Shown in pieces: positions 1-64,000 of a stretch of DNA of 64,000 bases (position 1 is the first letter of the stretch; every line of letters begins with the position of its first letter). The translations under genes were made by a program, and so were the position numbers. Source of the stretch: an uncultured bacterium (GTDB lineage: Bacteria > Patescibacteriota > Andersenbacteria > UBA10190 > CAIZMI01); assembly GCA_903934015.1 (NCBI GenBank), contig CAIZMI010000021.1:10868-74867 (forward strand), read 5' to 3'. The notes under the pieces are model-generated. The model ran no database searches. It worked only from the letters and a program-made list of their open reading frames with translations, and was not told where the DNA came from.

Positions 1-1
1 C

Positions 2-262
2 GGGCGAAAGCTTCGGGATGATCTCGACTTCGCCAAAAAGGTCCACGTCGTCGGGCTGAAGAAGAAGGCGGAGAAATTCCGCAAACTTCTGTTTGATACC
101 GCGTTTGAGGCGGTCGAGCGGTTGGAAAAGATGGTCGAGCTCCTTCCGAAAGTCACGCCGAAAAAAAAGGTGTCGGGGAGGCCTACTTTGTGGGGCGCCA
201 CAAGCTCTAACTCGAGCCCATGTTACGAGGTTGTTTCGGGGGAGGGGGGACGCCAACTCTAG
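2..262 (+). CDS. 3' end of a hypothetical protein (truncated by window start)
   Basis: Frame 2 is open from base 2 (GRKLRDDLDFAKKVHVVGLKKKAEKFRKLLFDTAFEAVERLEKMVELL...) to TAG at 260-262 and is followed by a terminator-like hairpin. Confidence 0.4.
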   Translation, partial: GRKLRDDLDFAKKVHVVGLKKKAEKFRKLLFDTAFEAVERLEKMVELLPKVTPKKKVSGRPTLWGATSSNSSPCYEVVSGEGGRQL

Positions 263-286
263 TCGGAGATCGTCGAGTTCTTTCCA

Positions 287-320
287 ACGGGTGAACATCA
301 TGTTCACCCGTATTTTTTTT
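287..320 (+). terminator. Intrinsic terminator-like hairpin
   Basis: acgggtgaacat-c-atgttcacccgt followed by a T tract. Confidence 0.6.
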
Positions 321-351
321 GTTTATTATCGAAATATTGGAAATTATTTGC

Positions 352-383
352 CCGCCACGACGGCGGATCCGCCGAGGTGGCGG
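352..383. repeat. Short GC-rich palindrome (ccgccac..cggcggatccgccg..gtggcgg)
   Basis: Nested inverted repeat in AT-rich intergenic DNA. Confidence 0.55.
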
Positions 384-466
384 AAAATTTTGGGCGTAGA
401 TAAATATTGCAAAAGTCTCTGATTTTAGATACAATGAATAAGTAAAATCTCACTTATTAGACACTT

Positions 467-1105
467 ATGCATCTTAGTTGGCTAGGACTATCCAGTTTTA
501 AAATGGAAACTAAAGACGCGGTTTTGGTGATGGACCCTTATGGTCCGAAGGTGTCCGAAAAGCCCTTACGTGCAAAGGCGGATATTGTCACTATCAGTCA
601 ATTTGGCGATCCTGTTCATGGACACATTGACGCTATTCAGGGCGAACCATTTGTAATTGATCACGCGGGTGAGTTTGAAATTAAAGGTATTTATATTCAG
701 GGCGCGGAAGTGCCAATGAAAGATGCAAAAAAATCATCGACTGTTTTTTGGTTTGATGTTGAGGGAATGCGTGTGGCTCACCTTGGCAACCTTGAAACTA
801 TTCCTTCCACGGAAGTGATGGAAAAAATGGACGGTTTGGAAGTGGATATTTTGATGCTTCCTGTTGGTGGAAATGGGTTGGAACTTAAGCAGGCGATGAA
901 GCTGGTTAACGATATCGAACCACGAATTGTTATTCCAATGCATTACGCACAAGAAGGGGTGAATGTTGGAACAAAGTTAAATTCGGTATCAGCGTTTTTG
1001 AAAGAAATGGGAGCGTCGAATGTAAAACCAGTAGATAGAATGTTGTTCAAGAAGAAAGATTTGCCGAGTGCGGAAGACACACAGGTAATTTTATTTTCTG
1101 CGTAG
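467..1105 (+). CDS. MBL-fold metallo-hydrolase (beta-lactamase superfamily)
   Basis: N-terminal WLGLSSFK and VMDPY, RVAHLGNL, DILMLPVGG and IVIPMHY motifs of the short MBL-fold family; the HxHxDH motif is degenerate (SQFGDPVHGH). Confidence 0.8.
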   Translation: MHLSWLGLSSFKMETKDAVLVMDPYGPKVSEKPLRAKADIVTISQFGDPVHGHIDAIQGEPFVIDHAGEFEIKGIYIQGAEVPMKDAKKSSTVFWFDVEGMRVAHLGNLETIPSTEVMEKMDGLEVDILMLPVGGNGLELKQAMKLVNDIEPRIVIPMHYAQEGVNVGTKLNSVSAFLKEMGASNVKPVDRMLFKKKDLPSAEDTQVILFSA

Positions 1106-1163
1106 TTTGGTTGAGTCGTTTAAGTGTTTAGAAGTAAGGTTAATACTAGCGAATCCAAAAATT

Positions 1164-1568
1164 ATGTTTAATTATTTGTCCGAAATAAAAAAGAGAGACG
1201 AAGCGTCCAAACAGCGTTTTGTTGTGATTGGTACGGCTATCAGTTTTGTCGCCATTATTGGTGTTTGGGTGCCGATTCGCATCGCGCAATGGAAGACACA
1301 CGGCGATGCGGTGGTGGCAAAAACGGAGAATGTCGCACCTGTTGTTACATCTATTCCAACCGTGGCAGGCGATGAAGCAGTACGTGTCTTATTGGGTGGT
1401 TCAACAGAAAAAACAACTGCAACTCCCGTTGTGTCATCGAAACCGCTATTTGCGAATCCTGTGGTGACCGCAACGCCGGTAGTTTCTGGGCAATTTGTTC
1501 CTGAAAATTCAATTTCTGAAGTAGCACCGGAAGCAACACCAACGTCAACCGATTTCCCGACTTTATGA
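1164..1568 (+). CDS. Hypothetical single-pass membrane protein with Pro/Thr-rich tail
   Basis: ATG at 1164; hydrophobic segment FVVIGTAISFVAIIGVWV followed by TATPVVS-type low-complexity sequence. Confidence 0.6.
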   Translation: MFNYLSEIKKRDEASKQRFVVIGTAISFVAIIGVWVPIRIAQWKTHGDAVVAKTENVAPVVTSIPTVAGDEAVRVLLGGSTEKTTATPVVSSKPLFANPVVTATPVVSGQFVPENSISEVAPEATPTSTDFPTL

Positions 1569-1596
1569 TTTTCTAGTATAAATTAGCAACACCCCC

Positions 1597-4059
1597 ATGC
1601 CTGAAACAATCACCCCACGTGAAATAAGCGAAGAAATGCAACAATCCTATTTGGATTATGCCATGAGCGTGATTGTTTCTCGTGCTTTGCCTGATGTGCG
1701 CGACGGCTTTAAACCCGTGCATCGCAAGATTTTGTATGCCATGAATGAGATGGGGCTAAGGGCCAATTCGCGTTTTAGAAAGTCTGCCACAGTGGTCGGT
1801 GAAGTGCTTGGTAAGTATCATCCGCACGGCGATATCGCGGTATATGACACGATGGCTCGTATGACGCAGGAATGGTCGATGCGTTATCAGTTAATTAATG
1901 GACAGGGAAACTTTGGTTCTATCGACGGTGATTCGCCCGCGGCCATGCGTTACACGGAAGCTAAACTTGCCAAAATTTCGGAAGAAATGTTGCGCGATAT
2001 TGATAAAGAAACCGTTTTGTTTGTCGACAACTATGATAGTACGCGCAAAGAACCGTCGGTAATGCCGGCGGCGTTTCCGAACTTGTTGGTAAATGGCACG
2101 GTGGGTATCGCGGTCGGTATGGCCACGAATATTCCTCCGCATAATTTGTCGGAAGTAATTGATGCTATTATCCATCTTTCCGAAAATCCGGATGCCAACG
2201 TGGAAGACTTGCTTCAGTTTGTAAAAGGTCCCGATTTTCCGACCGGAGGATTTATTTTTAATAAACAGGATATCGCGCACGCTTATGCTACGGGGAAGGG
2301 TGGCATGGTTACGCGCGCTAAGGCTGAAATTGAGGAAGTAAAAGAAGGTGAGTTTAAAATTATCGTTACGGAAATTCCTTATCAGGTGAACAAGTCCACC
2401 TTGTTAGAAGAAATTGCCAATGGAGTAAAAGAAAAGCGTTTGGACGGAATTCGTGATTTGCGCGATGAGTCGGATAAAGATGGTATTCGTGTTGTAATTG
2501 AATTGAAGCGTGATTCGTATCCGAAAAAGGTTTTGAACCAGCTTTTTGTGCATACACAACTGCAAAAATCGTTCCATTTGAATATGTTGGCGTTGGTGGA
2601 CGGGATTCAGCCGAAAGTTTTGACATTGAAAGGCGTTTTGGAATGTTTCTTGGATCACCGTAAGGTAGTTATTCGTAAGCGCACAGAATATGAATTACGT
2701 AAAGCCAAGGAACGTGCGCACATTTTAGAAGGATTAACGAAGGCGCTTGATCATATTAATGAAGTAATCGAAACGATTAAGAAATCGGCCACTAAAGAAA
2801 TCGCGCATGTAAACCTAGTTAAGAAATTCCGCTTATCGGAATTACAAGCCGCGGCTATTTTGGAAATGCGTTTGTCTACGCTTGCCGGTCTTGAGCGCAA
2901 AAAAATTGAAGATGAATTGGAAGAGAAGCGAAAACTCATTGCCAGTTTGGAAGATTTGCTTAAGTCGCCAAAGAAAATTTTGGGTGTGGTTATTTCTGAA
3001 CTTTTAGAAATCAAAAAGAATTTTGGCGACGAACGACGCACTAAGGTAGTGGCCGGGCCGGTTGGTGAATTTTCGACTGAAGATTTGGTGCCTGATGAAG
3101 ATACTGTGCTGACAGTTACTGCCGGTGGTTATGTGAAGCGTTTACCAATTGATACTTATCGTGTGCAGGGTAGGGGCGGTAAGGGAGTGATTGGAATGAC
3201 TACCAAAGAAGAAGATTCGGTGGAGCAAATTATTGTTACTCGCACGCATTCGGATGCGTTATTCTTCACCAATACCGGAAAAGTTTTTGCCAGCAAAGTG
3301 CATGAATTGCCACCATCCTCACGAACGGCTAAAGGACAAGCGTTACAAAATTTCTTGTCTTTGAAATCAGAAGAAAAAGTTACGGCGGTACTCGCGCTTC
3401 CCAAAGACACAAAAGCAAAGTTTCTTGTGATGGTCACCGCTTCGGGAACAATTAAGAAAGTGGCAATTGAAGAATTTGAGCATGTGCGCCGTAGTGGTCT
3501 TATTGCGATTCGTTTGGAGCCTACTGATCATTTGGATTGGGTGTCGCCAAGTAATGGTAAGGATGAAATTATGGTTGTTACCGCAAAGGGTAAGGGGATT
3601 CGTTTTAAGGAAACGGACGTGCGTCCCATGGGTCGGCCGGCATCCGGTGTGCGTGGGATCAAAATGAGTAAAGAGGACGCTGTGATTGGCATGACGGTAA
3701 TTCCTCAGGAATTAAAAGCAAAAGACGCGCACGTGTTGGTTTTGATGGAGCATGGTTATGGAAAGCGTGCCGGTCTTTCGGCATTTAAGGTGCAACATCG
3801 TGGCGGTTCGGGAATCAAAACAGCCAATGTGACACCAAAAACCGGTAAAGTTGTTGGGATGAAACTGATTCCGGCTTCTGAAAAAGAAGCATCCGTGATT
3901 GTCACATCTGCCAAGGGACAAGTGATTCGCGTGCCGATTGCGTCGGTGCCTATCTTGGGTCGCGCCACGCAAGGTGTTCGTATTATGCGCCTCGAGGGTG
4001 ATGAAAAAGTGGCGACGTTTACGACGTTTGTAACAGTGGAACGACTGACGACGGAGTAG
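1597..4059 (+). CDS. gyrA: DNA gyrase subunit A
   Basis: SYLDYAMSVIVSRALPDVRDG, YHPHGD, AAMRYTE (catalytic Tyr) and an intact GyrA-box QGRGGKG. Confidence 0.98.
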   Translation: MPETITPREISEEMQQSYLDYAMSVIVSRALPDVRDGFKPVHRKILYAMNEMGLRANSRFRKSATVVGEVLGKYHPHGDIAVYDTMARMTQEWSMRYQLINGQGNFGSIDGDSPAAMRYTEAKLAKISEEMLRDIDKETVLFVDNYDSTRKEPSVMPAAFPNLLVNGTVGIAVGMATNIPPHNLSEVIDAIIHLSENPDANVEDLLQFVKGPDFPTGGFIFNKQDIAHAYATGKGGMVTRAKAEIEEVKEGEFKIIVTEIPYQVNKSTLLEEIANGVKEKRLDGIRDLRDESDKDGIRVVIELKRDSYPKKVLNQLFVHTQLQKSFHLNMLALVDGIQPKVLTLKGVLECFLDHRKVVIRKRTEYELRKAKERAHILEGLTKALDHINEVIETIKKSATKEIAHVNLVKKFRLSELQAAAILEMRLSTLAGLERKKIEDELEEKRKLIASLEDLLKSPKKILGVVISELLEIKKNFGDERRTKVVAGPVGEFSTEDLVPDEDTVLTVTAGGYVKRLPIDTYRVQGRGGKGVIGMTTKEEDSVEQIIVTRTHSDALFFTNTGKVFASKVHELPPSSRTAKGQALQNFLSLKSEEKVTAVLALPKDTKAKFLVMVTASGTIKKVAIEEFEHVRRSGLIAIRLEPTDHLDWVSPSNGKDEIMVVTAKGKGIRFKETDVRPMGRPASGVRGIKMSKEDAVIGMTVIPQELKAKDAHVLVLMEHGYGKRAGLSAFKVQHRGGSGIKTANVTPKTGKVVGMKLIPASEKEASVIVTSAKGQVIRVPIASVPILGRATQGVRIMRLEGDEKVATFTTFVTVERLTTE

Positions 4060-4088
4060 GGATACGTTCAGACTTCTATGGTTGTGCC

Positions 4089-4243
4089 ATTCCCGTTGTC
4101 ACGGGAATGGTGGGTTAGTGTTTTTAAAGCGAACGAAGTGATAGTGTTTGTTGTTCGTTATAAATATCAATTCTTAAAACCACCACCCCCGAGACATCGG
4201 GGGTCTACGACGTATCGCCGTGGATTCCCGTTGTCACGGGAAT
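4089..4243. repeat. Pair of ATTCCC-N8-GGGAAT palindromes (dRS3-like) plus ccaccacccccga..tcgggggt hairpin
   Basis: attcccgttgtcacgggaat at 4089-4108 and 4224-4243; related copies at 15560-15579 and 25576-25595. Confidence 0.8.
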
Positions 4244-4342
4244 GGTGGGTTATGTGGAGTAAAAGCAAAATTAACATCTTTCTATCAACAAACATTCGAA
4301 AGTGTTATAGTTATTACAGATAACAAACAGTCAACAAACTCC

Positions 4343-4906
4343 ATGCCAATAAATTCAATTCGTACCGGAAATTTTATTCGCCCTGACGCGGTATTGCGTG
4401 ATGTTGGTATTAAAGAGGGAATGAAAGTTGTGCATTTGGGTTGTGGTCCGGGGTTTTATGTTATTCCGGCGGCAAAATTTGTCGGTCCATCGGGTAGGGC
4501 AGTGGGTATTGATATTCGCGAACAATCGTTGCAAACATTGCGTCATAAAGCAAAAATGGAAGGATTGGATAATGTTGATGTTATCCGGGGTGACCTAGAA
4601 AAAGAGGGTGGTTCGCATTTGCCTAATGCTTGGGCGGATTTGGTAATAATGGTGAATATCTTGCATCAAAGCGATCCGCGCAAAGTAATGGCGGAGGCAG
4701 TACGCATTCTTCGTCCTGAAGTAGGCCGTCTTTTAACGATAGAATGGGAAGTAACAAATGTTCCCATGGGCCCCCCGGTGGATGATCGTATTACACCTGA
4801 TACAATTCTAGCGGCGGCTAAAAGTAATAACCTTGTCGTGTTGCGTCGTTTTAAGCCAAGTTCTTATCATTTTTCTTTTCTTTTTGCTCGCGCGATTGCG
4901 GGATGA
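4343..4906 (+). CDS. Class I SAM-dependent methyltransferase
   Basis: VVHLGCGPG motif I, GIDIR, ADLVIMVNILH, RILRPEVGRL; ATG at 4343 preferred over the upstream GTG, which lies inside a repeat. Confidence 0.85.
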   Translation: MPINSIRTGNFIRPDAVLRDVGIKEGMKVVHLGCGPGFYVIPAAKFVGPSGRAVGIDIREQSLQTLRHKAKMEGLDNVDVIRGDLEKEGGSHLPNAWADLVIMVNILHQSDPRKVMAEAVRILRPEVGRLLTIEWEVTNVPMGPPVDDRITPDTILAAAKSNNLVVLRRFKPSSYHFSFLFARAIAG

Positions 4907-6288
4907 AAACTATGTTTACGAAATTTCTAAAAAATATAAAAAAAGAGGCGGTAATTAGGGTACGACCTCTTAGAGGTCGGACCCTAAGCGGTTCATTTGC
5001 TAAGCTCGGTCTATTACTTGGCGTCGTCGCTCTCTTTGGTGCCGGTTGCGGAAAAACAAACGCCCCTCCTGCTTCCAAAACACCGATTTCTATTTGGGGT
5101 ATCTTTGATGACGCCGAGGGAATGGATCCGTTTCTTAAAACATTTTCCAACACTGAACTTCCTGGAGCAAAGGTAAGTTATCGCAAACAAAGTCCTGTGG
5201 ATCAATATGAAAATCAGTTACTAAGTGCTATCGCGGAAAATCGGGGGCCGGATGTTTTTCTTATTCATAGTTCTTGGTTACCGCGCTGGAAGAATCGTAT
5301 TTTACCGGCACCGGTGGCTATTATGAATGAGAAGCAAGTTAATGAGCAATATGTTGATTTGGTTTCCAAAGATGTTATTGCAAGTGGTCGTGTGATGGCA
5401 CTTCCGCTTTTTATGGATACATTGGCGCTTTATTACAACAAAGATATTTTTAATGCTTCGGGTGTTACTCGCGCCCCAAAAACGTGGGCGGAAGTAATGG
5501 AAATAGTGAAGCGTACGACAAAAAGTAATATGACGGAAACGAATCAAATCGATCAAAGCGGTATCGCGATGGGAACAGGGCAAAATGTAAATCGCGCTTC
5601 TGATTTATTGTCGATTTTAATGATGCAAAATGGCGTAGCGATGTTGGATGGTGATGGTAATCCCGGTTTTGGCGATAGTGCCGATGCGGTGAGGGCATTG
5701 CAGTTCTATACCGATTTTGCCAATCCCACCAAAGATGTTTACGCGTGGAATACGCGTAGCGACTATTCCATTGACGCGTTTGCGACTAATAAATCAGCAA
5801 TGATGATTAATTATTCTTATCACATGGCTACAATCAAGGCGAAAAATCCGCGTCTCAATTTTGCCATTGCGCCGTTGCCACAGGTGGAAAATTGTCCAAC
5901 TTGTAAGCCGGTAACTTATGGCGGTTATTGGTTGTTGGCTGTTTCCAAACAAACAATCAGTCCTGATACGGCTTGGCGCTTTGTGAAGTTTATGAGTAAT
6001 ACGGCTGCGAATCGTGATTATCTTCAAAAAACCGGTTATCCACCGGCCAGAAAAGATTTGATACAAGAATTGCAAAACGATCCGAGGATCGGTGTTTATA
6101 CTGTGCAAGCCTTAAACGCCGAATCATGGAAGCAAGTTGATAGTCGCTTGGTTGATCGTTTATTCTCGGAGGCAATTGATGAAGTTGTAACAGGAAAGGA
6201 CACTGCGGATGGGGCGTTAAGAAGGGCTTCTCAGCAGTTAAAGGCGGCAACAGAAACAATGAAAGCGCAGGGGAATACGACTAATTAA
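4903..6288 (+). CDS. Extracellular solute-binding lipoprotein (sugar ABC SBP family 1-like)
   Basis: Lipobox-like LFGAGC, GPDVF, ALPLFMDTLALYYNKDIF, PKTWAE, FAIAPLPQ, AWRFVKFM. Confidence 0.88.
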   Translation: MKTMFTKFLKNIKKEAVIRVRPLRGRTLSGSFAKLGLLLGVVALFGAGCGKTNAPPASKTPISIWGIFDDAEGMDPFLKTFSNTELPGAKVSYRKQSPVDQYENQLLSAIAENRGPDVFLIHSSWLPRWKNRILPAPVAIMNEKQVNEQYVDLVSKDVIASGRVMALPLFMDTLALYYNKDIFNASGVTRAPKTWAEVMEIVKRTTKSNMTETNQIDQSGIAMGTGQNVNRASDLLSILMMQNGVAMLDGDGNPGFGDSADAVRALQFYTDFANPTKDVYAWNTRSDYSIDAFATNKSAMMINYSYHMATIKAKNPRLNFAIAPLPQVENCPTCKPVTYGGYWLLAVSKQTISPDTAWRFVKFMSNTAANRDYLQKTGYPPARKDLIQELQNDPRIGVYTVQALNAESWKQVDSRLVDRLFSEAIDEVVTGKDTADGALRRASQQLKAATETMKAQGNTTN

Positions 6289-6300
6289 ATTTATGAAATT

Positions 6301-7185
6301 ATGAAAATCTTTACAAAAACTTGTTTAACTGGCGTGTTGTTGTTATTCCCGGCGTTAGTGTGGGGCGCGCAGACAATGGTGCCGTATCCCGCAAGAAGTT
6401 TTAATATAGATTATGGCGGAGGATATACAGCGAATGTTACGATCAGCGGAAACATTAATTCGGCGAATATTAATTCAACGGTTTATAGTCAAACTGGTGG
6501 ATTTAATTTTAACGGTTTTTCTGCCGACACAACGGTATCAATTAAAGCAACGGGGTCCCCCTCATATTCTGGAGCAACAACTGCATATATAGCAGAGGGA
6601 ACTGGCACAAATAAAATGATCACGGAGAGAGTAGCGACGGATAAAAGTATTTTAAACACCACAGTTGGGGAAATTAGACAATTATCTAATCCACGGTTAA
6701 CCGTAAGACAGGCAACAGGAGAAACAAAAACAACTGGAATTGTTTCAGGGACAGAGTCATCTCGCCCTGCTTTTTTAGATCAACAGCCTGATCCGCCGTC
6801 GTCGAGTTACGGACAGCCTGGCGATAATAGTCAGTCCGCAAAAAGTCCTTCAGATACAGCGGGTGCCGGAGGGTCGGGTTCAGGCTCAAAACTCGTTCCA
6901 TGTGACGGCGCAGATTGTACGCTTGCTATGTTAAAACAAATGGGCGCGAATATTTATAATTATCTGGCCGGTTTTGGGGCGATTTTGGCGGTAGGAGCGA
7001 TTGTATTGGCCGGTTTTTCATACATCAAATCCGGTGGGGACCCATCTGCGATGAAAGAAGCAAAACAGAAGATTGTTTATGCAATAACAGGCTTGATAAT
7101 TTTGGGCGCCTCAGTATTAATTGTAAACACGGTCCTGAAAGTGTTTGAACCGAAAACATTTCAAAAAGTGGAAGATGTTAAATAA
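6301..7185 (+). CDS. Pilin-like (TrbC/VirB2-type) protein with long N-terminal extracellular extension
   Basis: Signal peptide; C-terminal LVPCDGADC followed by AGFSYIKSGGDP..KEAKQKIVYAITGLIIL hydrophobic hairpin. Confidence 0.75.
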   Translation: MKIFTKTCLTGVLLLFPALVWGAQTMVPYPARSFNIDYGGGYTANVTISGNINSANINSTVYSQTGGFNFNGFSADTTVSIKATGSPSYSGATTAYIAEGTGTNKMITERVATDKSILNTTVGEIRQLSNPRLTVRQATGETKTTGIVSGTESSRPAFLDQQPDPPSSSYGQPGDNSQSAKSPSDTAGAGGSGSGSKLVPCDGADCTLAMLKQMGANIYNYLAGFGAILAVGAIVLAGFSYIKSGGDPSAMKEAKQKIVYAITGLIILGASVLIVNTVLKVFEPKTFQKVEDVK

Positions 7186-7220
7186 AAATAGTGATGCAAC
7201 GTCTTTTGCCAAATTTATTT

Positions 7221-7340
7221 AAACCCCTCTTAATCTCCCCTTATCGAAGGGGAGAAAACGCGACGATCTCCTCCCTTTATTCAAAGGATGCACATACATC
7301 GGCGGTGTTGACCTGAAGGTCTAAAGGCGGGGAGGGATTT
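7221..7340. repeat. REP-like palindrome doublet (ctcccc..ggggag family) with internal insertion
   Basis: aaacccctcttaatctccccttatcgaaggggaga ... ctccctttattcaaagg[insert]gcggggagggattt; same family as the repeats flanking the DUF559 gene. Confidence 0.65.
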
Positions 7341-7399
7341 CGTGAAAGATTGTTGCAAAATTGACCGCATTACTTAAACAAAATATAATTCACTTAAAG

Positions 7400-7780
7400 A
7401 TGATAACAAAAAACAAAATCGTTCTCGGGGTGCAAATGCTGATGTTGTCGGGGTTGGGTTTCGCGCAACTGGCTTTCGCGCAAGGAAGTGGCGGTATTCA
7501 AAATCCGATAAATGTTAATAGTTTGGAGGATCTTATTGCCAAAATTGTTAAGTACGCTCTTGGTCTTACAGCGGTATTGGCGGTTGCCTATATCGTTTAT
7601 GGTGGTTTTCTTTACATTTCTTCCGCGGGTGATGAGTCTCAACTAAAAGCCGGCAAGCAAGCAATTATCGGCGCGGTGATAGGGATTATCGTTATCGGTT
7701 TAGCATATGCGTTAGTGGAATTTGTTGTTAACGCCATGGGTGGTGGGGGTGGAGCTAATGGTGGAAATCTAAGAGGATGA
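7400..7780 (+). CDS. TrbC/VirB2-like pilin
   Basis: Signal peptide ending AFAQ; YGGFLYISSAGDESQLKAGKQAIIGAVIGIIVIG core. Confidence 0.85.
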   Translation: MITKNKIVLGVQMLMLSGLGFAQLAFAQGSGGIQNPINVNSLEDLIAKIVKYALGLTAVLAVAYIVYGGFLYISSAGDESQLKAGKQAIIGAVIGIIVIGLAYALVEFVVNAMGGGGGANGGNLRG

Positions 7781-8163
7781 AAAATAACATTAACAAATTG
7801 TGTATAGTAATTTTGGCTGTATTTTTTCCAGTGTTTGTATTTGCCGCAGATCTTGGTCTTGATAAAGCGGAAGGAATCGGTCTACAAGGCGGACTTGAAG
7901 AGATGATCGCAAATATTGTTAAAACAGCCTTAGGGCTCGTTGGTGCCTTAGCATTAGCGTTTATTGTTTATGGCGGATTTTTGTATGTCACGGCAGCCGG
8001 GGATGAATCGCAAATTAAAAAAGGTAAAACTGTGATTATTTACGCGATTATTGGAATTATCGTTATTGGTGTGTCTTATGCTTTGGTGTCATTTGTTGTT
8101 GGAGCCTTTAGTGGTGGAGGAAGTGGTGGTGGGGGAGCTAATGGTGGAAATCTAAGAGGATGA
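7777..8163 (+). CDS. TrbC/VirB2-like pilin
   Basis: YGGFLYVTAAGDESQIKKGKTVIIYAIIGIIVIG core; ATGA overlap with the upstream pilin. Confidence 0.85.
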   Translation: MKNNINKLCIVILAVFFPVFVFAADLGLDKAEGIGLQGGLEEMIANIVKTALGLVGALALAFIVYGGFLYVTAAGDESQIKKGKTVIIYAIIGIIVIGVSYALVSFVVGAFSGGGSGGGGANGGNLRG

Positions 8164-8495
8164 AAAATATTGTAAAATTTGTGTCATTGATGAGCTCTTC
8201 TTTGTTCGCCTTATCCGCACAAGCACAACTCTCCAAACCTAAAAATCCCGGGTTACCTGATACACCTTTGCCTGCAATGATAATGCAGTTAGTAAATTAT
8301 GCGCTAGGTCTAGTCGGTGTTTTGGCTCTTGGTTTTATCGTCTACGGCGGTTTTCTCTACATCACCGCTCACGGTGATGATAAACAGGTTACTTCGGCAA
8401 AAGGGATAATAATTAACGCCGTAATTGGGATCGTCGTAATTGGTTTGGCGGCCGCGCTGGTCAATTTTATTGTGAAAGGGATGACCGGCGGATAA
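8160..8495 (+). CDS. TrbC/VirB2-like pilin
   Basis: YGGFLYITAHGDDKQVTSAKGIIINAVIGIVVIG core. Confidence 0.85.
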   Translation: MKNIVKFVSLMSSSLFALSAQAQLSKPKNPGLPDTPLPAMIMQLVNYALGLVGVLALGFIVYGGFLYITAHGDDKQVTSAKGIIINAVIGIVVIGLAAALVNFIVKGMTGG

Positions 8496-8554
8496 AAAAG
8501 CTTATCTTTGTCAAAAAAAATAATTTACGTTATAATAATCTCAATAAAACACAT

Positions 8555-8905
8555 ATGAAAAAACTCAACATATTTAAGAAGGCATCAATTACGGCTCTTG
8601 GTCTGCTTTTGCCGATGTTTGCGTTCGCGCAAATGGGGATACAAGAAATTCAAAATTACCAAGGTTCAAACCAACGTGATCTTCCAACTGCCATTATGAC
8701 AATTGTTAATTATGCTTTAATTATTGTGGGTGTTTTGGCTCTCGCTTTTATCGTCTACGGAGGTTTTCTGTATATTACTGCTCATGGCGATGATAAGCAG
8801 GTTTCATCGGCGAAAGATATCATTATTAATGCCGTGATTGGTATTGTCGTTATAGGCATCGCGGCCGCTTTGGTAAACTTTGTAGTTGGCGCGGTGTCGC
8901 AGTAG
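8555..8905 (+). CDS. TrbC/VirB2-like pilin
   Basis: YGGFLYITAHGDDKQVSSAKDIIINAVIGIVVIG core. Confidence 0.85.
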   Translation: MKKLNIFKKASITALGLLLPMFAFAQMGIQEIQNYQGSNQRDLPTAIMTIVNYALIIVGVLALAFIVYGGFLYITAHGDDKQVSSAKDIIINAVIGIVVIGIAAALVNFVVGAVSQ

Positions 8906-8945
8906 ACAAAATTTATTTATTTTATTGGGAGGAGGTGAGTACGAC

Positions 8946-9302
8946 GTGAAAAATCGATTTCAAACAATTATCGTAGGTTTATCTATGCTCTTACCGGGTG
9001 TGGCAATGGCCCAGCTAACAGGCGCACCAGTTCCGCCAGGGACAGCGCGAGGGGATTTGGCATCCGTCATTTTGAACATTATTAATTATGTTCTCGCGAT
9101 TGTGGGTGTCGTCGCGCTCGCGTACCTCATTTACGGCGGGTTTCGTTATATCACATCCGGTGGTAATGATACGGTTATTGAAGAGGCGAAGAATGTTATT
9201 ATCAACGCGGTTATTGGTATCGTCATCATTGGTGTGGCGGCGGCCTTGGTCAATTTCGTGGTTCGCGCGGTGGGTGGCGGAGTGCCAGCCGGCGCAATTT
9301 AA
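8946..9302 (+). CDS. TrbC/VirB2-like pilin
   Basis: GTG at 8946 after the SD sequence ggaggagg; YGGFRYITSGGNDTVIEEAKNVIINAVIG core. Confidence 0.85.
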   Translation: MKNRFQTIIVGLSMLLPGVAMAQLTGAPVPPGTARGDLASVILNIINYVLAIVGVVALAYLIYGGFRYITSGGNDTVIEEAKNVIINAVIGIVIIGVAAALVNFVVRAVGGGVPAGAI

Positions 9303-9337
9303 GCAAAAATTCTGGAGGAAATGCAAACACAAAAAGT

Positions 9338-9367
9338 AAAAACACGCCCATAACGGGCGTGTTTTTT
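9338..9367 (+). terminator. Intrinsic terminator after the pilin operon
   Basis: aaaaacacgccc-ataac-gggcgtgtttttt. Confidence 0.75.
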
Positions 9368-9390
9368 AGTAGTCGTCATTTTTTTGTGAT

Positions 9391-9502
9391 AAACCCACCC
9401 CCGCCCTCCCTTACAAAGGGAGGGAATGCTTTAAGGAGAACGTATGCTTCAAGAACCGTTTCCTCCCCTTTGTAAGGGGAGGAACAAGGTGGGGTTTAGA
9501 TA
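9391..9502. repeat. REP-like doublet, left flank of the DUF559 gene
   Basis: Hairpins ccctcccttacaaagggaggg and tcctcccctttgtaaggggagga; 42 bp at 9461-9502 are identical to 9967-10008. Confidence 0.85.
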
Positions 9503-9517
9503 GTGTAAAATGCATAG

Positions 9518-9892
9518 GTGAAATCTCTCATAAAATATAGATCAGATCTAAAACAAAAAGCACGAAAACTGCGTCACGATTCCACTCCTGCGGAAAAATT
9601 CATTTGGATAAAAATCCTAAGAAACCGACAACTACTCGGTTATAAGTTTATCCGCCAGAAACCAATAGGGAATTTCGTCGTAGATTTTTTCTGCTCAAAA
9701 CTTAAATTGGCTATTGAAATAGACGGGCATACGCATGATATTGACAGTGAATACGACAAACAAAGAACAATACAACTAAACAGTTTAGGTATAGAGGTTG
9801 TCAGATATTCTAATTCTGATGTTCTGAAAAACATCGAAGGAGTTTATTGCGATTTAATGGAAAGAGTTAAGAATAATGAAAAATATTTCTAA
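9518..9892 (+). CDS. DUF559 / Vsr-like endonuclease domain protein
   Basis: ARKLR..STPAE..W..LRNRQL.GYKF.RQ.PIG.FVVDF.C..KLAIEIDG..H..YD..RT..L...G..V.RY.N pattern. Confidence 0.9.
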   Translation: MKSLIKYRSDLKQKARKLRHDSTPAEKFIWIKILRNRQLLGYKFIRQKPIGNFVVDFFCSKLKLAIEIDGHTHDIDSEYDKQRTIQLNSLGIEVVRYSNSDVLKNIEGVYCDLMERVKNNEKYF

Positions 9893-10008
9893 ACCCACCC
9901 TAACCCTCTCCCCAGTCAAGCTGAGGACAGGCTCTTACAAAGGGAGGGAACTTTTCTAGAACCGTCTCCTCCCCTTTGTAAGGGGAGGAACAAGGTGGGG
10001 TTTAGATA
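9891..10008. repeat. REP-like doublet, right flank of the DUF559 gene
   Basis: Direct-orientation copy of 9391-9502 that begins inside the stop codon; first hairpin interrupted by an insert. Confidence 0.85.
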
Positions 10009-10037
10009 TTAATGGTGTTATACTATCAACAACCAAT

Positions 10038-10400
10038 ATGAAAAAAATAATAGCCTTCATCATTTATCTTTCGATATCCATTCCCTCGTTCGTTTCCGCT
10101 CAAGGTTTCGGTCAAGTGCCCGCGCCGATTAACATCGCCCCGCCGGCCGATTTTGGTACGTCAATATTAAATGTGATTAATTTCATTTTAGGTTTAATCG
10201 GAATAATTGCCTTCGCTTTTTTTATTTTCGGGGTTTTTCGTTATATCACGGCGGGAGGCAATGAAGATCAATTAGCCGAATCAAAGGGGACAATGACAAG
10301 TGCTTTATTTGGGGTATTGATAATGGGTGTGTCGGCTACGCTGATTAACTTTGTGGTCGGTCTTGTTACCGGCACTATTGGCGGAGGAAGCAGGTTTTAG
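10038..10400 (+). CDS. TrbC/VirB2-like pilin
   Basis: Signal peptide ending VSAQ; GVFRYITAGGNEDQLAESKGTMTSALFG core. Confidence 0.82.
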   Translation: MKKIIAFIIYLSISIPSFVSAQGFGQVPAPINIAPPADFGTSILNVINFILGLIGIIAFAFFIFGVFRYITAGGNEDQLAESKGTMTSALFGVLIMGVSATLINFVVGLVTGTIGGGSRF

Positions 10401-10423
10401 TGAGGTGATGGTGTATAGGTTCT

Positions 10424-10499
10424 GTCGTTCCTGCCCGTGAGCAGGAATCCGATTTTTTATTAAAACGCTTGCGGATCCCTGATCACGGCCAGGGATGAT
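10424..10499 (-). repeat. GTC-tagged palindrome doublet (reverse-orientation copy)
   Basis: gtcgttcctgcccgtgagcaggaatcc ... ggatccctgatcacggccagggatgat; matches the family at 14131, 41548 and 43094. Confidence 0.7.
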
Positions 10500-10562
10500 A
10501 TGGGTGAGTTTTGTCATTCTTGCCGAAAGCAGAAATCCGTCGTGTTGCTGTGTGCATTAAAC

Positions 10563-10610
10563 AAAAAAAAGAAGCAGTCGACGGTTGCATGCGATGCAAA
10601 CGTCAACTGC
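10563..10610 (-). terminator. Intrinsic terminator for the minus-strand gene
   Basis: gcagtcgacg...cgtcaactgc stem preceded on the + strand by an A tract. Confidence 0.55.
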
Positions 10611-10631
10611 CTGAATTGACCAAAGAACCAA

Positions 10632-11522
10632 CTACTGCGCCTCGTAGAAGCGCTTGGAGTGCACGCCGGGTGCTTGTTCTCTCGGACCCAAGGCCAGCGC
10701 GCTTTCGACTACGATGATCTCGTATTCACCTGGAGGAACAGTCTCCGTCAGGAAGACGACCCGGGCATTTAGCGCTGTCTCGGTTCCCATCCAATAGCGG
10801 AGGGGGTTTCGAGGCGAGAACTCTGACGTTGGCGGCGTGGCAAACTTGCCGTCGTTTCGATCGTCGATCCATCCAACCTGGAGGTTGGGGATCGGACCCA
10901 TCGTCGATAGGTAGTAGGTCTTCCCGAGCGGGAAGTCCAACTGTGACCCAAAGTCGATTCGGCTGATTCCGGGCATCCGGAATGGAATCGACCATTGCCC
11001 GGGGCCGATCGGATTGAGCTGTAGCTCACTCTCGGTTCGAGCAATCGGTCGCGGACGCTTGGAAATCGCCTCCCGCTCTCTTTCGATGCCACGTTTCACG
11101 CCGATTTTGACGCCTTCTCCTTTGCTTTCTTCTGCAATGTCCTGGTAGGACTTTGCAAGGTCGGGCTTCTTCGTGGCGACGATGTCGCTAGTCGGAGCAG
11201 GCTCGCCTGCGGGCTGATCTGCGAATCGTACGTCGGGGGCCGTCGCCGAAGAGTCTCTTCTTCCTGTTTCTCCGCGACCTGCGAAGAGAAAAGAAACTGT
11301 GGTCGCGAGAAGCATCGCTACGACCCCAACCGTCCTCCATTTCGGCGTGATACGTCGACTGAGGCCGTGCGGTAGATCGTAGTAACCAAGGGCGACACCT
11401 GTTGCGACTGCGAACGCCAGGATGGCGTATTGATCGCTCCCTCGGATACCGTATATGTCCGTGAGATAGAACCAAAAAACGACCGGGGCGACAAAAGCTA
11501 CGAGTTTCAAAATCTGCAACAT
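10632..11522 (-). CDS. Hypothetical membrane protein (three N-terminal TM segments, soluble C-domain)
   Basis: 296-aa ORF with GC3-rich codons, SD (gggaga) upstream, co-oriented with the SPFH-like gene. Confidence 0.65.
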   Translation of the reverse strand: MLQILKLVAFVAPVVFWFYLTDIYGIRGSDQYAILAFAVATGVALGYYDLPHGLSRRITPKWRTVGVVAMLLATTVSFLFAGRGETGRRDSSATAPDVRFADQPAGEPAPTSDIVATKKPDLAKSYQDIAEESKGEGVKIGVKRGIEREREAISKRPRPIARTESELQLNPIGPGQWSIPFRMPGISRIDFGSQLDFPLGKTYYLSTMGPIPNLQVGWIDDRNDGKFATPPTSEFSPRNPLRYWMGTETALNARVVFLTETVPPGEYEIIVVESALALGPREQAPGVHSKRFYEAQ

Positions 11523-11542
11523 CTGAGTCTCCCATTTTCTTG

Positions 11543-12526
11543 TTATTTTGCAACGAGTTTGTTCAGTGCTGCCAACATGGCTGCACCTGCGGAAATTCCG
11601 CCTTTTGCTAACAATTTTGCTGCCTCCTTGTTTAGTTGGGCAACAGCCACATCGGCGTAGGTGGGATCGCCAAGGAGGATCGCCTCTCTTAACGAGATCT
11701 TTCCATCCTTGGGCAGTGCTTCCAGCACCTTCTCCATGTTTCTGGCGATCATGAGCTTTTCTTGCCCGGATTCCGCCGCCGCCTGTAACTTGGCGCTGAA
11801 ATAACGGAGATTGGTGATCCTGATGTCAATAACCGCCAATCCGTATTTCCAGAGTTGTTGATTGGCGATGTTTTTGACCATGATCGCCAAACGTCGATGC
11901 AGTTCATCAGTATCGCCGATTTGTTCCCGTTTCGGAAGTTCCGGCATGGGAATGTGCGGTACCCAAGGGAGATCGGCTGGTTTGAGATGTTTAGTGTTGA
12001 GGATTTGGTCTGGCGTGTACATGCGAAAGACCTCCTCAAACGCCGCATCGACAATCTTACCGACCATCTCTCGAATGCTGGATAATTCCGTTATCTTGCC
12101 CGAATCGATTTTGATCGACGCCAAAATAACGGTCTTCTTGTCCGGCTTTTCCAAATCAACGAATTCGTACCAGTCATCTTTTTCGCGTTTGCGAAGCTGG
12201 TGACCCGCGCAGAAGGTGACGAATTCGTCCAACGCAATCGAGACGTTGTCTTGACTTGTTCCCACCTCTTCGCCCTTTTCTACCATTTCTTGGACGTTGG
12301 TGGGGATGCGATCCACTTCTTTCCAGCCCGGCGGAATAGAGTGGGTGCCGTAACCCAGGGCGTCCAAATTGCCATTGATGTCGGCGATGACTGCCCATTC
12401 CACGCCAGCCTTCACGTCCACGCTGTTTTGTAGCGAGTGCGCGATTGCCATTGCGATGAGAATTCCAAAAACAACAATTGCCATGGCGGTATTTACGCCC
12501 GAAAGGCCCAAAAAAGCGAAAATCAT
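11543..12526 (-). CDS. SPFH/band 7 (prohibitin-like) membrane protein, divergent
   Basis: N-terminal TM; TSQDNVSIALD and KYGLAVIDIRITNL resemble the SPFH T.D.V...D and YG..V..V.I..I motifs. Confidence 0.6.
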   Translation of the reverse strand: MIFAFLGLSGVNTAMAIVVFGILIAMAIAHSLQNSVDVKAGVEWAVIADINGNLDALGYGTHSIPPGWKEVDRIPTNVQEMVEKGEEVGTSQDNVSIALDEFVTFCAGHQLRKREKDDWYEFVDLEKPDKKTVILASIKIDSGKITELSSIREMVGKIVDAAFEEVFRMYTPDQILNTKHLKPADLPWVPHIPMPELPKREQIGDTDELHRRLAIMVKNIANQQLWKYGLAVIDIRITNLRYFSAKLQAAAESGQEKLMIARNMEKVLEALPKDGKISLREAILLGDPTYADVAVAQLNKEAAKLLAKGGISAGAAMLAALNKLVAK

Positions 12527-12980
12527 GATGTTCTCCGATTCTTATGTAGTTGTGGAACGACCAAGGTTCGTAACATACGAACCCCCAGGAGTTGTGCAGC
12601 TTCTCTCAAAGATGCCTAATTCTCGAGGGTTATTTTTCGGGATATTTCGAAGGAGCAGAATTGCTTTATCCCGATTAAGTAAGAGGGAAGTATATACCTT
12701 TTTTCAGATTTTGTCAATAGTGGTGACAAAACGGGGTACGGGTGGTTAAGGGGCGGAGGATAGGGCGCTGTTCGTCTTTGCGGGGGATTGTGGGCCGAAG
12801 CAATCCCCTCAAATTTAGGACGGGGAGATTGTTTCGCCTGATGGCTCGCAAAGTCCACGTAAATTGGGTGCTATTGACAAAAAAAATTAGATATGCAATA
12901 ATGCCCCGTTACGGTTGATTTTTGTGGATTCGTGTTCGAACGTTTTTTTCACGCGCTAAGGCGCAAAGGAGAGTCTGATC

Positions 12981-13409
12981 ATGTGGCCCAAAATCAAAAA
13001 GTTTGGGGAAGGCAACTGGAAGTTTCTGTTGATCACTGTTCTCGTCATCGGCGCCGCGTTCTGGGTCTATCCGGTCGCAAAGAAGTACGTCGACTGCATG
13101 CCAACGGCGGCCGCTCCCGCGCCCGTGGTGGCCTCGACCGCCACATCTACGACGACGGTGGCTCCGGTGTCAGTCCTTACCGCAGCTATTCCTGGCGTCC
13201 CGGACACAAAAAAAGTCGGCGCGACGACTGACGATCTGGCGCGGTCGTACCAGACGGTCGACTTCGAAGGCCAGAAGAAGGGAATGGCCATGCAGGGCGT
13301 CACTTTTTTGGACTACGGGCAGCTGATGGAATTTGCTCACAAGTCCATTGCGGATGGTGCGGCGGCTAAGATTCCGCTGAAGAAGCCAGCGCCCCCCGCA
13401 AGGAGGTGA
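12981..13409 (+). CDS. Hypothetical membrane-anchored protein
   Basis: SD aaggag, TM FLLITVLVIGAAFWVY, Ala/Thr-rich linker; upstream TTGACA at 12874 and a downstream hairpin with T tract. Confidence 0.65.
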   Translation: MWPKIKKFGEGNWKFLLITVLVIGAAFWVYPVAKKYVDCMPTAAAPAPVVASTATSTTTVAPVSVLTAAIPGVPDTKKVGATTDDLARSYQTVDFEGQKKGMAMQGVTFLDYGQLMEFAHKSIADGAAAKIPLKKPAPPARR

Positions 13410-13556
13410 ATCACCAACGCCGTGACGGGGCAAGTGTGCCTTCGGGTGCGAATCATACATCGAGTATGAGACGCACCCGTATTTTTTTGTAAAAAAATCC
13501 GACACTTGCCCTTGGGCTGTGTCGGTTGTTGCGGTTTTCGTGAGTATTGTTGTCAT

Positions 13557-13958
13557 TCACCATTTAATGTCCAAGTCGAGGAAACCGATTGTCACTCTTC
13601 CATGTCTACCGGGGTAGACGTTGATGTTCGGGCGATCGTAGAACGGTGGGACGTAATGGTTGTGGGGTTGGTAATTCCAGTTTGGTTGCTGGGGAATGTA
13701 GGGGAAGCGTGGCGGCGTGACGTAGTTGTACCGTGGTGGCGCGACGTGCGGGCGTTGGTAGCGGGGCTGTGGCGCGCGTCGTACTTCATTGTGCCGGTTT
13801 CCGTAGTCGCCGGTGTAATAGGAATACATCGGATCGCCGGGTCGGGTGGGGATGTAGACCCCGTTCCGTCGTTCGGCTCCGTCGGCCTTTTGGTCGCACA
13901 ATTCCGATATCATCCAGCCAGCGATCATGCAAAATACAAACAAACATACTCTTTTCAT
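13557..13958 (-). CDS. Hypothetical exported protein with one PGDPMYSYY motif and a Pro/Tyr-rich region
   Basis: SD aaggag, signal-like N-terminus; motif shared with the neighbouring repeat protein. Confidence 0.6.
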   Translation of the reverse strand: MKRVCLFVFCMIAGWMISELCDQKADGAERRNGVYIPTRPGDPMYSYYTGDYGNRHNEVRRAPQPRYQRPHVAPPRYNYVTPPRFPYIPQQPNWNYQPHNHYVPPFYDRPNINVYPGRHGRVTIGFLDLDIKW

Positions 13959-14056
13959 GTCTCTTCTCCTTGTGAGAGTGGAAAACGAACAATCTAGACT
14001 AAAACGAACGCTTTCAACCTACTCTTGAATCAAAAAATTGGGAATAGTCAACGTAT

Positions 14057-14096
14057 CACTTCGCAGGTGGAGCAAGGTTGCTCCTCCTGCGAAGTG
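14057..14096. repeat. Long intergenic palindrome
   Basis: cacttcgcagg-t-ggagcaa-gg-ttgctcc-t-cctgcgaagtg. Confidence 0.6.
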
Positions 14097-14130
14097 TACG
14101 CAGGCAACGAAGGGTTATTGGTGGCGATTT

Positions 14131-14216
14131 GTCATTCCTGGTCGTGACCAGGAATCAACGACAACCAGATTATGACCGTAAAACGACGCGGGCTCCTGCT
14201 CACGGGCAGGAGCGAC
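14131..14216 (+). repeat. GTC-tagged palindrome doublet
   Basis: gtcattcctggtcgtgaccaggaatc ... ggctcctgctcacgggcaggagcgac. Confidence 0.8.
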
Positions 14217-14241
14217 ACGGATCATCTGCGAGGCGATTTTT

Positions 14242-15039
14242 CTACCAAAATCGCAAGTACGACAGGCCGTAATTTACCCAGCCTAAAACATTGCTCGCGG
14301 TGTTGCGATAATATCTATAATAAGTCGGTCGGTAATAGGTGGAATAACTTCGGTATGTATACGGACTTTTATAGGCCACCGCTTTGGGTGTGCCATTGTA
14401 AAAACTGTAGAAATTATCTCCTGGTTTACGGGGAACATATGACACGGGCAGTTGATTATTGATATTCAAGACAGGCGCTTTGTATGTTTTGGGATCGTAG
14501 TATTCGCCATAATTATTGTTTGTAACGGAATATAATGGATCACCGGGTTTTTTTGGTTTGTATTCTGCCGGCGTGTCGCCATTGATGCTTTTTAGTAACG
14601 GTGATTGATATGTGTTTGCGTCATAGTATTCACCGTACTGATTATTGTTATAGGAATATAAAACATTGCCAGGATCTTCCGGCTTGTAAACAGTTTGAGG
14701 TTTATCGTTATTGACGTCTTTTACCGTTAATTTAAATGTCTCGGCATTATAGTATTCGCCATAGTTGTCATTGTTGTAGGAATAAAGCGGATCGCCGGGT
14801 TTTTCGGGAGTGTAAGCTGGAGCAGTTTCTTGGTTAATGTTTTTTTGAGTATTTACTTCGGCGTATTTTTGTGGGTCGTAATAGCTTCCATAATCATTTT
14901 TGTAATATGAATACATCGGATCTCCCGGCTTTACGGGCACATAGTCGTTTGATATGGCATTTGTTTTGTTAGGAAAAAGGCTGAACGCAAGAAGTGCGGA
15001 AACAATAAAATATGTCTTTGAGTAATTACAGTTTTTCAT
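14242..15039 (-). CDS. Exported tandem-repeat protein (about five YxPxKPGDPLYSYxNxxYGEYY repeats)
   Basis: Signal peptide ending TNA; repeats visible in the translation; TTGACA/TATGAT promoter at 15076-15049. Confidence 0.75.
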   Translation of the reverse strand: MKNCNYSKTYFIVSALLAFSLFPNKTNAISNDYVPVKPGDPMYSYYKNDYGSYYDPQKYAEVNTQKNINQETAPAYTPEKPGDPLYSYNNDNYGEYYNAETFKLTVKDVNNDKPQTVYKPEDPGNVLYSYNNNQYGEYYDANTYQSPLLKSINGDTPAEYKPKKPGDPLYSVTNNNYGEYYDPKTYKAPVLNINNQLPVSYVPRKPGDNFYSFYNGTPKAVAYKSPYTYRSYSTYYRPTYYRYYRNTASNVLGWVNYGLSYLRFW

Positions 15040-15129
15040 GAACCGATTATCATAGCGGAATGAGAGATTTTGTCAAAAAAAACCTCGCTTACTGCGAGGT
15101 GGGGGGGGCGTCGTCGGGGACGTCCGCGA

Positions 15130-15357
15130 CTACTGGCGCGGGCACGACGAGGACGTGCAGGTCGCCGGCTTTTGCCGAAGAGTGACTGGTCGTTGTACCG
15201 CGTTTGTCCGTGGTGACATGCTGGCCGAGACCTGCTTCCAGTGATCGGCATTGCGTTTCCGTTGCAGTTTCATTGCCTGTCCACCTCGTCCGAAGGCGTC
15301 GGGGGACAGGCAACTGACGCTGATGATCAAAAGAACGATTGTCATGACCTTCTTCAC
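15130..15357 (-). CDS. Small hypothetical exported protein
   Basis: GTG start after SD ggagga; MKKVMTIVLLIISVSC signal-like start. Confidence 0.45.
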   Translation of the reverse strand: MKKVMTIVLLIISVSCLSPDAFGRGGQAMKLQRKRNADHWKQVSASMSPRTNAVQRPVTLRQKPATCTSSSCPRQ

Positions 15358-15511
15358 GGATATTCCTCCGTAACTAGTAATTTGAAACTAAAACCAAAAC
15401 TATAGTGGGTGCATGATATATTCTGATTTGAGTTGCGTCAAGAAAAAGATGGTGATTAATTTCTTATCCACCTGAATGTTTGTTTGTGTGGTAAATAATA
15501 TCTGAAAAAAT

Positions 15512-15579
15512 CCACCACCCCCGATTCTTCGGGGGTCCACGTGTTTTGTTGTAACGTGGATTCCCGTTGTTACGGGAAT
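15512..15579. repeat. ccaccacccccga..tcgggggt hairpin plus ATTCCC-N8-GGGAAT palindrome
   Basis: Same two-part module as 4181-4243. Confidence 0.75.
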
Positions 15580-15632
15580 GGACGTTTTAGACGGTTTTTT
15601 GTGTATTGGGTAGTTTCGCAAAGCGAATACTA

Positions 15633-16079
15633 AAAGGTAGCTCCGAAAAATTAGCCTGTTGCAAATTTTTTGGAGTTCATTGATTCTTGCGTAAAACATC
15701 TCCACGGGGTGTGGAGATGTTTTATGTACGTTTGATTGTTTTGCTTCGCAAAACTAATCCATGAGAGACTCGCCCTCGAAATATGCAATATCAATTGCAT
15801 ATTTCGAGGGCACCGGAAATCGGTTTTGCTACTAGCAAAACATCGATTTCCGTTCAAGTCTCTCGCGCGAATCACGAAGGTGATTCGCGCGCGCCAGATA
15901 CGGAGACTCGGCTTCGACTCGCTTTTTCTTCCGAAAAAGCGGTCTAGCCACCGCCTCGCCGTTTTGCTCGCCAGAATGCGAGCAAAACAAGGCTCCGGCG
16001 TTCGAGTCTCTCACGCAACACAAGCAGTTGTGTTGCGCGTGCCCACACTTAAAAAAGAGCCGAGGCTCTTTTTTAAGTG
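15633..16079 (-). repeat. tRNA-Leu-associated multi-hairpin element carrying copies of the tRNA T-arm/acceptor sequence
   Basis: Units 15763-15864 and 15903-16012 are bracketed by gagactcg/gttc(g/a)agtctctc; 15633-15678 matches 52811-52857 except for a 1-nt indel. Confidence 0.8.
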
Positions 16080-16160
16080 TGGGCACGGAGAGACTCGAAC
16101 TCTCACGACTTGCGTCACATGGTCCTAAGCCATGCGCGTATACCATTCCGCCACGTGCCC
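16080..16160 (-). tRNA. tRNA-Leu(TAG)
   Basis: Reverse complement gggcacgtggcggaatggtatacgcgcatggc-ttagga-ccatgtgacgcaagtcgtgagagttcgagtctctccgtgccca; long variable arm; CCA not encoded. Confidence 0.95.
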
Positions 16161-16297
16161 TTGAAAAACTATTTAACTTCAACCCAATTGTGCTTATTTA
16201 TCGGGAACTTAGCAAGATTATTGACAAATGATGTTGCCGTAGTAATACTTCAAGGTTCCCGGTGTGACTCAATTGTCTAGTATAGGAGTTCCTTCAC

Positions 16298-16684
16298 ATG
16301 ATTCATCGTGAAACGACGCCATTAACTTCAGAATGTGCCACAACGACTGTCCGCGAGATCAGCGAGCGGTTGCATTATCAAGGAGAATTGTTAATTTGGC
16401 CGCCGACCGAGTGTGGTAATAAGTCGGGAGCGTGGGTGGTGGTCGCCAGTTGGGAGCGTCATGATCGGCGCGGTAACGTGTTCAGTCACGTCGACGTCTA
16501 CTTGGTTTGGGGTGACGCTGATGGTCGACCGAGAGCACGTCCATACTTCCAACAAGGCCCGTGTGTCTCAGTGAATGTGGGGAATTGCATCTACTTCGCG
16601 GACCACGACGGAAAGATCCATCTGCAGCTGGCGGTGAGTAGAATTCAGTACAGCGAGTTCGAGCCTCCTTGGATGGAAGATTAA
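16298..16684 (+). CDS. Hypothetical protein
   Basis: SD aggag, TTGACA at 16221, and terminator actgcctgaatgcgggcagtttttt immediately after the stop. Confidence 0.6.
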   Translation: MIHRETTPLTSECATTTVREISERLHYQGELLIWPPTECGNKSGAWVVVASWERHDRRGNVFSHVDVYLVWGDADGRPRARPYFQQGPCVSVNVGNCIYFADHDGKIHLQLAVSRIQYSEFEPPWMED

Positions 16685-16710
16685 CCACTGCCTGAATGCG
16701 GGCAGTTTTT

Positions 16711-17625
16711 TTATTGCGCTACTTGTGTTTTTGATAATGAATCAATAGAGACTGATTTCAGATTTGATTTCTGATAGACACCCAAATACTCTCCAGATAC
16801 TGTTTCCCAGCTAAATAGATTGGTTGTGAATTTTTGGAGAGATTTTGCTTTTGCGCGGTATTTCGAATATTTATTTTTCAGTTCTTTTGTGGCATTATCG
16901 ATCGCGAGTGGGGAAGCGTAGGGAATATATAAAGCATTGTTCCGGAAAATATCGCGGTAGGTTTCCGTATTGAACGTAACGATTGGTAAACCCAAGAGTG
17001 CAAATTTTCGAAGTATGTTCGTATCCAAGTCGGTTTTAAGGAGAAAGAAAGCCGCCACGCTTTGAATGGTTGTGAAAGAATCAGCTGATTCAATTTCTTG
17101 TTCGGAGATGGTGCAGAATTTTACGCGTTTCGATTTGAAGCGACGCGTAATGTTGTTGGTTCGTTTTTGATCGGCGATCAAACCGAGACGGGACAAATCC
17201 TTTTTTCCTTGCTTGAAAAATTTCTTGGAAAGTGTTGCACCAAGCGGAACGTATGCGGGAAGGCGTCCGTATTTTTGATAGATTTCATATTGTAAAGTTT
17301 TTTCTGAAGTAACGATTTGGTCGGCAAATTTGATGCCGATGTAGAAACTAAGGCCTCTTGCTTTTTCTAAACCATACAAAGAAAGAATGATTGATGCGTC
17401 GCGGTGAATAAGATGAGATAATGGGATTAGGAAAGAAGAGCGTAGGTCGTGAAAATCATAGACATCGGCCCTCGTTGCAAAAAGAGTCACGAGTGTGGCG
17501 AAAAATCCGCCAGTTTGTAGCGTGGCGTCGTTTCCGCGTTTTCGAAATTGCCACAAAAGTTGTAGCATGGCTTCTTGTTCCTGTGCGGTAGGACGAGGAT
17601 TGTTGATTAAAATGATTTTTGCCAT
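16711..17625 (-). CDS. Degenerate GT-B (GT4-like) glycosyltransferase
   Basis: ADVYDFHD, ADQIVTSEK, YVPLGA, GLPIVT, FSWETVSGEYLGVY; the EX7E nucleotide-sugar motif is not evident. Confidence 0.6.
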   Translation of the reverse strand: MAKIILINNPRPTAQEQEAMLQLLWQFRKRGNDATLQTGGFFATLVTLFATRADVYDFHDLRSSFLIPLSHLIHRDASIILSLYGLEKARGLSFYIGIKFADQIVTSEKTLQYEIYQKYGRLPAYVPLGATLSKKFFKQGKKDLSRLGLIADQKRTNNITRRFKSKRVKFCTISEQEIESADSFTTIQSVAAFFLLKTDLDTNILRKFALLGLPIVTFNTETYRDIFRNNALYIPYASPLAIDNATKELKNKYSKYRAKAKSLQKFTTNLFSWETVSGEYLGVYQKSNLKSVSIDSLSKTQVAQ

Positions 17626-17672
17626 GACAGAGCAAGGTAACAGAAGGTCAAGGTTTTAGTCAATGGATTGGA

Positions 17673-17727
17673 CTTTAAGGGTAACTCCTAAAGTCTCGAC
17701 TTTAGACTTTAGGAGTTACCCTTAAAG
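17673..17727. repeat. Long palindrome between the divergent GT and clp genes
   Basis: ctttaagggtaactcctaaagtct-cgacttt-agactttaggagttacccttaaag. Confidence 0.75.
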
Positions 17728-17777
17728 TAATTAATGCCCTTAACACCCGACAGTGGGGGCGGTAAAATAGAGCACAT

Positions 17778-20492
17778 ATGGCACAACTTATTTGCGAAAA
17801 ATGTAAAATTCGCCCTGCGGCGATTACGTTGCTACGCACCGTAAACGGTAAAGAACAGAGAATCAATCTTTGTAATGCTTGTGCAGAAGAAATGCAGGTA
17901 TTTGGTCAGCCTTTTGCCGACTTCGGACAATTTTTTAATGATCCGATGTTGGGCAACAAGCGTATTCCCGGGTGGCAACCTCGTGAAGAAGAACGAGTAA
18001 ATATTTTGGAAATGTTTGCCGATCGCGCGAAAGATGTTTTAGTAAAAGCATCCGCGATGGCGATGGAGAGGGGCGCAAAATATTTAGATACGGAACATTT
18101 GTTAATCGGTGTGGCGCAGGAAGGTGAAGTAGGAGAGAAGCTTCTTAAAGAGTTGGATGTTAAACCGGATGATTTAGTGAATTACTTGAAAGAAAATACC
18201 GCCAAAGGAGAAATGCGGACGACTGAACCGGAGCTTTCGCCACGTGCGAAGCAAGCGTTGGAGCTAGCTTTTCATGCGTCGCGCAATCTTGAACACGATT
18301 ATGTGGGCAGTGAGCATATTTTGCTTGGGTTAATTTTAGAAGCGGAAGGTTTGGCCGCGCAGACCTTAAAAAAATATGGCATTACCGAAACAAAAGCGCG
18401 ACAAGCAATTTTGTCGCTTGTTGGTGCAAAAGGAAAAAAGAAAGGACCCGTTGCGGAAAAAAGCAAGACACCGACACTGGATATTTACTCGCGTGATTTG
18501 TCGCAATTGGCGCGTGAGGGAAAACTTGATCCGGTGATTGGTCGTGCGTCGGAAGTACAGCGCGTGATTCAAATTTTAAGTCGGCGCACAAAAAATAATC
18601 CTGTGTTGATTGGTGAGCCTGGTGTTGGTAAGACGGCGATTGCGGAGGGATTGGCTGCGCGCATCGCATCAAATACAATTCCTGAAGGTTTGCGTGGTAA
18701 AAGAGTGTTGGCCTTGGATTTGCCTGGTATGTTGGCGGGAACAAAATTTCGCGGTGAATTTGAAGAACGCTTAAAAAAATCCGTAGAAGAGATTCAAAAA
18801 GCCAGTAATGAAATTATTTTGTTTATTGATGAATTGCACACAGTAGTTGGAGCGGGTTCGACGGGCGAAGGCGGGGGAATGGATGCGGCAAATATATTAA
18901 AGCCCGCATTAGCGCGTGGTGAACTGCAAGCAATAGGCGCAACGACTCTTAACGAATACCGTAAATACATTGAAAAGGATTCGGCGCTGGAGCGACGTTT
19001 TCAGCCCGTACTTGTTGCAGAACCAAGTGTGGAAGATGCAATAGAGATTTTGCGTGGGCTGAAGGATCGTTATGAGGCACATCATAAGGTGCGAATTACC
19101 GATGAAGCAATTCAGGCGGCATCGGTGTTATCCGAAAAATATATTCGTGACCGTTTTTTGCCTGACAAAGCAATTGATTTGGTGGATGAAGCGGCGGCTA
19201 AAGTGAGACTATCGGCTTTAGAAAAGCCGGATGAAATGACTAATAAGGAAAATAATTTAAAACGTTTGAAACGCGAACGTGCCGCGGCACAGCGTGTTGT
19301 GAATAAAGAGAAAGAAAAAAAACTTGCCGATGAAATTGATAAAATCACCAAAGAAATTACTGAGCTTCAGGCGCAATGGCATTCTAAGAGGGGAGTAACA
19401 GATTTGGAGGTTCGGGCAAGTGATATAGAGCAAATTATCGCTCAGTGGACTGGAATCCCAGTTGAGAAACTGTCTGCGACCGAATTAGACCGTCTTTTGA
19501 AATTGGAAGAGTTGTTGCATCGTCGTGTTATCGGGCAAGAGGAAGCCGTTCGTGTCATTTCAGAAGCGGTACGTCGGGCACGCGCCGGAATGAAAGATCC
19601 GAAACGACCTATTGGATCATTTCTTTTTTTGGGGCCGACGGGTGTAGGCAAAACGGAACTGTCTCGCGCATTAGCTGAGGCCCTATTTGGTGACGAAGAC
19701 GCGATGATTCGCATTGATATGACGGAGTATATGGAAAAACACGCGGTCTCACGTTTGATTGGATCTCCACCAGGATATGTTGGTTATGATGAGGGTGGGC
19801 AACTCACAGAAAAAGTGCGTCGAAAGCCTTACAGTGTGATTTTATTGGATGAAATTGAAAAAGCACATCCGGATGTGATGAATATCTTGTTGCAGGTTTT
19901 GGATGATGGACGTTTAACAGATGGAAAAGGAAAGACGATCGATTTCAAAAATACGATTATTATTGCTACATCCAATATTGGGAGTAAGGAAATTCACACT
20001 GCAACAGCTGAAGAAATACCTTCCGCGGAAAATTGGAACAAACTTAAACAAGCGCTCTTGGAGCATCTTAAAGATGTTTTTCGACCGGAATTTTTAAATC
20101 GTCTGGATGAAATAGTTGTTTTTCATGCTCTTTCTAAAATGCATGTCCAGCAAATTACAGACTTATTATTGCAAGAAGTGGTAAGAAGGATGCACGCGCA
20201 GAGTTTCAATCTATTGGTAAGCAGTGATGTGAGAAATCGGGTGGCTCAGGATGGTTTTGATCCAAGTTTTGGAGCAAGGCCACTTAGGAGGGAAATACAG
20301 CATCGTTTAGAGAATCCATTGGCTACAGCGCTTCTGAAGCAAACTTTCCCGCGTGGTGCAACGATTCGGGCTGTCTTGAGGGGTGACGATGTGGTGTTTG
20401 AAGTCGAAGATGGGATTCAAAAGAAGTCTGAAAAACCGAAGAAAAGCTTGTCTTCACGAGGCGTTTCAATACGGAAGAAATCTCTCGCCTAG
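17778..20492 (+). CDS. clpC: Hsp100/Clp ATPase, ClpC family with ClpG/ClpK-like features
   Basis: N-terminal CxxC..CxxC, Clp_N repeats, Walker A motifs GEPGVGKT and [25 protein letters not shown]; no IGF/LGF loop seen after TSNIG. Confidence 0.9.
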
Positions 20493-20619
20493 CGTAGTGG
20501 AGTACCCAAGGGTGCTCTATTTAGGAGGTGATCGGCGCGTTATTTTCTTAATCAGTGCGCGGTTACGTTTTGCCGGTTTGCAAAAAAACAGGCCCTATGT
20601 TACCGTATAAGTCATACAT

Positions 20620-20889
20620 ATGAGTAAAGTTGATACGGAAAAACCAAAGATTATTCAAAAGTATCGTATTCATGATACTGATACCGGTTCTCCGGAGGTT
20701 CAAATTGCGATTTTCACAGAAAAAATCGTGGAATTGACGGAACACTTGAAGACACACAAGAAAGATCAGCACTCACGTCGTGGTTTGTTGGGAATGGTGA
20801 GCAAGCGCAAGCGTTTGTTGACCTATTTACAGCGCGAAGATTTGCCACGATATACGCAAATCATCAAAAAACTAAAGCTTAAAGGATAA
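20620..20889 (+). CDS. rpsO: 30S ribosomal protein S15
   Basis: [36 protein letters not shown]. Confidence 0.98.
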
Positions 20890-21292
20890 GAGGGAACAAC
20901 TGTAGGTTGTTTGGGTTTATTGAGTGATAAGGAAGATCACTGTTTTTTTGAGTTTAATGACTCCCCAAATGTCTAATTACTAATGAAATTTCAAAATGTC
21001 TAAATGCGACGCGTTCCATTAGAAATTGGGAATTAGATATTGGAAATTATTTGTGGTGATGTTGTGTATAGATGAAAAAGGTGATAATCTCGAATAAACC
21101 CTCGTAAATGGTGGAGTACAAAGGGTTCTCCATGCGTTCTCTTATTATTATTTCGATCGGTAATTGAGCGCCCAACTTTTTAGGCGGTCTTCATACACAC
21201 ATGGTTTGCGGGAAATTCCTCAATAAACCTTGTTGCATGACGATCGGTTAAATGAATTGGTAAAACCGGCGAAAAAAGAAAGGTAAAAAATT

Positions 21293-23404
21293 ATGGCGGA
21301 AGCCAAATCAAACGAGTTTAAAAAAACCATCGGTGGTGAAGAGTTTATTTTGACCATTGGCGGATTAGCTCCTCAAACTGACGCATCGGTAACTTGCCAA
21401 ATTGGTGGGACATTTGTGTTGGCAACGGTGGTAATGTCGGGCGAATGTCGTCCAGGTGTTGATTACATGCCGTTGTTGGTGGAATACGAAGAAAAGTATT
21501 ACGCAGCCGGTAAAATCAAGGGTAGTCGTTTTGTGAAGCGTGAAGGTCGTCCAACAGATACGGCAGTAACGACCAGTCGCATGATTGATCGTGCTTTGCG
21601 TCCACTTTTCCCTGATAATATGTTGAATGATGTACAGGTTGTAACAACTGTTTTGTCTTATGATGGGGAACATCAACCAGACGTTCCGGCAATGATTGCC
21701 GCCAGTACGGCTTTGGCAATTTCACGAACCCCGTGGGCTGGTCCGCTCGCTATGGTGCGCGTGGGCAAAATCGACGGTCAATTTGTGATCAATCCAAAAG
21801 TTTCCGACGTTGAGAAGAGCGAATTGGATTTAATCGTCTCCGGCACCAAAGATGAGGTTGTGATGTTGGAAGCGGGAGGCAAAGAAGTTCCGGAAGCTAC
21901 TTTGTTTGAAGCTATTCAGTTTGGTCAAAAAGAAGTTTCTTCCATTGCGGAATTGATTTTGGACATTCAAAAACAATTTGGCGTGGAAAAAAGTGACTAT
22001 ATCAAGTCGGATGTTCCGGCGGAATTGGTTGCGCGTATCAAAGAAGTGGCGCAAGTATCGGCTGAAGTTATCTTTGAAAAAGGTGGTAGAAAAATGGATA
22101 TTGAGAAAGGTTTCTCAGAATTAACTGCGAAAGTGGTTGCTCAATTGGAACTTAAAGATAAGGATGTTTATTCCGCCAAAAAAGCCATTCGCGAAATTTA
22201 TCGCGACATCACCCGTGAGAAGATCCTAAGCGAAGGGAAGCGTATGAATAGTCGCGGATTGGACGAAGTAAGAAAGATTTCCGTTAAGCTTGGCGTTGTG
22301 CCTCGTGCTCACGGTTCCGCCTTGTTTGAACGTGGTGAAACACAAGTCTTGACTATTATTACCCTTGGTTCCCCTGGAGACGCGATGCTTTTGGACACAA
22401 TGACAGATAACGATTTCGAAAAGCGTTATATGCATTTCTACAATTTCCCGGCTTTTTCCGTCCACGAAGTGCGTCCAAATAGGGGTCCCGGTCGTCGGGA
22501 TATCGGTCATGGCGCTTTGGCTGAAAAAGCAATTGAACAATTGATTCCCAATAAAGAACAGTTTGGGTACTCGATTATGGCTGTTTCTGAAGTTTTGTCA
22601 TCGAACGGTAGCAGTTCACAGGCTTCGGCTTGTGGTAGTTCATTGGCACTTATGGATGCCGGTGTGCCGATTTCTTCTACTGTTGCCGGAATTGCAATGG
22701 GTCTAGTTACTGATGAAAAGAATCAGGGTCGTAAGTCAGTCGTACTTTCGGATATTGCTGGCATGGAAGATGAGGGTTGTGATATGGACTTCAAGGTTGC
22801 CGGAACACGTACCGGTATCACGGCAGTACAAGTTGATATAAAGACACATGGTATTTCAATGGAAGTAATCGAACAAGCAATTAAGGGAGCGAAAGTCGCT
22901 CGTTTGAGCATCATAGAAACAATGGAGTCTGTTATTAAAGAGGCGCGCAAAGAAATGTCGCCATTTGCTCCACGTTTGATTACAATCCGTATCAATCCGG
23001 AAAAGATTGGTGATCTTATTGGGCCAAAGGGTAAGAATATCAATAAGATTATCGAAGAGACCGGCGTGCAAATCGATGTCGAGGATGATGGTTTGGTGAC
23101 AATCACTGCCAAAGATCCGGTTGGTATGGAAAAGGCCAAAGTATGGGTTGAAAATTTGACCCATGAGGTAAAAGCCGGCGAACGTTTTGATGGTCGAGTA
23201 ACACGTTTGATGAATTTTGGCGCCTTCGTAGAAGTTTTGCCTGGTATCGAAGGTATGGTGCATATTTCCGAGTTGGCAGATCAGCGTGTGAATCGCGTGG
23301 AAGATGTTGTAAAGGTTGGTGATCGAATTCCTGTCGTTGTGATTGAGATTGATGATAAGGGTCGTATTAACCTTTCGCATAAACGCGCAAAAAAGGTAGA
23401 ATAA
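21293..23404 (+). CDS. pnp: Polyribonucleotide nucleotidyltransferase
   Basis: YAAGKIKG..KREGRP, HGSALFERGETQ, SNGSSSQAS, DMDFKVAGT, KH and S1 domains; downstream of rpsO. Confidence 0.97.
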   Translation: MAEAKSNEFKKTIGGEEFILTIGGLAPQTDASVTCQIGGTFVLATVVMSGECRPGVDYMPLLVEYEEKYYAAGKIKGSRFVKREGRPTDTAVTTSRMIDRALRPLFPDNMLNDVQVVTTVLSYDGEHQPDVPAMIAASTALAISRTPWAGPLAMVRVGKIDGQFVINPKVSDVEKSELDLIVSGTKDEVVMLEAGGKEVPEATLFEAIQFGQKEVSSIAELILDIQKQFGVEKSDYIKSDVPAELVARIKEVAQVSAEVIFEKGGRKMDIEKGFSELTAKVVAQLELKDKDVYSAKKAIREIYRDITREKILSEGKRMNSRGLDEVRKISVKLGVVPRAHGSALFERGETQVLTIITLGSPGDAMLLDTMTDNDFEKRYMHFYNFPAFSVHEVRPNRGPGRRDIGHGALAEKAIEQLIPNKEQFGYSIMAVSEVLSSNGSSSQASACGSSLALMDAGVPISSTVAGIAMGLVTDEKNQGRKSVVLSDIAGMEDEGCDMDFKVAGTRTGITAVQVDIKTHGISMEVIEQAIKGAKVARLSIIETMESVIKEARKEMSPFAPRLITIRINPEKIGDLIGPKGKNINKIIEETGVQIDVEDDGLVTITAKDPVGMEKAKVWVENLTHEVKAGERFDGRVTRLMNFGAFVEVLPGIEGMVHISELADQRVNRVEDVVKVGDRIPVVVIEIDDKGRINLSHKRAKKVE

Positions 23405-23439
23405 GAGAGAAGGGGATAATCCCCACACAAATTCACTCA

Positions 23440-25137
23440 ATGAACCAACAACAAAACCAACAACAACCAAATGAATTGCAAAATAAAGCAGAGGCCGCGC
23501 TTTCTGCTTCTTTTGCGATGCCGATAATTCGCACAATGGCCGATGATCTGCTCGAGGTCAGTAAGGGTGTTTCCGTTCCCGTTGTTGCATCCGAGCCACC
23601 GGTTATCGTGATAAAGACAGTACAGCAACCGACAGTTTCAACAAAACCGGCAATCGAATCGGTACCCGCTGTTCCTAAACCAATGGTTTCGCGTTCGGGG
23701 GTGTCTCCCGTTTCCGGTGTCACGCAAAGGCAAATGGCCGGAAATACTGTGGCAATGCCGAGTCCTTTAAAAGAAACCGATAGTAAGTCTTTTGTGATAA
23801 GTATGCTTGTTGGGGTTGGTGTGGCTCTTATTATCGGGGCGGTTGTACTTTCGGGCTATCTTTTTTGGCCAAAGAGGACAAATACGATTGCTGATAAAAT
23901 TCCCGCCGAGACAATTGCGTTTATTAGCGTAAAACGTGGTTCTGGTGCGCTTGAAAAAGCTGTTTTACCGAATATTCTTAAGAGTATGGGATTAAATGAC
24001 GGTTCATTGAATTCAGAATGGAACGAATTAGTTTATGGTGTAATTTCAGGAAGTTCCTCTTCGGAGCCGGTCAGTTATCTTATGACTGATAGTTCCGCAT
24101 CGATAGATGTAAGCGCGAATTCAAATTTGGTATTAAAAAAATTGGCTAACGGTAACAATGTCGTTGTTGATTCTAAAGAAACCGGACGTTTGGATGGTTT
24201 GAGTGGAAATAGTTTGGCCGATACTAACGAATATCGAGCACTGGCAAAACAGTTACCGGTTAGTCCGGAGTATATATTTATTGGGCAAGAGGAAGCGACT
24301 TTGTTTAAGAGTTTTTCGTTGTTATCTTTGGGCGATTCCGGAGCAACGCTTTTTGCCGTAAAACCTTCTGAACAAGGAAGTAATATGCTTCCAGTGGTGC
24401 TTGCGAGAAGTAATAGTGCAGAGTTTGTTAAGAACCAATTGCCTTGGGAGTTGTTGAGTAAGGCGATACCGGCTACTGCTGTCGCTGTTGCGGGGCATGC
24501 TGATGTGGCGAGCGATGTTGATAAATGGCGTTTAAGTAAATCGGATAATCCTCAGATGCAGGAGTTTCTTAACGCATTAACTGCTCAAAGTAGTGCGGTT
24601 GACGCTTTAAAAGCAAATCTTAATGGTAACTATATTGTCGGTTCCTTGGTCACAAATTCACCTGTGCCCGATGGCGTCGCCGTTTTGCCGATAAAAGATG
24701 GAATGACGGCGTTAGTTCAAGCACAGATGACAAGTTTAGAAGAGGCATTGAGGCTACTGGGTCCCTTGGTTGGCGGGGTTGATTATAAAGATGTTCAATT
24801 TTTTGATGGAAATCATCGTGATGTGCCGATAAGGTTTGTAAATTTTGGTGATGCTAGTCGCACGATTGATTACGCGATTGTTGATTCGTTGCTCTTGGTT
24901 TCTACTTCTAAGGGGAGTATGGAACAAATGATTGACGTCTATAAGGGGAGTACGGAAAATTTTGCAATTAGGTTTGCTGAGCAGGCCACAGGCCAAATTG
25001 ATTGGCAGTATCTGCGTTTTGACGAAAATATCGTTGGGCGTTTACCTGTTGCCTTACAGACAATGTTATCCGGTTTTAAATCGACCTATTTCGAACCGAT
25101 TAAAACAGGCGTATACACAGGCAATATCGCGTACTGA
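23440..25137 (+). CDS. Hypothetical membrane-anchored protein (Pro-rich N-terminus, one TM, large extracellular domain)
   Basis: 565-aa ORF; IRTMADDL; TM FVISMLVGVGVALIIGAVVLSGYLFW. Confidence 0.7.
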   Translation: MNQQQNQQQPNELQNKAEAALSASFAMPIIRTMADDLLEVSKGVSVPVVASEPPVIVIKTVQQPTVSTKPAIESVPAVPKPMVSRSGVSPVSGVTQRQMAGNTVAMPSPLKETDSKSFVISMLVGVGVALIIGAVVLSGYLFWPKRTNTIADKIPAETIAFISVKRGSGALEKAVLPNILKSMGLNDGSLNSEWNELVYGVISGSSSSEPVSYLMTDSSASIDVSANSNLVLKKLANGNNVVVDSKETGRLDGLSGNSLADTNEYRALAKQLPVSPEYIFIGQEEATLFKSFSLLSLGDSGATLFAVKPSEQGSNMLPVVLARSNSAEFVKNQLPWELLSKAIPATAVAVAGHADVASDVDKWRLSKSDNPQMQEFLNALTAQSSAVDALKANLNGNYIVGSLVTNSPVPDGVAVLPIKDGMTALVQAQMTSLEEALRLLGPLVGGVDYKDVQFFDGNHRDVPIRFVNFGDASRTIDYAIVDSLLLVSTSKGSMEQMIDVYKGSTENFAIRFAEQATGQIDWQYLRFDENIVGRLPVALQTMLSGFKSTYFEPIKTGVYTGNIAY

Positions 25138-25154
25138 TACGAAGGGGGGAGATG

Positions 25155-25223
25155 AAATAATCAGGGATTTTCCTTTCGTTCACTCTGAACAGGGTTGAAG
25201 AGCAGGAGAATCCCTGATTATTT
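25155..25223. repeat. Intergenic stem-loop
   Basis: aaataatcagggatt...aatccctgattattt. Confidence 0.55.
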
Positions 25224-25575
25224 TATATTACTTATCTGTTTTTTCTTTCGATGAATTTTATATAAAGGAGTGTGATTTAGATTTGCCGGTTGTATTTGGT
25301 ATATAGTATATGAATTTGAGAAATGTTTACGTACTTCAAATTATTACGCATTTTTAAAGTTGTTAGTCATTCCTGCCGAAGACCTCAAATCTTTCGTCAA
25401 GTAATCAATAATCATCTTCTTGTTTTATTAAATAAGGTGTTCGACGTTTGAGTACGGCAGGAATCTGTCGTCGTCGTATGGGAGCATCCTTTATGTACAC
25501 TATTACTTCCGCTTGTAACTACTCACTCCAATGAAAGTTGCTCCATATTTCAATCAAACCTTATTCAAATCACCC

Positions 25576-25632
25576 ATTCCCGTAACAACGGGAATCCACT
25601 TTTTGGTCCCCCGGAGTCTTTGGGGGTGGTGG
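25576..25632 (-). repeat. ATTCCC-N8-GGGAAT plus ccccc..ggggg module, reverse orientation
   Basis: attcccgtaacaacgggaat ... ggtcccccggagtctttgggggtggtgg. Confidence 0.7.
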
Positions 25633-25861
25633 TTTTTCAAGGACTTAATAATCTATTCAAACTTTCATACTGGTGAGTAGTTACATCCTGCATTACACAT
25701 TATTGACAAAACCTGGAAAAGGGAGTAGCGTTATTCGTTAGTTCACGGGAGTGCAGGGCGTGAGGGAGCCTGATCCTTCACAATTGAATATGGGTTAGTT
25801 TCAAGTGGTAGGCTCGTGCTTACCTCAAATTCAAGAGCCGGAAAACGGCAAGGAGTGAAAG

Positions 25862-26296
25862 ATGAGTTTTGATTTTTTCCCAATCTATGTGCTGGTGCAC
25901 ATGTTTGAAGATTGGCCCGTCGGGACCATTATTGGGGTTGTGGTGGTGGCCACCATGGTTTGTATGCTAGCCTTGATTGTGTATGTGGTTGGTAGTTTTC
26001 TTGACTCCTGTTTTTTGAAAACAAAACGGGCAGTTGGTAAAATCGTGGGAAAGGATTTTGTTCCGGCCCACAGCACAATGATCATGATTTTTAACCCCAT
26101 CCTCAAGATGAGTGTGCCACAACTGATACACCACTCTGATGACTGGAGATTGTGCATCGAGGTCGATGGAAAACAGACATGGACGTCTGTTTTGTCCAAT
26201 TATTACGAAAAAGTCACAAGTGGTGACGAAACCACCGTCGACTACGCAACCGGACGGTTCAGTGGGCGCCTATACGTAAAAGCTGTTTATGGATAG
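25862..26296 (+). CDS. Hypothetical membrane protein
   Basis: SD aaggag, N-terminal TM, TTGACA at 25703. Confidence 0.6.
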   Translation: MSFDFFPIYVLVHMFEDWPVGTIIGVVVVATMVCMLALIVYVVGSFLDSCFLKTKRAVGKIVGKDFVPAHSTMIMIFNPILKMSVPQLIHHSDDWRLCIEVDGKQTWTSVLSNYYEKVTSGDETTVDYATGRFSGRLYVKAVYG

Positions 26297-26515
26297 AGCC
26301 GCATGAGGACTCGATAAACTTCATCGTTCAATAAAATCGAACGGTCAAACAGTCTGATGAGAAATCTTCAAGGCTGTTTTTTTTATGAATAAATAAACAT
26401 ATTTATAATAAAGGTCTATATAAATAGGGAGGTAAGTAAATTAAACTAGTAATTTTACGGAGTATCCTTTCGCAAGATACTCCCTAAAACAATGTACTAA
26501 TACAATTAACCTCGC

Positions 26516-26539
26516 GTAGGGGCAATTCATGAATTGCCC
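26516..26539. repeat. GTAG-tagged REP-like palindrome
   Basis: gtaggggcaattcatgaattgccc; sister copy taggggcgattcatgaatcgccccta at 60783-60808. Confidence 0.7.
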
Positions 26540-27610
26540 AAAAATAGCACGCCGAAATTTGTATCGATATGTTAATGAAATAAATTTTGTTTTGATTTGA
26601 TATGGAAAAGAAAATGTGCGTCTGGTAAAAAACAACAAGACAATTTTTAAGGTCCGACCCTTGCAATGGTTGGACCTTAAAGTGTCACAACAGGTCGCCA
26701 AAAAATACGTAATAAAATAGGTTACCAAATAAGTAAACGGTATGAACACTATCGTTGTGCAGACAGAACACAAATAGTGTTCAATAGTTAAATATGAGCA
26801 CAAATTGGCTTCAATAATCACTATATTATGATGAAAATTAATGTGTAAAGTATTACAAAAATATCGAGTAATGAGAGAATGAAATCGTGATTGATTATGT
26901 TAAAAAGTGAGCGAATTGTTTGATCTGCCAGCCCATTGAATATGTAATATATTGCTGTTTAAATTGGTAGAAAATTGACTGAAACAAATGCATGATTTAA
27001 ATGAAAATTCGTGACAATATTGTTATAAGATATGGCAATATATTTATTTAATTTTGTCGCGTAATTAGTATATGAAGTAAATAAAAATATGTTGTATATT
27101 CGTGTGCTGAAAAGTTCATTGTTGTGTCCAGTTTTATTGAAATAAGAAAGCTTAATTGATTCATATATTTATATGATTGACGTTGGGAATATATATCCCT
27201 TGTTGCGTATTTGTTGTACTCATTCTGCTCACGAACAGGTGTAACAATGCGATAAGTGATGATTGTATTCTACGCAATAAATCGTTTATGGATGATGTTG
27301 CTAAGTATAGGTAAGCAGTTCTCCTTCAAGGTGGTGCACGCTTGTACTATCTCCGAGTTGGACGTTACAAAAACACTCTTTACTTACAAGCGGTAATAAT
27401 TATTGGTGGAAAATTAATATTCGTGGCTCGCTACGCGTGAAGTGTTGTGGTTGTTACAGTTTGAGCCATTATTTTCCGGACATATTCTTCCTCTGTGGAA
27501 AAGTAGGGAGGTGAATAGTTAATCATTAATCAAATTGTTATTAGGTAAATTAATTCAATTATTAATTTGCGTGCTTAGGTAAGCCAAATTAGTTATTTTT
27601 TATTGAAGGA

Positions 27611-27639
27611 TTGACGAGACCTCTTTTTTCTGCTATGAT
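27611..27639 (+). promoter_or_regulatory. Sigma70-type promoter with extended -10
   Basis: TTGACG-17 bp-TATGAT with TG upstream of the -10. Confidence 0.7.
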
Positions 27640-27645
27640 AAATGG

Positions 27646-28090
27646 GTAGTAAGTAGTTTGTTCATTCGAAATTGACTTAAATCCATCGGTCGAAGGTGTT
27701 AATGAATTGGAGTCACCTTTCGACCACTAATCTCCCCCTATTAGTGGTCGTAAGGTGTCTCTGAACAAAGTGATGTGCACGCATCCATCAAAAAAACAAA
27801 AACAAACACCTCAAAAAAAGATTGCACTTTTGATCTTTGGAGGAGATAGGTAGGAAAAAGAGTTTTTGGGAGATTAATCTTTTTCTTCACCGGAAGATCG
27901 GAGTCACCGACTTATTCGTTCGTGCAGGAGAATAAGTGAAATCGCTCTAAGCGTCATGAAGTCATGTCCTCCGGGCACTCGTACACAGAATAATTTCTGT
28001 TTAGGAGCGCTCGGACGATGTGCAGACTCTTAGGGCTTAAAGCCCTAGTAGGCACATATTTATTTATTGGCCGTTATCTAGGGCTTTTCC
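27646..28090 (+). ncRNA. Candidate structured ncRNA or long 5' leader (family unknown)
   Basis: No ORF of 60 aa or more; at least six stems after a strong promoter; no match recognised to RNase P, tmRNA, SRP or T-box. Confidence 0.4.
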
Positions 28091-28123
28091 ATATCTATTA
28101 AATTTATCCATCATAAAAATCAA

Positions 28124-28480
28124 ATGACATTACCTAAGGAATTTGTCGCCGGTCAAAAAGAAAAATTGCTAGCCGAAAAAATATTGTTGGAATCGGAACT
28201 TAATAAAATTTCCACCAAAGATAATAATTTGGAAGGGAACTTTGATGCCAACTTTCCGGATTACGGCAGATCGCCGGAAGATAACGCGACTGAGGGTGAA
28301 GAATATTCATCGCGGGTGGGAATTGAGAATTCGCTTGAATTAAAATTGCAAGATGTTAATTTGGCGCTGGACAATATAAAAGAAAATAATTATGGCGTGT
28401 GCAATAAGTGTGGTGCAGAGTTGGAACAAGACAGGCTAGTGGTGATGCCATCGGCGACGCGTTGTGTAACTTGTAAGTAA
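28124..28480 (+). CDS. TraR/DksA C4-type zinc finger protein
   Basis: Coiled coil followed by YGVCNKCG..RL..MPSATRCVTC. Confidence 0.88.
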   Translation: MTLPKEFVAGQKEKLLAEKILLESELNKISTKDNNLEGNFDANFPDYGRSPEDNATEGEEYSSRVGIENSLELKLQDVNLALDNIKENNYGVCNKCGAELEQDRLVVMPSATRCVTCK

Positions 28481-28501
28481 TTATTGGCGATAATTATTTT
28501 G

Positions 28502-28930
28502 ATGTTGGTTAAATCAAAATACTTTGGTTTGGTTTTAGGTGTAGTAGTTTCGGACGTCGTAATAAAGTTTGTCGTCGAAAAATATCTGGCGCGTGAGTTT
28601 GCGTTTGGATTATTTAGAATTGGCAATTATGAAAATCCACAGGGTCTTTTTGGGCTTGTTGGTATTACTGAAATTATTTTAATTAACATACTTGTTTTTG
28701 GAGCGGTTGTTTTTTTAATTTGGAAATCTGAAAATGAGCGGGAACGGATGGCGTTGTTATTTATTATTTCCGGAGGGGCACTGAATTTATTTGAAAGAAT
28801 TGCATTAGGTTTTGTGAAAGATAATTTTGCGATTGGAAATTTGGGATATTTTAATTTCGCGGATGTGGCGATTGGGACGGGGATTGTGATTTTGATTAGA
28901 GAATATATTTATTCAAGTAAGAAAGTTTGA
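28502..28930 (+). CDS. lspA: Signal peptidase II (lipoprotein signal peptidase)
   Basis: DVVIK, NPQGLFG, GGALNLFER..GFVKD and FNFADVAI (both catalytic Asp positions present). Confidence 0.85.
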   Translation: MLVKSKYFGLVLGVVVSDVVIKFVVEKYLAREFAFGLFRIGNYENPQGLFGLVGITEIILINILVFGAVVFLIWKSENERERMALLFIISGGALNLFERIALGFVKDNFAIGNLGYFNFADVAIGTGIVILIREYIYSSKKV

Positions 28931-28970
28931 ATAGGTTCTAGTCTTGGATAAGTTTGACCAAGATCGTAAC

Positions 28971-29239
28971 GGATCATACGCAATTAGCTTGGAGCAAATA
29001 GATGATCACAAGAAAAAGTAGACCGTTATACTCGAATCCTTACGTGTTCTTGCGAGCCATTGATCATCCGTGAGGATGAGCAAGGCGTGGCAATCTCAAT
29101 AACAATACGATGAATTTTCTATTTTTTAACGGGAGATTGCTTCAGCACGCGACAAGTCGCGTGTTTCGCAAAGACGACGTTTTAAGATGTTATATTGTTT
29201 TTAAAACAAAACTGTCTCCAGATGATTTGCGTATGATCC
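28971..29239. mobile_element. MITE-like non-autonomous element
   Basis: Imperfect 24-bp terminal inverted repeats (13 bp perfect: ggatcatacgcaa / ttgcgtatgatcc); 8-bp flanks atcgtaac / ttcgtaac; no ORF inside. Confidence 0.6.
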
Positions 29240-29466
29240 TTCGTAACTTGGTTGGCGTGTAGTGTTTCTTATAATGCGGTTTTTAAAAGCGTTGTTATTT
29301 TTAATCAGTGGGGAATTGAGACAACGTAACCATTAAATATCTCCTGAGGGTCGATAATGATTCCGTTAACACGGAGTCGTTTGTTTGTGCAAAGTGCGTT
29401 GTGGTACACTGTATTTAATGTTATGGAAAACTTTTTCCAATAGCGGTTAACAAATAACATCCAAAT

Positions 29467-31542
29467 ATGAACATCAATATTAAAAAGCTGGGATTAACAG
29501 GAAGATTTCTTTCTTGGTTTTTAGCAGTTTCCATTGTTCCGATGGCGATAGTCGGATATTTAAGTTACAGCAGTGCCAAAAATGCCATACAACAGGAAGT
29601 TGTTTCTGGGGCGAGTAGTCTTGCTGAATCATTGGAGCGACATATTGTCACTTATTTTGAGGAGCAGAAAGTTACAATAGAATTGCTTGCAAAGAACAGT
29701 GTCTTTCAACAGCGAGAAGATGTGTCAAGCATACAAAATGTGATTGACGATTATTTAAAAGATTCAAAAAGTATTTATTCTTTGATGATTTTTGATAAAA
29801 ACGGAATTTGTATTGCATCAACTGACCCGACAATGAAGGGGCAAGATAGAGCGTCAGACCCGTATTTTGTTGAGGCAAAAAATAAAACTTACATTAAAGA
29901 CGTTTATAAATCCACAACCACGGGATCGTTTGGTTATACTGTTTCTTCTCCACTCAAGAATGGCGATGGATTCAATGGAGTTATTGTTGCGAGATATAAA
30001 CTAGATAGTCTTAATGAAATGCTTGCAATCGCCAATCAGGGAGAAACAATGAAATCGCACCTTGTTGATTCAGGCGGATTTGTATTTACGGCAACGAGAT
30101 TTGGGGGAGAGAAGGACATTTTGTCTTTGAGAGGTGATTCTGCTTCCGTAAAGAACGCTATGTCTTCAAAAGAGGATCAGCATGGAATAAATGTGGATTA
30201 CCGAGGCAAAGAGGTGCTTGGTTCATTCCAAACAGCTCATTTACAGGAAAAGCTTGAAAAGAAATGGGTTTTAGTAGTAGAAGAAGATACAAAAGAATCC
30301 TATGCGCCTGTTAGTTCGCTTCGAAATAAGGTTCTGGCTATTTCGCTAATAATTATCGCATTAATTTTCGGCTTGGCTTACATCGCCTCTCGTTCGATCG
30401 GTAATTTTGTGCGTAATCCGATCAAGAATGCCGTAAAACAACTGGCACAGGCGGCCGATGTATTGGCTGCTTCTACGCAAATGTCGTCTGCGGCATCTCA
30501 GCAAAATTCTTCCACCGCGCAACAGTTGGCGGCAGGAGCATCGTCCCAATCACATCAATCTGAGGAAATTTCAAAGAATATTGCGGAAATGGCAGCAGCG
30601 AGCAGTCAAATGGCAGCTTCAGCACAAGAAGCGGCCGTCTCTAGCTCAAAGGCGGCGGAAATGGCACAAAAGGCCGGCAGTCTTGGTGCAACATCGCAAA
30701 AAAACCTCAATGATATTAAGTCGATGGTTGGTGAAACTTCGCAAATGGTTAAAAACATTGCCGGCAGTTCGGAACAAATTGGTGATATTGTTGACGCGAT
30801 AACCTCAATTGCCGATCAGACAAACCTCTTGGCGCTAAATGCCGCCATTGAAGCCGCGCGGGCAGGAGAGGCGGGTAGAGGGTTTGCAGTAGTGGCGGAT
30901 GAGGTGCGGAAATTAGCTGAAAGTTCTGCCAAGTCGGCGGAAGAAATTAAAGGGCGCATTAAAAGTGTTTTGGGTCAAGTGGAAGAGACTGTTACGGCTG
31001 TTGAGTCGGGTGCGGAAAATGCCGAATCGAGCGCAAAAGCAATCGGAGATACGCTTGGTACCCTGCAGGAAATTTCCTCCGCTGTTTTGCAGGTTTCCGC
31101 TAAAATTCAAGAATTATCCGCCGGTATTCAACAGCAAACAGCTTCGGTACAGGAATTGGCAAAGACAATGGATTCAATTGCATCGGTAGCAACACAGAAT
31201 GCATCCGGCGCTCAACAACTTTCAGCTTCAACACAACAACAAGCCGCGGCGAATCAGCAAATTGCCGCGTCAACACAGCAGTTAATGGCATTGTCGGAAA
31301 CATTGCAAGATTTGTCCGGTGGCGTGGAAATTATTAAGTCTAGTTTGGGTGGCATATTAAATAGGAAAAACAGGGTTGCAAAGAAAGAAGGAAGGACTTC
31401 ATTAGACGAGCAACATGTTGATAATATCGAGCCGGAGAAAGAACCTTCCATTATTCTTTCAGAACCCACAAAAGTGGTGCCGAAAATAAGGAGAATTACA
31501 AGAAAAAATACAGAAAAAAACGATCAATCTTTTAACGGTTAA
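29467..31542 (+). CDS. Methyl-accepting chemotaxis protein with Cache-like extracellular domain
   Basis: Two TMs; DPYF and YTVSSPL..GVIVA Cache-like motifs; [38 protein letters not shown] hairpin tip. Confidence 0.95.
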
Positions 31543-31555
31543 TGTTGATTCCGTT

Positions 31556-32143
31556 ATGGAAAACGAATTACAGAAGGCCGTAGCAAACGTAAAACCTTCA
31601 TCCACTAAAAACAAGAAGGTGGTTGAGGAACGGCATCAGTTGGTTGTTTTTGAGTTGGATAACGAGGAGTATGCGGTACCAATTCAAGATTTGCAAGAAA
31701 TTATCAAAATTCCCGTAATCACGCCAATTCCAAGCGCGCCGGATTTCATCAGCGGTATTTTTAATCTTCGAGGGAGGATCGTTGTTGCCATAAATTTGGA
31801 GAAGCATTTTAACTTAGTGCGTGAAAAAAAGACGCCTTGTAATCACATTATTGTGTCGGAAATTAACGCCAATATTTTTGGTGTAATTGTTGATAATGTG
31901 GTGGAAGTCATTCAAGTTCCTGTTTCTCAAATCAAACCGACGCCATCATTAGTTTCAGCAAAAATAAAAGCTGATTACCTAAGTGGTGTTGTGGTAATAG
32001 GCGGGGAAGCAGAAGAGGGTCAGGAAACTGGTGAAAGCAAAGAGAAGAGTCGCTTAATTATCTTGATGGATCTACCAAAACTGCTTCAGGAGAAAGAACT
32101 TTTAGATATTGGCGCGCAAGTGGCAGACACAGCTAATCATTAA
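31556..32143 (+). CDS. cheW: Chemotaxis coupling protein CheW
   Basis: LVVFEL..EEYAVPI..LQEII, P.APDFISGIFNLRGRIV, GVIVD.V.EV. Confidence 0.95.
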   Translation: MENELQKAVANVKPSSTKNKKVVEERHQLVVFELDNEEYAVPIQDLQEIIKIPVITPIPSAPDFISGIFNLRGRIVVAINLEKHFNLVREKKTPCNHIIVSEINANIFGVIVDNVVEVIQVPVSQIKPTPSLVSAKIKADYLSGVVVIGGEAEEGQETGESKEKSRLIILMDLPKLLQEKELLDIGAQVADTANH

Positions 32144-32152
32144 GAATATTTT

Positions 32153-32740
32153 ATGCAATTTAGTAAAGAAAATTTGGAGATTGCGGCGATTAAGGGGTCG
32201 AGAAACGTTGCGGAAGCGTTTTCTAAGCTTGCGAAAACTTCGATTAAAGTAGAAACGTCTAAGGTGGAAACAGTGTCTTTTGACGTGGCAATTTCTCGTA
32301 TCAAGCCACCAGGCGATCACGCGGTGGTGGTTCATTCGAACGTCCTATTTGGGGCAAAAGGGGCTGCGATATTGATGTTATCCAGAGAAGATTCATTGGT
32401 TTTAGTTGATTTATTGCATAATCAAGAGATTGGCACCACGGGCATCCTAAAAGATCTTGATCGTTCCGCTTTGAAGGAAACATTAAATATCCTTTCCAAC
32501 TCTTTCGTTACTGCACTCTCGGATGTCACGAATGTGGAGTTGGGGCTGGGTGTCCCGGGGATGATTACTGCCGGTCGATTAGAGGAAATAATTGGCGCAA
32601 TGCGTACCGGAAACAAGGTAAAAAATGACGATAACGAGTCGCTAATTTTCGAAACTAGTTTTTCCGCATTTAAGCAAAAAATCGACGCTAGTTTGTATCT
32701 TCTTTTTAGCGAAGGAATTGTTGATTACATTAAGGAATAA
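32153..32740 (+). CDS. cheC: CheC-family phosphatase
   Basis: SALKETLNIL.NSF..ALS (ExxN site); first site degenerate. Confidence 0.8.
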   Translation: MQFSKENLEIAAIKGSRNVAEAFSKLAKTSIKVETSKVETVSFDVAISRIKPPGDHAVVVHSNVLFGAKGAAILMLSREDSLVLVDLLHNQEIGTTGILKDLDRSALKETLNILSNSFVTALSDVTNVELGLGVPGMITAGRLEEIIGAMRTGNKVKNDDNESLIFETSFSAFKQKIDASLYLLFSEGIVDYIKE

Positions 32741-32745
32741 AAGAT

Positions 32746-33339
32746 ATGGAACTGTCTAAAGACATTTTGAGTAGGGCCACCACTGAAGGATCAAAAAAAG
32801 TGGCAGAAGCGATGACGATTTTAACTTCTACTTCAGTGGAAGTGGAAGTATCGCGCGTTGAAAGTATGCCTTTCAATGATGCTCTAAATCGTATGTCTAC
32901 CAGCGGTGATTATGGTGTAGTAGTTTTTTCTAATATCGACACCAAAAATGTCATTTCGGGAGTTTCTTTGCTCACAATAGCGCGACCCGATGCGTTAATG
33001 TTGGTGGATATTTTAAATAAGCAAGAAGACGGAACGACCAGGATTCTTAAAGAAATTGATCGTTCTGCGATTAAAGAAATGCTAAATATTCTCTCTAATT
33101 CATACGCTAACGCAATCGCGGAAGCGTCGGAAATTGAATTAAAAATTGATATTCCATCGATGATTACCGTAACGCGATTACAAGGCATTATTTCGCAGGC
33201 GTTTCGGTTTAATGCCGGGCAAATGGAAGGATTATCAATAATTTTTGAAACAACCCTGACGATTGCAAATAAAAAAATTAGAGTTGGTTTGTTTCTCATT
33301 TTTAATGAAAACTTTGCCAAATTGTGTTGCTCAATTTAA
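32746..33339 (+). CDS. cheC: CheC-family phosphatase (paralog)
   Basis: SAIKEMLNIL.NSY; clear paralog of the upstream gene. Confidence 0.8.
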   Translation: MELSKDILSRATTEGSKKVAEAMTILTSTSVEVEVSRVESMPFNDALNRMSTSGDYGVVVFSNIDTKNVISGVSLLTIARPDALMLVDILNKQEDGTTRILKEIDRSAIKEMLNILSNSYANAIAEASEIELKIDIPSMITVTRLQGIISQAFRFNAGQMEGLSIIFETTLTIANKKIRVGLFLIFNENFAKLCCSI

Positions 33340-33360
33340 TTTTTAATTTTGATTAATGAT

Positions 33361-33714
33361 ATGGAAAAAAGTTCAAAAGTATTACTAGCGGACGATTCTG
33401 CCTTTATGCGCAAGGTGTTGAAAGACATCCTTGAGGGGATAGGGTTCACCAATTTTATCGAGGCGGAAAACGGCGTCGAAGCAATTGAAAAATTTAACGC
33501 TGAAAAGCCATCCTTAGTTATGTTGGATATTATTATGCCCGTTAAAAACGGCATTGATGTTCTAAAGGAGATTGGGAAAAAGGCGCAAATAATTGTTGTG
33601 TCGGCAGTGGGGCAGGATGGGATGATCGAAGAAGCAAAGACCTTGGGAGCGGTAGATTATATCATCAAACCTTTTGACAGGGCCCAGGTTGAAGAAAAAA
33701 TTGCCGCTCTTTAG
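33361..33714 (+). CDS. cheY: Chemotaxis response regulator CheY
   Basis: ADDSAFMR, LDIIMPVKNG, VVSAVGQ, YIIKPF. Confidence 0.92.
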   Translation: MEKSSKVLLADDSAFMRKVLKDILEGIGFTNFIEAENGVEAIEKFNAEKPSLVMLDIIMPVKNGIDVLKEIGKKAQIIVVSAVGQDGMIEEAKTLGAVDYIIKPFDRAQVEEKIAAL

Positions 33715-33740
33715 TTGGATTTAATAATAAAGATTATCAA

Positions 33741-34742
33741 ATGCGCGAGAATTCTAAAATTCTAATCATCGATGACGATAAATTCTTTTTGGAATTTTAC
33801 CGTGCAGAGTTTGCTCAATTAAATTTGACTACGGATTTCGCCAAGGATGGCGAGGATGGATTACAAAAAATACTTGAACTTCAGCCAGACGTTGTTTTGC
33901 TTGACCTAATGTTGCCGAAAAAAGATGGTTTTGCGGTTTTGCGTGAAATGCGCGCCAACGATCAAACAAAAAAAATTCCTGTTGTTGTAGTAACCTCATT
34001 AAATGCACCCTTAGCGCTGAAACAACTTGAGGGGCTTGAAGTGCAAAAAATATTCAACAAATTATTCAGTTTACCGAAAGAAGTGGTGGAATATGTTTGT
34101 GAGTTACTTGATAGAGAAAATGGTCGTGTTGCGGAAACCGGAAAATCGGTCGAGAAAAAAGGGTCTTATTTGTCTAAAGCGACTCTGGAGCAAATTTTTA
34201 AAGGTAGTCTGACAGAGATTGAGCTGGCCTTCGAAAGAATATTCTCTCAAAAAGCACAAATTGAAGACTATAATATGGCATTAATTCCACCAAGCGAATT
34301 CAAAAAAAACATTATTGATTTAACCCGCCAGCCAGGAGCAGTTTTTCTGTTTGCACCGATTAAGGCGGTTGTGGCGGGGGCGGCACTGATGGCAATGCGT
34401 CGCAGTGATGTGCTGACAATGATTAAATTGATTCAAGAAAGCGCCTTGGGGAAGAATCTTGAGTTGAACACGGACGATAGGGTGGTAGAAGAATTTTTCA
34501 ATATGATTATTAATTCCTTTCTTACAAAACTTTCAAGTTCTATGACCGGCCCCGTTCTCCTGCAGACGCCAGTTTTTGTGAACGAGAAAGAAGTTGTTGA
34601 TGAATTGGCTAAAATAGATGCTTTCGACTTGAAGGATTCTTCGGTGATGTTTATTGAAGAATCATATTCCTTCAAAGATCTCGATTTAGATATTGCCATA
34701 TACATTACGTTTGGCAGTGAATTATTTACAAAACTACGATGA
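33741..34742 (+). CDS. Receiver domain fused to a CheC-like domain
   Basis: IIDDD..LLDLMLPKKDG REC domain; C-terminal VVEEFFNMIINSFL resembles a CheC ExxN helix. Confidence 0.75.
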   Translation: MRENSKILIIDDDKFFLEFYRAEFAQLNLTTDFAKDGEDGLQKILELQPDVVLLDLMLPKKDGFAVLREMRANDQTKKIPVVVVTSLNAPLALKQLEGLEVQKIFNKLFSLPKEVVEYVCELLDRENGRVAETGKSVEKKGSYLSKATLEQIFKGSLTEIELAFERIFSQKAQIEDYNMALIPPSEFKKNIIDLTRQPGAVFLFAPIKAVVAGAALMAMRRSDVLTMIKLIQESALGKNLELNTDDRVVEEFFNMIINSFLTKLSSSMTGPVLLQTPVFVNEKEVVDELAKIDAFDLKDSSVMFIEESYSFKDLDLDIAIYITFGSELFTKLR

Positions 34743-35110
34743 ACAAAGATATTTCAATTTTAGTAGTTGACGATTCAGCTTTCATGCGACAATACATTAT
34801 TGGGTTTTTGCATGAATTGGGTTATGAAAAAATCAGTGAGGCTGGTAATGGTCCTGCCGCATTGAATGCAGTAAACGAGAGTATGCCGGATGTTGTTTTG
34901 TTGGACATGATTATGCCAATAATGGATGGTATGGAGGCTTTGGAGAAACTCGTAGAATTAAACGCGCGCGTAATTGTTGTTACCGCGATGGGTCAACGTA
35001 TTACGATCGTGAAAGCCATTGAAAAAGGTGCGCGTGGTTATTTTGTAAAACCATTTTTCACGGCACATGAGTTGGGACGTAAAATTGAAGAGGTAATAAA
35101 CGAGGATTAA
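34739..35110 (+). CDS. cheY: Second CheY-like response regulator
   Basis: VDDSAFMR, LDMIMPIMDG, VTAMGQ, YFVKPF. Confidence 0.88.
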   Translation: MNKDISILVVDDSAFMRQYIIGFLHELGYEKISEAGNGPAALNAVNESMPDVVLLDMIMPIMDGMEALEKLVELNARVIVVTAMGQRITIVKAIEKGARGYFVKPFFTAHELGRKIEEVINED

Positions 35111-35113
35111 AAG

Positions 35114-36181
35114 ATGGTAAAAACGCAGTCCACGATAAGAATAGTCATCGCTGACGATTCGTTTTTTATGCGTCGTTTGCTGACAGAGATAATTAAAAAT
35201 TATCGTGACCTGGAGATTGTCGGTGAAGCGCGAGATGGACAGCAAGCGTTGGAATTAGCCAATAAATTGAAGCCGGACGTAATTACGATGGATTACAATA
35301 TGCCGGTTTTGAATGGCGCAGAAGCAACAAAGAAGATTATGCGAGTGATGGAAAACCCGCCGGCGATAATCATGCTCTCCGCGCATACACGTGAAGGCGC
35401 AGCCGAAACATTTCGGTGTTTACGGGCAGGCGCACTTGAATACATTACCAAACCATCAGGCGAGTTATCGCTTGATATCAACATAATTGAGGATGAAATA
35501 ATTGAAAAAATTCGTACTGCTTCTCAGTCGCGAGTAAAAAAATACGAAGAAATAAAACAGCGGGAAAAAAGAGGAGTTGTGACAGCGAAGAAGCTGACTA
35601 AGGTGGTAGTAATTGGCGCTTCAACCGGTGGGCCGCCTTTAGTGGAAAATCTCGTGAGCGAAATGCCCGCAAATTTAAACGTGGCCGTTGTTATTATTCA
35701 GCATATGCCGAAGTTTTTTACAGAAATATTTGCGGAAAGACTGAATGATATTTCTGTCTTGCCAGTAAAAGAAGTGGTTAATGGAGATGTCCTTGAGGCG
35801 GGGAAAATGTATCTTTCGCCGGGGGGAAATGTGCTGAAATTTACCAGACTGGAAACCGGTGTGCGCAAAGGCGAAGTAATAATGGAACTACTTACTGAGA
35901 AGGTCCATTCTAAGCTCAGCACAATCGATGGCGCCATGGCTTCGCTGGCGACGGTATTCAAGAAAAATATTATTGCAGTGCTTTTGACCGGTATGGGTGA
36001 GGATGGCTTGGTTGGGGTGAAAGAAGTTAAGCAAGCCGGGGGTTATGTGATTGCGCAAGATCCAAACACTGCGGCGGTGCGTTCAATGCCGGAAGCGGTA
36101 ATTCAGGCGCAACTGGTAGATGCTGTTTTGTCACCGGAGAAAATAATCGATAAAATAATTGAACAATGTCAATCGATCTAA
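35114..36181 (+). CDS. cheB: Chemotaxis methylesterase/deamidase CheB
   Basis: REC domain plus ASTGGP (Ser), QHMP (His) and LTGMGEDG (Asp). Confidence 0.95.
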   Translation: MVKTQSTIRIVIADDSFFMRRLLTEIIKNYRDLEIVGEARDGQQALELANKLKPDVITMDYNMPVLNGAEATKKIMRVMENPPAIIMLSAHTREGAAETFRCLRAGALEYITKPSGELSLDINIIEDEIIEKIRTASQSRVKKYEEIKQREKRGVVTAKKLTKVVVIGASTGGPPLVENLVSEMPANLNVAVVIIQHMPKFFTEIFAERLNDISVLPVKEVVNGDVLEAGKMYLSPGGNVLKFTRLETGVRKGEVIMELLTEKVHSKLSTIDGAMASLATVFKKNIIAVLLTGMGEDGLVGVKEVKQAGGYVIAQDPNTAAVRSMPEAVIQAQLVDAVLSPEKIIDKIIEQCQSI

Positions 36182-37848
36182 ATAAGTTTAAAAACATATT
36201 TCTGGAAGAGGCGGAAGAGCATATCCAAAAGTTGAATGATAATTTGTTGTTGTTGGAAAAAAACCCGGACGAACCAAAAATTTTTGACGAATTAATGCGT
36301 TCAGCGCATACAATCAAGGGCTCATCGGCAACGATGCAATTTCAGCAGGTGGCCTTTTTGACGCACGTAATGGAAGATATTTTTGACTATGCACGCAATG
36401 GTCAACTGGCGATAACTAAAAAGATTATTGGATTACTTTTTGAGGCTTTGGATGGTCTTCAGAATGCTATGAGTGAAATCGGTAAAAACAAGGAGGAGCC
36501 GAACCTTTCGGTGCTTTCCGCTAAGTTAAAAAAAGTAACCGGTGTGGCAACTGAAGGAATAGGAAGGTCACTTCGGACAGTTGATGGAAAACCAGTCGTG
36601 CAAGAGAAAGAAAAGAATAAAAATGAAAACGGCGCGCCCGTTTTGTTGTCCGGTATTGAACATGCGGTAGAAAAACTCTCACACATCAAAGTACCGGTTG
36701 AAAGAATGGACGCCCTGATGGATCTCATGGAAGAGTTGTTGATTGATAAAATGCGCTTATTGCAGATTGAAAAGGGAAATAAAAAAACCGACGAAGTGGT
36801 GGAACACATTAGTCGCTTGATTTCCGATTTGCAATTCCAGGTGATGCAGGTGCGCTTGGTGCCGGTAGAGCAAGTTTTTGCGCGTTTTCCACGGATGGTT
36901 CGCGACCTTAGTGTTGCGCAGGGGAAAAAAGTGGATTTTGAGATAGTTGGCGGTGAACTGGAATTAGACCGCACAATCGTTGATAAGCTGAGTGAACCGA
37001 TATTGCATATGTTACGTAACGCCATTGATCATGGGATTGAAAAAGATGGTTATGTGAAACTTTCGGCGGCGCGTGAAAAAGAATTTGTCTTGCTGTCTGT
37101 TGAAAATGGCGGAATTGATATTGATTGGAAGAAGTTGGTTACAGTAAGCGCAAAGAAGGGAATTGTTTCCGACGAGAAAGCCGGCGAATATCTTACCGAA
37201 TTGAGCGCGGATGAAAGCAGAACCCCCAGAGCAGAGATTGTTGATCTGTTATTTGGAGGAGTTTCTACGAATGATGCAGTGACAGAAACATCCGGTCGAG
37301 GTGTGGGAATGAGTATTGTTAGAAAATTTGCTGAGGCCGTAAACGGCGCTGTACAAGTGGAGTCGCCATTGGCTGGAGGGAAAGGTGCAAAAATTACGTT
37401 AGAGCTACCGCCCACGTTGGCAATTATTAATGCACTCCTGGTAGAAATTAATCATGAAACGATGGCTATTCCTTTTTCGAGTGTTGATCGTGCGGTTGCG
37501 ATTCAAGAACAAAACATAAAATTGATGGGTGACAGAGAAGTTGCGGTGGAAAGTGATGCGGATTTACCGCTCGTTCGTTTTCGCAAACTAGAAGGAACAA
37601 ATAATTTGGTGAGCAAGGAAGTGAAAAAGAAACAAGAAACTGTTGTAATTGTTAAAAGGGGTAAAGATCGTGCGGGGATAGTAGTAGACAAGATTGTTGG
37701 TGGCTACGAAATAATTGTGAAGCCGATGGCGCCGGTTTTACGTCATTTAAATGGCTTTAGTGGCTCTACGATTTTGGGAGACGGCCGGACAATCTTAATT
37801 ATTGATGTGCTGACAATGTTGAAAAGCACGCGCATTCTTCAGAATTAA
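36166..37848 (+). CDS. cheA: Chemotaxis histidine kinase CheA (no P2 domain)
   Basis: P1 MRSAHTIKG, RFPRMVRDL, HMLRNAIDHGIE, SGRGVGM, P5 SGSTILGDG. Confidence 0.95.
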   Translation: MSIDLNKFKNIFLEEAEEHIQKLNDNLLLLEKNPDEPKIFDELMRSAHTIKGSSATMQFQQVAFLTHVMEDIFDYARNGQLAITKKIIGLLFEALDGLQNAMSEIGKNKEEPNLSVLSAKLKKVTGVATEGIGRSLRTVDGKPVVQEKEKNKNENGAPVLLSGIEHAVEKLSHIKVPVERMDALMDLMEELLIDKMRLLQIEKGNKKTDEVVEHISRLISDLQFQVMQVRLVPVEQVFARFPRMVRDLSVAQGKKVDFEIVGGELELDRTIVDKLSEPILHMLRNAIDHGIEKDGYVKLSAAREKEFVLLSVENGGIDIDWKKLVTVSAKKGIVSDEKAGEYLTELSADESRTPRAEIVDLLFGGVSTNDAVTETSGRGVGMSIVRKFAEAVNGAVQVESPLAGGKGAKITLELPPTLAIINALLVEINHETMAIPFSSVDRAVAIQEQNIKLMGDREVAVESDADLPLVRFRKLEGTNNLVSKEVKKKQETVVIVKRGKDRAGIVVDKIVGGYEIIVKPMAPVLRHLNGFSGSTILGDGRTILIIDVLTMLKSTRILQN

Positions 37849-37857
37849 CTATCTTTT

Positions 37858-38460
37858 ATGTTTACAGAATTTGAGCAAGATGAGTTGAGAGAAATTGTAA
37901 ATATCGGTTCCGGTAACGCGAGCACGGCATTAGCAAAAATGCTAAAACAAAAAATCCATGCGTCCGTGCCGTTGATTTTGTTTGACGAGGTGCAGAATAT
38001 TTTACCAAAACTCGGGTTGGCCGATAGTCGTGTGACCGTTGTTTTAGTGCGTGTCGATGGCGAGATTCCCGGAGTCTTCTTTATTGCGTTGCCATTAGAA
38101 AACGGATTGGAGTTGGCATCCATGCTGACGGGCGAAGAAAAATCAGGGACTCTCTTGAATGAATTTGGCAGCTCCGCACTTAAAGAAGTGGGGAACATTC
38201 TCTCCGGGGCGTCACTTACGGCACTTTCAAAGTTTTTAGGTTTGGATTTTGTGCAGTCTGTTCCGGAAATTACATCTGATATGCTGGGGGCAATTTTGGA
38301 GTCGATTTTAGTCGAGACGGGTGAAGCGTATGAAAAAATTCTTTTGATTAGCACGAACCTGGATTTTGCTACCGATTGTCACGCGCGATTGTTCTTCGTT
38401 TTCAATCCGGATGCAACAAATGGAATATTGTCGGCTGTTCAGCGGAAATTAGAAAAATAA
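37858..38460 (+). CDS. cheC: CheC phosphatase with both ExxN sites
   Basis: DELREIVNIGSGNASTAL and SALKEVGNIL. Confidence 0.9.
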   Translation: MFTEFEQDELREIVNIGSGNASTALAKMLKQKIHASVPLILFDEVQNILPKLGLADSRVTVVLVRVDGEIPGVFFIALPLENGLELASMLTGEEKSGTLLNEFGSSALKEVGNILSGASLTALSKFLGLDFVQSVPEITSDMLGAILESILVETGEAYEKILLISTNLDFATDCHARLFFVFNPDATNGILSAVQRKLEK

Positions 38461-38462
38461 TT

Positions 38463-38930
38463 ATGCATGAGGATGTAAAATACATTGGCACTGGCGAGGT
38501 GGCGGTTTCAAGTACCGGCATCATCAAAACTTCCGGTATCGGATCCTGTATTGTCGTGACGCTTTACGATGGTGAGAAAAAAATTGGCGGGATGGTGCAT
38601 GCGATGCTACCGGCGAGAAAAGAGAATGGAACGGAGTATCTTTTATCTCCAAAATATACCGATGAAGCAATTGAAATTTTAATTGATGAAATTGAACAAC
38701 AAGGTGGTAGCAGAGAAAGGTTAAAAGCAAAGTTGATTGGCGGTGCAAAAATGTTTCGGTTGTTGAGTGGCGATAACTTTGGAATTGGTTTTAAGAATAT
38801 TGAATCAGCCAGGGAAAATCTTGGGGCTATCGGGATCTTGATTGAGAGTGAAGATGTTGGTGGCACTATTGGGCGCAGTGCGGAATTAAATCTGGAGAAT
38901 GGTTTGGTTTTAGTCAGTTCGATGATGTAG
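38463..38930 (+). CDS. cheD: Chemoreceptor glutamine deamidase CheD
   Basis: GIGSCIVVTLYD, GGMVHAMLP, AKLIGGAKMF, IG.KN, EDVGG..GR. Confidence 0.93.
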   Translation: MHEDVKYIGTGEVAVSSTGIIKTSGIGSCIVVTLYDGEKKIGGMVHAMLPARKENGTEYLLSPKYTDEAIEILIDEIEQQGGSRERLKAKLIGGAKMFRLLSGDNFGIGFKNIESARENLGAIGILIESEDVGGTIGRSAELNLENGLVLVSSMM

Positions 38931-38959
38931 GGGCGTTACTTGATGATTATTAAACTTTC

Positions 38960-40471
38960 ATGTCCGCAATAGTTAGATCAGTTACACTTACCGGTTTAGA
39001 TGTTCATCCAGTTGATGTGGAAGTGGAGGTTTTGCCTGGGCTTCCGTCGGTAACAATCGTTGGTTTGCCGGATACTGCCGTAAAAGAGGCGAAGGAAAGG
39101 ATTGTCGCGGCGCTGGCAAATTCTGGTTTCGAACCACCCAGGCACCGAACGATTGTAAATTTAATGCCCGCCCACATTCGTAAGGTGGGACCACAGTTTG
39201 ATTTGCCGATTGCGTTGGCATTTTTGATGGCAACAGGACAATTGACTGCGCGGGTGGAACATTTTGTGTTTGTGGGCTCTTTGGGCTTAGATGGAAAATT
39301 GCAACCGATTTTGGGGACGGTGGCAATGGGAGACTATGTGAAAAATTTTGGTAAAGATATTCTGTTTGTTCCGAAAGAAAATGGTCGGGAAGCGGTTTTG
39401 GCCGGTGGTGAAGTAATTGCCGTGGAAAGTTTGCGGGCGATTGTGGAGCACTTAGAAAATCGATCACCGCTGGCACCGATAGTGAAAGATGAAGAAGAAG
39501 AAACCGTTGAATATTACATCGGGACAAATTTTAGGGAGATTGCCGGACAAGAGCATGCCAAACGGGCATTGGAAGTGGCAGCGGCGGGTGGTCATAACGT
39601 GCTTTTGCATGGTCCACCAGGATCGGGAAAGACTTTATTGGCACGCGCTTTTGCGGGCATTCTGCCACGACTAAGTAAGTCAGAAGCTTTTGAGGTTACA
39701 AAAATATACAGCATTAAAGGATTACTGTCGGCACAGGATGCTTTAATCAGCACGCGTCCTTTTCGTTCGCCACATCATTCCACGTCTGCTGTCGCTTTGA
39801 TTGGTGGCGGAAGTAATCCGCAACCGGGAGAGGTAACGCTGGCACATCGTGGGGTGTTGTTTTTGGACGAATTTGCGGAATTTCCGCGCACTGTGCTGGA
39901 TCATATGCGTGAACCGTTAGAAGAAGGTTTTGTGACCGTTAGTAGAGCGGCGGGCAGTCAAAGTTTCCCGGCAAGGTTTTCACTAGTCGCAGCAATGAAT
40001 CCTTGTCCGTGTGGTTACTACGGTGATTCCAATCGCACCTGTTCTTGTGGGGCGGGGGAAGTGGCAAAATATCAACGACGTGTTTCAGGGCCACTTTTGG
40101 ATCGTATTGATTTACATGTGCATGTGCCGGCCGTAAAAGCCGATATTGTTTTGGATCATTTTGAAGCGGAGCCGTCTGAAAAAATTCGGGAACGGATTGA
40201 GAAAGCTAGGACAAAACAACGACAGCGTTTTTCGGCAGAAAAAGCGAACGCGGAAATGAGCGGGGAACAGATTCGAAAATATTGTGAGTTGTCACCGGAA
40301 AGTCGAAACCTGTTAGCACGGGCCGCCGAAAGTTTACGTTTGAGTACTAGGGCAGTGCATCGAACAATCAAGGTTGCTCGTACGATCGCCGATTTGGCAA
40401 ATGAAGCGGATATATCATCAGCGCATCTGGCAGAAGCTTTACAGTATCGGACGCCGTTGGGAGAGAACTAA
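38960..40471 (+). CDS. comM: YifB/ComM Mg-chelatase-like AAA+ ATPase
   Basis: VGLPDTAVKEAKERI, GPPGSGKT, RPFRSPHH, LAHRGVLFLDE, AMNPCPCG, SGPLLDRID. Confidence 0.93.
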   Translation: MSAIVRSVTLTGLDVHPVDVEVEVLPGLPSVTIVGLPDTAVKEAKERIVAALANSGFEPPRHRTIVNLMPAHIRKVGPQFDLPIALAFLMATGQLTARVEHFVFVGSLGLDGKLQPILGTVAMGDYVKNFGKDILFVPKENGREAVLAGGEVIAVESLRAIVEHLENRSPLAPIVKDEEEETVEYYIGTNFREIAGQEHAKRALEVAAAGGHNVLLHGPPGSGKTLLARAFAGILPRLSKSEAFEVTKIYSIKGLLSAQDALISTRPFRSPHHSTSAVALIGGGSNPQPGEVTLAHRGVLFLDEFAEFPRTVLDHMREPLEEGFVTVSRAAGSQSFPARFSLVAAMNPCPCGYYGDSNRTCSCGAGEVAKYQRRVSGPLLDRIDLHVHVPAVKADIVLDHFEAEPSEKIRERIEKARTKQRQRFSAEKANAEMSGEQIRKYCELSPESRNLLARAAESLRLSTRAVHRTIKVARTIADLANEADISSAHLAEALQYRTPLGEN

Positions 40472-40597
40472 ATTTTCAATGATCAATTTCCAATTTTGCA
40501 ATTAATTATCAATTTTTAATTTTCAAAACAGCTTCTTCTGAAAATTGAGGCTTGAACATTATTTGAAAATTGATAATTAGAAATTGAAAATTAGAAA
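40472..40597. repeat. AT-rich heptamer inverted array (CAATTTT-like units, then AAAATTG-like units)
   Basis: Degenerate 7-nt units on the left arm mirrored on the right arm; a similar tract lies at about 20967-21050. Confidence 0.55.
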
Positions 40598-40675
40598 GTG
40601 CTGGGGTTATAGTAAATCAAAACAATAAAATATGGCTAATAAAAGCTAAGAATTAGCAGTATTCATACTATACTA

Positions 40676-40704
40676 TTGACAATTTCGTTTTTTTAGAGTA
40701 TACT
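40676..40704 (+). promoter_or_regulatory. Sigma70-type promoter
   Basis: TTGACA-17 bp-TATACT. Confidence 0.7.
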
Positions 40705-41172
40705 TCAGAGTTATTTAATCGAAGGAATTAGGTGATTGAACCGCCCCTTTGACAATTGAATAATGAAGGTAGGATGCTAAAAAGATTTTTTGGCACTCCG
40801 CCCATGGCGGCACAGTCGGTTATCCGGTTGGTCGCCAGAGGCGGGGGGATAAAAAGGATTGCTGAGCATTGTCTGTCTGTAAGGATGGGCAAGGCGAAGC
40901 AATTTTCCCAAGTCCGATAGGAAGCGGGCAATAGGGGCGTGGTTTTAACTCAATCCACGATAAAAAATGGGCGTGGGGATTCATACTCTGGATCCCCACC
41001 ATACTTGAGTTTCTCACTTGTCCCAAAAGACTTGTCGGAAATTCAAGATTTGGTTAAAATCGTGGAAATACCCGGATCTGCCTCGGGTGTACATTCTTTT
41101 TTCAGACCGTATTTCGCCTGGTTAGGTGAAAGGCAGAACGGTCAGCAACGCCAGAGGGAAAGGACCTACCAA

Positions 41173-41535
41173 ATGGCGCGTGGCAATATTTCTGAAATGC
41201 CCCCTGTCGAGCCGGGGCGACAAGTTTCAGCTCGAGTGTTTTGTATCGGGGGTTGCGTCAGGCGTGTCGGGAATAAGGAAGCCGAAAAGCCCGCCGTTGC
41301 TGATGACGCCGGAGGCGACGACACCACCTTCACCACGGACGGCCAGGTCGACGCGACCATTAACGCGTCGTCCGCCCAGTCGACCTCGGTCGACGAAGAG
41401 TCGAAAGGGTGGGTCTGGAAACCCACTCGGACGGCGGCCATGGAGCACGCCGAACGACACACCAAACCGCGTCGGTGGGTGCGCGTCGGCTCCGGCGCGT
41501 CGACTGGTGCCATCGGCACCGGATGTCGTCGCTAG
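41173..41535 (+). CDS. Hypothetical protein (GC-rich; frame uncertain)
   Basis: ATG after aagga; several overlapping ORFs compete here. Confidence 0.3.
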   Translation: MARGNISEMPPVEPGRQVSARVFCIGGCVRRVGNKEAEKPAVADDAGGDDTTFTTDGQVDATINASSAQSTSVDEESKGWVWKPTRTAAMEHAERHTKPRRWVRVGSGASTGAIGTGCRR

Positions 41536-41547
41536 CCGACCGTCGCT

Positions 41548-41618
41548 GTCATTCCTGGCCATGACCAGGAATCAGCGACGACCGCGATGACTGGCTCCTG
41601 CTCGTGGGCAGGAGCGAC
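41548..41618 (+). repeat. GTC-tagged palindrome doublet
   Basis: gtcattcctggccatgaccaggaatc ... ggctcctgctcgtgggcaggagcgac. Confidence 0.8.
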
Positions 41619-42230
41619 AATAAAAAAACCGAAGCGATCGAGTCAATGGACTCTTTCGCTTCGGGATTCACAAATGGTAACGAGAGGAATATTATTTCGT
41701 TATCGGTTGTGTGTTTTTTTCAAAGTTCGCTGTTTCGAAATGGCCACGAAAAGGACGCGTTTCGTGGTTCAAGACAGGGTGCGTCAGGGAGGGGATGGCT
41801 ATGTGTTGGATGGATCAGGTTCAGGAGGCGGTGGTACTGGAGACGGAAGAAATCCATCGGTGTCCTGGTCGAAGGGTGGGCTGGAAGCCTCATCCGGTTC
41901 GTGATGTTCTCGGACATCCGGTTAATCGCAGGGTTCTTCGTGCGGTTGAACGCCAGGTTGAAAAGGAATTCGGCCTGCCTTGTTCGTCGCAAAAAGTGCG
42001 ACCACGGTAGTGTTCCGATGGTCGAGGAATTTTTTCACCCCACACACAGTTTTACTGGATCGTGTGGGGTACATCTCTCGGTTTGGCAAGAAGTACTTAC
42101 TGGCTCGAGAAGATGTGCAAAATAAAATACAAAGGAATAAGATAAAGCGTATGGGGGAGTAGTTCTTTTAGAACTGAACCCTTTTCAAGTTTCGTAACTG
42201 GTGCAAAACTCCAAAGAAAGGAGGCTTGTC

Positions 42231-42659
42231 ATGTCACCGGCTCAAAAGTTTTATGAATGGTTGGAGGTTGTTCTTAACAGTATCGATGTTGGACAGGTGT
42301 TCCTGATTCACAGGGAGGAATCTAATGTTGTCTTTGCATCCACCGGTGAGGTGTTGAACATCCCCAGACTCGTTGTTGCCTGTGATGAGATCCCAGAAGA
42401 CATGGAAGTTATTGTTGGTGGTATTTCACAAGTTTTCGACGAGTTTGATTCACAGCTGTGGGCCAATGAGAGGCATGGGGAGTATCTTATTGGGTGGGCC
42501 CGACCGCTAAACATCACGAGACAAGGAAAGTCGTTAGTTTTCTCGACTGGAGAGCCTAAAGATATTCCATGGATGCGGGGGGTTCCATGCGGGTACCATA
42601 ATGAGACTCAAGAATGGAATGTCAGGAGGAAACTCGCGGAATTGGATGGTTGTTATTAG
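42231..42659 (+). CDS. Hypothetical protein
   Basis: Strong SD aaggagg before ATG 42231; globular-looking 142 aa. Confidence 0.6.
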   Translation: MSPAQKFYEWLEVVLNSIDVGQVFLIHREESNVVFASTGEVLNIPRLVVACDEIPEDMEVIVGGISQVFDEFDSQLWANERHGEYLIGWARPLNITRQGKSLVFSTGEPKDIPWMRGVPCGYHNETQEWNVRRKLAELDGCY

Positions 42660-43093
42660 GACGAGGCTTGTTTGAGCGCAAAGCGTCATTGGGACGCTTT
42701 GCGCGAAGAAAAACGAGTATCATAATCTCGTCCACTTACCAGTAATCGCAAAAACATTGTGATCACTGGTAAGGAGAAAAAATGAAAAAACAATAAGTGG
42801 CTTACCACTTATCGAATATAGTGTTTTGTGTTTTTTTGTTTCACTACCTGGTTCGTAGCGAGTTTGGGTAGAAGCTTTTTTTTTAGGAGGGTAAGGACGT
42901 GGATATGGGGCATATTGCTTTGGTGTTTGTGACTGCAGTGGTGGCGTTTTTTTGGGGTCGGTTTAACTGCAATCCAACCATCTGGAGTTAGTGATTGGCG
43001 GAAATGGGAGTGGTCCGCCATTATTTGTCGAGAGTTGGTCTAATAGGCCAGCTCTTTTTTATTTCATCTTTAAAAAAATATTCTTATAAGTCC

Positions 43094-43196
43094 GTCATTC
43101 CTGGCTCATTGTCCCGCGTAGCCTTGTGTGAAGTGGGAGTGACCAGGAATCACCGACGATCGTAACGACGGGCTCCTGCTCGTAGGCAGGATCGAC
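43094..43196 (+). repeat. GTC-tagged palindrome doublet with nested insertion
   Basis: gtcattcctgg[...tcccgcgtagccttgtgtgaagtggga...]ccaggaatc ... ggctcctgctcgtaggcaggatcgac. Confidence 0.75.
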
Positions 43197-43244
43197 ACGG
43201 TTTTATATTACACGCGTTTTCCGTGCTTGTGCTATTCTTAGCTA

Positions 43245-44117
43245 GTGACAAACAACGACATAAACATAGTAAATTTTGCCAACAAGGCGCCAAATTTTGC
43301 CAAGTTAGCAAATCAAACACAAGAAAAGGAAAATGTTAAAGGATCTTTCCCAGTGCCTTCCGAGCGGTTTTTATCAATGACGGCGCATGAGATGCAGGTA
43401 CCAATCACTTCTCTTTCGTGGAATATGGAAAGACTGGTTAAAGTGTTGGGAGAAGATGCGGTAAAACCTGATGTGGCAAAAATTTTAAAACGAATAAGCG
43501 AGGCGGATACGCGCCTGGTTACTTTAGTGGAAGATTTGTTGAATGTTGCCAAGATGCAAGAAGGTGCATTCTTAGTTGCAAAACGTCCGATGCAGTTAGT
43601 GGAAGTGGTGAGAAGGGCATTGCGTACCAATGAGCGCGAGGCCTTGAAACGGGGAGTCGTGGTAAAATGGTCGGCAGATTCGGCGCAGATTCCTTTGACA
43701 ATTGGTGATCCGGAAAGGATCTATCAAGTGACCGTGAATATTTTGAGTAATGCGGTGAAATACACGCCTCGCGGTGGAACAGTAACAGTTACCGTAAGGA
43801 AAACGCAGGAGATTGCGCCCGCGACTGTTGCGCATGGTATTCCTGATAATAAAATAAAAGCCGATTATGTTATGTGCAGTGTTGAGGATACCGGTATCGG
43901 CATTGCTAAAGATGAACAACAAAATATTTTTACGCAGTTTTTTCGCGGTCAAAAAGCGGTGGCAACCGATGAGAGCGGGACTGGACTGGGACTATTTTTA
44001 GTAAAAAGAATTATTGAACAGCACGACGGCGCAATTTGGTTTTCATCACGTGAAGGGTATGGGTCGACATTTTTCTATACTCTGCCCGTAATGGATCCAT
44101 ATGAAGATAATAAATAA
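43245..44117 (+). CDS. Histidine kinase (HisKA + HATPase), no sensor domain
   Basis: AHEMQVPIT H-box, NILSNAVKYT, EDTGIGI, IFTQFFR, GTGLGL. Confidence 0.9.
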   Translation: MTNNDINIVNFANKAPNFAKLANQTQEKENVKGSFPVPSERFLSMTAHEMQVPITSLSWNMERLVKVLGEDAVKPDVAKILKRISEADTRLVTLVEDLLNVAKMQEGAFLVAKRPMQLVEVVRRALRTNEREALKRGVVVKWSADSAQIPLTIGDPERIYQVTVNILSNAVKYTPRGGTVTVTVRKTQEIAPATVAHGIPDNKIKADYVMCSVEDTGIGIAKDEQQNIFTQFFRGQKAVATDESGTGLGLFLVKRIIEQHDGAIWFSSREGYGSTFFYTLPVMDPYEDNK

Positions 44118-44119
44118 CA

Positions 44120-44506
44120 ATGTCAAAAATTCTGATAGTTGAAAGCGAACAAGCGTTACTTTCCACGTTGTGTGAAGAGTTGGAGGAACGTGGTTTTGAT
44201 GTGGATCCGGCCACCAATGGCGGGGAGGCGTTGCGTAAGTTGCATGTTCGTCCGGATGTGATTGTTTTGGACGGTATTTTGACTGATATAGACGGGTTGA
44301 CTTTACTCGCCCAGATTAAAAGCGACCAAGACTTAAAGAATGTGCCGATAGTATTTTTGCTGGAATCCGGTGACGAATCGAAGGCACACGCCGCCGCAGA
44401 GCTGGGAGTTTCCAAAAGTATTATCAAGACAAGTTATGGTTTGGGTGGTTTGTGTGATTTGATCGAAAAATATTTACCGCAGAAGAAAAAGATTCGGTAC
44501 GTTTAG
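44120..44506 (+). CDS. Single-domain response regulator
   Basis: KILIVESE, PDVIVLDG, DGLTLL, VPIVFL, IIK. Confidence 0.8.
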   Translation: MSKILIVESEQALLSTLCEELEERGFDVDPATNGGEALRKLHVRPDVIVLDGILTDIDGLTLLAQIKSDQDLKNVPIVFLLESGDESKAHAAAELGVSKSIIKTSYGLGGLCDLIEKYLPQKKKIRYV

Positions 44507-44537
44507 GGTGAATTTTATTGTCTTTCTAATTTGCGAT

Positions 44538-44566
44538 TTGACGTGTACAATACGATGTAGTAGAGT
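44538..44566 (+). promoter_or_regulatory. Sigma70 promoter for the R-M operon (likely leaderless)
   Basis: TTGACG-17 bp-TAGAGT, 6 nt before ATG 44573. Confidence 0.65.
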
Positions 44567-44572
44567 AGTCGT

Positions 44573-45151
44573 ATGTTTATAAAAGACATCGCAGAAGTTC
44601 AAGCCGGATTTGCTTTCCGTGAAGCCATTGTACCGAATCGTGAAGGAAATATTTGCGTTTTTCAGGCCAAGGATCTAGTTCAGGGGGTGCCTTTTACTAA
44701 TACTGCTTCTTTGATAAAAGTTTCCCTAGAATTGCCGGAATATGTTGGCCATCTTAGAAAAAATGACGTTCTTTTGGTTGCGCGGGGCATGAAAGCCGGA
44801 ACATTTCGTTCAACGGTCTTCAATACTGACGAAGTCAACGTGATTGCTTCTTCCTCTGTGCACATTATTCGCATTACCGCTAACGACGTTATTCCCGAAT
44901 ATGTTTCGCACTACTTGAATTGCAAGGATGGCCAGAATGCTATTTCGGAAATCTTATCCGGGGCGCATATTGGGGTAATACCGCGGAAAGAGTTGGAAAA
45001 TATGAAAATCCCGATACCGGTTATTGGTAAACAGAAATCAATAGTTAACTTAATGAATAATATGCGCGAGCAACAGCGAATAGTGGAAAAAAGAAACGCC
45101 TTGAAACAAGAAATTATCGATGGAACTTTTAGAAATCTAACCACCAAATAA
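44573..45151 (+). CDS. Half-size type I specificity-subunit-like protein (single TRD)
   Basis: IKDIAEVQAG, NDVLLVARG, PEYVSHYLN, L.NMKIPIP...Q.SIV plus C-terminal coiled coil. Confidence 0.75.
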   Translation: MFIKDIAEVQAGFAFREAIVPNREGNICVFQAKDLVQGVPFTNTASLIKVSLELPEYVGHLRKNDVLLVARGMKAGTFRSTVFNTDEVNVIASSSVHIIRITANDVIPEYVSHYLNCKDGQNAISEILSGAHIGVIPRKELENMKIPIPVIGKQKSIVNLMNNMREQQRIVEKRNALKQEIIDGTFRNLTTK

Positions 45152-45156
45152 AAATT

Positions 45157-46671
45157 ATGACTAATCCAACAAAATTCAATCAAGAAGATCTTAATAAAAC
45201 GCTCTGGGCGGCGGCGGACTCTTCGCGTAGTCAGTTGGCAGCGGAGGTATACAAAGATTATGTATTACCGATGTTGTTTTTGAAATACATCAGTGATTTA
45301 AACAAGAAACGGCGCGCCGAATATAAAGAACGTTTTGGCGCCGATGAAAAACGTATTGATGAAAAAATGAAACTGGATCGCTTTTATTTGCCGCCAAAAT
45401 CTTCGTTTGATTACATTTACGGCAAAATTGAGGAAGATAATATCGGAGAAGAAATTAACAAGGTTCTTGATCGCATTGAGGAAGCAAATAAAGAGAAACT
45501 CGACGGCGTATTCAGTGTTGATTTCAACTCGGAATCCGTTTTGGGAAAAATTGATCAACGCAACAAAATGTTGCGCCATCTAATTCAGGACTTTGCAAAA
45601 ATCGATTTGGCGGACGTTGGTGATGATATTATCGGCAATTCGTATATGTATATGATCGAGCGTTTTGGCGCCGATGCTGGTAAGAAGGCGGGCGAATTTT
45701 TTACCATGAGATCGGTAGCAAAACTGGTGGCAATGTTGGCCGAACCGCAAAAGGGCGACAGGATTGCGGACCCGGCCTGCGGATCAGGTGGCCTGCTTTT
45801 ATTGGCCGGTGAAGAAGTGGAGAAAAAAGGATCCAAGAATTACGCGCTTTATGGGCAGGAATCAACAGGCTCCACGTATCAGCTAGCACGGATCAATATG
45901 TTTCTTCATGGCAAGGATTCGGCGCGACTTGAATGGGGTGACACGCTGAATAATCCATTACTTGTGGAAAACGACCAATTGATGCATTTCGACGTGGTTG
46001 TTGCCAACCCGCCATTTTCCTTGAAAAAATGGGGTGCTGAACATGCAGGAGAAGATAAGTACAATCGCTTTTGGCGTGGTGTTCCTCCCAAGGATAAAGG
46101 TGATTACGCGTTTGTTACCCATATGGTGGAAACCGCCAAACCAAAAACCGGGCGCGTGGCGGTGATCGTACCGCACGGTGTTTTGTTTCGCGGGGGCGCG
46201 GAAGGTAGTATTCGCGAGCAATTTTTGAAGGAAAATATCATTGATACGGTGATTGGGCTTCCGGCGGGGCTGTTTCAAACAACGGGTATTCCGGTGGCGA
46301 TTCTGGTGATTGATCGGTCGCGCGAAAAGGGCGGAGCCAATGAAAACAAAAAAGATGTATTGTTTATCGAGGCCTCAAAAGAATTTAAGCCAGCGAAAGC
46401 CAAAAATATCTTAACCGAGGAAAACATTACGAAAATATTTGATACCTATAAACAACGTAAAAACGTCAAAAAGTTTTCCCGCAAAGTAAATTTTAAGGAA
46501 ATCGAAGAAAACGATTTCAATTTAAATATCACTCGCTACGTTGATACGTTTGAAGAAGAAGAGCCGATTGATATTAAGGCAAATCTAAAAGAATTGGAAA
46601 AGCTTGAACCGGAATTGAAAAAACTGGAAAAACAAATGGTGGAGTATTTAAAGGAATTGGGAATTAATTAA
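45157..46671 (+). CDS. hsdM: Type I R-M methyltransferase subunit
   Basis: GEFFT, DPACGSGG, VVANPPF, PHGVLFRGG, NLNITRY. Confidence 0.95.
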   Translation: MTNPTKFNQEDLNKTLWAAADSSRSQLAAEVYKDYVLPMLFLKYISDLNKKRRAEYKERFGADEKRIDEKMKLDRFYLPPKSSFDYIYGKIEEDNIGEEINKVLDRIEEANKEKLDGVFSVDFNSESVLGKIDQRNKMLRHLIQDFAKIDLADVGDDIIGNSYMYMIERFGADAGKKAGEFFTMRSVAKLVAMLAEPQKGDRIADPACGSGGLLLLAGEEVEKKGSKNYALYGQESTGSTYQLARINMFLHGKDSARLEWGDTLNNPLLVENDQLMHFDVVVANPPFSLKKWGAEHAGEDKYNRFWRGVPPKDKGDYAFVTHMVETAKPKTGRVAVIVPHGVLFRGGAEGSIREQFLKENIIDTVIGLPAGLFQTTGIPVAILVIDRSREKGGANENKKDVLFIEASKEFKPAKAKNILTEENITKIFDTYKQRKNVKKFSRKVNFKEIEENDFNLNITRYVDTFEEEEPIDIKANLKELEKLEPELKKLEKQMVEYLKELGIN

Positions 46672-46763
46672 AAGTAGTTTTATGGAAATAATTTTTACGC
46701 GATCAACATCAAATAATACTTTGTATGAGGTTCTTGAAAAATTGAAGCTGTTAAAATCGGTAT

Positions 46764-47963
46764 ATGAAAGCTAAGCAGGTAAAAAAAAATGGTTGTGATG
46801 GATGGTTGATAATAAAACTTGGTGATCTTGCTGTGATTAGTCGTGGTGGATCTCCTCGACCCATAGAGTCTTATATAACTGATGATAAAAATGGTCTTAA
46901 TTGGCTTAGGATTGGTGATATAAAACTGGGTGCTAAATATGTATATGGGACTAGTCAAAAAATAAAAAAAGAAGGACTATCAAAAACGACTCTGGTTGAG
47001 AGTGGTGACTTCATTCTCTCCAATTCAATGAGCTTTGGTCGTCCTTACATTATGAAAATAAGTGCATGCATTCATGATGGTTGGCTTGCACTTAGAAAGA
47101 TTAAAACTGATCTGGTTAGCAAGGAGTTTTTGTACTATTTATTATCGTCAAAAAAGATTCAGAACGATTTTGTGTCTATTTCTGCTGGGTCAGGTGTTCA
47201 GAATTTAAAAAAAGATACAGTGTCTACTGTTGCAGTAAAAATACCATTGGTTGATGAGCAGAACAGCATTGTCGCCGTCTTGGAAACATGGGATGAAGCG
47301 ATTGAAAAACTAACTAAAAAAATTGAAATTAAGAAGGCAATTAAAAAAGGATTGATGCAGGAATTGCTTAAGGGAAAAACTCGGTTGTCTGGGTTTAAGG
47401 ATAAATGGGAAGTTAAAAAACTAGGGGATGTGTGTGATATTGGCACTGGGAGTAAAAACAATCAAGATAAAATCAGCAATGGGGTTTATCCTTTTTATGT
47501 AAGGTCTCCTATTATCGAGCGAATTAACTCATATTCGTACGATGGAGAAGCAATACTAATTCCAGGGGAAGGAAATATTGGGAAAATATTTCATTATATA
47601 AATGGCAGATTTGATTTTCATCAGCGTGTGTATAAAATTAGTGACTTTAAATTAAACGTACTTGGTAAGTATCTCTATTACTATTTGGTTAAGCACTTTT
47701 CGAAAGCAACAAAATCAGATTCAGTTAAGGCGACAGTTGATTCTTTGCGTTTGCCCACCTTCACTAAATTTCAGGTTCAAATTCCAGCCTTAGCGGAACA
47801 AAAAGCAATTGTCGAAATTCTTGATGTTGCAAATGAGGAAGTAAAAAAATTACAAAAACAACTCACAATCCTTAAAGATCAAAAAAAGTTTCTGCTGAAC
47901 AATCTAATCACGGGCGCGATTCGCACGCCTGAAAAATTTAGCATTAAAACAACAAAGCGATGA
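46764..47963 (+). CDS. hsdS: Type I R-M specificity subunit (two TRDs)
   Basis: W..KLGD...RGGSPRP, P..EQ..IV..L, KKGLMQELL, second WEVKKLGDVC repeat. Confidence 0.93.
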   Translation: MKAKQVKKNGCDGWLIIKLGDLAVISRGGSPRPIESYITDDKNGLNWLRIGDIKLGAKYVYGTSQKIKKEGLSKTTLVESGDFILSNSMSFGRPYIMKISACIHDGWLALRKIKTDLVSKEFLYYLLSSKKIQNDFVSISAGSGVQNLKKDTVSTVAVKIPLVDEQNSIVAVLETWDEAIEKLTKKIEIKKAIKKGLMQELLKGKTRLSGFKDKWEVKKLGDVCDIGTGSKNNQDKISNGVYPFYVRSPIIERINSYSYDGEAILIPGEGNIGKIFHYINGRFDFHQRVYKISDFKLNVLGKYLYYYLVKHFSKATKSDSVKATVDSLRLPTFTKFQVQIPALAEQKAIVEILDVANEEVKKLQKQLTILKDQKKFLLNNLITGAIRTPEKFSIKTTKR

Positions 47964-48796
47964 ACAAAAAACAAGTGGACAGCACAAAGATCACCATTTT
48001 CGAGGAAAAAGAAGTGCGTCGAGTTTGGCACAACGAACAGTGGTATTTTGTTATTACCGACGTAATTCAGATTCTTACGGACTCCATTAATGCGAGTGAT
48101 TATCTTAAAAAGATGAGAATTCGTGATGAAGAGCTTTCCAAAGGGTGGGGACAAATTGTCACCCCCCTTCAGATTGAAACAAAAGGAGGAAAACAGACGA
48201 TAAATTGTGCCGATACTGAAGGGATTTTTCGCATTATTCAGTCAATTTCTTCTCCCAAGGCGGAGCCGTTCAAACGTTGGCTGGCCAGGGTAGGAAAAGA
48301 GCGCATCGAAGAAATTGCCGATCCTGAACTGGCTGTCACAAGGGCGAAGGAAATTTATGACAAGAAGGGTTATCCAAAGGATTGGGTTGATAAGCGAATA
48401 CGCGGTATTGCCGTTAGAAATACGTTAACTGATGAGTGGAAGCAAAGAGGTGTAATAAAGGGTCTTGAGTTTGCGATCTTAACCGATGAAATATATAAAG
48501 CAACTTTTGAAAAAACCGCCAAAGAATACATGGAACATAAGGGGCTTGATAAAAAAGCGGGTGATAATTTGCGCGATCATATGGGTGATATCGAATTGAT
48601 TTTAACAATGCTGGGTGAGGCGACGACGACAAAAGTCACGACGGAGAAAGATTCCAAGGGCTTGGAAGCGTTAAAAAAGGATGCGCAGGTTGGTGGTGGT
48701 ATCGCGGGACGAACGCGGAAAGACATTGAAGAAAAAACGGGAAAGAAAGTGGTATCAAGCGATAATTTTAAAAATTTGAAGCTTTTAAAGAAATGA
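47960..48796 (+). CDS. Bro-N domain protein (phage-antirepressor-like)
   Basis: VRRVW..EQWYFVITDV..L, IQSISSPKAEPFKRWLA.VG.ERIEE..DPELA. Confidence 0.85.
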   Translation: MNKKQVDSTKITIFEEKEVRRVWHNEQWYFVITDVIQILTDSINASDYLKKMRIRDEELSKGWGQIVTPLQIETKGGKQTINCADTEGIFRIIQSISSPKAEPFKRWLARVGKERIEEIADPELAVTRAKEIYDKKGYPKDWVDKRIRGIAVRNTLTDEWKQRGVIKGLEFAILTDEIYKATFEKTAKEYMEHKGLDKKAGDNLRDHMGDIELILTMLGEATTTKVTTEKDSKGLEALKKDAQVGGGIAGRTRKDIEEKTGKKVVSSDNFKNLKLLKK

Positions 48797-51700
48797 AAAT
48801 ACAGCAAAACGAAAATACCACATTAGGCAACGAATCTTATAGACCATTGCTAAAAGAAGTAAATTTTGACGAAGCGAAACAGTCACAGCTCCCGGCGATT
48901 GAAATGCTTTTGGCAATGGGTTACGAATATGTTTCTGTCGATGAGGCACTTCGGCAACGCGGGGGAGATATCGGCAATTTTATTCTCTCCAATGTCGCAA
49001 AAGAGAAATTGATGGAAATTAACGGGTACGAGGTGAACGGCGTGAAATATAAATTCAGCGAAAAAGATGTACAGGACGCGATTGATGAACTGGAGCATAT
49101 TCAATACGAAGGTCTAATCGATACGGCGCAGAAAATATACAACGTAATTATGCCGACGAGCGGTGGAAAAACGATCAAGGTTAGTATTGGCGGAAAAACC
49201 GTTTCCAAGAATTTTCGCTTTATCGATTTTGAAAATTTGGCAAACAATGTTTTTCACGTATCTGCGGAATTTGTCGCGTCCGGCAAACAAAATATTCGTC
49301 CTGATGTTGTTTGTTTTGTAAACGGTATTCCGTTTGCCGTAATCGAGAATAAAAAATCGAGTGTGAATGTTTCGGAAGCGATCAATCAAATGAATCGAAA
49401 TCAGGGGCCGGAATTTTGTCCGAAGCTTTTTACCTTCACGCAACTTTTAGTGGGGACAAATGGCAAAGAACTGGAATACGGGACAACGGGCACGCCGAAC
49501 AAATTTTATGTGGTCTGGAAAGAGAAGGGGATGGCGTTGGATAAAATTGATGCAAAATTGGCGACTTTGATCGCAAAGAAAATTAAGCCGGATATTTATG
49601 CGCAGATATTAACCGATTTGAATGGTTATACCAACGGGCACACACAGCGAACTGATCGCTTGCCAACCGAGCAGGACAGAGGAATTTTTGCGCTTTTTGA
49701 ACCAAAAAGACTTTTAGATTTGGCAAAAAATTATGTTTTGTTTGACGCGGGAATTAAAAAACTTTCTCGTTATCAGCAATATTTTGCGATTAATAAAATA
49801 TTAAATAGAATCAGGGAAGAAGAAACGATGCCAAATGGTACATCGAGACGCCGTGGTGGTTTGGTGTGGCACACGCAAGGATCCGGCAAGTCTTTAACGA
49901 TGGTGATGTTTGTCAAAGCGCTGATTGAAAATCAGGGGATAATTAATCCGCGAATTATCATTGTCACGGATCGGCGGGATTTGGATCGGCAGATTAAGGG
50001 AACTTTTAAGAATTGCAATTTAAAGAAAGAAGTAATTCAGGCGAAAAGTGGTCAGCATTTGTTGGAATTGATAAAAGAAAAAAACCTCGCGGTTATTACG
50101 ACAGTAATCGATAAGTTTGAGTCTGTGGCAAATAAGAACAAGAAGACATGTTTTGTTGATGCTGATAAAAATATCTTTGTGTTGGTTGACGAAGCGCATC
50201 GAAGTCAAAGCGGGATTGCCAATTTGGAGATGAATCGGATTATTCCGAACGCTTGTTATATCGGTTTTACCGGCACGCCGTTGATGAAAAAAGACCGTGA
50301 AAGCTGGAAAAAATTCGGCGGATACATTGATCAATACACGATTGACGACGCGTTGGCGGATAAAATTATTTTGCCGTTAATCTATGAGGGAAGATATGTC
50401 ACGATGGTGCAGAACGCGGAGCAGATTGATCGTCACGCCGAATATATCTCGGAGGATATTGTTAAGAAATTTGATACGAGTGCCGATTCAAAATTTCGAA
50501 CGCTACAGAAGCAAATTACGGCGGATGTTATCAAAAATAATCCTCAAAGAATCGAGGAAATTGCGCGTGATATAGAGAAACACTATTCCGAACATTTTAA
50601 AAATACCGGACTGAAAGCGCAAATTGTGGCCCCGTCCAAATTTTCGGCCATCAAATTTCAAAAGTTCTTCCAAGATCGTGGTAATTTATGCACGGCGGTG
50701 GTGATTTCTGATGAACATGATGATGGTGATGAAGAGGACACGCACAAGAAAGAAGTCGTTAATTATCTTGATACTGTTCGCAAAAAATACAGCAGTGTCG
50801 CCAAGTACGAGAAAGATGTGATTGATAGTTTTAAGTACAACGAGGATGGCATTGAGATTATTATTGTTGTTGATAAGTTGCTTACCGGCTTTGACGCGCC
50901 ACGCAACACCGTGCTTTACCTTGCAAAAGACCTGCGCGATCATAACTTGCTTCAGGCAATCGCCCGCGTGAATCGTTTGCATGAAAACAAGAAACGTCCC
51001 AAGACTGCCGGGTACATAATTGATTATTCGGAAAATGCCAAAAATATCGATACGGCGATGAAGTTGTTTGGCAATTACGATGAAAAAGATGTTAAAGGAA
51101 CGCTGATTGATGTTAAAGAGAAAGTACAGGAACTCGAGGAAGGTTATAGTCTTTTGCACGATATTTTTAAGGGGGTTGAAAGTACGACAGATGATGAAGC
51201 CTTTTTACGTTTTCTGGATGATGCGCCAAAACGAGAGATGTTTTATAAAGCGCTTAACGCGTTTATTAAGAATCTTAATGAATGTTTTGTGCTTCAGGAT
51301 TTTGTGCATGAATTTAAATATCTTGATATTTATACGCGGGAACTAAAAAAGTTTATGGAACTGCGTAAATCGGCCAGTCTAAAATATGCCGACCGCATTG
51401 ATTTGTCTGAATACAAGCAGGCACTGGTTAATATTTTGGACAAATACGTTGACGCTGAAGGTGTTGAACTTTTAACGAAGCAAATCAATATCACCGATCG
51501 TAAGCAATTTGAACAAGCGGTTGAAACATTGGGATCCGATAAATCAAAGGCGGAAGCCATTGCCGCGCAAACACAAAGAACGATTACGGAAAAAATGGAT
51601 TCGGATCCGGAATTCTATGACCGATTTTCCAAGAAAATTAGAGAAATCCTGCAGAAGATGTATGACGGAAAGATGGCGGATATTATCGCACTTAAACAGA

Positions 51701-52068
51701 TGAAACTTATCGAAGACGATGTTGTTGCAAAAAAAGACGCGAGTTTGCCGAAACCTATTGTCGCGGAAAAAGGTTCGGACGTATTCTTTCGCAATCTGCA
51801 TGGCTCATTTAATAAATTTAATTTGGAAGAGGAAGTTTATATCAGCTTGGTATTGGATATATTCCATATTGTAAAAGAAGAAGCAATTATCGACTGGCAC
51901 AATAATCTGGACGTAAAACGGCGCATGATTGGCGCAATTGATGATTTTCTTTATGACGTTGTTAAGCGGGAGCGGGGTGTTGACTTATCGGACGAGGACA
52001 TGAAAGCAATTATCGCGTCGGTAATGGCGCTTGCGGAGAACAATAATGGAATCTTTGTCGAATCTTAA
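48793..52068 (+). CDS. hsdR: Type I restriction endonuclease subunit R
   Basis: RPD..FVNGIP..VIENK nuclease motif, WHTQGSGKS, DEAHRSQ, FTGTP, LLTGFDAP, QAIARVNR. Confidence 0.95.
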   Translation: MKIQQNENTTLGNESYRPLLKEVNFDEAKQSQLPAIEMLLAMGYEYVSVDEALRQRGGDIGNFILSNVAKEKLMEINGYEVNGVKYKFSEKDVQDAIDELEHIQYEGLIDTAQKIYNVIMPTSGGKTIKVSIGGKTVSKNFRFIDFENLANNVFHVSAEFVASGKQNIRPDVVCFVNGIPFAVIENKKSSVNVSEAINQMNRNQGPEFCPKLFTFTQLLVGTNGKELEYGTTGTPNKFYVVWKEKGMALDKIDAKLATLIAKKIKPDIYAQILTDLNGYTNGHTQRTDRLPTEQDRGIFALFEPKRLLDLAKNYVLFDAGIKKLSRYQQYFAINKILNRIREEETMPNGTSRRRGGLVWHTQGSGKSLTMVMFVKALIENQGIINPRIIIVTDRRDLDRQIKGTFKNCNLKKEVIQAKSGQHLLELIKEKNLAVITTVIDKFESVANKNKKTCFVDADKNIFVLVDEAHRSQSGIANLEMNRIIPNACYIGFTGTPLMKKDRESWKKFGGYIDQYTIDDALADKIILPLIYEGRYVTMVQNAEQIDRHAEYISEDIVKKFDTSADSKFRTLQKQITADVIKNNPQRIEEIARDIEKHYSEHFKNTGLKAQIVAPSKFSAIKFQKFFQDRGNLCTAVVISDEHDDGDEEDTHKKEVVNYLDTVRKKYSSVAKYEKDVIDSFKYNEDGIEIIIVVDKLLTGFDAPRNTVLYLAKDLRDHNLLQAIARVNRLHENKKRPKTAGYIIDYSENAKNIDTAMKLFGNYDEKDVKGTLIDVKEKVQELEEGYSLLHDIFKGVESTTDDEAFLRFLDDAPKREMFYKALNAFIKNLNECFVLQDFVHEFKYLDIYTRELKKFMELRKSASLKYADRIDLSEYKQALVNILDKYVDAEGVELLTKQINITDRKQFEQAVETLGSDKSKAEAIAAQTQRTITEKMDSDPEFYDRFSKKIREILQKMYDGKMADIIALKQMKLIEDDVVAKKDASLPKPIVAEKGSDVFFRNLHGSFNKFNLEEEVYISLVLDIFHIVKEEAIIDWHNNLDVKRRMIGAIDDFLYDVVKRERGVDLSDEDMKAIIASVMALAENNNGIFVES

Positions 52069-52768
52069 TCGCAAATTCGTTTTTGGGTCATTTGAATATT
52101 GCTATGACTTGATTAAACAGGAACGAAAGACTTTGAGTCTTACGGTTACACCGAATTTACAGATTTTTTTGAAAAGTCCCAATCAAGCCGATAATAATCG
52201 CATTGATAAATTCCTGAAAAAGAAATGGTTCTGGCTTGAGAAACAGTTGGCGTATTTCCGAAAATTTCAGCGAAAACAATACAAAAAAGAATATGTTTCG
52301 GGTGAGAGCTTGTTTTATTTGGGGAAGCAATATCGTCTTCAAGTAAAACGAGGAAAAAATGAAAAAGTGTCTTTGTTGCGCGGATGCTTGTTAGTCATAA
52401 CGAAGAATTCGGTTTCTGACGGAGTGCACACAAAAAAATTAGTTACTAAATGGTTTGATGAGAAAACAAATAAAATTTTTAACGAGCGTTTTGAGGCAGT
52501 AAAAACATTGTTTGCTTATGATGAAATGCCAAAACTGGTTGTGAGAGATATGAAACGGCGGTGGGGAAGTTATAAAGATAATCATATAATCGGTCTCAAC
52601 CCCAAATTAATTCGTGTTCCAAAAGAGTGTATTGATTACGTCATCGCGCACGAAATGTGTCACGTGAAACATCGCGATCACGGAAAAGAATTTTATCGAT
52701 TATTAGAAAAAAAATATCCAAAATGGGAAAAAATTAAGGACAAGCTAGAGGAATTCGGGGTAAAGTAG
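52046..52768 (+). CDS. YgjP/DUF45 (M48-like) zinc metalloprotease, commonly downstream of hsdR
   Basis: SGESLFYLGKQY, MKRRWGS, DYVIAHEMCH..H..H...FY. Confidence 0.88.
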   Translation: MESLSNLNRKFVFGSFEYCYDLIKQERKTLSLTVTPNLQIFLKSPNQADNNRIDKFLKKKWFWLEKQLAYFRKFQRKQYKKEYVSGESLFYLGKQYRLQVKRGKNEKVSLLRGCLLVITKNSVSDGVHTKKLVTKWFDEKTNKIFNERFEAVKTLFAYDEMPKLVVRDMKRRWGSYKDNHIIGLNPKLIRVPKECIDYVIAHEMCHVKHRDHGKEFYRLLEKKYPKWEKIKDKLEEFGVK

Positions 52769-52772
52769 TTTT

Positions 52773-53100
52773 TTGTGTTGCTCTCGCGCTACAAATAAAA
52801 AACACACACCAAAGGTAGCTCCGAAAAATTAGCCTGTTGGCAAATTTTTTGGAGTTCTTCGGTTCTTGTGCAAAACGACTCAACAGGACGTTGAGTCGTT
52901 TTGTGTACATTGTATGGTTTCGCTTAGCGAAACAAATCTCGAGTGCGCTCGGAGGGACTCGGCTTCGCCTCGGCTAGCCACCGGTAAGCGGTTCCGTTTC
53001 GACGGAACATCGCTTACCGTTCTCGTCCCTCTCGCAACACAAGCAGTTGTGTTGCTCTCGCGCTACATAAACAAACCGCACCAAAGTGCAGTTTGTTTAT
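52773..53100 (-). repeat. tRNA-Arg(TCT)-associated multi-hairpin element
   Basis: 19-bp duplicate of the tRNA 3' end at 52943-52961; inverted degenerate copy at 53019-53067; 21-bp direct repeat 52773-52793 = 53047-53067. Confidence 0.8.
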
Positions 53101-53102
53101 TG

Positions 53103-53176
53103 TGCGCTCGGAGGGACTCGAACCCCCAACCTAGAGGTTAGAAACCTCTTGCTCTGTCCGGTTGAGCTACGAGCGC
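53103..53176 (-). tRNA. tRNA-Arg(TCT)
   Basis: Reverse complement gcgctcgtagctcaaccggacagagcaagagg-tttctaa-cctctaggttgggggttcgagtccctccgagcgca. Confidence 0.93.
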
Positions 53177-53290
53177 TTAAGCACAAATACTACTTTAAAC
53201 AAAGCATATTTTCAAGACACACAAGCTTGATTATTAAAGGAATTTGGAATAGTATTGCGATATTGGATTTTTAATTTCCAATAATAATTT

Positions 53291-53364
53291 GGTGGCTATG
53301 GTTCAAAAGCAGAACGTCCGGTTGTGGTCCGGGAGACGAGGGGGCGGTACCCTCTAGCCACCCA
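53291..53364 (+). tRNA. tRNA-His(GTG) with non-canonical D and T loops
   Basis: G-1 then gtggcta/tagccac acceptor with C73; anticodon arm tccgg-ttgtggt-ccggg; T arm gaggg-ggcggta-ccctc. Confidence 0.8.
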
Positions 53365-53384
53365 TAGTGGAATTAATAAAGTGA

Positions 53385-53461
53385 GCCCCTGTAGCTCAGC
53401 TGGATAGAGCGCCTGGCTTCGGACCAGGAGGTCGTGGGTTCGAATCCTGCCGGGGGCACCA
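53385..53461 (+). tRNA. tRNA-Arg(TCG)
   Basis: gcccctgtagctcagctggatagagcg-cctgg-cttcgga-ccagg-aggtcgtgggttcgaatcctgccgggggcacca. Confidence 0.95.
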
Positions 53462-53778
53462 AGTAATATAAAACAGTCCCCTGGGACTGTTTTATATTAC
53501 TTCTAGAAGTACGGCAGGATTCGAAGGGAATGTAAAATAATTGAACTGCTTCAATTATTTTACATTCCCCGGCTTTCCCTACTACAAAATTCCTTCGAGC
53601 GAAGCGAGCGGAATTTTGTAGTAGGGAAAGGAGTCCTGCCGGAGACAAGCCACCTGCGTGTGTCGTGTGCGGATTCGAACGGCAATCGTTGTTTCGTTAG
53701 TAACGAAACCGATTGTCGGTGGCCAGAAAATTTTGTATCAACAAAAGTTTCGAGGCCGAATCCTGCCGGGGGCACCAA
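53462..53778 (+). repeat. tRNA-Arg(TCG)-associated multi-hairpin element
   Basis: Antisense T-arm copies at 53512-53525 and 53671-53679; sense copies at 53631-53641 and 53757-53777 (21-bp duplicate ending in CCA). Confidence 0.85.
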
Positions 53779-53854
53779 AAATCAATCACGCTGTTGTTTC
53801 AAGTTATCGTCTATTAAAACACAGTAATTGGTGATATCGTGAAAAAATAAAAAT

Positions 53855-55066
53855 ATGGAAATAGATAAAGGGAAATTAGAAAATAATATTTGGAAACTCT
53901 ATCTATACGAAACTTTGTATAGCTTGATGTTTTACACTCCTATTATTGTTTTGTTTTATCAGAGTAACGGACTGAAACTAACCCAGATAATGATTTTGCA
54001 GTCTATCAGTTCTATTGTTTGGATATTGGCGGAAATTCCCACCGGTCATTTTGCCGATGTTATTGGCAGAAGAAAGTCATTGCTTTTGACGGGTATTTTC
54101 GCAACTTTAGCTATGACTATATATGCGTTTGGAAACAGTTTTTTCTATTTTCTATTTGCTGTTTTATCTTGGGCTTTAGCTGGTGCATTTGTCTCTGGTG
54201 CAGATTCAGCTTTTATGTATGACAACTTAAAAGCGTTAGGAAGAGAGCATTCCTATAAAAAAGTCTGGGGTAATGCAACTTTCTTTTATTTAATAGGAGT
54301 CGCTGTGGCGAGTATTGTTGGTGGTTTTTTGGGTGGCCATAATTTACGCTACCCGTTTTTTGCGATGATCCCATTCTATCTGCTACTGATTCTTGTTTCA
54401 CTTTCTTTTTATGAACCTAAGCATATTAGTGATTTGACGACTAAAAATTCCATATTTAATTCACTGGGATTAATAAAAAAGGCAATTTTTCATAACAAAG
54501 AAATACGATGGTTGCTTATTTATTCCGCGATTATTACTAGTGCTATTAGTGTTTCTTACTGGTTGTATCAGCCTTATCTAAAATTATCTGGTCTTAGTAT
54601 TGTTTATTTTGGCTTGGTATTTGCATCTTTTAATTTGATTAGCGCCGTTAGTGCTAAGTACTCGCACATTCTTGAGGAGAAATTGGGTCGTAAGGTTTCT
54701 TTGGCTTCATTATTTATCCTTACTAGCCTTGGATATTTATTAATGGGGAAAATAATTTTTATTTTTAGCTTTGTTTTTGCTTTTACTTTTCAATTTGTCA
54801 GCGGTTTTTCATCAGTAGTGATTTCTGATTATGTTCACAAAGAAATCGATTCAAGTGTTAGAGCAACTACATTTTCTATAAAAAGCTTTATTGACCATAT
54901 ATTTTATGTACTAATGGCGCCAATGGTTGGGTGGATAGTAGATGTGTATACTTTGCCACAGGCCTTGATGGTTATGGGTGTAATAGTTGGTGTTGTTGGA
55001 TGTATTATTATCGGTGCCATGATGTTTCCAGCAAAAGAGTTCAGTAATCGAAAACAGAGTGAGTAA
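53855..55066 (+). CDS. MFS transporter
   Basis: EIPTGHFADVIGRRKSL motif A, SGADSAFMYD, about 12 hydrophobic segments; visibly AT-rich. Confidence 0.9.
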   Translation: MEIDKGKLENNIWKLYLYETLYSLMFYTPIIVLFYQSNGLKLTQIMILQSISSIVWILAEIPTGHFADVIGRRKSLLLTGIFATLAMTIYAFGNSFFYFLFAVLSWALAGAFVSGADSAFMYDNLKALGREHSYKKVWGNATFFYLIGVAVASIVGGFLGGHNLRYPFFAMIPFYLLLILVSLSFYEPKHISDLTTKNSIFNSLGLIKKAIFHNKEIRWLLIYSAIITSAISVSYWLYQPYLKLSGLSIVYFGLVFASFNLISAVSAKYSHILEEKLGRKVSLASLFILTSLGYLLMGKIIFIFSFVFAFTFQFVSGFSSVVISDYVHKEIDSSVRATTFSIKSFIDHIFYVLMAPMVGWIVDVYTLPQALMVMGVIVGVVGCIIIGAMMFPAKEFSNRKQSE

Positions 55067-55093
55067 TCCGTCGTTTTCCTGTAAGATGCTTTT

Positions 55094-57166
55094 ATGGATC
55101 TAAACACACAGGTCGGTAATTTACCGGCCGTAAATGACAAAGTTGTTGCCGGACTTCGACGATTGGGGATTAAAAATTTACGTCAGCTTTTGTTTTATTT
55201 TCCAAATCGTCACGAGGATCGACGGGTGATAAGTAATGTACGTGATGTTGTTATTGGTAAGCAGTGCGTATTGCAGGGGAAAATAATAAAAATTAGCGGG
55301 GAAGCGACTTTTCGAAAAAGGCATGGAAGGGCAAAACAAGTTTTGATTACTAAGGCGTTATTCCAGGATGAGTCGGGAAGTATTCCATTGGTTTGGTTTC
55401 ATCAAAGATTTATCGAGAAAAATTTTCCCAAAGGAACGGAAGTCGTATTAGTTGGAACACCTTCAGAGGGGGACAGTGGAATATCAATTATTTCTCCGGA
55501 AGCGGAAAAAATTACCACTTTGCATCCGCCGGTTCATGCGGTGCGTTTTACTCCCATTTATTCTGAAACAGAAAATGTATCGTCGCGTTTTTTGCGATAT
55601 TTGGTGATGCGAGCATTGCCGTTAACACCAAAACTGATCGATTATCTGCCGGAAACAACAAGGGAAGAAGAGGGGCTGTTTAGTTTCAGTGACGCGATTA
55701 AGGGGATTCATTTTCCGGATTCGTTTGAAGAATTAACGTCTAGTCGCAAGCGTTTGGCTTTTGATGAGTTGTTTATTTTGCAATCGGCGTCATTGGTGCG
55801 CAAGAAAGAACGGTTGCAAGAAATCGGAATAAAATTAAAAATGTCGGAAGAAAAAATAAAAGTTGCCACGAAAAAATTGCCGTTTATTCTCACATCTTCG
55901 CAAGAAGAGGCAATAAAACAAATCGCGGGGGATATTGCAACTGCAGTGCCAATGAATCGTTTAGTAGCGGGAGATGTTGGTTCAGGCAAAACAGTGGTGG
56001 CCGGAATGGCTGCTCTTATTGCCAAAGAAAATGGTGCGCAGACAGCGCTTGTGGCACCGACAGAAATTTTAGCGACCCAGCACGCAGAGGGATTAGCAAA
56101 AATTTTTGAACCGATGGGTCTTCGTGTGGCGCTTTTGACTGGTTCGTTGAGAGTGAGCGAGCGAAACGCGGTTGCTGACGGCGTATTTTCCGGTGAGATT
56201 GATTTGTTGGTTGGTACGCATGCTTTATTTCATGCTGATCTGAATTTTAGGAAGCTTGGACTGGTCGTTGTTGATGAACAGCACCGGTTCGGCGTTGATC
56301 AGCGTGATGAATTAGTTAAAGGGGGCGAGGGTCAGCCTACTCCGCATTTTCTCTCACTTACGGCCACGCCAATTCCGCGCACGTTACAACTAACAGCTTA
56401 TGGTGATGTGGATGTTACTCCGCTTGATAGTCGGCCAGGGCAACAAGTAGTAAAAACAGAGGTTGTTCCGCCTGATCGGCGCGATGAGGTTTATCGATTA
56501 CTGGCTGATCGGATGAAAAATAAGGAACAAGTTTTTGTTATATGTCCGCGAGTGGAAGAGGTTGACGATGAAGAAGATGACACTAAATCGGTCATTACCG
56601 AATATAAAAAATTAATGTCCGTGGTTTTTCCTGATTTTCGAGTAGGAATGGTGCATGGTAAGTTGCCGTCGGATGAAAAACGCCAAATTTTGACAGATTT
56701 TCGTGACGGAAAATTGGATTTATTGGTGGCCTCGTCGGTTGTTGAAGTGGGAGTTGATATCCCCAACGCCACGGCGCTTCTTATCGAAGGTGCGGAAAGA
56801 TTTGGTTTAGCTCAGTTGCATCAATTTAGGGGACGTGTTGGGCGTCGTGGTCAGGAGGCTGTTTGTTATCTGGCAAGTGAAAGTCAGGACGATGTTGTTT
56901 TGAGTCGTCTGACAATTTTGGAAAATCTATCTAACGGATTGCAAATTGCGGAAGAGGACTTAAAACGTCGAGGGGCGGGGGAGATATACGGAACGCGTCA
57001 ATCCGGGGGTGTAAAACTTAAGGTTGCCAATATCGCTGATGTGCCGTTTTTGCTAAATGTTCGCAAGGCTGCGGAAAAACTTTTAGATCGTGACCCGGAA
57101 TTAAAAACAGCCGATTTGATTAAGAAAAGAATAGCGCAATTGAACGTCACGACGCATTTTGAATGA
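55094..57166 (+). CDS. recG: ATP-dependent DNA helicase RecG
   Basis: MNRLVAGDVGSGKT, APTEILATQH, DEQHRFGV, TATPIPRTL, AERFGLAQLHQFRGRVGR. Confidence 0.96.
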   Translation: MDLNTQVGNLPAVNDKVVAGLRRLGIKNLRQLLFYFPNRHEDRRVISNVRDVVIGKQCVLQGKIIKISGEATFRKRHGRAKQVLITKALFQDESGSIPLVWFHQRFIEKNFPKGTEVVLVGTPSEGDSGISIISPEAEKITTLHPPVHAVRFTPIYSETENVSSRFLRYLVMRALPLTPKLIDYLPETTREEEGLFSFSDAIKGIHFPDSFEELTSSRKRLAFDELFILQSASLVRKKERLQEIGIKLKMSEEKIKVATKKLPFILTSSQEEAIKQIAGDIATAVPMNRLVAGDVGSGKTVVAGMAALIAKENGAQTALVAPTEILATQHAEGLAKIFEPMGLRVALLTGSLRVSERNAVADGVFSGEIDLLVGTHALFHADLNFRKLGLVVVDEQHRFGVDQRDELVKGGEGQPTPHFLSLTATPIPRTLQLTAYGDVDVTPLDSRPGQQVVKTEVVPPDRRDEVYRLLADRMKNKEQVFVICPRVEEVDDEEDDTKSVITEYKKLMSVVFPDFRVGMVHGKLPSDEKRQILTDFRDGKLDLLVASSVVEVGVDIPNATALLIEGAERFGLAQLHQFRGRVGRRGQEAVCYLASESQDDVVLSRLTILENLSNGLQIAEEDLKRRGAGEIYGTRQSGGVKLKVANIADVPFLLNVRKAAEKLLDRDPELKTADLIKKRIAQLNVTTHFE

Positions 57167-57374
57167 TTTATGAATGACGATTTATGAGGCGCGCGTTGTG
57201 AAATTCGTGAGATGTTATTAGTGATTGACATTTGTGGTTTATATTATTAGTATAAGTTCTTGTGGTAGCTTTTTGGCTACGTGTTGATTGTTCATTTTTC
57301 ATTAGGTAAGAAAGGGGAATATTTTCGGACTTGTTTGCGTTCAGTTTGGATGAGAATCAAAACAAGAGGAAATC

Positions 57375-57989
57375 ATGACAGAAGAAAGAGAATACGGTAA
57401 TTTTTATTCGTTCGATCAATTGCTCGCCATTGTTCGAGAGCGAGGACTTCACAGTGGAGGAGCGCTATTTTGTGCACCTCCGAAGAGCGGGCGGAAGAAA
57501 AAGAGAACCGTTATTATCTCGGCGGGGGAATTGTCCGGGTTGCGCTGTTGCGCCTGTGGTTGCCACTTTTTTCGGGGTGGAAATGCGGGTAAGAATGAAG
57601 AGGTTGTGGTTCTCCGTGATCAAGATGCGAAAATTCTAGTTCCGTTGTGTGATTTGTGTGTGTGTCGGCAAGATCGACAAGGGGACGAAGAACAACAGAT
57701 CACCACTGCCGGCGTGGATTTGAAGGTCGGAGAAGAAGGCCAGATCACGACTGAAAATGGCGAACATTGTGAAATGGTGGTGGGCGGAACAACTGTAGTC
57801 GTGACGTCGGAATTCACCCCTAGCTGTCGTAGCTCGATCATTTCAGTTGCTGGTGTGAAGGATGATGACCTTCTGTCAAAGAAAAGCAAATCAAACGGAG
57901 GAACTCCTGCCAAGTGTTTGAGGAGGGAAAGGGTGTCCGGCGCCACGGCGATTCGTCGCAGTTGTCGAAGACGAGGTGTCCGCAAGTAG
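57375..57989 (+). CDS. Hypothetical Cys-rich protein (possible zinc finger)
   Basis: SD gagga, upstream TTGACA, CCACGC...CDLC, terminator at about 58017-58050. Confidence 0.5.
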   Translation: MTEEREYGNFYSFDQLLAIVRERGLHSGGALFCAPPKSGRKKKRTVIISAGELSGLRCCACGCHFFRGGNAGKNEEVVVLRDQDAKILVPLCDLCVCRQDRQGDEEQQITTAGVDLKVGEEGQITTENGEHCEMVVGGTTVVVTSEFTPSCRSSIISVAGVKDDDLLSKKSKSNGGTPAKCLRRERVSGATAIRRSCRRRGVRK

Positions 57990-58048
57990 CAACAGTGCGT
58001 GCCGTATGAGGATAGCCGGTGAGAGATTAACGTCTCCTCCGGTTTTTT

Positions 58049-59203
58049 TTATTTCTTTTTTTCGATCAACGATTGGTATAACTCTGTCATCTTCCGAACC
58101 ATTTTTTCTTCTGAAAATTCATTGGCGCGGGGAATGGATTTTTCAGCTAATGAGTCACGTAGTTTGGGAGATTCAATTATTGAAAGTAGTTTTGTGGCAA
58201 AATCATTAACGGTAGGTTTAGTAATTAATCCATTGATGCCATTAGTAACAATATCGCGGTTACCAGGGGCGTCTACTACCACAGCAGGAAGGCCGGTTGC
58301 TAAAGCTTCAAGTGTTACAAGTCCCTGAGTTTCACTTAAAGACGGGTAGGCAAAGATGTCCGCGCCGATAAGGAAGTCGGGGACTTCTTCGTGTGGAAAG
58401 CTTCCTGAAAAAATTATTTTTTCTTTCAACCCAAGTTTTGTGGCTAATCTTTTTAGACTGCCGGTTGCTGGACCATCGCCACCCAAAATTAATCGAAGCG
58501 ATTTTTTTGTTTTTTCTTGTATTAGGGCAAATGCCTTGAGTAGTAATTCAAAATTTTTCTCTTTGGATAAACGGGCAAATGAAATAATCACGGTTTCTGT
58601 TTCTTTGATGCCCCATTTTTTGCGAGTGGCGTTTCTAACTTCAGAGTTACGAACAAAGAATTGCGGATTAATGCCTGTTGGAATTACTGTCACGGGTGTT
58701 TTAATTTTTCTTTGATAAAGAATTTTTTCGACTGATTCGGATGGGGCCACAACGGCGGAAACCTTATTGGCAAAACGCATGACGCGCTTGACGACAATTT
58801 TTTGTAGTAAGCTCTTTGGGAGGAATGACGCGTAATGAACATATTGTTCATACATTGCGTGGTGGGTAAAAACAAATGGAATATGATTTTTGCGCGCAAC
58901 TTTTAAAGCTGTTTTACCCAAAAGAAATGGTTGATGAGTATGGATTATGTCTGGTTTAAATTCGGCGACAACTTTTGCGATAAAACTTTTTCCGGGATAG
59001 GGGAGTGGAATAAGTGGTGGACGAAAAGGATAAGACGGGACGCGATAAATTTTAGGATTTGTTTCGGTGAATCCAGGGAAAGCAGGAACAATTAAACGTA
59101 CTTCGTGTCCTAGTTTTTCTAAATTACGAATAGTGCGGGTAATGGATGTGGCCACGCCACTGACGTGGGGTAAGTAGTGATTAGAGAGCATTAAAATCTT
59201 CAT
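58049..59203 (-). CDS. GT4 glycosyltransferase (1,2-diacylglycerol glucosyltransferase-like)
   Basis: YLPHVSGVATS, DIIHTHQPFLLG, FTHHAMYEQYVHY, IPTGI, RLSKEKN, SETQGLVTLEALATGLP. Confidence 0.9.
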   Translation of the reverse strand: MKILMLSNHYLPHVSGVATSITRTIRNLEKLGHEVRLIVPAFPGFTETNPKIYRVPSYPFRPPLIPLPYPGKSFIAKVVAEFKPDIIHTHQPFLLGKTALKVARKNHIPFVFTHHAMYEQYVHYASFLPKSLLQKIVVKRVMRFANKVSAVVAPSESVEKILYQRKIKTPVTVIPTGINPQFFVRNSEVRNATRKKWGIKETETVIISFARLSKEKNFELLLKAFALIQEKTKKSLRLILGGDGPATGSLKRLATKLGLKEKIIFSGSFPHEEVPDFLIGADIFAYPSLSETQGLVTLEALATGLPAVVVDAPGNRDIVTNGINGLITKPTVNDFATKLLSIIESPKLRDSLAEKSIPRANEFSEEKMVRKMTELYQSLIEKKK

Positions 59204-59970
59204 TTTTTTATTTGATGATCCGTAATGAATTTATTGATCCGTTCAAATACTTCTTCTTTTCCATGATCGATAAGGACAACATGATAGCGATTTTCTACCC
59301 ACATCACTTCAAAATCATCGGTGTTGATGGAGTCGCGCAGTACATTGATGGTCTCATCATCAACGGCGTGGTCGGTTGTGGATTGAACAGCTAAAACAGG
59401 GCACTTGATTGTTGGGAGAGCAGTGCGCGATAGTTCAATCACTTTTAAAACCTGAGGGGCTGATATTAGTGGAATGCTTTTATAATTTGGTCGTACTTTG
59501 CGAATTTCAGGGTCGAGTGATTTTTGGTACCATTTTCGTTGGTAATTTATTCCAAGGGCACGATAGGCATAGTAGAGTGCTTTGTAGGATTTTTCATGTT
59601 TGAATTTGAGTGGTACGCCAATAAAGATAATTCCGGCAAAATTTAATTCTTGTGCCAATGTCGCGAGAAAATTTCCACCAAGAGAGATGCCAAGGGCATA
59701 AACAATAGGGTAGTCTTTAATTAATTCATAATAAGCTGTCCTGACGGAATTTAACCAGTCGTCGAGATTTGTCTTGGCCAGGTCTCTTGGAGAAGTGCCG
59801 TGGCCCGCTACAAGTACGCCTCTGGTGGCGATACCGTGTGTCGTTAAGTATTCTCCGCAAGCGCGAACATCATAGGTGGTGCTGGTAAAGCCGTGTACCA
59901 AAAGACAAGCAACCTTACCGTCGGTTTTGTAGTAGAATGGTTCCGCGCCGGGGATGAGTTGTTTGGACAT
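59200..59970 (-). CDS. Alpha/beta hydrolase (carboxylesterase / monoacylglycerol lipase-like)
   Basis: PGAEPF, LLVHGFT, GHGTSP, GISLGG nucleophile elbow, DHAV and HV triad positions. Confidence 0.88.
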   Translation of the reverse strand: MSKQLIPGAEPFYYKTDGKVACLLVHGFTSTTYDVRACGEYLTTHGIATRGVLVAGHGTSPRDLAKTNLDDWLNSVRTAYYELIKDYPIVYALGISLGGNFLATLAQELNFAGIIFIGVPLKFKHEKSYKALYYAYRALGINYQRKWYQKSLDPEIRKVRPNYKSIPLISAPQVLKVIELSRTALPTIKCPVLAVQSTTDHAVDDETINVLRDSINTDDFEVMWVENRYHVVLIDHGKEEVFERINKFITDHQIKK

Positions 59971-60057
59971 TGGTTGAATTGATTATAAGGCCAAATTTTA
60001 GATAGTAGAAGTCTAATTCATTCCACAATCATATCTTTCTTGTGATAAGCTTTTAGT

Positions 60058-60606
60058 GTGTTTGATCTCCTAATTTCCAGCTTATATTTGTTTCTGCCTG
60101 CTTATATCGCCAATATGGCGCCCGTGGTGGCGACAAAAGTGAATATTTTTCCACGGTTGAATGTTCCAATAGACGGGAGTAATAAAGATACGATGCGCCC
60201 ACTTTTCGGTGTCAATAAAACCTATCGAGGTTTTGTGACGGGTATTTTGGCAGGAGTCGGTGTCGCTTTTTTGCAGTTACTGGTGCGAAGAAACGGGGCG
60301 GGGAGATTATTTACCGAATTTCCGTATACGTATGAAAATTTTTTGCTTTGGGGTTTAGTTTTGGGTGCGGGAGCGTTGATTGGTGATTTGGTAAAAAGTT
60401 ATTTTAAGAGACGTCTAAACATTCCTTCTGGCCACAGATGGTTGCCGTGGGATCAGCTAGATATGGTTTTGGGCGGGTTACTGTTTGGTTCGTTGATGTA
60501 TCGTTTTTCGTGGCAACAAGTTGTTGTGTTGTTGGTTGTGTCGCCACTTTTGATTTTGATTGTTAATTTGGTTAGTTATTGGCTGAAGATTAAGAAGGAG
60601 TGGTAA
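60058..60606 (+). CDS. CDP-archaeol synthase-like (CarS/DUF46) membrane cytidylyltransferase
   Basis: PAYIANMAPV, PIDG, FG.NKT.RG, GALIGDLVKSYFKRRL, DQLD. Confidence 0.85.
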   Translation: MFDLLISSLYLFLPAYIANMAPVVATKVNIFPRLNVPIDGSNKDTMRPLFGVNKTYRGFVTGILAGVGVAFLQLLVRRNGAGRLFTEFPYTYENFLLWGLVLGAGALIGDLVKSYFKRRLNIPSGHRWLPWDQLDMVLGGLLFGSLMYRFSWQQVVVLLVVSPLLILIVNLVSYWLKIKKEW

Positions 60607-60667
60607 CTCTGTAAGGGTAGAGGACGCAGGGTACAGGCGGTCAGGGCTCGCGGATAATCGCACAGCT

Positions 60668-60703
60668 TCCTCCCTTTATCCAAAGGGGGGCGGGGAGGGA
60701 TTT
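60668..60703. repeat. Orphan ctccc..ggggag REP-like palindrome
   Basis: tcctccctttatccaaagggggg-gcggggagggattt; same ending as 7328-7340. Confidence 0.6.
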
Positions 60704-60782
60704 GGTTTTGTATGTGGTATTTGAAATTATTGACAATAATTATTTTTGAAGTCTCGTTTGTTTATAATCTGTTTCTTCAACT

Positions 60783-60808
60783 TAGGGGCGATTCATGAAT
60801 CGCCCCTA
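60783..60808. repeat. GTAG-type REP palindrome
   Basis: taggggcgattcatgaatcgccccta. Confidence 0.75.
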
Positions 60809-60852
60809 CAGCGCATGATCGCTTCTAGAATAAAAAAAGAAGTGAGGAATAC

Positions 60853-61221
60853 TCACTTCGGGGATTCGTCGGTCGTGGTGTCCGTGGCGTAGTCGGGTTT
60901 GTGTTTTTCAATGTACTCGATGACTCGCATCAGCAATTCCGTCGCCGTCGGTTCTCGTGACATCACTGGAAAGTCCATGTGGCTCAAAAGGTGCGCCGTG
61001 ACATCCTTGATTTCGGGTACTCCCGCGCATTCGTTGCGCGCAAGAACAATAAGGATGCCGCGTAGTGCTCTCTTCCCGCCGATCGTGATCAATTGTTGCA
61101 ATGCTGTAAAGAGTACGGTTTCGATTGGGTCATTCTCGGATACAACGGCAAAATTAATAAAATTGAATACCATTGGAATCTTCCCCTTAACAGAACAAGA
61201 AACAACACTCGAACAAAACAA
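60853..61221 (-). CDS. Hypothetical protein (start uncertain)
   Basis: ORF with plausible helical composition; upstream TTGACA/TATAAA on the minus strand. Confidence 0.4.
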   Translation of the reverse strand: MFCSSVVSCSVKGKIPMVFNFINFAVVSENDPIETVLFTALQQLITIGGKRALRGILIVLARNECAGVPEIKDVTAHLLSHMDFPVMSREPTATELLMRVIEYIEKHKPDYATDTTTDESPK

Positions 61222-61400
61222 ACGCCAGATTTTTATAATGTATTATATTTTTTCTGTCAACTTTGACAAAAAGTCGCATTTGAATTAAGATATAGGTAGT
61301 AATTGTTCCTTAGACAGGTGAAAAAAGTTCTAGCTCGCGGATTTTGGTGTCTCTTGCACGGTGCATGAGAACTCCAGAAGGATCCTTTGGAGAAAAAAAC

Positions 61401-61604
61401 ATGGACCCGCGCGCTTTAGAACCGCTTCTGCAGTTCATTCTGCCCATTGCCCTCACACTCGTGGCACTCAATGTGGGTGCAAACATGATTGGTTTTGGAA
61501 AGAAATGGATCAAGAAGCTCACGACGAAGGTTGTGCAAGGATTGGTGGCGGTGAGCATTTTTTGGCTCGCCATCCTGATCCTCGCCGAAGCCGTTCGTCG
61601 CTAG
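61401..61604 (+). CDS. Small two-TM hypothetical membrane protein
   Basis: ATG 61401 after ggag; two hydrophobic helices. Confidence 0.5.
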   Translation: MDPRALEPLLQFILPIALTLVALNVGANMIGFGKKWIKKLTTKVVQGLVAVSIFWLAILILAEAVRR

Positions 61605-61828
61605 TTTTTCCCTGCCACCCATAGTCTTGGCGAAGGATGGGCCTTTCGCTCTTTCATCCTTGAGTCCTCTTTGTGTCACCGGTACCTCGCATGCGAAGTG
61701 CCCAGGAGCCTTTGGACTCAAGGATCGACATGTAAACAGACATGTAAAAACACCCACGGGTGTTTTTTTCTTGCTTTCGATAATGTCTGAACCTTGTTTT
61801 TACGCGCATTTTGCGTTAGCTTTTCTGT

Positions 61829-62908
61829 ATGTCAAATAATACTGAATCAGAGGACGAAATCTACAAAAAATATTCGTTGATGTCTCGACCTGATATTTTA
61901 GAAGCGGTAAAAAGAGGGGATATTTATTACGAAGACGGCAAAGAAAGTAATATAAAGTCTTCCAGTGTCGACCTGACACTTGGTCCCTGGTATTGGGAAG
62001 AAACATCGCCAACAATTGAAAGACGTATTTTTAATCCGAATTCGGCTGAAGATGTAAACCGTGTTTGGGGTAGGCTTTGTTTTGCGCCACGGCACAGTTG
62101 GTGGTTACACAATCGCTATATTGAAAATACGCTGGAAGGTTTTCACCCGGAAGATCGGATCTATTTTATTGCTCCACAAAAGCAACTGCTTACCAGTACG
62201 CGTGAATTCATTGGCGGGACAACGCGTGATATTACAACCATGATGAAAGCCCGTTCCGGGGCAGGGCGCAGTTTTTTGGAAGTGTGTCGATGCGCAGGGT
62301 GGGGCGATATTGGGTATCACAATCGTTGGACAATGGAATTTAATAATTCTTCCGATACGCACTATATTCCGTTGAAAGTGGGACAGCGTTATGCGCAACT
62401 TGTTTTTTTCCGCGGGCGTGAATTGGGACAAAACGATACTGATTATCGTCAAGATGGAAAATATCAGGCAAATGTGGCACAAGGTGTGCGATCGCAGTGG
62501 ACGCCGGAAATGATGCGTCCCGCCATGTTTAGGGATCCGGAAATTATGTGTAAAGATTGCGTACAGAAAGTTTATTACCGTTGTGAAAATCCGGCTTGCG
62601 CGAAAGATGGCGCGGATGTCATTGATAATGTTCCAAAACAGTGTGCCGATTGCGGTACTCGCTTGAGAATATATGAAACACCGCCGGTAATCGAAAAGGT
62701 TTGGCCTCTTTACGATGTCTGTGTCGATTGTGGCTGTATTCATGGCGTTACTCAGAAATCTACTAGAATAGAGAGTCGTAATTATCGGCTACAGCAAGAA
62801 GTTGAACGAGCTAAACCGTTGCTTTGTGATAAGTGCAAAATCGGTTTTCGGCATTTTATCGGTGGTGATTACGAAGTTTGGTTGCCCGATGCTTCTTGTT
62901 TGCAATAA
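61829..62908 (+). CDS. dcd: dCTP deaminase family protein with Cys-rich C-terminal extension
   Basis: SSVDLTLG, ARSGAGR, AGWGDIGY..RWTME, YAQLVF, Y...GKY; five Cys pairs after residue ~240. Confidence 0.8.
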   Translation: MSNNTESEDEIYKKYSLMSRPDILEAVKRGDIYYEDGKESNIKSSSVDLTLGPWYWEETSPTIERRIFNPNSAEDVNRVWGRLCFAPRHSWWLHNRYIENTLEGFHPEDRIYFIAPQKQLLTSTREFIGGTTRDITTMMKARSGAGRSFLEVCRCAGWGDIGYHNRWTMEFNNSSDTHYIPLKVGQRYAQLVFFRGRELGQNDTDYRQDGKYQANVAQGVRSQWTPEMMRPAMFRDPEIMCKDCVQKVYYRCENPACAKDGADVIDNVPKQCADCGTRLRIYETPPVIEKVWPLYDVCVDCGCIHGVTQKSTRIESRNYRLQQEVERAKPLLCDKCKIGFRHFIGGDYEVWLPDASCLQ

Positions 62909-62932
62909 TTACTTTTAGATCACTACAATAAA

Positions 62933-64000
62933 ATGATTCGCTCAGAAATTCAAAATTTACTCGCTTTCTTTGTTGAAAAGGAAGCTCCGAAAAGATCAAC
63001 CGGTAGTGAAGATGCGATAGAGATATATTCGGCTACTCAGCAGGTTGATTCCGCTTATGAAAGATTTCGTAATTTATTGGATCCCGGTGATGAGGACGTG
63101 TTGAGGAGAAAGGCGATCGGTCGTTTTATAAATTTACGTTGGGAACTATCATCTGATCCGGAAAAGTTTGCGCTTGCCTTGTTGAAAGATTTGGCGCGCG
63201 GTCATTATATTCCGGTAAACACATCTCGAATTTTGGGAACTAGCATCGCTGTGGTTCTTAAGCGGGCTGTTTGCTTTATAAAACACAATAATCAAAACGT
63301 ACCGAAATGGTTTTTACCAATGGTGGCGGTAGAAGTGGATCGAATAATTTATCCACGCGAAGGGGATGATGCGTTAGTATATTTTTTCTTTGAAGAGGTT
63401 GAAAAGAAGACAATTTGGAAAGATGACACTATTGATGTTGAGGATAAAAATACACAATTGTTTCTTGCTTGTCACCGTGTTTTGGCAAAAACAGATGAAG
63501 CAGAGTTGTTTTGGCACTTATATCGAACCGCAGAACCATCTTGGCAGGAAGAAGAATTGAACGATGATAAAATGAATTTGGTGGTTAAAAACTTTGCTCA
63601 TCTGCAACAAGAAATAGAAACCGCCTTGTATTCACCGATGTCGGTTCGTGTTTTGCGTCGGTTGCATTCGCCAGCGGTGCCATATCGCATTTTGCGTGAT
63701 GTTTTGCGACAACCCAACGCGACTGTAATTCTCGCTAATAATGAGTTGTTGGCAACGAGTGTACGTGATTTATTAATGCGCAGAATCAAGAAGACTGAAA
63801 AGCAAATGTTGAAACGCGTGTGGCATGCCGCCGCCTTTCTTTTTCTTACCAAAAGCGTATTAGCTATTGCTACGGAAATACCATATGAAATATTTCTCGG
63901 AGGAGTACGATATTTTCCGCTAATGATTAATTTATTATTTCCATCAACCTTACTTTTCCTAATGGCTGGGACAGTTGTCAGACCGGGGAATGATAATACA
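62933..64000 (+). CDS. Hypothetical membrane protein, runs off the window end
   Basis: Open from ATG 62933 (MIRSEIQNLL...AYERFRNLLDPGDEDVLRRKAI...) with C-terminal hydrophobic segments; absent from the ORF track because it has no stop in the window. Confidence 0.7.
   Translation, partial: MIRSEIQNLLAFFVEKEAPKRSTGSEDAIEIYSATQQVDSAYERFRNLLDPGDEDVLRRKAIGRFINLRWELSSDPEKFALALLKDLARGHYIPVNTSRILGTSIAVVLKRAVCFIKHNNQNVPKWFLPMVAVEVDRIIYPREGDDALVYFFFEEVEKKTIWKDDTIDVEDKNTQLFLACHRVLAKTDEAELFWHLYRTAEPSWQEEELNDDKMNLVVKNFAHLQQEIETALYSPMSVRVLRRLHSPAVPYRILRDVLRQPNATVILANNELLATSVRDLLMRRIKKTEKQMLKRVWHAAAFLFLTKSVLAIATEIPYEIFLGGVRYFPLMINLLFPSTLLFLMAGTVVRPGNDNT

Follow-up and report, generated by a model that had tools for sequence, protein, structure and literature searches.

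A two-hairpin module bracketed by copies of the local tRNA T-arm in Patescibacteria, a probable selfish DNA element

What are the hairpins that follow the gene for tRNA-Arg(TCG) in an uncultured member of the Patescibacteria, and why are they flanked by pieces of that same tRNA? The locus occupies positions 53462-53778 of the window, by which we mean the whole 64,000-nt stretch of DNA analyzed (G000:C21:10868-74867). G000 is the source genome (1.34 Mb, 64 contigs), and G001 is its congener. The stretch is formed by two stacked modules of different subtype, with the following features.

53292..53362, + strand: tRNA-His (Rfam), upstream of tRNA-Arg(TCG) and without a module of its own
53385..53461, + strand: tRNA-Arg(TCG), host of the two stacked modules
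53461..53502, + strand: perfect 20-bp A/T-rich hairpin directly 3' of the tRNA, terminator-like in shape, without a call in the terminator scan
53512..53525, + strand: module 1 (subtype b), antisense T-arm copy, 14/14 complementary to 53439-53452
53526..53569, + strand: module 1, first stem-loop, 20 bp, with a AACTGCTT loop
53573..53630, + strand: module 1, second stem-loop
53631..53642, + strand: module 1, sense tRNA copy from base 57, with one mismatch
53671..53680, + strand: module 2 (subtype a), antisense arm copied from T-arm bases 53-62, with the GAAC anchor at its end
53681..53717, + strand: module 2, stem-loop A
53718..53757, + strand: module 2, GGT linker and stem-loop B, whose base helix pairs GGCC 53721-53724 with GGCC 53754-53757
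53758..53778, + strand: module 2, 21-nt direct repeat of the tRNA 3' end, starting at base 57

The base helix of stem B in module 2 covaries with GGCT/AGCC across the family, and the region around the two modules folds at z = -14.6 relative to shuffled sequences. The antisense arm of module 2 is already mismatched at bases 63-64, as it is in the congener. Two further tRNA genes of the window carry related arrays.

53102..53176, - strand: tRNA-Arg(TCT), host gene
53032..53101, - strand: hairpin 3' of tRNA-Arg(TCT) and a small AACTGCTT hairpin
52961..53031, - strand: Arg(TCT) module with antisense arm (53019-53031), stem A, GGTGGCTAG and a shortened stem B
52943..52960, - strand: direct duplication of tRNA-Arg(TCT) bases 57-73
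52814..52942, - strand: F1, another hairpin family, without tailoring, inserted directly behind base 73 of the duplicated Arg(TCT) end
16079..16160, - strand: tRNA-Leu(TAG), host gene
16014..16078, - strand: 24-bp fold-back including an antisense acceptor-strand copy (16038-16046), then a AACTGCTT hairpin
15901..16012, - strand: Leu module 1 with antisense arm (16000-16012, 13/13), core and truncated sense copy (15901-15909)
15763..15891, - strand: Leu module 2 with a small hairpin, antisense arm (15852-15864, 12/13), stem A, GGTG, stem B and sense copy (15763-15771)
15636..15762, - strand: F1-type hairpin element after Leu module 2

A sequence-only reading of the window had described these three loci as one covarying element enclosed by copies of each host tRNA's own T-arm. 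Its three stem-A strings are found exactly where it had placed them (53680-53721 and the reverse complements of 15811-15852 and 52979-53019), the three host tRNAs are real according to both tRNA calls and Rfam, and the AACTGCTT hairpin loops are present at all three loci (53544, 53041 and 16022). The order of parts in the shared architecture also holds, with the exception that the full GGTGGCYAG is missing from the second Leu module, which has GGTG only. The T-arm brackets are present as described, and their extent can be narrowed: the antisense match is limited to about bases 53-64 of the tRNA, while the sense copy starts at base 57, the center of TTC^GA. The module is a two-hairpin core of ~100 bases, preceded by the local tRNA T-arm in antisense and followed by a direct copy of that tRNA's end, and in some ultra-small Patescibacteria it is found downstream of tRNA genes of many kinds. 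A type I restriction-modification island (44573-52768 of the window; two HsdS, HsdM, a Bro-N protein, HsdR and a YgjP-like peptidase) ends ~45 nt from the Arg(TCT) hairpin array, with no integrase among its scanned ORFs.

The claim that the brackets follow the adjacent tRNA was examined with a neutral bracket rule, requiring an antisense copy of bases 54-63 and then a sense copy of bases 57-65, 40-260 nt apart. Relaxed ARAGORN calling gave 49 tRNAs in G000, from which 5 dubious calls were dropped, and 42 with a parsable T-loop were tested. The match to the adjacent tRNA exceeds chance, being found with the tRNA's own arm at 12/42 tRNAs, as opposed to 13/1620 combinations with the arm of another tRNA and 0/2000 random windows. 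Further modules in G000 lie behind the tmRNA and behind an intron-bearing tRNA-Asn. The latter gene (G000:C43:about 10200-10750, - strand) was missed by ARAGORN; it has a large structured insert in the anticodon loop, which on reading looks like a group I intron, and a tailored module behind it.

No Rfam family matches the element, in agreement with the earlier suggestion that it is unnamed; in the window, Rfam 15 gives only tRNAs at gathering score, and a search by E-value adds weak hairpin-type matches far below the cut-off. A pattern scan of species-representative genomes gave at least 119 loci, and among the matches listed 55 follow a tRNA or tmRNA encoded on the same strand. By eye, 69 of the listed matches were kept as true, the other 50 being mostly non-hairpin matches from high-GC genomes. 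The kept loci include, among others, records of Parcubacteria, Uhrbacteria, Kerfeldbacteria, Magasanikiibacteriota, Yanofskybacteria, Taylorbacteria, Saccharibacteria and Microgenomates. Named carrier records among the matches listed are mostly Patescibacteria; about a dozen are labelled "uncultured Gammaproteobacteria", one of them a genome of 0.8 Mb that may be mislabelled.

In an alignment of 61 cores with the brackets removed, 89.4% of the cells are paired and 390 changes are two-sided, and neither value was reached in 500 shuffles; slid controls of the same alignment are 28-40% paired. The invariant anchors of the alignment are forced, because the sequences were selected by pattern and the structure was drawn on the alignment. 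The covariation at the foot of stem B, in contrast, is not forced, the pairs there being GGCC/GGCC in 46 cores, GGCT/AGCC in 36 and other combinations in 8 (n=90). The fold is a three-way junction consisting of the tRNA-derived closing helix, stem A, the GGT linker and stem B, followed by base 57, and tandem GA/GA mismatches recur in stems A and B.

In G000, where 150 of 226 candidates were scored, a covariance model finds at least 24 matches with E <= 0.05, of which Leu module 1 of the window is the best. On reading, 16 of the 24 lie downstream of a tRNA or tmRNA, and 5 sit in the T-loop of a broken, 5'-duplicated tRNA copy upstream of the intact gene. Another 2 have Ser brackets but no tRNA beside them: one lies 3.8 kb beyond tRNA-Ser, past a recombinase-type island, and the other at a contig start. 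The remaining match is weak and lies at a non-tRNA site, and a second divergent non-tRNA copy is also present. The expectation that such a model would hit only beside tRNAs stands for 23/24 matches in G000, which are tied to a tRNA or tmRNA, and is weakened only a little by two divergent relatives at non-tRNA sites. These relatives (G000:C8:164-290 and C21:1387-1560, both outside the window) share a different left end, and one has another element nested in stem B. The broken 5' copies that hold a core are found upstream of the intact genes at G000:C18:20680-21000 (Arg(CCG)), C34:34400-34510 (Arg(GCG)) and C48:7000-7110 (Pro(CGG)); the Arg(CCG) locus has three tandem 100-bp core units. Tandem copies also occur.

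Within the phylum, the model identifies carriers in at least 5/151 genomes, G000 included (28 candidates scored per genome), and four of the five have 3-23 copies. A stricter pattern matches 6/401 phylum genomes, one of them by a single non-hairpin-looking match, and a loose first pattern stays at background level in all relatives but G001. Ten of the 13 model matches outside G000 were inspected, all of them outside the training set: 9 follow a tRNA immediately and have brackets that match it, and 1 is located at the start of a contig. In G001, the same families occupy a partly different set of tRNAs than in G000. An assembly artefact is ruled out by the many independent assemblies that carry the family. 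At the locus itself, a contig of run X3 (from the same study as a possible source run) equals 53455-54100 without difference, and contigs of four DNA runs show no joint that removes a module, with the limit that contigs drop rare variants.

How closely do the brackets follow the host tRNA? In 72 modules, the identity of the antisense arm to the tRNA is 0.89-1.0 at bases 57-62, 0.79 at base 63 and 0.61 at base 64, and reaches background beyond base 65. At bases 59-64, the arm agrees with its own tRNA at a mean of 5.3 of 6 positions (64 modules), compared with 3.5 when the pairing is permuted and a maximum of 3.84 in 5000 permutations. The smaller set results from dropping 8/72 rows in which the wrong upstream tRNA had been paired or the core was miscut, and the two sets agree. 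The cores cluster with their genome instead of with tRNA type: the closest core belongs to the same genome or genus in 22/24 cases and to the same isoacceptor in 3/24. Mobility is indicated by this grouping, by the different occupancy in G000 and G001, by carriers with 3-23 copies among few carriers overall, and by the tandem copies. In G000, the stem A behind Leu(TAG) is 98% identical to that behind Arg(CCT), while the arms differ and each fits its own tRNA.

Base 55 is absent from the right bracket, and it is nevertheless mirrored in the antisense arm. Since the GGAC variant occurs in only 1/401 phylum genomes, it was followed into metagenomes, where 5/5 copies stand directly behind tRNAs with a T55C loop, a rare loop present in 8/174 tRNAs; two of the five loci (L203 and L206) are near-identical. 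Locus L179 and Pro(GGG) of G000 agree with this mirroring, and one exception is the GGAC copy behind Arg(CCT) of G000, whose tRNA now has a TTC loop. The orthologous Arg(GCG) loci L046 and L203/L206 (alignment mean column identity 95%) have tRNAs that differ at bases 55, 67 and 70, and all differences within bases 53-73 are mirrored, base 55 in the antisense arm and bases 67 and 70 in the direct copy. The permutation test on 64 modules, base 55 and the Arg(GCG) loci uphold the earlier claim that the brackets are copied from the local tRNA. On the basis of the matched arms and the two kinds of mirroring, the brackets are copied anew with every landing or else undergo continual conversion, and it is likely that the targeting arm is rewritten from whichever tRNA gene the element lands in.

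In the Arg(TCT) module of the window, GA replaces TC opposite G57-A58. One lineage keeps GA at this place while its bases 59-64 are tailored, which would fit the filling of a short gap between fixed anchors better than the copying of a whole arm. Exact duplication on the right extends 9-21 nt from the fixed left edge at base 57, and in other genomes it runs through the next hairpin. Since bases 57-73, and often more, are duplicated, the tRNA stays intact. A count of "fossil" sites, left against right, gave 22 vs 8, a comparison confounded by truncated right brackets. Behind tRNA-Ala(CGC) of G000 (G000:C48:4900-5127), the right bracket fits the intact Ala(CGC) 3' end at L008 of G001 and not its own tRNA, which suggests that the G000 allele was replaced after the duplication.

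A conserved fold beside a tRNA could also be a functional RNA acting in cis. The read-through transcript would fold, the arm would sequester the T-arm or guide 3' processing, and selection would keep the match. The strong covariation is consistent with such a role, as is the observation that the sense strand, folded as RNA, is better than the antisense strand in 84/90 cores. Similarly, the co-variation at base 55 fits selection for pairing, and half of the mismatches at base 64 are of wobble type (11/22). On the other hand, the stems contain no excess of G-U over A-C: G-T accounts for 28 cells and A-C for 31, some of which may be alignment error, and the G-T share is 2.1% in contrast to 4.5% in the acceptor and T stems of 152 tRNAs. 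The element matches nothing in Rfam, is lacking from most sampled Patescibacteria, and differs in occupancy between congeners. Copies survive far from a tRNA, beyond integrated islands, and inside broken tRNA copies, and identical cores with different arms imply change faster than stepwise selection. The apical loops are uninformative for DNA versus RNA (GNA triloops in 3/89 stem A, GNRA in 12/81 stem B, UNCG nearly absent).

The earlier suggestion of a structured RNA in tRNA 3' processing or sequestration is accordingly weakened by the patchy and multi-copy distribution, the differences between congeners, the G-T and A-C counts and the near absence of UNCG loops, and we consider a functional cis RNA improbable. 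Between G000 and G001, orthologous hairpins have changed on both arms in step and are still almost perfect. This concerted change of the arms, the G-T counts, the patchy multi-copy distribution and the surviving displaced copies favor, though not conclusively, an element at the level of DNA, and we hold with some confidence that the module is selfish DNA.

The modules could also be passive debris without dedicated mobility, namely leftovers of islands or nuclease cassettes at tRNA 3' ends, matched to the tRNA by hairpin correction through template switching and shuffled by gene conversion. Direct 3' duplications are typical of the ends of integrated islands, and these tRNA loci are full of recombinase islands and of LAGLIDADG and GIY-YIG cassettes. 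Moreover, all hairpins there change on both arms together, and no dedicated enzyme has been found. Debris, however, would not repeatedly gain an antisense arm in a fixed register or reach 16 sites downstream of a tRNA or tmRNA in one genome, and the fixed core, the conserved anchors and the fixed junction recur in distant groups of Patescibacteria. Debris is, in our judgment, a rather improbable explanation.

The other hairpins of these genomes are of several kinds. At many tRNAs of G000 and G001, the start of F1 falls exactly behind base 73, either of the tRNA itself or of a duplicated tRNA end; in G000, 11/11 exact left ends are downstream of a tRNA. The right end of F1 consists of GTAG and a hairpin, read on the opposite strand. 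At tmRNA and tRNA loci, left ends resembling those of F1 are found ahead of GIY-YIG ORFs. The G000 genome as a whole contains 218 perfect hairpins whose stems are >=11 bp long, among them several REP-like families without a link to tRNAs, and it has 5 Y1 transposase genes.

Long flanks were available for 47 module loci, and the mobile-type neighbors that recur there are small GIY-YIG proteins (3), serine recombinase-like proteins (3) and HTH/LAGLIDADG-like proteins (2), the last two labels coming from reading of the sequences. No protein family is tightly linked across these loci, and the element looks non-autonomous, as had been supposed. Free-standing HTH/LAGLIDADG-like ORFs, recognized by reading of translations, also occur directly 3' of tRNAs (G000:C1, C34, C44 and C59, and L030); in L030 the ORF is placed between tRNA-Glu and its module.

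The GIY-YIG proteins have been found joined to parts of the element. Genome G112 has two GIY-YIG cassettes of 359 bp, identical at 332/359 positions, each placed behind base 73 of a different Ser tRNA. The encoded GIY-YIG protein has 80 residues, and its ORF is followed by a right end as in the G112 modules and then by a tRNA-matched copy from base 57. One of these Ser tRNAs (L314/L316, G112:C5) is called with the unusual anticodon ACT. Similar joins of an ORF to the right end are seen at the tmRNA of G000 and G001 (PF01541) and in L094, and there are none in G180. Among relatives of a G000 GIY-YIG gene, 25/30 adjoin a tRNA, and 5/30 have a two-hairpin insert at position 56/57 of a 5'-duplicated tRNA; the core itself occupies this 56/57 position in the 5'-duplicated copies at three G000 loci. 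The tRNA-linked GIY-YIG protein of G000 keeps the motif residues, and its closest structures are UPF0213. Cassettes behind a duplicated 5' tRNA part and upstream of the intact tRNA, with hairpins at 56/57, are located at G000:C55:51177-51700 (L234), at L004 of G001 and at L242, L244, L245 and L253, and other such cassettes are inserted in the D-arm, the anticodon arm or the variable region.

These observations make a small GIY-YIG nuclease acting in trans the probable helper enzyme. Against this assignment, one carrier genome, G180 (100% complete, 6 contigs), has 5 modules and only a UvrC-sized GIY-YIG match. GIY-YIG matches, UvrC-sized ones included, occur in 39/39 class genomes searched, most of which are without the element. 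The right-end joins never have both ends, and no complete element with both an antisense arm and an ORF was found; of 90 ORF matches, with duplicates counted, only 3 distinct cassettes pass the right-end rule. When 70 GIY-YIG loci were searched with the model, 6 cores were found, and in no case did one lie between a 5' copy of a tRNA and an ORF downstream. Judged by their C-terminal motifs, the joined ORFs look like members of different GIY-YIG groups, and they may therefore be later invaders that captured the right end. In addition, since the G112 cassettes duplicate the tRNA end in the same way without an antisense arm, the arm may not be needed for landing.

Another enzyme could serve the same selfish element. 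In one version, the arm is a DNA guide for an HUH transposase (Y1/RAYT), as in IS608; in another, the fold rebuilds a site for a host recombinase of the XerC/D type. IS608 chooses its targets by base pairing that can be extended to 12-17 nt (PMC5934647). In 4/4 window modules tested, pairing of the arm is stronger with the intact T-arm than with its duplicate, and a single tyrosine recombinase is present in 5/5 carriers, including G180, which also has a Y1 protein. The tyrosine recombinase of G000 is encoded on another contig than the window. Y1 matches, by comparison, are present in 4/7 carriers, with none in G112, G371 and G088, and reverse transcriptases in 2/5. IS110 (PF01548) is present in only 1/5 carriers. 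No transposase or integrase family is clustered among the 47 module loci or was found with 33 ORF queries from the window, and neither an HUH nor a Xer enzyme accounts for the rewriting of the arm. Peel-and-paste insertion is not known to produce a target duplication, and in this the module differs. A different enzyme of this kind is possible and, we think, unlikely. The reverse-transcriptase matches comprise four in G000 (C54, C55, C19 and C29) and none in G001.

Several known systems share parts of this anatomy. Integrase attL/attR sites in tRNA T-loops consist of a direct duplication of the 3' end that starts in the T-loop and leaves the gene intact, and the module has the same direct repeat. 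Unlike them, it has no integrase inside or beside it among the window ORFs scanned, is ~100 bp long, has an antisense arm and occupies many tRNA types per genome. MITEs derived from DDE transposons differ in that at most 5/12 terminal bases are complementary in 14 G000 inserts, the inverted pair of the module being tRNA-derived, and in that the duplication spans 9-21 nt from base 57 and not a short fixed length. The bridge-RNA systems of IS110/IS1111 differ in their DEDD recombinase (PF01548), present in a single carrier as given above.

Closer likenesses are found among hairpin repeats. Ssn nucleases are small single-domain GIY-YIG proteins that cut single-stranded DNA beside cognate hairpins, and the corresponding multi-copy ssDNA hairpin repeats (NTS/SRM) have been proposed to be IS200/REP-like (Chenal et al. 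2025, PMC11893778). The degenerate SRM consensus, however, matches 0/61 cores and 0/3 window loci. In the main text of that paper, SRMs are of fixed sequence, "tRNA" occurs 0 times, and neither a target duplication nor a target-matched arm is described (PMC11893778). The REP/REPIN/BIME-RAYT repeats are likewise non-autonomous palindromes that form intragenomic populations (Di Nocera et al. 2013, PMC3733652), and that paper does not link CGTC repeats with GIY-YIG genes (0 occurrences). In contrast to REPs, GTAG is present anywhere in only 8/61 cores, CGTC is not among the conserved columns, no RAYT/Y1 cluster accompanies the 47 module loci, and the module is strictly targeted to the T-loop with tailored brackets. 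In IS608 and the IS200-IS605 family, a structured single-stranded end can pair with the target strand beside the insertion point, as the module could; the natural IS608 guide is 4 nt and fixed, whereas the pairing of the module is ~12 nt and locus-specific and comes with a duplication of about 9-21 nt (PMC5934647).

SegB, a GIY-YIG enzyme of phage T4 encoded among tRNA genes, recognizes GGTTCRANTCC of the T-arm in many tRNAs (PMC2330249). It differs in cutting double-stranded DNA, preferably after the CCA end, and in spreading its own gene by homing, and it produces neither a hairpin element nor an antisense arm nor a T-loop duplication (PMC2330249). Theta ribozymes, which are HDV-like, are conserved structured elements just 3' of diverse phage tRNAs (PMC10879173). 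The module has no match to the HDV family, is a branched two-hairpin three-way junction with tRNA-copy brackets, and its core starts 7-400 nt after the tRNA. It is also not found in the viral sequences searched: phage and plasmid records gave no blastn match to the element, and viral contigs gave 1 pattern match, a chance one inside a coding region. By analogy, the element appears to behave like the RAYT and Ssn hairpin repeats and to pick its sites like SegB and the tRNA integrases, and it may read its target like IS608.

The junction is fixed at base 57, the 3' end of the tRNA is duplicated, the brackets match the target, the core is spread among tRNA types, and the stems change on both arms. 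The reading that we prefer is a non-autonomous selfish DNA that lands at the center of the T-loop with the help of a small GIY-YIG nuclease encoded elsewhere, to which we give a rough probability of 0.55. For its movement we propose a cycle in which both the nicking by a nuclease and the order of the steps are conjectural. The tRNA-sense strand, while single-stranded during replication or transcription, would fold into the three-way junction, which would be closed by pairing of the antisense arm with the intact T-arm or its duplicated copy. A structure-reading nuclease, presumably the small GIY-YIG protein in trans, would then nick beside stem B at base 57. Strand-displacement repair synthesis from the nick could produce the duplication of bases 57-73, sometimes more, and the occasional tandem copies. 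Finally, nick, trimming and filling, or a template switch within the fold-back, would rewrite the variable part of the arm of ~6 bases (opposite bases 59-64) from the upstream tRNA.

A further step is to see the module as self-retargeting mobile DNA, that is, a minimal single-stranded element with a base-pairing T-arm guide, cut and inserted at TTC^GA by a GIY-YIG protein of 80-90 residues in trans, and with the guide rewritten for each target. As a complete scheme this is tentative, a possibility that we would not bet on, and there is a real chance that such an element is of a new kind. No description of the tRNA-bracketed element turned up in the literature searched, although it may be listed in supplementary material such as that of the Ssn paper or of large surveys of structured RNAs.

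REPs, REPINs, SRMs and MITEs are fixed sequences, whereas the tRNA-bracketed element alters part of itself for each target and tracks single-base variants of the tRNA. If the self-retargeting scheme is true, it would be a naturally reprogrammed, DNA-guided insertion system without a transposase, a recombinase or an RNA guide, with a small anatomy of about 150 nt and an 80-residue protein. If the arm is a guide, the module would represent natural insertion of DNA that is programmed by its target, a site that is safe and more conserved than any other in a genome. It would then also provide a concrete substrate and reaction for the thousands of uncharacterized small GIY-YIG proteins. In Patescibacteria, streamlined as their genomes are, several families of tRNA-parasitic elements are present and compete for two positions, bases 56/57 and 73/74, and these families may drive the concerted evolution of tRNA ends.
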